NCBI RefSeq assembly: GCF_000150275.1
Contig: NW_002060965.1
Span: 682,001 to 746,000 of the forward strand
Direction: 5' to 3'
Length of the DNA: 64,000 bases
From: Trichoplax adhaerens
Taxonomy: Eukaryota > Animalia > Placozoa
Made by a program: the position numbers and the translations under genes. This document shows, in pieces, positions 1 through 64,000 of the stretch. Each line of letters begins with the position of its first letter. Positions within the stretch are counted from its first letter, which is position 1. The notes under the pieces were generated by a model, which was given only the letters and a program-made list of their open reading frames with translations, was not told the DNA's origin and did not search any database.

Positions 1-19
1 TTTTATTTGACCTTATTAG

Positions 20-3000
20 ATTCTTCGAATTGAGGCCTTGTGCAAAGATTTATACGAATCGACTGATGCCACGCAAAGAAGTCAAGCACAAGAAGCCTTG
101 GTAGCCATTTCCAATTCTGATAATTGCTTAACAGAATGCCAATTTCTGTTAGAACATAGTACAGTAAGTCATTCTATAAGGCATAAATTTATCATAATGG
201 ATTCATGATATGGATTGAATCGCCATCGATGGCCTATCAGTTTGGTTTTACTATTTTTATTAAAAAAAAAAACTATCAAGTTATTCTGCACAGTCTACTG
301 TACGTTGACTAGACCACTCGCACAGTCATCAAAACGTTCAGTTATAACTAGGACTGTAAATCCTATACACAGATAGCATTCCCTTTTTACGAGCGAGAAA
401 TAACACCTAGTTCAACATTGCAAAGACATGGTAAAGAAAATGATGGCGTCGAAATGATGCTATAGTGGAAAAGAAAACGCCATGAAGATAATAATGAACA
501 GGCGTCAAGTAGGGTCGATTCTTGCAGTAATACTGGTATCATGCTATATGATGACGACGTAATCGCGTTTGAATAGCCCTAGAATCGCTCTTTTCCTCCC
601 TCCATCGACGAGCAGATGTTTTCGATCTTACCATTAAAATCATCATTTTACTCCATTTGACCATGGAAAATAACAAAATGGATCATCCTTATCTATCGTA
701 GGATGATATTAATGATAATATCAACGCATTCCATGACCAAATCGAGCGTCCATTTTTACTTCATTTTATGATGGTTGTTATTTGCATGCTGCGACGAGAA
801 TCAATATTGATGACGCTGATGTAATCAACTGTTGTTTAGCGTCGACTGATTGGCATCAAATAATTAATCGATGGTGATGACTATTTTCAATTAATGGAGT
901 TTATTTTTTTCTCTCTCTCTTCATTAGTCTCCCTATGCACAAATGTTTGCCTCGCAATCATTAATCAAGCTAATCTCACGAACGACATCATCGTTACCCT
1001 TAAATCATCGATTAGAAATGCGTAAGGATAAACAACATAGATTCAATGGATATATCAACATTACAATTCCTTTCTTATCCTATCTGCAGATGCTTTAAAT
1101 ACGTGTTGTTATTATTTTTGACTATTCTAGGTAATTACTTACTGAACTATCTGGCTACACGACTCAAATTGACCAATTTTGTAGCCCAAGCTTTAATGAA
1201 GGTATGATATTAGAATCACCTCTCTTACAATGAACAATGTTTATCATCAACGATAAAAATGAAATAACCCTGATAATACTATTTTGAAGCAGTATGTAAT
1301 TTGTTTTTTTATCATCAACATCATCTAGTTATTAGCAAGAATTACCAAGTATAGTTGGTTTGAAATGCAAAAAGAACAATATGTCTTTCAAACTGTTGTA
1401 AATGATGTGATGAATAAATTCTTGCAAGGAAATTCTATCGATACGTGCGTTATTGGCATTCAGATTTTAACTAATTTAATTATAGAAATGAATCAGGTAA
1501 GAGTGGACTAGTTGCAACTTCACACGTTTATAATTATGTAGACCATAACGTCTACCATTGCCTTGAATTGGTTTTTTATAGGTTGCTGATCCATCCAGAT
1601 CGTTTGCCAAACAACGAAAGGTAACATACATAACCAAAAACAATTTAAGTATTTTTTATGTCAAACAAGCCCCATTTTAAATCAGTACAAAAATGCATAT
1701 TATCTTATCGAAAACATTTAGGTTGCAGCGTCCTTTCGTGATTCAGTACTATTAGATATGTTTAATGTCGCATGCTCATTCCTCAAACAGGTAACTTAAT
1801 AATATTATATGAATTGAAAATATTATTATCAATAATATAAAATACTCTTTATGGGTAAACAACCTTGCACTAAACTAATATTTTTTGCGTTCATAACTTT
1901 ATCATATCCAATTTTAGTTAACAAAGAAACCAGTAGATCAAAATAACCAAGAACAAGTAAGTCTTATCATTTTTCGAGATAATAGTAATCAATTATGCTT
2001 GAATATGGACTTGATGTAAATTTACTGTGGTCATCACTTTTTAAAATCTCTAGGTGACCTTAGTTAGCAGTCTATTACAGCTTACTGTGCAAGTATTATC
2101 CTTCGATTTTATCGGTTCATGTATAGATGAAGCATCCGATGACGTTAGCACCGTGCAAATACCAACATCATGGAGACAAGGTAAATTCTAAGATGAATTA
2201 TTAACGTCCGTCAATAATTTCTTAATGTTAACAATAAGCATGCATCTAAAGTGATTGTTGTTCTCCTTTCTTAAACATTCTAAATTGCATTACTGTGTGC
2301 TCGTAAGAAGTATCACCATATTTCTTATAGTTTACTAACATAAAATAATAAATCTTGCTTTTTTTATAGCTTTCCTAGATGGTAGTCTACTGGATCTATT
2401 CTTCAACTTGTATGGAGTATTCAATTCATCACTAACTGCGTTGGTAAGTCTTCTCAAATAAGTTATGTATGTGATTAAAATCTGGATAAAAATCTCCAAT
2501 AGTAGATGCTCTTGTAAATATTATTGTAGCAAAATTCTTGATTGAGCTAAAATTAGTAAGCTACATTGCTTAAAATTCAATATCACTAAGAGCGGTTGTT
2601 TACTAATAGTCACTATCATGCTTGGTCCATCTGGCTTCAGTGAGACGATCTTTATTTAATAACAATGAGCGACCTATTTACCTTAATTCACTTGTACAAG
2701 GAATTAGAAGCGTATTAGAAAAACCTCAGGTGAATATGAAGTCTATTTTGACAACATGGTACTACCAATTATAGCAAAATTGCCTAATGCCTAAGTTTTC
2801 ATTACTCTAAATCTCTTACTGATAGTATCTTTCGGATCCAAGTTGTTATCACGAATTTTGCCGCCTATTGGCTCGATTAAAATCGAATTATCAACTCGGC
2901 GAATTAGTTAAAGTTGACAATTATAGCCTAGTTATTGATCTAATAGCCAAGTTTACGGTCACAAGTGTACAGGTCAGATATTGCACTATTAAAGAGCAAT

Positions 3001-6000
3001 TATAAGATTGAAGTTTTTCCTTAGTAGCTTATCAGAATTTTTCATTCTGAGCCACTGATGTAACTACCCGTTTCTTATACTTACATGGACTTGACAACAT
3101 TATTAGGAGGTTTGGCAATGCGCACCAAATAGTGTCCACTATTTGTTAGGATTATGGCAACGTTTTGTTGCTTCCTTACCCTACGTCAAATCGTCATCCC
3201 CACATCATCTTAATGAATATAGCCCTCAGGTAAAAGATCCTGTTGTACTGTAATTCTCAATAGTAATTCGAATTTTACAACCTAATCTAGAGGGTATTTT
3301 ATTCCATGTAGATTACCAAAGCTTACGTTACATCACGGCTAGAGTCTGTACAACTCGTCATTAGGTAAATTACTGTTATTGCTCATTGGATACTATCTTT
3401 ACCAGTAAATGTAAAACTGTAATTGTATATTTTAACAGAGATGGCTTAGAGGATCCTATGGAAGATTATCACGTATTAGAGCAGCAACTTGAACAGGTAA
3501 ATTAATTTAAAGTTATTACAATAGTTATATACGAGTATGCAAATTATACTCTTATAATTGTCATTTGATATTATATAGCTTTCGACTATCGCTCGTTGTG
3601 ATTACGACCAAACCTGCTCGTTAGTCATGTCTCTATTCGACCAGGCGGCATCATCCTATCAGGAATGTTTACAACAGCAATCTCAAAGAAGTGATGCAAG
3701 TTTCGTAGTTTACGAAGGTAATTAAGTCCAGGAATCTATTATTTTTAAAAATTTTCAGTGACTGTAGAATGGCTTTTTTAGGACAACTTGCTTGGTTGGT
3801 ATGTATCATTGGGTCTGTAGTAGCTGGCAGAACACTTTTCTATATCGCGGAGGAAAGCGATATTCTTGATGGAGAATTGATTTGCCGGTAGTTTATTAGT
3901 TTCATTCATGACCTATTGTAGTATTACGTGAATTATATAACGTTATACCTTTTGTTTTGTTTAATAGTGTGTTACAGCTAATGAAGTTGCTAGAGGAAAG
4001 AAATCCTCAAGTAAGATAAATTGTTTTTATGTAGGGCTATATCAACATCTTGTTCTTGATTTATTACATTACCTTACTAGGTTTTAAGCGAAAAATTAGA
4101 TCTCGCCATCTTGAGCTTCTTTGAACAATTTAGAAAGATTTACATTGGCGACCAAATGCAAAAAACCGCAAAGGTCTCTAAGACTCTTCGTATTGTACTA
4201 AAATTATTACTTAATTTTTTAGCATGATAGTCCGCTTAATTCACTTTGTATATCCAATATATGCTAAAAAAAGAATTACTTATGTCAAATTTATGCAGGT
4301 TTATAGCTGTATTGGCGAACGTCTGGGTCTTAAAGATGAATCAATGGTGTTAAGCATATTTATAAATAAAATGTAAGTATCCTTGCTTTTTTATAATCGT
4401 TATCTGATTTAGTATTGCTATTGAAGAAACGAGCAAGATCTATATATGATAAAAATCTTTTTCTTTTTAGCTTATCGAACCTAAAATATAAAAGTGAAAA
4501 TGAATTGATTATGTTGCATACGCTGCAGCTGTTAAGTGATCTCTCGATGGGATATCCTGCAATACATACTTGATTTTTCTCAGATATGTCAATAATCCAA
4601 CACTTGCTACTATTTTGCTTAACTGTTCTTAACTACAGCAGTGTTAGAAAAATTGTCAAATTAGAGTCAATTCAATTTGTTCTAAAGAATCATACAGTAA
4701 GTTATTAATACAATTTTGGAGATGGCAAGATAAATCATATCTAGCTCATATTCAAGCACATCACGAAACCAATTGTTGTATTTATAATCCCATCAGGAAC
4801 AACATTTTCCGTTTCTTGGAATTCAGCCAAATATTACACTTAAAAATATGAGACATAGAACCTTATTTTACACTGCTATTGGTCGTTTCTTGATGGTAGA
4901 TCTAGGAGAGGACGATGAATCGTTTGTACAATTCTTCATGCCTCTTACATGTAAGTACTGTTAATTGCTAAGGTAATTGTGATGAATTTCTTCAATTTTC
5001 TTCGACAGCATAACATCTACAAATTGAATGTCCTCTTCTTAGTAAAATTTGAACAATTCAAGAATCAAATAGCATCAACATCAGTTAATGAAGAGCAAGT
5101 CAAGGTTTTATAACTCTTATTAAATGCTATGTTGAATGCATATCACGTACTAAATGAATATATGCTCTTAATAGAGAACCATAATCGGTCTATGCCGTGA
5201 CATAAGAGGCCTTGGTACAGCTTTTGTCAACAGATCATGTTACATGATGCTGTTCGATTGGTTGTATCTTTTCCATGTCCCTCAGACTACCAAATCAATA
5301 ATAACCCAATTGTCATGCAATCTAATTACAGCGCATATTCGATATGTTCCTTAACTTGTTTAACAGATATCCCGCATATATGCCTGCTTTAATTCGAGCA
5401 GTGGAGTTATGGTATCATGATCCTAGTCTTACAACCCCGGTATTAAAGTTAGTGACTGAAATAGTCCAAAATCGATCTCAAAGATTACAATTTGAAGTAT
5501 CTTCTCCAAATGGTGTCCTATTATTCCGGGAAGTTAGCAAAATAATTTGTACTTATGGTAAGTTTGCTACTTTGCTAATACTCTTAATTCTTTCAACCAT
5601 TTTAATTCTATTGTTTGACGTTAGGTTCCAGAGTATTGTTACTTAATGATATACCGGAAAGACAAATATACGCAATGAAATATCCTTCCTTTCACAATAA
5701 TAAAATCATCATTTTACACTAAAACATTTTCATTAGATGAAGTTATGTATTATGATCATTGCATTGAAATATTGTATAACAAGTTACAAATAAATTATAT
5801 GTTCCTTGACGATGTATAAGCTTAAAGGCATTTCTATTTGCTTCAGCATGTTAAAAGCAGCTTTGAGCGGGAACTATGTTAATTTTGGTATATTTAGACT
5901 TTATGGCGATGATGCATTTGACAATGTATTAGGAATGTTCCTTAGGATGTTATTATCTATACCTTCTCAGGACTTACTGGTATGATATGAAATAGCCAAT

Positions 6001-7279
6001 GATTTATGCATTACTGTATATTGAGAATTATGATTCTGATGCTGTTGCAAACTCACATTAAGGACTATCCTAAATTGGGGAAAGCCTATTATTCACTTAT
6101 TGAAGCACTAGCACAAGATCATGCGTCTTATATCAATAATCTGGAGCCCAATGTAAGTCATAGTCTCAAATTTGAAATTGATAATTGTATAAATAATTAT
6201 TTATTGTCAAAAATCCCATCCCAAAAATGCGATATTACTATTGTATTGTCATAGTGTTAAGTGATTGTCCTAATTGTCCATAATTAAAATTTTAATTCTC
6301 CATAGGTCTTACTCGTAATTTTATCTACCCTTTCGCAAGGATTTGTTGCACTTGGTACGCAATTACTATAACCAGTTTTTACGTAACATATCAGTCTTTG
6401 AATCATTTTTGCTAAGCTAACAGATCTTTTCGTTTATATAGATGTCAACATTTGTACCTTCTGCTGCTCTGCATTAGACCACTTATTAACTAATTTGTTT
6501 AAAGAAATCTCTAAAACTAAAAAATCAAATAATACATCTCAGGAGCAAAGTTCTTTACTTCGTGTATTAGAGCATAAATCAGAAGTACTTCAGCAGGTAT
6601 ACTATTTAGCAAAGTATTCAATTCGATTATGACTTACCCCAACTGATACAGAAAATTTATGTTAATATCCCTTTAGGTATTAGACACTATCTTAAATATA
6701 ATTATGTTTGAAGATTGTAAAAATCAGGTAGGATTGCAATCAATATTCGTATAATTAATTAAAAAAGATCTTATTTTTTGTCTCGACTACCGGTAATAAA
6801 CTACGCATGATGTTAATGGCTAACACTTTTCTTTTAATAGTGGACTATGTCGAGACCTCTGTTAGGATTAATTTTGTTGAATGAAAAGGTAACGATGAGA
6901 AAAATAATTAGCTGATTCAATTGTCAAGATATTTTAATTCGTCATCACTTTATCTTGTAGTACTTTTCCGAACTTACTGCCAACATCATTTCAAGTCAAC
7001 ATGTTAATAAGCAGGAAAAAATGTCTTCATGTTTTTCGAGTCTTATGGATGGAGTGGAATTTTCTTTATTTACAAAAAATAGAGAAAGGTAACTGTGCCA
7101 TTGATTTATCTTGTATTAATAACAATCAAACTAGAATAGTCTGGATTTAATTTCTAACTTCATGTGATAGATTTGCACAGAATTTATCCGCATTTCGTCG
7201 AGATGTCCATACATTACTTGGTGCGTCTATTTCGCTTCAGCCTGATAATTCTACCACTGCTAATATGATGACTTCTTAA
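20..7279 (+). CDS. XPO7: Exportin-7 / RanBP16-17 family importin-beta-like transport receptor, multi-exon; start codon lies upstream of the window
   Basis: Spliced exons give [16 protein letters not shown]..., [124 protein letters not shown], all matching XPO7. First visible exon 20-163 (AG...GT); stop TAA 7277-7279. Confidence 0.96.
4552..4632 (+). other. U12-type (minor) intron with AT-AA termini in XPO7
   Basis: 5' ATATCCTG; branch TTTTGCTTAAC (4613-4623). Ending at AA 4632 restores [14 protein letters not shown], matching conserved GYSSVRK. Confidence 0.8.
5264..5366 (+). other. U12-type GT-AG intron in XPO7
   Basis: 5' GTATCTTTT; branch TTCCTTAAC (5347-5355) with A 12 nt before the 3' end; joins FDWL-YPAYMP in frame. 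Confidence 0.9.
5680..5819 (+). other. U12-type intron with AT-AA termini in XPO7
   Basis: 5' ATATCCTT; branch TTCCTTGAC (5802-5810). Ending at AA 5819 restores [13 protein letters not shown]. Confidence 0.85.
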
Positions 7280-9263
7280 TGTGGAAGATATTAGTGTCGA
7301 CATTCTCAACGAATAACTTTAAGAGATTACTACTATCGGCAGTTTAGTAGTATTGCTTGATGTTTATGATTATTGAAACTATAAAAAGTTTTATTGATGA
7401 CTATGTATTAAATTTTTTGTATAAGATGAGGAACTCTCATTGATGCTCTAATTCTAAATTCATGAATTACTTTTGTTGAAAATGCACCTCAAAGCTGGAA
7501 TAGGTAACACTTTACATGCAAGTTGTTCGTTCTAAGTTTTCTGTTAGATAGGAATAGGTATTACCGTATTTCACATCAAAACATGGTAAATATTGAGTTG
7601 AACAGTTGCATAATGCGTACCTTATATTAATATTTGTTGAAGCATTTTTGATGCTATTTTCATATCTGTTTGCATATGTATGTTTCCTACCGATTAACCC
7701 GATGATGATATTACGAGTAAACAACCAGTTTGATAATTTATAGTTGATAAAATTTTGTACGACATTAGTCCGATTAAAAAATTTTGATAAATTCCTATTC
7801 CAGCTTCGATACTCTTTATCATTACCTGCTTTATGTACAAATAGTACTACATTCTATTCTGCCGTATTATCTCATTGTATATAACCTTTGATGTTTATCG
7901 AAATGTTACTTAGAGAATTTAATCCTGGTATTAAAGTATTTGGTGAGCTAACGTAGTCTACTCCTTTGATGCATGATGACTTTTCAGTTGTTGAAATTAC
8001 ATTTTATGAGCCTAAAATTAAAGTTACTCGTACGTATTTTAAAACATTCAGACTGTACTATTTACGTTCATGTTTTGGTGTAATACGAACTATTTTGCCT
8101 ACCATCGTAATTGATTATCTGAAACATTAATAATAATTATAATAACAATAACAATACCAGACAAGTTAAATGCAATATTGATGGATGTAAGATAGAATGT
8201 GTGCGGCTTGTTGTGAGTACATTGCATGTAATTTACAAAATTTTTATTGTTAATATCAAAATAAAGTATTAGATGATCGGTATTTTCAAGGATTGTTATT
8301 AGTAGGAAAGGCGACAGATTCGGGCTGGTTAGTAATGGCCAGCAGGAATTTAATAATTATTTTGCAATGCTGTGTAATACTCTACTCTACTGAGAGTTTA
8401 TCAATGCTCTAAAGTTATTTTCATTGGATACTTTTAGTGAGAGATGAGTATTTTTTCGAGTATTCTTATTGTACAACTAGTTTTAGTTTTCGTCTCTCGA
8501 GTCAATTGCAGTCACTTCACGACTACATCATTGGTTTTGGGATTTGACTAACCCTATAAGTATCATATATATTTTACAGTCCATTCTATATGGCGTTAAC
8601 TTATAGCAAGTAGAAAAGGTCGCAAAGACTGTATTTACCTTATTTTACTAGTTCAATATTATATCACTGTCCATTATTAGTATGCACGTCATAGTGTAAT
8701 GTACAGTGAGTGCTACTCATTTCGAGTGGGATTATACAGCGAAAAATATTGGTCTCTTACGGTAATCAAGCAATAAGAAGTAACAAAATAGAGCTTTGGT
8801 AGAAGAGGAATGTATCCAAAGAATACAATAAGATAGCAAGCGAGAGAAGAATCTGCTGAGCCATGGACAAAAATCCGGGGTTGGACTTGTAGTAGTCCAT
8901 GTTCAATAATTCGTCATTTGTTATAGAGACGGGTGGACGGACAACCCGTGATATATCATGAAGTGGCCGTTGCTATATTGCTAAAGCGTCTAAGGGGTCA
9001 TACTAGATATTAGCAGGTGTTTAAGTGCCGTAATAGGCTAATATTGGTAGAACATAAGAACATCTATAGTATACTATAGTTTAGTAAATTACCTGCGCAG
9101 AGCAGAATATCATTGTCGCGGCCAAATCAAGGGAATCGCTTAGCGACTGCTAGCTGTTCATCATTTATCACGACAATTAGCACTTTCAGCAGTAGCTTTC
9201 AATCTAAGAAGTGTTTACAAGGTGAAGGAAATCTAATTAGGAACAATCTCAAGAAAAAGAATC

Positions 9264-10601
9264 ATGTCCGAAAATTTAATAGACCAATTGGAGGACAATC
9301 TTAAAGTAGAATTGCTATTCTTTTGTCTTCCTGCTACTTTTCATCTACTGATTTTTAATTAAAATTTTTGTTCTCTTTTTCTCAAGGATTGTGTAAACTG
9401 CATAGGTAAAAAATTAGGCGAAGAAGGTAAGCTACAGAATCTTATTGATAATCTTGCATGTGAACAGCAAGCATATTGCGGTTGTATGTACATTATATTG
9501 TACGATTATAATAGCTGGAGAGATAAATATGCAGCCTAAGCCACGGAAACCTACTGTGCACTGTTGTAGTTGATTTTATAATTTCATGTGACGATTCCTT
9601 TGCTGTAATAGAATTCCATTCAACAAGTAATAATCTTATATACAACTTGCTAACTGCCCTAAAGAATGAATACTTATCCAGAATAGTAAAATCATTCATA
9701 CTAATTAACGATAGATGTAGACGGAGAGGCTAAAAGCATACATATGACTATTTTAATCTTAAATGGATTACGGACATCTTTAGCTTAGAATGCAGTCTTA
9801 CTATTGACTTTGATCGACATCCATTTCCTACTTGTAGTCATGCAGCGCTACTATTTAAAACTTAAATGTTCAACATTTGTCAAATATTATTCTGTACTTA
9901 CTGTAGTCAATACAGTATTAGCAAAAAAACGGATATGTATCTAGTATCTACAGTACTGTACTTGTCATGTAGGATGCGATTTATTTCGTCGATACAATAC
10001 GGTATACTCTTATGCTTTTTTAAAAATAGCTTAGGCACAAACCACCTTCTTAATCTTTAGTCTTAGTATACAGCTAAAGAGGTATCCGTATTGATCTGTA
10101 ACTATGGATTGCATAGAACTAGTATGTAAATCCTATTTCATTGCACTAATCGCACATCTAGCCACGAACTGCTACTGCACATCCTTCAGTTTTTGTGTAA
10201 ACAACCAACGCCGTTGATGCAGAACGACCGTCATGCTAATATTGAATCTTTCTTAAACTTTAGATCTTAAAGTAGTGACCGATAAGTTCATAGAATGCTC
10301 ACAACGAGTAGAAGACTACTTTCTTAAATATGGCATAACGCAGAATAAAGTCAAAAACATTACTTATGGCGTAAGTATCCTCAATGGCTTATCCCTATCA
10401 ACTAACTATAGCACCTAGTTCGATCCTGCATTGATGGAACTAATTGATTATCTGTCTTTGCATTTTTAGGATGTAGCACAACTTAAAGATGAACTTGAGA
10501 GAAAGGAGTTACTACTGAAACGTAATTTAGATAAATTAACTGAATATCAGTCTACATTAGATCAGTTGCATCAACAAGATCTAACTAAATGGAAAGAATA
10601 G
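9264..10601 (+). CDS. MED28: Mediator complex subunit 28 (exons ~9264-9305, 9387-9426, 10265-10370, 10470-10601)
   Basis: MSENLIDQLEDNLK/DCVNCI...DKFIECSQRVEDYFLK.../DVAQLKDELERKELLLKRNLDKL resembles the MED28 core (LVDELESSFEACFASL...KFLDIARQTECFFLQ...DVSELRNELQRKDALV). Canonical GT-AG introns. Confidence 0.85.
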
Positions 10602-11273
10602 CCATAAAATACTGTTTCTTTATTTGAAATATCTTTTACAAATACATCTGTACGTAAATATATATATATAGTACAAATGTTCTTTAATATTTCTTGACTT
10701 GAAACTACGATGTTTCAATCGATTTTGTATTGATAACGCGTTGCATTTTTCTATTAATAATTATAATTAATATCATAGTATGATATTCTACATAAGGATT
10801 AATACATTAGAATCTAACATAAATCAGGTATTGATGATAGATTTATAGTACAAACGTAATTTTTTTCGGTACATGAGTTAAATAGCATGATTGCGAGCGT
10901 AAAAGTGTAACAAGAAAGGATTGTATATGACCGTACCAGAGTAAACATGTTCCTATAACTAATGTACAAAAAAGTTGTCAAGTCTAAAATTATACCATTA
11001 CAATGATATCGTAACATTTAATATAATTAATTTTTAAAAAGTTATCTGCACATAAATTTAGCATTATGCAAGCAATTCCCAAATTTTCGTCCAAAACAAG
11101 GTTTACTTATCTTACTACGATTTTTCCTATTGTACAGCTGTACATTGTATTTGCTGTGACACAGCCCATGTTTTCAATGATTAATCAATCAATAAATCAG
11201 CATTAGTTTGCTACGGTAAATGTTTGTTTGTATAGTACAACTTACCACTGTTTGCTAGAAAACTATGAATATT

Positions 11274-13619
11274 TCAATATTTCAGGTAATCTTGTAACTT
11301 AGAGCTAAATTCTTCGTCAAATTGTGGCATATATTCAGAGATAGTATTAATGTCCTGCCGCTTTAATCTTCCTTCATCAGCTGTTGCAGTAACAAGTTGT
11401 CTCTGTCTAGATTGGCTTCGGGTGACAATACCATACTACAAAAAATAGAAACTATTACGGTATATATCTGCTACTATAGCTAAAATACAGCACTGTAAGT
11501 CATACTCTATACAGTACCTTAATCATTTAACATTTAACTATGGTGAATCAATATCTACCTGGCTTCCTACGCTCGTATTCGAAGAAACATCAGATTGTAG
11601 ATTGTAGCTTAAGTCTAACTGACTTCGACTAGTTGAAATATCTTGCGAGGATATTTCTAGACTGGCATCGGAATCATCGTATCCTCTATTATCAACATTT
11701 CTAAATGCATCTTGTAACAGTGCTCTCTGCTCTCCATCTAATTGCGATAATTGGCCATTATCTGATTCTAATCGTTTACTAGCATCATACCCCTGAGTTT
11801 GGTAAACTTCACGGACAACATGATCAACATTATCCTGAGTTTGGTAAACTTCACGGACAACATGATCAACATTATCTCGAGTAACTATTTCTTGTTTGAT
11901 CTCTGGCTGACCTAGTGTATTGTATAAAATTATTTCGCTGAATATATTATGCTATCATACATGAATGCATAAACCATTGCTCATATTTTATACTATTAAT
12001 GATAGGAATAACAACTTTAATATATGTTTGTTAATACCTTGTTTATCTTGATTTGAGGACGTTACATTGGCCGATGCATTATTATCAACATTTGTACTTG
12101 GTGGTGGCAACTGCTGAACGTTGCGCGCTGCAACAATATTTTGTCCATTCTAAGCGTTACAAAGCGTTGCATACGAAAAAAGGAAAAAGATATCCTTAAT
12201 ACATTACAGTACAAGCATCGCAGTCCATACGTATTCATTGAAAAAGTTGTTTTGATAAAAATGTGCCAGTAGCTTACATTGAGAATACTTTGAACAAGTG
12301 TTCTAGCAGCCATAGTCACACCGTTTCTACTAACATCAAGTATTGAACTATATATCTTGTCTTTGTATTGTTTGATGAGTTCATCTATCTCCTGAAAATT
12401 GAAATTCAATAAGGTTATCAACGTAAGCGGGCCATCTACTCATAAACTGTTTATTGCCACACAAAATCTATCAAAATAAATGTAGTGCAATTCACTTGCA
12501 TGTAGTCTGCTTATATAAGCTACGATTGAATTTAAGTTTTATCTTAACAGGTAACGTGTTTATGAAGTGGCAATTACTCTATTTCGTAGTACTGGCTGCT
12601 ATTACCATTATACTGTTGGACGTAGAACATCATGAAATGTTCATTATTGTCTTACAGCTAAGTACAGTATTTATGATCTCATAAAGAGTCCTATTTAAGG
12701 ATTATGAGGCGAACAAACCTCTTCATGGGCCATCAAATTAGGGTGAATGAACTTCCTATATAATATGCTCGTACCCTATACAATAGAAGAAATAAATTAT
12801 ATTGAATGGAAGATGTACGCCCAACTGTATTCTTGATTACGATTCCAAGTTGAGCCTATCGTAAGAATACCAGTCGTCATGGAACGCTTACATTTGTTGC
12901 CGGTAATAGCAGCCATAAGAAAAAGAGAATTTTGGCTTCTTGGTATAACGGAAACCACCTGAATTCAAGAATGGACAAGAATATAAAAATTTCTTTAATA
13001 GACTATCAACAGTAAATAGTAACAGCTATAAGCCTACAACCAAATTACCAGCCAATTAAAAGATCAGCTATCGTTTCAGCCACAGTGTAAAATGCGAAAC
13101 TAATCCAGTACATCATCCATTTTACCTATGTATAACATGACAAGACTAACGTTAATACAGTACGCTGATCATTGTACTATCAATTAGCTTGACTTACATA
13201 TTCACGTGGATTACGTGTCTTGACAGCTTTAAACGAGCGGTAAGCTGGATAGAGAACACCAGCTATAAGACTGATGAAAATTGTCGAGAAAAAGAAATTG
13301 AGAAAATTGCCTTTCCAACTAACTTCATTTTTGTTTACGTCTTCAAGGCCAAATCAAGAGTTTAGACAATAGGTCGACAGTACTGTTTTCGACACTAAAG
13401 AAGCATTTCCTAGTCACTGACTATAGAGCGTTGGAAAGTACTGTGACAGCTTATAGTATATCTGTCTACTAGCGCATGACATCATATTTGACGACGACAA
13501 CCGTTCAAGAAAAAAATGACTCTCAAAGGACATTTATAAAATATAATATCAACAACGAACTAGTTGACTAATCCTAGTCCAACTTACATGATAAGCTTGG
13601 ATAAAAATTGTGTAATCAT
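11274..13619 (-). CDS. REEP: Receptor expression-enhancing protein, REEP1-4 subfamily (TB2/DP1/HVA22 ER-shaping protein), multi-exon
   Basis: MITQFLSKLII/LIAGVLYPAYRSFKAVKTRNPREY/VKWMMYWISFAFYTVAETIADL, then GTSILYRKFIHP, matching the REEP1-4 N-terminus. Stop TGA at 11274-11276. Confidence 0.92.
11793..11876 (-). repeat. Perfect 2 x 42 bp in-frame tandem duplication inside a REEP exon
   Basis: CTGAGTTTGGTAAACTTCACGGACAACATGATCAACATTATC twice; encodes DNVDHVVREVYQTQ x2. Confidence 0.95.
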
Positions 13620-14764
13620 AATCACATGAAACTTGCTAATTTCTTGGTTACTCTATGGAATAATATTGGGTTGGCGTAGCAAACTGATTGAAAAATTGAG
13701 TGGTAGAATAAGCCGTTAAGAAGGAAAACTTCCTTTTCTGAAAGGTGAAGGCGCCGGCGCAGTTGATGTCGTCAGTACAGTACAGTACAGTACTGTACAA
13801 CGATCACACAGTGCAGTACCAGTACAGTACCATACAATGTGAAGTACTGTAGTTTACAGTGTAAGGTAGTGTACTGTACTGTACGATGGTACAGTACAAT
13901 GTCAATCCCTGTGGTCAACCCCCCCCCAATGGTGTTGAATGTACTCCTAATCTCCTACTCACTTTAAGAAGGAGCTTATTGGAATGTGAGGACATTTATT
14001 GTCAATAATGAACCTTACAAACACATTTACTAAACTGAACAGTGCCTGTAAGTATAAAACATGGTAGAACAGATAGTAATAATGCTGATCTTTATTTTGA
14101 CTCAAAAATCGGAAAAGAAAATAAAACGGTGACTGCAGTCGTCTGTAGTCCATGTGTTGAAATACACCCGGTGCTTCTTCATTCATAATGTAGAGTACAC
14201 TACTGTACTGTATACCGCACCTAGGTGGCGCGTATTCTAGTCCGTCAAAACGGCCGAATTTAGAATATCTGTTGGACGTTGCGTAAATTCGTCTTGCACC
14301 AGTACTAAAAGTGCGTAAATTGACAAAATTTTTAAATATTTAATGATAGAAATTATCGGTGTGTAATAGTCAACATCTCAGTTGAGAGGGGGCAAGCAAT
14401 GATCAAACAACCTTTGCTATACAATACTCGTATGGTCTACTGTACTGTACTTGCACAAAGGTAAAGCGGCTCCATACATTTACCCCTACTGTACTGTATA
14501 CTCAGAGTATAGTATACTGTATTATTTTTAGGTTCTCCTGTAGACAGTATAGCCGTTTCTGCAGTGGCCATGAATTAATAAACTAAATTCTAAATTGAAA
14601 GTTAATGGTAGCAGTAAATCTCGAAAGCATAATAGCTGACTTTACCCGAAAAATGATACTTGTAGCCAAGTTGTAGCTACAGTATAGTAACAATATCTAT
14701 TACTGAATGGTAGCCTTGTACTGTACAGTACTTCTAAATCGCCCTACTGTATTATTAGGATATC
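13620..14764. promoter_or_regulatory. Divergent REEP/THG1L intergenic region with CAGTA/TACTG arrays, GCGCCGGCGC palindrome and C9 run
   Basis: Head-to-head start codons ~1.15 kb apart; CAGTACAGTACAGTACTGTAC at ~13773-13798 and further TACTG runs to ~14730. Confidence 0.55.
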
Positions 14765-16549
14765 ATGGCCAAGAGCAGATATGAATACGTCAAGCTATTC
14801 GAACAAGCTGATCAATGCTTGCGAAATTGCTGGATAGTTGTACGTCTTGATGGAAGATGCTTTCACAAGTAGGTCTGAAATCGATGCTACTCGACTGACA
14901 AGTACGAGCTTAGGCTTGCTACTACATATACAGGACACACTAAAAGGCTCTGTTATCTTGATTCTGACCCAGGTTCTCCTCCCAACACCGATTTAAGAAA
15001 CCCAATGATGATCGAGCTCTCAATTTAATGAATCACTGTGGAAAAGCGGTCATGAAAGAATTCCCCGATATTATCTTGGGTTATGGCCAAAGTGATGAGT
15101 TTAGGTTAAAGGCATGATTCAATCCGTTATGTACAAATATGACTCTACGTATTAACGAATGATATACTCGTAAACCTTGATTCATTTAATAGCTTCATTT
15201 TCAAGAAAAGTTGTAACTTATTTGGTCGCCGAGCAAGGTAACTCCAAAATAAATTGCAAAGTCTACATTGCGTCTGTAACTGTTATGCATCATTTAATTT
15301 GTCGCATCAGTGAATCAACAATATGCCATATCTAAATGGGAATTAGCTTAATCGATATCCCCCAAAATAATACGATGTACAGTATTGCAATAGCCATAAT
15401 ACAATAATTATTTATTGTTATTATTATTATTATTATGCATCACCAGTCTATTGAAATTGTTACTTGCACTCAGTAATTAGAATCGCGCCCTGCTATTACT
15501 AGATATCGTAAAGTGAAACGTAAATTATGTTCCTGCCACTTTACCACTCACATATCCTTCAACATTAGTGCCCAATTCTTGCTTACTTTCTATTGCTTTC
15601 CATCATTTTAGCAAATTAATGACAAATGTTACGTCTCTATTCTCATCATCCTACGTCTTTTATTGGAAGAATTATTTTAACGACATTTTGCAATATCCTC
15701 CAACTTTTGATGGACGAGTGGTATTGTATCCTTCCGATAAAAATCTTCGAGATTACTTAAGTTGGAGACAGGCAGATTGTTAGTTTTTCTTAGTCGTCCA
15801 TATCAATCCTTAAACATTAATACCATCTTAATCAATTTCAACCTCTCATCCTTTAGGCCATATTAACAATTTGTATAATACTTCCTTTTGGGCTCTTGTA
15901 CAACAAGGACAATATTCATTACCTGATGCTGAGAAAAAACTATGTGTACGCAATACAGTATTTACTCTACAGTCAACAACGAACGAAACGGATTTATAAA
16001 TTTATCCTGCTTAAAAATATTTAGGGAACGGATTCCGGCGATAAAAATGAACTATTATTTAGCCAATTTCAGATCAACTACGATAAAGAACCTGCAATAT
16101 TTAGGAAGGGGTCAATTTTATTATGGAAGGAGGTCAGTTAATATGATTCAGGACTATACATTACAACTATCTATGGCATTCTTTATCTGTAAATCATAAA
16201 ACACTAAATATACTATCAATACAATTTTCTTACGAGCTACATTCATTGTCCTGTATTTTATACTATTACGTATCGTCAGATCCGTATTACAGAGTTTAAC
16301 ATGATGTATCAAATTATATTACAAGATTTACAGTTAACCGAATGCAACAAATTTGCAACCTTAATATCGTTACTAACAATTTGCATAACATCTTAGATTG
16401 AAGAAAATATATTAAAGGAATGCAAAAGTAGCAATTCTGAAGATGCTGAGTATAAGAACGTTGTCCGCAAGAGAAAAGATGTAGTTGTAGAGCATGTAGA
16501 CATAATTGGCGATAATTTTTGGACTGGAAATTCTCAATTATTATCATAA
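14765..16549 (+). CDS. THG1L: tRNA(His) guanylyltransferase (Thg1), 7 exons
   Basis: [13 protein letters not shown]...[14 protein letters not shown]...[12 protein letters not shown]...YGQSDEFS/F...[36 protein letters not shown]...[10 protein letters not shown]; stop TAA 16547-16549. Confidence 0.97.
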
Positions 16550-16638
16550 TAAGTGCATTTGAACGTTTTGCATTAAAATAAAATAAAATATATGAATAGC
16601 AATCTTTTTACGGGTATGTCATTTATCATTCCTCGCAC

Positions 16639-18535
16639 TTAAGATATTGACAACTTATTTTGCAATCTTACTGATAAATCGATCAATTCTGAATAAAAGG
16701 AATTATCATCGTCTTCCGCTATCAATTTTTTCCACTTCTCTACAGAGTTTTTCAATTTTGTAGATACATTGTCTTTGTCAAATTCTTCTTTACAATACGC
16801 TACTACTGTATTCATAGCAACTAATACTCTCTCCGTTGCGTCATAATCTGTAGTTTGCAGCAATATTGGCATAAATTTACACCACTTGCGCTCAATTAAT
16901 TCGTCGAGTATTCTGCAATTAGAACAGTAAGATAATAAAAATTATGCTAAGTAGATGCCAATGACATAATCATTAGATCCTATACTAAATTTAGCTTCAC
17001 CTTCCAGTTATTGAGATGTTATCTTCAGCTTGATAGTTAGTATGCTATAGTAATACGTAAAAAATAATTAAAACAAACAAAGATATAAATAGACGCAGTA
17101 CAAATCATGAAATCTCATCCTGTAGACAACTTACATTCTCTTTTAAGAGATCAGATATGAGAGCAAGTGCTTTTATTCGGAGAACCTCAGTGCCACCCTC
17201 CAAAAATATTTTGGTTAACACTGTCATCCCACCCCGACGTAGAAATTCCATCTGTGCAGGAGGAAAATTTCTCAAAAGGGATGATAAAGCATAAAGCGAT
17301 CTGCGGCGTATAATGAATTCCTCCTTTGCATCTATGCCGTTAAAAATAATTGGTAAAATTCCAAGATCCAGCATAATTCTTTGCACATCAAGGTTACTGT
17401 ATGAAATGAGAAATATATGAGAAATTTAATTTTATTTAAAATTTTCAATTTGCATCAACAGTCCTATAACTACTATCTAGCGTCAATTTTCTTTTTAGCT
17501 TTTGAATGACTAGAGCAAGGGTTTGACAATTTTTAGACACAATAGATGAAATATTATGTTAAATGTTAAGGTACAGTTTGTGTTCGTATATACAAATTTG
17601 AATACTAATGAATTATTAGTTCATATGAAATACCTTTGAACAGCAGCTCCAATAATTTGAAAAGCAATGCTCTTTATATTTACATCAGTACCATTCAAAT
17701 CATGGAGAATTAACTGATATCCCTTCATGGTATGAAAATCTTTAGCATTGTCAATCTGATGAACCAGATATTCAATACTTTCTAAAGCGGTCATTCGGTC
17801 ATCCTTACTTGTACTTTTATCTTTGAGGGTGTCAATATTAGACTGTAAAACCTGAGCATCGGTTTTAATGTTTGCATGTAATTTGCCTAGATCATCTTTA
17901 ATCTCTTCGATAGATTTGTAGCTTGTTTTTACTCTTTCTCTATCTTCATCACTGATTACAAATGTCTATAGTAGAAATTAATGTTCATATTTGTATCAAT
18001 ACATGTAATAAAATAATCAAAAGCCATATCTTCAATTTGATTCAAAATGAATTATCTACGCCTAAGCTACATTGTACATGTCATCCAATTGTAGGGAATT
18101 ATCTTTTTTATCAAAAGCCTTTACCTCCCCCGCCTTATTGTCCTTTGGCATATTTTGTAAGAGTTGTTTTAGCTCTTTCTTCGTGTATGGAATGCCATTT
18201 TGAAAATTTGGCCCAGTTGTTTTCTCCTTTTCTTTGTTGGTACCATCTTCCATCAGTTTTGCCTCTTTCTTGCCTGTCGCTAAATTCATTCTAACATGTA
18301 GGCCAGCAGGGATAGCTTGACCTTCATACACAGTTTGCCATTCAGAAGTTGGTTGAAAAACATTCAGGTCGTCATAATCGATTTGGTTCAGTTTATCATG
18401 ACTAGTTGCAGTAGAATCCTTATTTTCAACTTCAGAGTCCACTATAGCTATGGCTTGATTACCATGTTGGTCGTTCCCATGGCAAGATAAGGAGCCTATT
18501 AAAAGTGCGTAAAAAGATAGCAGTAACCAACGCAT
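16639..18535 (-). CDS. SIL1: ER nucleotide exchange factor SIL1 (BiP NEF), ~5 exons
   Basis: Signal peptide [18 protein letters not shown]; SIL1 signature [35 protein letters not shown]; [14 protein letters not shown]; [18 protein letters not shown]. Confidence 0.94.
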
Positions 18536-19118
18536 AACAGTGTTGGGATTTTGAAGTATTTTGACCATTTTCCCACGGATAAGACGAAGCCAACTACCTC
18601 TATGCAAATATAATGGATCAATCGATACCAGCCACAGGTTAGAGAATGCACAATATAGAAGTTAACGGTATACTACTTTAGTTTAGATATGAATTTGCCG
18701 GCTATACTTTGCTCTTAATTAATAACAGCGAATTTTCAATCAATGCAGTACAATGTCGAACAGTTACGACACTTCTGGGCGAACAGTACCAGGCTTTAAC
18801 CAATCCAACTGTAAGATCACTATGTAATATTAACAGGTGGGAAATAAATTGCAGGATGCAGTCAGTAGCTACTTACTCGGTGCTTAAAGTTTGGAGGAGT
18901 CCACTTTCGCCACTTGATAATAACAAGATGAATTTGGTAACGTTTCCAATGCTTTCACTATTTATAGTCTCGCGTGAATGGTGTCAATTGCCTGTTTCCA
19001 GTGTTGCATCATAGTGTACTGTACAGTATTTCACTTACCCACTATACACAGTACAGTACCGTAAGCTTGACTTTGGTTACGTGGCGTATTTTCATTCATT
19101 AAAACTTGAAACACTGAC

Positions 19119-19147
19119 TACAGTACTTTCCAGTGGAAAGTACTGTA
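19119..19147. other. Perfect 29 bp palindrome (14-1-14) upstream of SIL1
   Basis: TACAGTACTTTCCA-G-TGGAAAGTACTGTA. Confidence 0.9.
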
Positions 19148-20363
19148 CACAATACTGTAGAAGAAGACCAGGACCGGATCGGATCGGGCCAGACCGGATC
19201 AGCTGACTTTTTCATTCATTCAATACTGTACTGTAGTAGAGACCCTCAGTATCTTCTTGTTTTCAATTTGGTTTTTGCAAGAAATTTTGTGCTGTTAACA
19301 CTTTAATTGTGCTCTTTAACTAATTATTCTATACTAAGTTTGGTTCATACGGTAGTGTTAGAACTAGACCGGATATAGTAGGAGTTACATATTAACGCTT
19401 TAAAATAAAAGCATGGAACGCTACTGATGCCAATGGTATAATTTGAAACTCCTTGACATACTGTAAATCTGTAATTCATCGAGGCTGTTGAAATTTTGGT
19501 AATATTAGTAGCAGCAGTTTATCAAGTTCTCGTCAATTCAACTTCTTAGAATTAAATTTATTTGAAACAGATTCCTTGCTTTTATACTATACCGAATACA
19601 GTATGTATTTAGAAGCCTTAACATTGAAGACGTTTCCGGTCAAAACAATGCAACATAAGTCGGCTATATCCTGTCCAATGTACACTATACACTGTAACAG
19701 GCTGCTCAATTGCAAATGTGCAATACACAGTACCGGTGCAGACACATCTCAGACCGTACAGACCAGACTGCAGACTACGTAGAGCTAGCTCAGTACAATT
19801 TCAGCGGTATTTTTGCATGTAGAACAAGGAAATGTTTGGGCCTAGTAACTATGATCGACACTCATAATATGGAGGCCATTAAGGAGCAGAATCCTTGGTC
19901 GGGCATATCAAAAAATGCCAAATTAAGGACCCTGTTAAGGAGTGTTCAAACTTCAAACTTTTTATTATCTCCTTGAAGTTATTGTCGATTCGTAGTCACC
20001 TACTGTTTTTCGACGGCAGACAACGAATAGACGAGCCAGCATCGAAAAGCGCTCTAGTTTTAGCCTCAACAGAATCAATCAGATTCTGCCGAGATAAACC
20101 TAGTCCAATCCTTGGATTATATTGAATATTTAATAGTACTCACACTTTGACAATACAGTATTAAATTATTCATTTTTCGTCTTTAAAAATTGACAAATTA
20201 AACCATACGGTAATTATCCAATATGAAGTCCGTGAATTGAGATTTGATCTTATTGACTAGATTCAGCATAAAGATAACTTACGATTGAGCGCACTTATAA
20301 ATTGCAATCCGTACCAAATATAAATGACTCACAGAACCATTATCGGCAACTCCATTTAATACA

Positions 20364-20640
20364 ATAATCCATAACAACAATCTGACGATAATGTATTAAT
20401 CGCTTTTCTTAGATAGATAGACACGAGGATATCGTTGTAAACATCAACTTCATAATATGCTAAACCTCGAATAGAACTGTTCGCATACGAGTACGTACAT
20501 TATGATAATCCATAACAACAATCTGACGATACTGGATTAATGGCTATTCTTAGATAGACAGGAGGATATTGTTATAAACATTAACTTCATAACATGCTAA
20601 ACCTCGAAAAGAACTGTTCGCATACCAGTATACACATTAT
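20364..20640. repeat. Imperfect tandem duplication, ~141 bp period, downstream of the GPCR stop
   Basis: ATAATCCATAACAACAATCTGACGATA...CTAAACCTCGAA.AGAACTGTTCGCATAC starts at 20364 and 20505. Confidence 0.9.
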
Positions 20641-20988
20641 ATACAGTAATATACAGTACTGTATACGAGCTAGGCGTACAATTAATTTAATTTTAATAAC
20701 ACAAATACAGTAATGTTTTACATTTTTAACACCTTCAACATATCATGTAGTACACATTGTACCATATAGCACACTGTAAACGAAGCCAATACAGTAGATT
20801 GGGTCGTACACAATATCTCGATTAATTTAAATTTGATGGCAATATTTAAGAAACTGTCAACCATGCATAGTATAAAGCACTTGTGATAGTACGCAAGTTA
20901 CACTTCCATCAATAAGTTTATACACGAAATTGATATGTGTTTTAAATTAATTAGCCAGCAGGTCAGTTTCCATGCCGCAATAGTACAC

Positions 20989-22062
20989 TTAAATATATCT
21001 CTCACGAACGCTACATCGCCTAATACGATCATCACTAGCATCATTAATACGTTTTGGCAAACGCGTAGCACGTTTCGATAATTCCTGTAGTTTCTTTTTA
21101 CTATCAGCAGTGAAATAGGCGTAAAGTAGCGGTATGATAGCAGGATAGAAAAACGCTATATAACGTGTTATTAATAACATATAATGCATAAAAGTGCTAA
21201 TACGGTCATGTCCAAGTTGTTTAATGACAAGATAGACTGTGATATAAGGCAAGAAGAAGATTACAAATGTAATAAGCAAAATACTGAATTGCCTGTAAGC
21301 TTTTTTCCGACGCCATGATTGCTTTTGTTTCATAATATCACCATTTCGATTAATAAATACTCCCTTAGTATGAAATTGAATAATCAGCGTAAGGTGGCAA
21401 TAAGTAAGCAATGAGACTATTAATGGCAGAGAAAACAAGGCCAAAAATAGGATAAAAACGTACACTTTCTCTTCCTGAGGACCATCATATTCTTGACACT
21501 TAGCATATAAAGCCGCTGTAGAAATTCTCTTAAATATCAGTACCACAGGCACAATACATACGGCTGACGATGCAATCCAAATTATAGAAATAAGAATGAT
21601 AACCCTTTTTTTCGTAACATATTTCTTATATGAAAAAGGATTTAATATCGAGAAGTAACGATCTAAACTGATCAAGCATAAATGAATACAAATAATGACT
21701 GCAAAAGCTTGACCAAGAGGTGATAATATCCTGCATAAAATTGGAACTTGATACCAAAAGGGGTTAGCTCGACGAGGCAATATATACATCATGCTATATA
21801 ATATTGATACAAAGCATGTACTATTTACAATTACTGTAGAATTTTTTTTATACCGTTCTTTCAATCCTACAACAATTAAATACGCAGAATTGGTTATAAT
21901 TATTGTCACACCTACGGTGCACCACAGCAACATCTCGGTAACATTAACCTTTGGAGACACAATATTTGAGGAATTATTACAATTTGGAGATAATCCTGAG
22001 TAGATGCAAGGATGAGCTGAAATATTCCTCATTTCCATTCCAGTTGTGTTGATTAATTTCAT
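20989..22062 (-). CDS. Intronless rhodopsin-family (class A) orphan GPCR, 357 aa
   Basis: Seven hydrophobic segments, N-terminal N-glycosylation sequons, TM3 Cys, HLCLISLDRYFSILNPFSY (DRY), TM4 W, TM5 LP..Y, TM6 FFLPY, TM7 IPLLY. Confidence 0.93.
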   Translation of the reverse strand: MKLINTTGMEMRNISAHPCIYSGLSPNCNNSSNIVSPKVNVTEMLLWCTVGVTIIITNSAYLIVVGLKERYKKNSTVIVNSTCFVSILYSMMYILPRRANPFWYQVPILCRILSPLGQAFAVIICIHLCLISLDRYFSILNPFSYKKYVTKKRVIILISIIWIASSAVCIVPVVLIFKRISTAALYAKCQEYDGPQEEKVYVFILFLALFSLPLIVSLLTYCHLTLIIQFHTKGVFINRNGDIMKQKQSWRRKKAYRQFSILLITFVIFFLPYITVYLVIKQLGHDRISTFMHYMLLITRYIAFFYPAIIPLLYAYFTADSKKKLQELSKRATRLPKRINDASDDRIRRCSVRERYI

Positions 22063-25000
22063 TTAACCAAGAAAGGTTTGCCAAGAAACAAATAAATACT
22101 ATCGCTCCTTATACTTAAAACACCGCATGAAATAACAACCGCTATCTTCACGCTTTTTTTTTATTTACAGTATTACTTCTCAAATTATAGAAGTAGGAAT
22201 TTTTCATAAACAAAGAATAAATACAGTAACAAAAAGCTAAACTGCCTCTTTGATCAACTTACGAATACTTTGAAATGACACTCATCTGTAACTTCAATTT
22301 CTTAAGCAGGAATAGTATAACGAAGTAGAAGAGAATATAGAATTATCACCACTATCTGGTCTATCAGCGAAAAAGCATTCAACTTTTCAGAGACTAACGG
22401 CACTGGCTTTCGATATGTTCAATTATCGAGTATTCTGTTTCATAAATAATGATAGCAATCAGAAGGATAACTTATAAACTATAAAGAAGTATTTCGAAAT
22501 CAACTTATCATCAACACTATGGTAACGGATTAATTAAAATTTAAGTTATGTCATTTAATATTAAAATAGACAGAATATAACCATGATGAAGCAGGAAAAT
22601 CTTATCTACGATATAAAATCAAATGAATATGGTCCATCGTTATCCAATAGCATTGTATTTAAACTGGAGTATACTTATAATCGATCTCTTAAAACCAATC
22701 AATTGCGAGAATTAAAAGATTAGATTTTAAATTATTCATTATCAGATATAATGTTACATTATCGTGAATGGTATTAAAGTTAGTAGCTATACAAGCATAG
22801 TTTATTAAGGCCATGATAAACTTTTTAGCATTAGCAGTACTCATTCTTGAATTGTAATAAATTAAAGCTGTTACCTTTAGGTGCGAAATATCGGCGTTTA
22901 AGTTTTGTTGGAGGGATTTTAAAACATGCATATTATCATAACCATGATAATAACACTAATAAATTTAATTCCTTAAGATAATAACATGCTCTTTGAAATT
23001 AATTATGTAATAGAATCGAAAGCTGTGAAAAGAAACCAGCTGAAGTCCTTAAATTTAATAGATACTATTCAAATTATTATGTAATTGAATAGCCAGTTGT
23101 AGCTGTAACAAATTTTATAAAAATGTTTCATTCACTACATCATCTAAGACAATAAATATGCCGTATTACCACTCCATTGAGAAAAATATCCTCGAACTTT
23201 ATCATGCCGTAATGGTATTATCTGTCAATTTTCCATAAGCTGATTGGCTTTATTTTATTACTCTTGGCATATTAATTAAAATTTGCAATAATCCCAGCTG
23301 TGAAGGGCATATTTACTAATATTTTAATTACATTTGTTCTTCTGTACAGACAATTTTGGCACTAATTTTACATTATTTACTTCTTAATTTAAAATATTAA
23401 TATTCGCAAACTCATTACAATAATGTAATTATGGGAAAGATATATTATGTTTTATTTTATAAATTATCAGCTGAATATGATAAATAATATATGTTAATAG
23501 ATTTAATAAAGAACCTGAATGGTTTTTACTAAATTTTAGCACAAACATTGCAGCAACTGTTAATTATTTAATCTCACTGAATAATATTGCATTTCATCTT
23601 TAATAGATCTAAATCTAGGATATCCTGTAATAGGTTAAAGCTTTTTTGCTCTACCAATATTAATACAGATATTAATAGAGGTTGATTGACACTAAAGCTA
23701 AATGCAAGACTAATGCATACTTTGAAATAAAATAAGGAAGTAAAGAGTAGTTTATTGTGTCTGGTTCTACATACTGGTTTCGATGCAATTTAAAGAATTT
23801 TAAAACCATAAATTATTACATGCAGTCTATAATGCTATCAGTCTGACGGTAAGAAGAATCTTAAAAAATTACATTCTAGTAAATTCTTATTACAAACGGC
23901 ATCAGAACGAGTTTCATCTATATATTCCTACTTAGATACAATTTACTTTTCAATCCTGTTCTGGGTCAGACATTCTAATCTCAATTATCAATTCTATACT
24001 TGAAATATTTTGTAATAATCTTTAAAGGTTTACATATAACTCAAGATGTATTTTGAGATATTCTTATCAACTTATATCTCTTTTATTTCTGAACTATCGA
24101 GTATTTATCAATTTCTCGACTTTAATTTATTTTTCATTTTGCATTTAATGTAGCCGGTATGTGAAATATTTTTATTTACATTTATCTTTTTAGAAACTCC
24201 TACGTTGCAATAATGCTGTGTTAGTGTCACTGCTATTTATTATATTTTATTTACCGATATGAATTGATTTCGAACCGAACCTTTGACACATCTATACGCG
24301 GTGGGTTGCGATTAAATAAACTATCACTGTTAGTTTACGAAATAAAGGTTATATAGGTCAGTAAACAATATATAATACAATATCAAGACGAAAGGAAGTT
24401 TGCACTATAACAAATAGTTTACACCTAGAAAAGTTATTTATAGCAAAAAAGAATGAAACCCATCCAACCCTTTTTCTTCTGTGTATCTATACGTTTTATT
24501 TACGCTGACATACCGTATATAACAATAAATTTTAATTTGTCTAATACTAATAAATTTTAGGAAAAACGCTCTAGTTAATTGAAGTAGATTACGATATAAT
24601 ACTATAATTGACTAATTTTAAGTAGCATAACGACCGATATTAATTACAACCCTTGCAACATAAACAGTGATATCAGCTACTGAAATGAACTAATCTTCAA
24701 AGTATACCCTACGTTTACTAAAAGTGTAAATTATCTAGGTACACTTCTTGTAATTTTGACAGTAATATAGTATAGAGTTACAATGCTTAGGGAATCGGTA
24801 AAAATAAATGATTAACTTAAAGATAAAACTTCTATGATATTCTTACATTTTAAAGCAAATTTTTATTAACTCTTGAAGAATCTCCAGAGTTGACGATGAC
24901 ATAGAAATCTATTCATATATTTGAATCGATGGTATCGGGTGCATTAAAGTAACTAATAAAAGTAAATAAAAGTATAATATGTGGTGTGACACACGCTATT

Positions 25001-28000
25001 CTGATATTGATCTATGCTATTAGATCGCTTTATACCTATATTCGCATATGTACACATATTGAAAGCTAACTAAGATTATATAGAATTCTCCTTGAGTTAA
25101 GCTTAGCAAATTTATTAAATCAGATAAAATCAAGACATTAATAACGATGAATAAATTATTTACTGCCTTCAAAATTAAAAACAATTAAATTTTATTTATA
25201 TGCCTACAGTTAGCAACAGTATAATAATAATCAGTCGATGTATCTGACACCTAGAAGACAGTATTCGAACAGATCAATTCAACGCGTTCAAAGCTAGGTT
25301 CAAGGTAAACTTAATGAATAGCTATGACATGTAAGTAATAGCTCTATTTAATATAATTCCTGCAGTGTTGTATTCAGAAATAATATACTGATCCCTTGTT
25401 ATACTTCCTGAATACTATGTAGATTCCGTAAAATCTAAAATAAAATTTTTGACATATTAATTTTCAGAAAGACTGTACTTGGCGGCGAATAAATAAAAAT
25501 AATACGAAACCTGAAAATTTTTGTCATGATCTTGGACGATGTAAATGTCAATTAAAAATATATCTACCGTAAATTATCATTTGTTAGATTAGTAACCTTC
25601 GATGATTGATAACCAATAAAATTATCAGTGATCCAAATACAATAGCAATTCAGATATTCGCTAGTCCTAAATCCAAATAACTTGATAACTACCAAAATTA
25701 AATTTGCTTTTTTCTAAGTAAATAAAATTTATCATCAACCTTGGCACCGCTTGTAGTCAGTTACTTGCAGATACTGACTTATGACTAACAATTTGTTATG
25801 ACTTTTTAGCCGATGGAATCGTCAGTTATCGTCCCGTAACTTATACGCGTATTTCAAGTGCAATATGCTTCCGTAATTACAGGTTATTATTAGTGGCTGC
25901 GATTAATTAGCAATAAATTTCGAAAGATTATCACCAGTATTTATAGCTAGGTATCCATTTGCACTGAATTCTGACAATTGCTAATAATGATTAATGATAA
26001 TTTGCTTGTAATAGTCTTGGTTTGTTTTGCTACAACTGTCAATTCGGTAATCACCAAAAGGAAGATACGCAATAGTTAAAAGCTAGAATTATTAACGCTA
26101 GTATTCTTACCGATAGCGGAATTAATGCACTACTATTTACAAAGCAGTAATTTGATTATGGTGATTGCTAACGGTTGAAAGTCTATGGTTAGCGAAAACA
26201 GCTAGTGCTAGGAAAATTATAGACTATCATCACTCAATGCAGTCGCTTTTTAATTCTAAAATACTATAATAAATAAGTACCTTATGATTGCTGGCTATAG
26301 TTGTGAAATCCTGATTCTACTTGTAATTCGGTTACGTTACTCATCATTATAGTACTGATCTATCAAAGCTGGTAATGATGATTGGTAATAACAGTTAATA
26401 AAGTATAGTATCATATTTATCTCCAGGAATTTATAACACGTAGTAATTCTATCACAGCTACTGCAACACGAGTAATTGCTAGTAAAACTACTATTTGTTT
26501 TTGTTAGTTCCGTCAGCCATCAGCATACCAGTAATAATTTGTTAATTGATTGATATTCACATATGCATAATTATACGAATAACTAATAAAGTCATCGGTT
26601 GAGGATTAGTTATTCATTACTACGAAAGTATTGAATGACTATCGGCTATAATAATTAATTATTATGTCACCATTTGTTTGTAAATATCAACCACTATCTA
26701 GAACAATATCCAAAATCATACCACTATTTGTCTATAAAAATGTAACCACTACATTGAGTTTAGTCATTCAATAGTGTAATAATATCAAAATTGCGTCATT
26801 ATTTGCAAAATTCAACCACGACGTAGAAATTAGTCACTGAATAGCCGTAGTAATATCTAAAATGATCTCTTTTTTACTTCCTAATAGCTTATCATTGTGA
26901 CAAAATCTCCTAGTTAATGGATGCATTACCCATCAAGTCACTTTTCAGAATTAGATTATCTATTGTTCGTGATTTGTTAATTAACTAATTATGACGGATG
27001 AAGATAATAGTTTTTAATGCTCTCACATTACTATAGGATTCAAAATGGAGTGACTAATAGGTAAAACTCAATAACAATAGTTATACTGCAGTAATTAGTG
27101 GTGAAGAGGTGTATTGTAAGTAACGATGAAAGCCTGCAAAAATCATTCAGATAGAGAAGGTTTGTCGCGTGAATAAATTATAGCAAACTACAGTAATAAT
27201 AAAATAACTTTAGATTCTGTATATTACATTTGTATCCATGCACCTACAAAGTTCAGTACAGTTACTTTAATTACAACAACCAATACCTTAACAAGATTTT
27301 TCTGTTGCTATTATTTATATAATGGGACAATAAATACTTTTGCGTTAATTTTATTTCCGTTAAAAGCTAGACGACAAATAGATACAAACAACAGCCTAAA
27401 GTCTATATCGCATAACAAATGAAATCTTTGTGCAATAAATCATGTTATGATATCAAAAAACTTTACCGGATTTTGGTACTTAAATATAAGAAAATTTTAT
27501 TACTAGGTAAAATGTTAAAGAATTAATAGAACGTTTCATACATTAACAAAAAAAACACTGTCCACTGTCTGTAAATCGCTTTTACCCCTTATAATAATAA
27601 CAATGGCCACAGTAGCATAACAATATCAATATCCTAAAGATAAAAATTACATCTAATATTCAATAATATCATATCACTGATCTATAACATCCAGATTCCA
27701 AAATGAGTAAATTACATCGCCTTAATTTTTATTCTACCTAAGCGTAAGTCAAGTCTATTTTTAAGAAAGTTATACTATGCAGTAAAACTTAACCCAACCC
27801 TATAGAACTCGTCATTATCTAGATGCCAAGATTTATGGTACATTAATCATTACAAAGATGCTTTTTACTTCAGATAACATTGGCAGCCTTCTATTTCATA
27901 CCTGCAGCATTGAAATTTAGAAGAGAGTAGTTTTAAGTTGTTTATTGCATCAAAATAATCATTCTGTAGATAGCACAGTAACCTCATTTTGTTGACAATC

Positions 28001-28071
28001 TCAATCTCGATCAGGACATTTTTCAATCCTAATTCTATTAAAATCTGCAAGATTCCATAAATGGCATAGAA

Positions 28072-28343
28072 GTAGTTTAAAATCATCTTCATCGATCAAT
28101 CAATTTGGTGAGAAGAAACAGTCTTGTTCACAAGTGATATTGCCTTACCGAAATCTTGCTGTGTAGTTTAAAATCATCTTCATCGATCAATCAATTGGCG
28201 AGAAGAAACAGTCTTGTTCACAAGTGATATTGCCATACTAAAATCTTACTGTGTAGTTTAAAATCATCTTCATCGATCAATCAATTGGTGAGAAGAAACA
28301 ATTGTTCACAAGTAATATTGCCATACAGAAATCTTGCTGTGTA
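28072..28343. repeat. Tandem repeat, 3 copies of ~90 bp
   Basis: GTAGTTTAAAATCATCTTCATCGATCAATCAATT..GAGAAGAAACA..TTGTTCACAAGT.ATATTGCC.TAC..AAATCTT.CTGT starts at 28072, 28163 and 28253. Confidence 0.95.
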
Positions 28344-29329
28344 TGGCAACCCGCTATATTGTCTACCATCTACGGCTCCCTTATAGGAGTAAGGCAGAGA
28401 ATTAAACAATAGATTTATATTGATTTGCATACAGCACCAACAATTAATTACATGACGTGTGTTGATAGAGCCAATGGTCTAAGGATAAAACATTGATGTA
28501 TCGCTCTCCATTCACGGGTTATACCGGTGGTTAGACACATCTATCGTGCAGCGATAGTATTTATTGTCATCACGCACAATCACTTTGAGTAATTGCTCCG
28601 GTGAGTGGGCATGATTAATCGTTGGTATGACTAATCATTTATTTTAGTCAATCATTCTTTCTGGCTATTAATTAATAGCGCAAGGGAAGAAATTTGATTT
28701 TCACTCAATAACCCAACATCTTACTTAAGGTAAATTGAGCCAAGGTAATCAGGTTTGATTGGATTGGATAGTATCATTATTGTCCTTGATGAATTGGAAG
28801 GAATATTCCTATTACGATGCTTTTCAGATCATTTGCTCGTTTCATTGCAGTTATTAGCCTTGATACTTTCGCTTGATAAAGATTATAAATTAGCTTTCAC
28901 TTTATAGTCAAGATACTTCATTTTTCAATAGGATATGACGAAAGGTTCAGTTGAGCATACGTAGAAAGTTGATATATTACAGACAGGAATCATTAATCGC
29001 TATTAGGAAAATTGTTGAAAGCTTGATGCTACAATTGATATTTTAAACATAGTCTTCTTAATCTTAAACGATTTTATATTTAAACTATCATTGGAAAGTA
29101 CACGAATATTGAAATTGAAGAGTTAACGTCTATTATTGCCTACCAATAACATAACCAATTCGATTACTCTATCAAGAACAATTTTTTACATCTTGTCACC
29201 AGTGAATTGCAACCTTGGTAAATTGTAACGAATACAAGAGCTACCTACCTAACAGAAAGTACAAATTTTAAATTTCTTTCATTCAAGATCCCAAAATTAA
29301 TTTTGCCTCCGTAATTAATACATATTATT

Positions 29330-32149
29330 ATGGCCAAAAGAAGATTGGCAAGTGCATTAGAGGCTGGTAAAATTTTAGGGTAAGTCCAAGGATATTGATT
29401 TGTTTATCCAATTAACGATTCAAGTTAATAAGCGTACCTTTCATTGCAGTATCAATAAATATGGTACCGACAAATTATAGGCCTTTTATCTTCTTACTAT
29501 AATATTGCAAATAGAAAAAAGATAAGCTAAAGGATAGACGTTTCAAATAGTTACGAGCAATAAATAATTATAAGTTTCACCATGGTACTAAACTAGACGT
29601 ACGACATAAGCATGCCGTATACATAGTCTTAGTCATTATTCTGGCTAATCTTCTTTCGTCTATTTCCTATTTGAACTTTTCTAGCACAGCTTTTATTTTT
29701 TTGTTTCATTAAATTAATATTTTTAGTATGGTCATTCTTTAGCGAGTAATTTACTAAAGTCTACACTGATTGTAATCTTAGTTTGTATATAATACTGCCA
29801 AATAGAATTATAATCTATGTCATTTCCGGATTTCTCCCTTTAGATCAGTTCAAATTAAAGATATTCAACGTACAGTCGTACCTAACTGCCATGGTATCTT
29901 TAGTACCATGTTTTCATCCGATGGGTCGATACTTATGTCGGCTACTGGAAAGGGAACTATTGAGGTTATCTACAGATTAAATTTTAAATGTAATAAATGG
30001 CCATTAGGAGAATGTAGCTACTGACTACTTTCTATTTATTATAGGCTATTTTAAATTGATGTATTGAAATATTACTGCCGTTACTTTATTTAGATTCATG
30101 CAACCAATAACCTGAAGCCTTTAGCAACATTAAAGCGTGATCTAAGATCGAATCTGCCAATTACTAGCTTACGAGCAAATCCCAAGAATACCAATCTTGT
30201 CTTGGCTGTTGGTAATTCTATAAAATATACAAATTATAAAGATAACAGAATTTATTATCGAGCCATCATTTATTCTTATACTTGTTTCCAAATCCCAACT
30301 TAGAAATCATTTAAATCTTCAATATAGGAAAATATAAATGCATGTTTACTTGATTAATTTTTTTTATTCCCATTAATTTCTGTAGTACAGCTCCAAATTA
30401 GTTTAAGATTAAATTTATAGGATTGTACGAAAATAAATCAATTGAACGTATAATTCTTACAATTTTCTAGGATCAGACGGATACATTTGCCTTTGGAACG
30501 TAGATACATGTGAATGTGTATATAGTTTTTGTGAAGAAAAGAATGTTATTAATGCTGTAGATATTAACACCAGCGGTGGTATTTATGCTACAGCAGGAAA
30601 GGTACTCACAGTTTGACAGTTTTTATATAACTCGATAACATCTCTTTTAATGGTAAAAATATCGGATTAACTGTATGCATAAGTGGGGTACGGTATAACC
30701 TATAGGCCATGTTATCTTTTATAGCCTACGACTTCACTATTCTTGTTTGTAAATATGGTATTCATGACGTTTATCTTGCACCTGTACAACCAATGTTACG
30801 CAAAAAATGGATTACCATGTCTTAAATTGCTAAATTTTAAATATAAGCAGACAAGAAGAAAATAGAACCAGTTTGAATCTTATTATATGTACTTGAGAGA
30901 GTTTTATGCATCAATCTTCAACTATGTGATGAATAACTATTATGGCTTTTACTCTAGGATACCGATATACGAGTTTACGATTTTAGTACACACGAATGTT
31001 TTGTTACCTGCCATGGCAAGGATTTATCAGAGGGTTTATCTACGTATGTCGATAATTAATCATTCAAGCGATTTAAAAGGCTTGCCAAATTTATTTTAAA
31101 TTATATACTTATTGAATGAATAATATTATTTCAATGTAATCTGGATTATTTTTCCTAGGCCGTCAGATGAAGTTGGCCACGGTAGACGAATATTCGCGCT
31201 TAAATTTCACCCAGAAAATAATAACGTCTTGGTTTCAGGAGGGTGGGATAAATTTCTAAAAGTATGGGATATCCGAGTTGGCAATCGGGCTGTACGAACT
31301 ATTAATGGTCCTTACATTTGTGGGCAAGGCATTGATTTAATTGATAACTATGTTTTAACTGCATCTTGGGTAGCAACCAATTCTCTACAGGTGTAAAATT
31401 TAGCTTATTTATAATGGAAGGCTTAGTAAATTACAAGATCTTCACTCTATGCAACATATTTTAGCCTTCTTGACTTGAATTAGAGTGGATAATAATAGTG
31501 TGATTCAACAGTTTGGATATATCGAAACTGACAATGATTTCCTATTGACTCTTCTAGATCTATGACTTAACAAGCGGAGAGATGATCGATACCGTCCCGT
31601 TTGGTACTAAAGGAGAGTTGAAAACCGATTATTTATACTGTGCAAAATATTTAACCAAACAATGCGTTGTGGCTGGTGGAAGTGGAACTTGCGATGTCAG
31701 ACTTGTAGATATTAATAAAGGCGAGGTATGATATTTGCATCGATATTTCCTTAGTTCAGTTTTACAATATGTGAGACTTACAGTACTAGTATAATCGCTT
31801 ACTCTGCGTCAGCCAACGTTCGAACTGTACGCATGATTATGCATATCTGTATAACTGACTAGGCGGTATATTATACTGTATAGCCTGGCTTCTAGTAGCA
31901 ACTACGTTATGCTCGTAGAATTTTATACCTTATAACCTTTAACTTTGCCAAGGTTAATAATAATGCAAGTAATGATTGCACAGCCTGTTCTAACCTGCTA
32001 TTATTCGTATATGAATGTAACAGTTGCTAGGAAATATAGATAACGACAGAAGGCCAATACAAACAATCGATATTATGGGAGATTATATGGCTATTGGTGG
32101 AGTAGGCCCATCTATCACAGTTGCTGAAATTGAAATGGTATCAACTTAG
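29330..32149 (+). CDS. Uncharacterised WD40 beta-propeller protein, 8 coding exons; not captured by the ORF track
   Basis: GT-AG stitching gives MAKRRLASALEAGKILG/SVQIKD...GIFSTMFSSDGSILMSATGKGTIE/I...SDGYICLWNV...ATAGK/DTDIRVYD...GHGRRIFALKFHPENNNVLVSGGWDKFLKVWDIR...GPYICGQGID...YLYCAKY...AGGSG; stop TAG 32147-32149. Start codon inferred. Confidence 0.9.
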
Positions 32150-33035
32150 CTGAATTTATTATTTTATTAATGCAAGTTATTTACAGTAGTATGTCTTCAA
32201 TCTAATTTATTTTAAGTCAGATTTTCAATTACGTATTTGGATGACAAAATGTCTTTATTTACAGTTAGTACATATATACTGTATATGTATGTGTAAATGC
32301 AAAAAATAACAACTGTTATTTAGTAAAATTTATCTCTACTTAGCGAGCCCAAGGAGAACGCTGTAAGAGTAGATTTTCTTTGATCTCTATGATACAGAGT
32401 AGAATAGTTGTTTAATGAATGAGATAGCAATGATTATTTTGTGTTGTATATCTGAAATAAAGTTTGGCATTTCTGGCTATGCGCAATAGGCCTTGAAATG
32501 TGAATGATTTCATTGAATTCATGAATTCATTTAATTTAATTTGTAGCTAATATTACGCGTTAACAATCGACTATTCGGTTTTTACGGTAAAGCATATGAC
32601 ATTTTAGTGTATCTATTCGTAATGGATGACTATTGATGCAAGGGTCGTTAGCAAAGAGTAATTGATCTGTAGCATTCTTGGTGCCGGGGATATCGGTTTA
32701 GTCCTCATTATTCGTATATACTCCAGTCAATAGAGTACTGAACATCGTTTTCTTAGCATTAGTACTCAATGATGACAGAGTCTAACATTCAATTCAAGCC
32801 AGAATCAAGTGGGAAGCGAACACTAGTTACAGCCTATATTACAGTTCATGCAAGAATACCAAACACGGAAGCGATTGCTACATTATCATTTTAGATAGTA
32901 CTTTTAAAAGTGTTTAAACGTTAGCACAGCGACGGGGGTAAATTAAGCTATCTAGGAAAACTTTGAACAGGAAACTAACCGTTAACAATAACGTGTCATG
33001 ACGTAATACTGTACTGTAGCGGTGGTTGTACTGTA

Positions 33036-34056
33036 TTACACAGTATAACATTGATATTTCTTACTGAACGATATGATACTGTCAATAGCGAAGCCTTAGA
33101 TTGGCCGCGTTAGTCGAGTAGACTGAGTTAGCTTGGCTGATGTACAGTGTACAGTACATAGTACGGTACTGTAGACTGTACTGTACTGTAAAAGTTCTGA
33201 ACTGTTACAGTATAATGCAAGATCCAATACTACATTCAGTATAGTAAAATATGACTTTCGGCAACAAATTACAGCATTGGAAAGGGAAATTGAGTAGAGG
33301 TTACACAGTATAACATTGATATTGCTTACTGGACGATATGATACTGTCAGTAGCTAAGCCCTAGATTGGCCGCGTTAGTCGAGTAGACTGAGTCAGCTTG
33401 GCTTATGAACACTGTACACTGTACACTGTACAGTACAGTACTGTACTGTACTGTAGACGATATGATACTGTCAGTAGCTAAGCCCTAAGTTGGCCGCGTT
33501 AGTCGAGTACTGTACTGTACTGTAGACTGAGTTAGCTTGGCTGATGTACAGTACAGTACATAGTACGGTACTGTAGACTGTACTGTACTGTACGTACTGT
33601 AAAGTTCTGAACTGTTACAGTACAGTATAATGCAAGATCCAATACTACATTCAGTACAGTACAGTATAGCAAAATATGACTTTCGGCAACAAATTGCAGC
33701 ATTGGAAAGGGAAATTGAGTAGAAGTTACACAGTATAACATTGATATTGCTTACTGGACGATATGATACTGTCAGTAGCTAAGCCTTACAGTTGGCCGCG
33801 TTAGTGGAGTACAGTAGACTGATTTAGCTTGGCTGATGTACAGTACTGTACACTGTACATTGTACAGTACTGTACACTGTACATTGTACAGTACAGTCTA
33901 CAGTACATAGTACAGTACTGTAGACTGTACTGTACTGTAAAAGTTCTGAACTGTCAGGGTATGATGCAAGATCCAATACTACTGTACATCCAGTATGGTA
34001 AAATATGACTTTCGGCAACAAATTACAGCATTGGAAAGGGAAATTGACTGTAGAGG
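33036..34056. repeat. Composite satellite: ~3.5 copies of a ~265-330 bp unit with internal TACTG/TACAG expansions
   Basis: TTACACAGTATAACATTGATATT...TTGGCCGCGTTAGT.GAGTA...AAAGTTCTGAACTGT...GCATTGGAAAGGGAAATTGA recurs at ~33036, 33301 (with an internal partial duplication near 33457) and 33727. Confidence 0.93.
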
Positions 34057-34439
34057 TGTGGAAAAGTCGGCTAGTATGATCAAGATCGAAGCGATAGAAG
34101 TGAAAAGAACTTCTACCGTCCAGCCTTGTACGTATATTGTTGAGATAAGTCAGCCTTGTCATGCATGATATTTGCACTCCTACAGTACGGCGAGGGTCAC
34201 GAGGACAAGCGGGCGGTGGCGTTGGCAAACAGTACAGTACAGGAGCTGGTATTGGAGCCTCTCAGCCAAAACCACTAGGTACAGTATAAACTAGTCATGT
34301 ACTGGTTAGGCCAGCTACTGGTAGGTCATATCAGAGGTGAAGACAACATATTGTAACTGTACCGAACCGTACCGAACCGTCCCGCCCGACCGTCCCGCCC
34401 ACCGTCCCTCCTTAACAAGAGTAGAATGGTGCCGATAGT

Positions 34440-34470
34440 TTGGTCCCGTACTGGTCCAGTACGGGACCAA
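34440..34470. other. Perfect 31 bp GC-rich palindrome (15-1-15)
   Basis: TTGGTCCCGTACTGG-T-CCAGTACGGGACCAA. Confidence 0.92.
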
Positions 34471-35793
34471 TTGTATGCAATCAGCAGCTATCAGTCATGT
34501 TGGTTGGCAGCGCCAGCCCCCTAACCAATCTACCCTACGGCCGTACTGTACTTGTATTGTCGCCGCTGTCGTGAACTGCACCGCACGGTTGAATAGATTC
34601 ACTGGCCGTTGTGTGTGGTGTTGAAATATTAGCAGCAACAGCAGCAGCAGCAAACAGGAAGAACGTTTGGGGCATGTTGGCTAAGCCTCGTTAAACGGTA
34701 GCAAAGGCATCAAAACTGCATCATCAATCCCTAAAACCTTCATCAAATTGAAAATTAAGCTTTGAACGTTATCGATGCTGTATTGGCTACCGCTTTGACA
34801 CATGGTAAATGGTAAGTTTCCATTGACGTTGTGTAATATTGTACTATCGGAGGTACGAGTACATGGCATTGAAAATTTTTTCTCATCCATTCCTCCAAAA
34901 TGTCTCCACAATTGACAGTCACTTACTTACCGAAACATCCTTGATGGTCAATATTGCAACACTTAAAATCATCGCTTAGTTTATGACGGTCAAGATGAGA
35001 CGTATGCATCCACTATGCTCACTGTATTTCCGCCCATGTTGTATGGTATAGTGTTAGCTGCTGACAGGGCTTCTTGACGCTACTCTATCCTTTGCTCTAT
35101 TGCAGTACGGTAAGCCATCAGCCGTAGTCATTTTTTTATCATCGCTACTTCAGTAGTATATTCAGTGAATGGTTGAAGACAAGTACCTACTGGCTTCATT
35201 TAAACTTGCCAATTCAAAGTGTACAATTTCACCAGCTAATGTCTATAGCAATTGAAAAAAGGATAACGAATATCGTAACAGTTGATGCTAGCTTTGCCTA
35301 TTGCAGTAATGGCTTCACTGCATAGGGCACAGCCGCGCTATTTTAAACGCATTTTAGCTAACTCAAAACAAGTGCACTAGTATAGCATTACTGTCACTGT
35401 ACTGAGCACAATACAGTCAGTCAGTGCAGATGGACGATAGAATACCGCACCATGCAGCAGACTGTTAGGTATATACAAAAACTTGTCGATAGTATCATAA
35501 CTTATTTATTGCTGGACTTTATAGCCTTGTGGTTCAGTTCAATTAGTCGACTGCAAGGATAACCTATTGAGCCAAATCCGATCACTGTTCATCATATTGA
35601 TGCCCCATTTTGAATCATCGTGGAAAGAAGGGGGGGGGGGCACCTATCGTGTCATGCTAGCCTAGCCATAAAATATGCCATGCTTTGATCACATACAATT
35701 CCATTGCAATCCAATTGAAACTATGTTACAACGTATGTGATACTGTCTTTGCAGGCTTTTGAAAATACAGCTGGTCAAATTGAAGTCAAGAAC

Positions 35794-37623
35794 ATGGAAT
35801 TTGACGATTATGAAAATTTGCCAACACACGATGTAGGAGTTCATATGATGGCTGGCGCTGCTGCAGGTGTACTCGAACATTGCGTCATGTACCCAGTGGA
35901 CTGTGTTAAGGTACCAAATAGCAACTTTAGCAATTTCTCGCTTTGATAATACTTTCAAGTTAAGGCATTTAATGGAGAGTTGGTTTAGTTTAATTAATTT
36001 TATAATCATACTATGGCGGGCGCTACAGATGGAAAATTGATTCTCGTGTGTCACAGAATACGGTACCAGTATACAACTGTTAATCGTTTATACGTGTATA
36101 TTGACTGTACTCGGGGGGGTGCCTACAATCGCATGCTATTGCTAGTACGGCCTTTATCCTGTTATAGGTAGCAACAAATTTGGGGGATGGATCCATTTTT
36201 TTTTGTATACGTTAAAGGTACAAGGTTTCTCTTTCTCTTAGTAGTCCGTGATAATACTTTAGCAAAGTAATGAAGCTAGAATACTCATTTCAAAGCATTA
36301 GATGTGGTGATACCTACTTCTTTTCATCCATAGCACAAACATAATAGTTACTGTTGATACTGTTTTATTGGATTATGAATTGACTATACGGTACTACAAG
36401 CATGAATAATATTCACTCTCTTCCGGACGTTAGCCTACTAAACCCAATACTGTAGCATTAATAATCAATGTTGAACCTTATCAAATTGATAGTGTATTAA
36501 TTTTTCAAGATCTTTTGCCTGCACACTACAGTACTAGTAACACTGACGACTATCGTATCTTATCTTTGAATTTTATGTATTATTCAAATTAAATACATAG
36601 ACAAGAATGCAAAGCCTCAAGCCTAATCCAAATGCGGTATATAAGGGGATTTACGATGGTTTCCGAAGTATAGCAATTAACGAAGGCAGATTTACTGTCT
36701 TTCGAGGCATGAATGTTGTTATATGTGGTGCTGCACCTGCACATGCTTTATACTTTTCCTGTTATGAGTCCGTTCGTCAGTCTTTAGGCGGTAAAGAACC
36801 AGGCCATCATCCTGTAGCTAACGGTACCATTTTTTATGACTTTTTACACAATATTGGTAGAACACATACGCAAATGTATCGTATGATGATATGAACTACC
36901 GTACTGTAGTTTACTAATTGTATATTTGTTGTTGTAATATTTGTAGCTACTGCGGCAGTTACTGCCACAGCTATCCATGATGCAGCCATGACCCCAGTTG
37001 ACGGTATGTTCTACAACTAGCATTTCAAATTTTCCATTGTATTGGATTAACTGTAACTGGAACTGACCAAGCTAAAGCTTTCCCTTTCTCAATTTACAGC
37101 TGTTAAACAACGTTTACAAATATATAAAAGCCCATATAGAGGCGCCATCCACTGTATAAAAGAGGTTTATAAATCTGAAGGTGTTAAGGCCTTTTATAGA
37201 AGCTATACTACCCAACTATTAATGAATATACCATTCCAATGTTCGCATTTCTTGGTTTATGAGTACTTGCGTGAAACGTTAAACCCTGCTCGTACTTATG
37301 ATCCTAAAACTCATGTCATCGCTGGAGCTGCTGCTGGCGCTTTTGCTGCTTCTTTAACTACACCTTTAGACGTTGCTAAAACACTACTAAATACACAAGA
37401 AAAAAGTGCACTTAAATTGACTTCAAATAGGCGATATGTTACTGGTATCTATGGTGCATTAAAAACTATCTACTCTATGCGCGGTATCGCTGGTTATTTT
37501 CAGGGAATTAAAGCTCGAATTGTATTTCAGATGCCATCAACTGCAATATGTTGGTCGGTATATGAATTCTTTAAGCATTTCTTGCTTGTGTCTCAAGCAT
37601 CAAAAAAGGAATCATTGTTTTAA
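35794..37623 (+). CDS. SLC25A37: Mitoferrin, mitochondrial iron carrier, co-orthologue of SLC25A37/SLC25A28 (exons ~35794-35910, 36601-36823, 36947-37003, 37100-37623)
   Basis: DYENLP...[29 protein letters not shown]...[14 protein letters not shown]...[16 protein letters not shown]...[16 protein letters not shown]...[15 protein letters not shown]...[16 protein letters not shown]; three PX[DE]XX[KR] carrier motifs. An in-frame acceptor at 35754 leaves an upstream exon possible. Confidence 0.96.
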
Positions 37624-38585
37624 ATAGTTGGTAGAAATCAAGTTGATAGCAATTGTCAAGAATTAGTATTTACATCTATTAAATTAAGTTTTACTTTATG
37701 TCTTATACATCGCATAAATTGGAACGAACCTAGAATGCCTTAATGATCCAAGTGAACTATCTTAACCGAATACTTACATTCTGTCATACTAGCTATGAAT
37801 TATACTGAAATTACCAGATACTAATTGTATCAAGCAAGATTAATAACCGTCTCTCTCATTCATAAGAATTACAGTTTAGATTTTACCTTTCTCTTATTTT
37901 GGGTAATATTAAACAACTATAACAGTTGAATTGCATTATTACCCACCAAGTAAAGTTCTTATCACATGGTGGTAATGACTCTTTGGGGGGTATTACCAAT
38001 AAGATTAGCTATTTAATTACTTGAAAATCTCTTCTTTTCTATACATGAACGATATTATCGACGAAGAGTATATGATGAAAACGAAATAATCTATTACATT
38101 AATTTTATCTTGTTATGGCATTGATAACTATGATACGGAGCAATAACCAGTTATCGATGCATATTACAATTTTTCAGATCTCACCGCCTTTAAGTGCGAC
38201 ACACTATTAATATGATATCAGCCTCAATTAAGTTATATCATTCTAATTATACTGAAAAATGCTTTATGATTACAGTGTAAACTGTTAATAATATTGTATA
38301 TATAATTTAGCAATAGTAGAATTGTATTGTTTTAACTCACCCAATTGAACGGTTGATTGATCATAGCTGAATTTTAATAGTCTACTATGACAGTGAGTCT
38401 CTAACGTTTTTAGTCTTTCAGCATCGGAAAGATTGTTATGACAATCGTACAAACATTTCTATAATCAATGCGACGTACGCATACATATGTACATTGTAGG
38501 GGAGGCTTTAAAAAATTGAGCATTGCTATAGATCAATCTTTAGAGGGTAAAACTATCACTTCCATTTATGTTATAAATATTTCTG

Positions 38586-38750
38586 GCAAAAGATTAGCGA
38601 ATAAAGTTTCGAATATTTTTAAGCAATATTGTATCAAATTTTTCTTGATCGAGTATCTCATGTAATTTTAGGCGAAAGATTAGCAAATAAAGTTTCGAAT
38701 ATTTTTAAGTAATATTGCATAAAGTTGTTCTTGATCGGATATCTTATACA
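38586..38750. repeat. Imperfect tandem duplication, ~85 bp period
   Basis: GGC.AAAGATTAGC.AATAAAGTTTCGAATATTTTTAAG.AATATTG...TTCTTGATCG..TATCT.AT at 38586 and 38671. Confidence 0.85.
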
Positions 38751-39371
38751 ATGGTAGCAATAAATATTTATATGCATTATCTTATGTAATTGTAACAATA
38801 AATGTCCAGATATTTCTAATCAAGATAACATTTAATTGTTCTTATTGGAGCACTTTAGCTTTTTGACTTAAATTCCTACCAAGAAAAATTTTTAGCGATT
38901 TCGAATTAGATTAAAGTACATCAATTTTCCATTCCTGAGTCAATGGGTCAAGTGCGTATTTCTGCTAGTTGAAGATAAAATTTATTACCTCTAAAAGATT
39001 ATAATTGCATGATATAGTATAACTGTTGTTAAATTATTAATTTAGAAGTAATGTCTGATGAAAGTAATTATATCAAGTGAGATAAGATATATAACTAAGG
39101 AACCCTCTTGAATTGAAAACTTTACTCAAGAGTTTATACTTCAAAATAAGTTAATGAACATTACGAAGGTACAATCATAAAAAATGAAAGATATGCTTGA
39201 GGATACAACGGTAGCCAATTGCTAGAGTATAAATCTCTAAGATTAAATTCATACTGCATATAAAAATGCTCTTTATTACATTGGCATAACATGAAAGAGA
39301 GTCACTATTGGTATAAAAATTGAGTATACTTTTTTGGCAAAACATAGCTAGCATTGAATATTGCATACTAT

Positions 39372-51742
<12,371 letters not shown>

Positions 51743-54700
51743 TTCTTTCTTTAACGGATGATTCAGCTAATAAATATCAAAATTTGGGAATGAACAATCT
51801 GCTACCTTGTGATCACAGTAACTCGAAATATGCTAGAAAAAAGACGAGATGATAGTGATACTGATATCGTCCTGGTATTATAAATGTTGTTTAATTAAAC
51901 TCTTATAGTATAAATTAATGTTCATGAATGACTGTTAGTCAATGTAGTGGACATCTACCTACGTCAATTTGATCAGTATAATTTATTTTCCTATTTATTA
52001 GTATTGATTTTCAAGTTACTACCGGTTCGTACTCGTATCTAATTCAAATTACCACTAATCCCACTTACGAAACAACTATTAAAACTAAATTACTAAATAG
52101 CTATATAAAATAATTTCTCTATCGCCAAAGGAACCTACTAGTTCTATCGAAAGTGTAACTAGTACTATCACAACATCAACGAAAAATAAGCGACAAAGTC
52201 TGAGTTATTCTTGCACAACTTAACTAATAGTTCTGCTATCATTAGGATAGGAGACTTAAAATAGCCATCAAATGAAACTGAGGTATAAGATTTGTTCGAT
52301 GATTCCAAAGCGATAGTAGCAATAATAAGACGTTAGCATCTTTAGAGGACTGATACTTGTAATATAATCTACGGAGAGAATTTTATTTATTTACAGTTTA
52401 TCTACTTTATCGTTTAACATGGTGATATAAACAGTATAATAAAAAGCTATTATAAAATTTTCTAATAGCATGATATTGGGTGAAACAGTTGCAAGATGTA
52501 GAAACTAGAATAAAGTGGTAAGAAAAAGAGCAAGGTACCCATCATCATATATGCATACGGCATTATTTATATATATTTCTAACGTCCATCAATAGTAATA
52601 TAAGTAATATAACTTATTGAGAAATTAGAAGGACATCACTATCACTCGACAGAGCGTTTACTTCCTTTGTAAATAACTTTTTCGCGTCAGAACAGAACTT
52701 ACAAAATTCTCAATAGCATAATAATAAAAATAGCATGATTTTATCGTCGCTTGAAGGTATATTCTGAATTATAAATATAATGGTGATGATGATTCAATTT
52801 AACAACCGTAAGAGTGTGACAATAATGAATACGGGAAAGGAAATTTTTAAAAGATACTCATGTAATGCGTTCCGATATCTGATAAAGAAGAATAGTCCAT
52901 TTGAGCTGTTCAAGGATGAATTCACAATCATTTCTACTTCACTGTAATCTATTTTGTGGCGGCTATCTTTACAAATTAGCATTATTTGCTTTGAATTCAT
53001 TTGTTGATTAGGGTAATTTTACCTTGGGCGGTTTATAAGTTGAAGAAAAAATTCCAACGCTTTACGATAGATCAACATAGAAAGATTGAATGCTATCCAT
53101 TTCCTAGCTTTAGCTTGATTAATGATAAACACCTTGAACATTAAAAGGTTTGTTTTGTAGTTGATTCGATCAAGGAATTTATTTAAAATAGCTTGAAAAA
53201 GATATTATATATGAGTATAACAGATCACTTTCAATTGATGACCGTTAAGTAAATAAATAACAGCCGTCTATTCTCATCATTCGGTATTTGTTATCTTGAT
53301 CAATCAATTATACATGGAATTAATTATTAAGATTATCATTGATCACTATGAAGGCATTAAAACTGAATGATGATTCGCTTTGAAATTTACAATTTTATTA
53401 TTCAAATTCAATTGATTTCATTTATTCCATTATATCTAAGTATACATTGGAAGGAAATTCTGCACTCCTTTTTATTATGTTATTTATTGTCGTCGTAACG
53501 GAGGTAAAATAATTTCATTGTGGATTTAAAATTTCTTTCCTTATTCATTTCAACGTATTGCTCTCAGATTGAATTCAGAAAATGTAATAAATAGATCAAG
53601 GTATACCAAAATGGGATAATAATTAATTCATTAGTTCAATGTCTATTCCAATATAAAATCGCTTTTATTAATAATGAAAGCAAGAGTATTCAATCATCAC
53701 TGCAATTGTTGAATTAACTCTATCGACTAATTTCATACTTGACGATATTTATAATAGCCATAGTTAATGATAAACAATTAAGATTTATGTACTACCAACC
53801 TGATTAACAGCGTTGCCAGCAAGTATAAAATGATTATTATCAGTAAATTGGAGACATAAAGGAAGTTGCCAACATCGTAGATACAACAAACCCATGGGTG
53901 TTATTTAATTAATAATATTGTAAAGGTAATATACGTACTTTGTTGATTTAACATCGATTAGCGGTATTCGTCAGATAGAAACAATTCAGATTTTTTATCA
54001 TCATATCGATTAAGGATATTCATGAATAATATCATCAACGGATTGGAGTCAAATAAATGCTTTTAATGTCTTAGAATAGAGCGAATCTACTGATACTATC
54101 CAACTAACAATGCAAAATTTCTCGATCTAAAATGTTATTCAATTGCTCTTGTTCAATAAAAGTAATATCATCAAATTTCGACAGAATTTGTGTTAAGATT
54201 GAATTTTACGATGACAGTAATGACTGCAAGAAATTTCATCACAGCATGATATTTAAATGTATTCAACTTCAATATAATAGCAAAACATTCTAACACGCTC
54301 TTTACATTATCTGAACTGATCATTATAGTTTTAACTCAGGATATGCTTAGTAACAACGATGAATCATTAATAAATAAAATAGAGATAATCGCGGATGGAT
54401 ACATATAATTCCTATCTAAGCATATTCTCTTCAACGATGTGCTTACATAATCTTGGGCTATGGCAAATATTAATTTACAGTGGATTTTGATAAGAACTGC
54501 TCATTGTAGCAAACGTAGCGATTAAGTCGACTGAAGTTTGAGTTAGTATAAAATGAAAAGTTCTGCTCTACTGATGTTGATACCACTCGTTTGCTATCAC
54601 CAGCTAAAACATTATATAAATGAACAAAAGTAGAAATTATCACCAAAAAATCGTTACACGTTACAATACAATACAATCGAGATTGGAATCAAAAATATAG

Positions 54701-55865
54701 TAAGACATTATTTATAAGTATCTTTACGTCGTAGTTAATCAGTATATTGGCTAGCTCACGCAATTGAAGGCTGGTATATATAGAAATTAGCATAGTACAT
54801 GCATTAGGAGCTTTTGATAATAGGCAGAATGAAGAAGTCTGCTTCATTATAAAGTAGTACCCACCTCCTTGTGACTGTACTTACTTATATAGGTAATTAC
54901 AAATAGGACTCAATACTTTCGCACCCTATTCCAACAATAAGCAGTTTATTCACAAGATTAATTTATCATCTACAGAACAAGCTAACGATAACCAAATAGA
55001 TGGTGCAAAATGTTATATATAATATATTCTCATGTACATGCATATATACGTATATATGTATGTTGAATCGAACATAAAGACAATACATAACATATAGCTG
55101 TAGCTATACGGGTATCAACTATATAGTTATATACCACGTACTTTTTCTAAGTTAGAATAACAAATTATGCAAGATGTAATACTATAAAATACGATAAATC
55201 AGTATATGGCCACAGTACAGAAACAGAATCGCACTTCAAGCGTACTTTTCGCATGCTAGATCCATAGAGGATATGATAGAGGACACATCAGAAATCACAA
55301 CTGGTGACTTTTCATGTACTTTTAGGTATTACCAATAAAATTTTATAAGAGAACCTCAGTCGATTCAAGATAGAAAATCATCTTAAATTTAATTGATTAT
55401 AACGAAAGGGAATTAATTAATTCATTTTCGTTACGTGTCTAAAATCGTCGAAATCCGCCCGAAAGCAAAAACTTTAGTAATACAAATACTGTATGTCCCC
55501 ATGATACCATGTACTTCACTACTTGTAATAGTGTGAATAAAGTCAAAATATTGGTTTCAGGTACAAGACTATTACTGCTGTGTGAAATATGTTATACAAT
55601 AATGAGTTTCACATTACGGTTACAATACGTCTAAAGACGATTAAGTATATTTTGCATGAATGAAACTGCTCAAGTTTATCGATTACATATAACAAAGATC
55701 GTAAGTTATATAATGGACTACCCCAGTTAGTACGGAAGTAGTTGTAGTTGCAAGAACCGAGACGAACGCTAACGCCTACGATATAGCTGTAGTCATCCAG
55801 TAATAAATATTTCTTTTATTAGAGGACAGATGATACGCAAAGCTATCAGCATCACAAGATTATTC

Positions 55866-60236
<4,371 letters not shown>

Positions 60237-63149
60237 AATATTGACGTTATGTAGTTATCGCAACTTAACCCTCGAATCTTCCAGTACCTAAAAATATAAA
60301 AGAAATGATGCAGTTTAAAAAATTATTAATCTTATCGGTATATAAGAATTTCCAGCGATAGCAACAGTTGATGACTGTGACAGTGCCAGTTACAATATCA
60401 AAGTTGATTTGTTGTTGTAATGTTTTCAGTAATTGCCACACGCTTATACTCATATCTACAAAAAATTTCTGACATTTTTGTACGTTGTTTCTACGAATAA
60501 CAACAGTGGTTAGAAAATATAGTAAAGCTTTTAATTTAGAATTACTGCATTCAACTAGACTACTTGTTACAATTGGCGTAGTAAGTGGTCACTGAGCGAT
60601 TTTGCAAGTATTTTGCAGTATATCGATGATATTAGAGAAAAAATATTATTTTTTCCTGTTAAAGAATAAGAGCTAAAGCGCTGTATAGTAATTCACTGAA
60701 GCACATAGCAGCTAAATCTATATCTTATACGGGATAATCATAAATTAAGGAAATGTAATATTAAATTGATGTAATTTCTTTCGGGCTATTATACACCAAA
60801 ATTTACCCTTACATTTATCCAATATATATTAGTAAATTTAAAAAAACTCAAAATTCAGAAGTTGCACGTCGTTTTCCTAATAATTGAAGATGGCTACTTG
60901 TGTGAAAGTTACGCTCAAAAGTAAGAACGGGAAAAGCTTTTAGGATAACAGGAGTAATAGAGCACTTGGCATTGACATAGCGAGATATTTCACAGTACAT
61001 TACTGTATAACCGATCGAGCTTAAGGTAGCTCCGAAAATTATTTCAGTAATCAATAGCATATATAGTAATAGTTGTAAATCATTCGTTAAATACTTTCTC
61101 TCGCAGCGATTTTTAAGCGTATTAATTAATACGTACACGTAGCACAATGTACTCAGCATACTATATTACTTTACTATATTACGAGTAAAAAAATTTGTTC
61201 CCTACAAACTTTGAAATCAAGTTACTACTGTAGACATGACCGAAACAGAATTATACAAATACCGTAGGTTAAGGATATTTTTCTTGGGCAAACTATAGCA
61301 AATCTGAAGCTTACGGATAACTACGCAACTTGCTTGCGTCGGTATTTCGCTTTTTAATTCATAGCGCGATACTGAACATTAAAGACCCTTAACGTCTGAT
61401 ACTGATACTTGTACAATAGCGTACGCGTATAATCACTGTACCGGAACTATTAGACAGTACTGTACTATACTGTACAGTACACTAATATACTGTATATTAT
61501 ACTGTACAACACAGTACAGTACTATAAGTAAATAATGTCGTTAATTAATTAATCGAATAAATAAACAATTATAATGCAATTCGCAAAGCTAAACGATATT
61601 TGCAGTACTGTACTTGAAGAGAACAAAATAACAATCTGCAATTTTAATTCTTAAAATAATTTAAAATTTTAAATTTGACCAAGGCGATGGCGTTAAGATA
61701 GAATATTATAAGTCACAAGAAATATTTTGCAAAGATACTGAGCCATCGTTACATTAGAAAGCGTTACCCTACCCTGTTCAATCTATTAAAGGATTTGGTA
61801 ATGTTAACAAGTATTTTAGTTGAAATTTACCTGTTGTAATACTGTACAAGCTAACTTACTATAATGAAAATTCAAGAAAAAACTAACTTATAGCTAGATT
61901 AGGTTGGGAGAAGTTAAAAATGGTTCGCCCATTACATAAATCAAAGATTTAAAAAGATTGACATCAACACGATTGCAGAACAATCCGTGTCAGTTCTACC
62001 ATTAAGGGTATCAGAACCAAATGGTGCACATACGTACAGTTATCATGGGTATTTTAGCAATTGAAAATTTATTTGTTAAGGTACCGTAAATAGTTAACAA
62101 CATTTTCATCGTGGATATCCTCGAATACTTTTTACTTTTTAAAGTGGGTAATTATAGGTACATATCGATTAATTAGTATACCGTAATTTTTATACGAGTG
62201 GGCCCTGCGGTAAAATAGAAAATGCAATTCTTTCTGATAATGTATGAAATTATTTTTAGTGATAGCGAATAAAAAAAAGTTCGACGTTGGCAGATGTAGG
62301 GTATATGCGTAATCTTAGAGGTCACTTTTTAATTAAATATTTTAGAGGATTGAGTACTTACTCGTATACGAGTAAAATTGTTTTTGCACTAGATTAGTGA
62401 AGAAAAAACTTGCGAAAGTGCGCATGATGGTATAGATAGTAAAGACTAAAGAGTTGTCATTGTCGGTTATTCGAACTTCTTTGAGTTAGTAGCTGTAATG
62501 GTAAACAGAGTAGACAGTACTTTCACACCTGTAAGCGACAAAGTGTGTACGATGATCGCGGATTTAACTCGAAGAAAGTGTTTGAGCGGATCAGTCCATC
62601 AGATTCAAAGTAAATGTACTCACCGCTGTACTGTACGTAGATCTTTTGCAGTGCAGAACTATACTGTAGATAGATAAAGCTTTATGGCTTTTTTTAAGCT
62701 GGGAGAATAAGTGAGATGATTATATATTTATTATAATCATCCATTCCTTTTGTGGTAGAGTTCTACCGCATAAGGTCTATGTTGAGAAATTGCAGTTATT
62801 ATTAATTACTCCAATTTGACTATAATTTTGTTAGGAAAGAAGGGTCTACTACTGTATCACTAGATAAATTTGAGTATGAATTTAATTTGACTGTTGAGTA
62901 CTAAATCGGTCATTCTTCTTCGTTTATACTGTAAATTATCGTTGTCGACGATGACTCGAAGGTGTACGTTGTTTACGCACCATCCAGCAGTAATTCGTTC
63001 ACTATATTTATCAGTATAAGTTTTTCATGCTACAGTATCTACGTACTTGTTATTACACCGTATGACCGTCAATGCAGTAGTTGAAGTTTAGTCTGGCCTT
63101 GCAATCGTATTCAAGAAAAGCAGACACATCACAAGCAAAATATAAAAGG

Positions 63150-64000
63150 AAAGGCTATACGCGTATGCCCTAAACCTTTACTGTATGATATAGTAATACC
63201 AATACAATTGGAATCGTTCTTAGTAATAATCTTTGCTACTTGTATTTAAGTTCTTGACAGTAATTTTACGTCAACAACTACGTCTATAATAATTCATTAT
63301 TATTATTCTCCACAGTATACCATCCAGTAGTCCATGGGTAGTCAATGTCTTATGATAGATAATCTGTAATCTCTATTCGATGGGTTTGACTTCAGCACAC
63401 GTCGAAGAAAAGAAAAGTTAGTGGAAGATAGAATATCCATTATTCAAAGGCATATTTTGGCCAATATTGCTTTAGTGTTTATTAGCCTAAGTATTCCTTC
63501 CTCAATACAACACCCTTGTCGCGAAAGGAGCACTTTCCAGCGCAGGGTCTTTCAAAACTGACTTTAATAATAATTAGTATGAGCTACTCAACGAGTCAAA
63601 AAAGCACCACAACATTCAACAGTGGAATGACTTGCCTAGAGCGACTGAATATAGTGATGATTTATGAGTTTAGCTACCAAGACATTTCAAATCGCCTACT
63701 AGCGCAAGCTCTATTTGTAAGACAATATTGGTTTATCGATAGAATAATTTCTGAGATGACGAAGCTTAAACTTTCAAATTTTGAATAGCAATTTCTCCAT
63801 AGACACTTGAACAGTCATTGCATCATTCGAACAACATCATGCCAATGGTGCCATACAGTATTGTACGCGCACGTTGAAAATGCTTCACTTCTGTAACATG
63901 ACAGAATGCTTGATTACTAATGCATGGAATGGATTTACAATGATTGTAGTCACCGTAGTTGATAAGCTTTAAAGTCAATCCCCCAAAAGGAAAACTTCCA
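63150..64000 (-). pseudogene. Possible decayed NRF-6/O-acyltransferase-like gene fragment running off the window edge
   Basis: GSFPFGGLTLKLINYGDYNHCKSI resembles the NRF-domain G..P.G.L.......G.YD.C..I pattern; VQYC follows in another frame; CIGI...LGHT lies downstream. Stops and frame changes present. Confidence 0.3.

Follow-up and report, generated by a model that had tools for sequence, protein, structure and literature searches.

The question raised by this locus is how two introns of one Trichoplax adhaerens gene are removed if, as the reading frame suggests, they start with AT and end with AA. The window, by which we mean the whole analysed stretch of 64,000 nucleotides (contig NW_002060965.1, positions 682,001 to 746,000), has a G+C content of 32%. 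Frame translations, Pfam matches and spliced RNA contigs place the gene at positions 1 to 7278 of the forward strand. Its first codons lie beyond the left edge of the window, the stop codon is located near 7276, and the frame translations revealed many short exons. Exons were searched singly, and no joined spliced model was used as a query. The Pfam family TPR_XPO7 matched two of them (E 7e-4 and 6e-5) with scores that, given the shortness of the exons, stay below the curated cut-off. A 63-residue exon showed 51–78% identity to proteins of about 1,035–1,096 amino acids carrying the motifs GYSSVRK and LKGI. With both the family profile and full-length relatives matching, the gene is, by sequence similarity, an orthologue of exportin-7 (XPO7/RanBP16).

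The first of the two introns (intron 1, 81 nt, 4552–4632) is preceded by an exon at 4471–4551, which is delimited by the RNA joints from 4372 to 4471 and from 4551 to 4633 and ends in phase 2 (...LSM plus GG). The following exon (4633–4696) supplies the C that completes the glycine codon and continues with YSSVRK. Without any recourse to RNA, the TPR_XPO7 profile corroborated this arrangement: the upstream exon aligned to profile positions 181–205 and the downstream exon to 207–227, leaving one position for the junction glycine. Intron 2 (140 nt, 5680–5819) is flanked by an exon at 5625–5679, assigned from RNA joints and sequence and likewise ending in phase 2 (...IYAM plus AA), and by an exon at 5820–5979, assigned from an RNA joint and the frames, whose first base, G, completes a lysine codon before LKGISICF. 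Between the two, at 5264–5366, lies a further U12-type intron, of the GT-AG subtype, bringing the number of such introns in placozoan XPO7 to three. The initial annotation had delimited both AT-AA introns exactly as given here; the exon before intron 1, however, starts at 4471, and the third U12-type intron has to be added.

To establish the junctions, positions 3000–7400 of the window were compared with contigs of four public runs, each belonging to a different study. Two runs contained clearly spliced RNA, namely X6 (study P3), which is declared as an RNA-Seq library, and X9 (study P5). In both, intron 1 was represented by a joint from 4551 to 4633 that skipped 81 bases with AT..AA ends and zero ambiguous letters. 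For intron 2, both runs showed a joint from 5677 to 5818 that skipped 140 bases with two ambiguous letters and describes the same event as a joint from 5679 to 5820. This ambiguity permits AA..AT, AA..TA or AT..AA ends only, and the AT..AA register was picked among these three equivalents by the 5' site motif. Among the joints listed, 13 others were all GT..AG. Removal of introns 1 and 2 as AT-AA introns, as initially proposed, was thus borne out by RNA contigs of two independent studies, and membership of both in the AT-AA subtype, with an AT start and an AA end at the mature junction, is confirmed.

An obvious objection is that the splice sites might be shifted by one base, giving TA...AC and TA...AG introns. 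Such a shift would provide a canonical last dinucleotide and would encode identical amino acids (Gly as GGC or GGA, Lys as AAG or AAA), so that protein conservation cannot discriminate between the two registers. The codons can: the initial annotation had predicted GGC and AAG at the junctions for AT-AA splicing, and the XPO7 mRNA contigs of X6 and X9 indeed read GGC-TAC at intron 1 and AAG-CTT (...ATGAA|GCTT) at intron 2, not GGA or AAA. The sequence ATGAAA|CTT, expected from TA-AG splicing of intron 2, was not seen in these contigs. Moreover, the first joint leaves no ambiguous letter, and the ambiguity of the second excludes the shifted register. The joints from 4551 to 4633 and from 5679 to 5820 therefore rule out the TA-AC/TA-AG shift, as well as splicing at the AC or AG that overlaps the AA by one base and at the in-frame AG at 4638, which had been named as a junction that would speak against the AT-AA assignment. 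We regard the chance that the one-base shift is correct as negligible.

The same can be said of an assembly indel concealing ordinary AT-AC or AT-AG introns, an explanation that has only its prior plausibility in its favour. Contigs of run X1 were contiguous across the introns and carried scattered SNPs relative to the window, from which it follows that X1 is DNA-like and stems from another haplotype. No insertion or deletion was present in the X1 contigs at 4552–4633 or 5812–5841, and the mRNA contigs agreed with the window on either side of each AT-AA joint. Across 5724–5841, two haplotypes, found in X1 and X4, differed at position 5811, between the branch motif and the 3' end of intron 2, and both retained the AA end. 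An assembly error as the source of the unusual termini is thus vanishingly improbable.

With the AT-AA junctions in place, we turned to the signals within the introns. Intron 1 starts with the 5' site ATATCCTG at 4552–4559, exactly at the RNA-defined junction. Its branch motif, of the GCTTAAC type, is found at 4613–4623 with the branch A at 4622; the motif TTGCTTAAC deviates from the U12 consensus TCCTTRAY in one position (G for the first C), and the intron ends ...TTAA|C, 10 nt from the branch A. Intron 2 starts with ATATCCTT at 5680–5687, again exactly at the RNA-defined junction, and contains a perfect branch motif, TTCCTTGAC, at 5802–5810; here the branch A is at 5809 and the 3' end (...ATAA|G) also follows at 10 nt. 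These U12 5' sites and branch points, together with the common distance of 10 nt, agree with their initial description. The usual spacing between branch point and 3' end in U12 introns is 10–13 nt, with an optimum at 11–13 nt (PMC3584512), and both introns sit at the short end of this range. Neither contains a pyrimidine tract. The GT-AG intron at 5264–5366 begins with GTATCT and carries TTCCTTAAC at 5347–5355, 12 nt from its 3' end; it was spliced as GT..AG in RNA (joint from 5263 to 5367).

The genome also encodes a full set of minor snRNAs. All four genes scored over their Rfam cut-offs (U12, 97 bits; U6atac, 105 bits; U11, 99 bits; U4atac, 59 bits), and the U12 snRNA gene contains the canonical branch-pairing box GAGTAAGGAAAA. 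[quoted passage not shown] A search for ZRSR2 recovered U2AF35 itself and no other first zinc finger resembling that of U2AF35, although the short query of 31 amino acids makes this too weak a test for absence. Introns 1 and 2 thus combine a 5' site of the form /RTATCCTT and a branch motif near the 3' end with a minor snRNA set in the genome and, as detailed below, with U12-type introns at orthologous positions. From motifs and orthology we infer that both depend on the U12 spliceosome. U2-type AT-AC introns do exist (PMC1557818), and the major spliceosome might in principle remove the two introns despite their ends. Yet their 5' sites read ATATCCT and not the U2-like ATAAGT type, the branch motifs lie 10 nt from 3' ends that are preceded by no pyrimidine tract, and the orthologous introns of other animals are U12-type. 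Removal by the U2 machinery is accordingly very improbable.

Orthologous position is in our view the strongest argument for minor-spliceosome introns. The human XPO7 gene possesses an AT-AC U12 intron (chr8:21989084-21990343 in the datasets of PMC8280824) with the flanks ..TCC ATT GG | ATATCC ... CAC | G TAC AG (PMC8280824), and this intron interrupts the same codon in the same phase as placozoan intron 1 (LS[IM]G | YSS). The human counterpart ends with AC about 20 nt past the branch motif, whereas placozoan intron 1 ends with AA at 10 nt. The human intron belongs to the CENATAC-dependent A-type minor introns, and a CENATAC gene exists in the placozoan too. A second human XPO7 intron, of the GT-AG U12 type (chr8:21994452-21995491; flanks ..TGG AT | GTATCC ... 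CAG | A TAT CC, PMC8280824), is found at the same place as the placozoan intron at 5264–5366 (..W plus 2 nt | YP). This position (..DW plus 2 nt | YP) also carries introns in the metagenome contigs L134, L136, L151 and L161.

For placozoan intron 2, the human U12 intron list (PMC8280824 supplement) contained no counterpart. Metagenome contigs were therefore scanned with the exon after intron 2, leaving out L127, which is vertebrate-like and possibly human. AT-AC introns of the U12 type were detected in a group of related contigs (L137, L139, L141, L144, L148, L150, L151, L152 and L156) and in the more distant L161; they start with ATATCCT and place the branch motif 14 nt before the terminal AC. 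In L134 and L136, a U12-type intron of the GT-AG kind (GTATCCTT...AG) occupies the position. The introns of these animal contigs share site and phase with placozoan intron 2 (..Y-x-[LM] plus AA | G/A plus LKG..) and have their branch motif 10–14 nt from the 3' end, but they lack its AA terminus, ending in AC or AG, and, at 123–1,600 nt, are longer. L159 was ambiguous, showing ...TTAA followed by G in a sequence that stops short of the 5' end. The intron was absent from L126, L128–L133, L135, L155, L160, L162 and L163, lineages that have lost it and read straight through. The site of intron 1 is likewise uninterrupted in L131, L136 and L160.

Judged by these positions, introns 1 and 2 are ancient U12 introns whose counterparts in other animals terminate with AC or AG. 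Because the orthologous U12 introns end in this way, AA is most simply explained as derived here, and the AT-AA termini of placozoan XPO7 most likely arose in this lineage. A conversion of AT-AC to AT-AA introns had been suggested from the window alone; the comparison with other animals that was proposed along with it, conducted on the human tables and the metagenome contigs, yielded a U12 intron ending in AC at the position of intron 1 and U12 introns ending in AC or AG at that of intron 2. The suggestion is hence supported by the human AT-AC intron at the position of intron 1, by the AT-AC and GT-AG contigs at that of intron 2, and by a small genome-wide census.

This census was designed to be blind to the 3' end. 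The whole 105.6-Mb assembly (1,414 contigs) was searched for ATATCCTT followed by TCCTTRAC within 400 nt, which gave 91 matches versus 76 with a reversed control, so that half or more of the raw matches must be attributed to chance. Matches were kept only where the flanking frames were open and could not be read through. A second pattern, admitting a variant 5' site with a non-T eighth base, was added but gave about as many matches as its control (27 vs 22), and strict-pattern matches spanning more than 200 nt were at background level. Both sets were left uncounted, save for single well-supported genes. Three paralogous short-span matches (L055–L057) were discarded, there being no reading frames on that strand, as was L042, a myosin exon merely containing the motifs.

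Besides XPO7 intron 2, whose end is defined by RNA, AA ends were assigned to an intron of an SHMT gene (L051), in which the flanking exons matched Pfam profile positions 226–255 and 258–300 and the end follows the branch A at 10 nt, and to an intron of a Ras-like GTPase gene (L030), in which matches to profile positions 32–59 and 60–99 force the AA end, which follows the branch motif at 20 nt. Two further AA ends (L043 and L020), both 11 nt from the branch A, were assigned by reading frame alone. AC ends were assigned in an ARS2/SRRT gene (L103) and a Wntless-like gene (L097), where Pfam identified the host gene and the frame gave the end, and by reading frame alone in L013, L048 and L005. L029 and L001 possibly end in AT. 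For most candidates, Pfam searches with the short exon pieces returned no match, the SHMT, Ras-like, ARS2 and Wntless-like genes being the informative ones, and searches of solved structures with two exon pieces were negative as well. One large protein search with an exon piece also gave no match, an outcome in keeping with the length window of that search. With about a dozen introns, half of them resting on frames alone, and with a chance in-frame AA likelier than AC in A+T-rich DNA, the census is suggestive of AT-AA and AT-AC being about equally frequent in Trichoplax.

The collected introns also allowed us to ask how the 3' end is chosen. The identical spacing in introns 1 and 2 had led to the proposal that the minor spliceosome of this lineage selects the 3' site by a distance ruler. 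In its strict form, a fixed 10-nt ruler counted from the branch A would set the cut whatever the dinucleotide, and XPO7 introns 1 and 2 as well as the SHMT intron, all at 10 nt, and L043 and L020, at 11 nt, would conform or nearly so. Most ends fell 10–13 nt from the branch A, the AT-AC candidates among them, which is the general U12 spacing cited above. The Ras-like AT-AA intron, however, ends 20 nt from its sole branch motif, beyond an in-frame AT at 17. Intron 1 uses the AA at 10 and leaves the AC at 11 unused, while L005, as judged by its frame, does the opposite and apparently uses an AC at 13 over an AA at 12. A rule by which the first A-N dinucleotide at least 10 nt from the branch is taken was tried and rejected, as it fitted only 11 of 23 candidates. 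Given the Ras-like intron, the opposite choices in L005 and intron 1, and the poor fit of this rule, no fixed ruler is supported, and we consider the proposal in its strict form improbable. Of the five AC candidates, four terminate with TAC, and TAA is the ending of all six AT-AA introns examined. An ordinary U12 distance window combined with a relaxed last nucleotide explains the 3' end data.

The AC or AG one base past the AA could, alternatively, be put to use. According to the initial annotation, these sites might feed a switch in which frameshifted transcripts are destroyed by NMD and the level of exportin-7 is thereby regulated. The selection of U12 3' sites is error-prone (PMC3584512), the base after the AA is G in three and C in one of the six AT-AA introns examined, and NMD targets would be hidden in steady-state contigs. 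Against this, no +1 joint was present among the joints listed; for introns 1 and 2 these comprised the productive form alone, as found in assembled contigs, from which rare variants are dropped. The layout AA|G or AA|A also recurs in unrelated genes, which fits base composition over a switch dedicated to XPO7. Such regulation is unlikely, and the AC or AG is best seen as a frame-shifting neighbour.

Taken together, it is highly probable that both are genuine U12-type introns of placozoan XPO7, cut at AT...AA; they seem to reflect a habit of this lineage to accept A at the last intron position. In the mechanism we propose, U11 and U12 would bind at the 5' site and at the branch motif, and the 3' cut would fall on an A-N dinucleotide in the narrow interval past the branch A that U12 introns typically use, here at 10 nt. 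An A at the last position would serve about as well as the usual C in this lineage. The ancestral terminal C would have been replaced by A with function retained, a change plausibly driven by the strong A+T mutational bias of a genome with 32% G+C, and the AC or AG one base on would be an out-of-frame neighbour that goes unused. The XPO7 pair would then represent instances of a genome-wide habit, with AT-AA about equalling AT-AC among the A-type minor introns of Trichoplax. That the lineage has changed the way in which its minor spliceosome, or the factors acting at the 3' site, read the intron end appears somewhat more probable than the contrary.

The unusual termini have consequences for annotation. 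A public protein model, P0002 (818 amino acids), matches the XPO7 gene at 100% but is wrong at both introns. At intron 1 it passes from ..FINK to ISVRK, omitting the 27-codon exon 4471–4551 together with two residues and using the AG at 4638. At intron 2 it runs into the intron and then stops, so that the exon 5820–5979 is missing and about the last quarter of the protein is lost. Gene models are likely to fail in a similar manner at every AT-AA intron of this genome. Beyond annotation, the replacement of a terminal C by A in the ancient U12 introns 1 and 2 of XPO7 offers dated, position-matched changes of subtype. Should AT-AA truly equal AT-AC here, Trichoplax would be a natural system for finding out how the final nucleotide of a minor intron is read, with the terminal contact (A-C versus A-A), ZRSR2 and CENATAC as candidates, and it would reveal the extent to which splice-site rules can be shifted by base composition.

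As a kind, AT-AA introns are already known, and no other non-canonical subtype is as common among the minor introns of animals and plants (PMC1557818, PMC8280824, PMC10639083). Three human AT-AA U12 introns have been counted (PMC1557818), and PIGB, MSH3 and RASGRP4 provide human examples (PMC1557818, PMC8280824, PMC10639083) that share termini, U12 5' site and branch motif with the placozoan pair. Among conserved animal minor introns, 823 AT-AA face 16,044 AT-AC introns, a ratio of about 1:20 (PMC10639083 Table S1), corresponding to 1.1% and 21.8%, respectively (PMC10639083). The subtype is thus rare elsewhere, whereas here two occur in one gene and their number genome-wide apparently approaches that of AT-AC. 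What seems possibly new is this frequency, along with the tolerance of A-type minor introns for a last-position A as well as for C; our literature search found no paper on the termini of placozoan minor introns. A parallel may be drawn to Physarum polycephalum, whose minor introns are reported to have undergone a massive expansion in number and to show altered features (bioRxiv 10.1101/2020.10.12.336362). In both organisms, the sequence rules of minor introns would have shifted throughout a lineage. In Physarum, however, the number has expanded, while in the placozoan it looks unremarkable and relaxation seems confined to the last intron nucleotide.

Public sequencing runs X1 and X4 carry a second haplotype of intron 2 (5680-5819) of the exportin-7 gene XPO7, which differs from the window at four SNPs (window 5754, 5771, 5785 and 5811). 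The last of these, a G>T change at 5811, falls in the stretch that separates the branch motif from the intron's 3′ end, and both the AA end and the spacing are the same as in the window. The public protein model of the gene (P0002) departs from the two AT-AA introns: at intron 1 (4552-4632) it leaves out one exon and two residues (window 4471-4638), and it ends inside intron 2 (window 5680-5740), with the C-terminal part of exportin-7 missing.

Elsewhere in the Trichoplax genome, a Ras-like GTPase gene on the minus strand (G000:C1410:8258335-8259051) was found to hold a U12-type AT-AA intron, located directly after the ..WDMTGNE motif. Here the sole branch motif lies 20 nt from the AA end, and an out-of-frame AG follows one base past that end, as it does in XPO7 intron 2. 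Another candidate from the same U12-pattern search (L042; G000:C1412:592555-593212, minus strand) was rejected, as ATATCCTTAAC and TCCTTAAC are both in frame within a myosin coding exon, the P-loop exon (GESGAGKTE..); it is a clean case of a false U12 candidate in coding sequence. The genome also contains, at G000:C1402:438491-439592, a full-length U6atac gene (105 bits) and, behind it, five tandem 3′-partial U6atac-like copies, all within ~1.1 kb.

In metagenome contig VSKX01087595.1, which carries the XPO7 of another organism, the position of intron 2 shows a U12 branch motif, the sequence ...TTTTTAA and then a G. This intron may represent a second AT-AA case or an AG shifted by one, its 5′ end lying outside the 1.1 kb seen. 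Another metagenome contig, Ga0065711_1011333, has an XPO7 exon whose encoded protein is of vertebrate type; this contig, which may be DNA of a host or of human origin, was excluded from all comparisons.

Within the window gene, a U2-type 5′ site (GTAAGT) is overlapped at 4373-4384 by the U12-like GTATCCTT, which lies four bases deeper into the intron. Transcripts are spliced at the U2 site at 4373 (joint 4372->4471), and near the 3′ end of this intron a U12 branch motif is absent, a T-tract being present instead. The overlap may be a relic of U12-to-U2 conversion, or it may have arisen by chance. Besides introns 1 and 2, XPO7 holds a third U12-type intron (5264-5366, plus strand), absent from the note, which belongs to the GT-AG subtype and bears a perfect TTCCTTAAC at 12 nt from its 3′ end. 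This intron is the orthologue of the second U12 intron of human XPO7.
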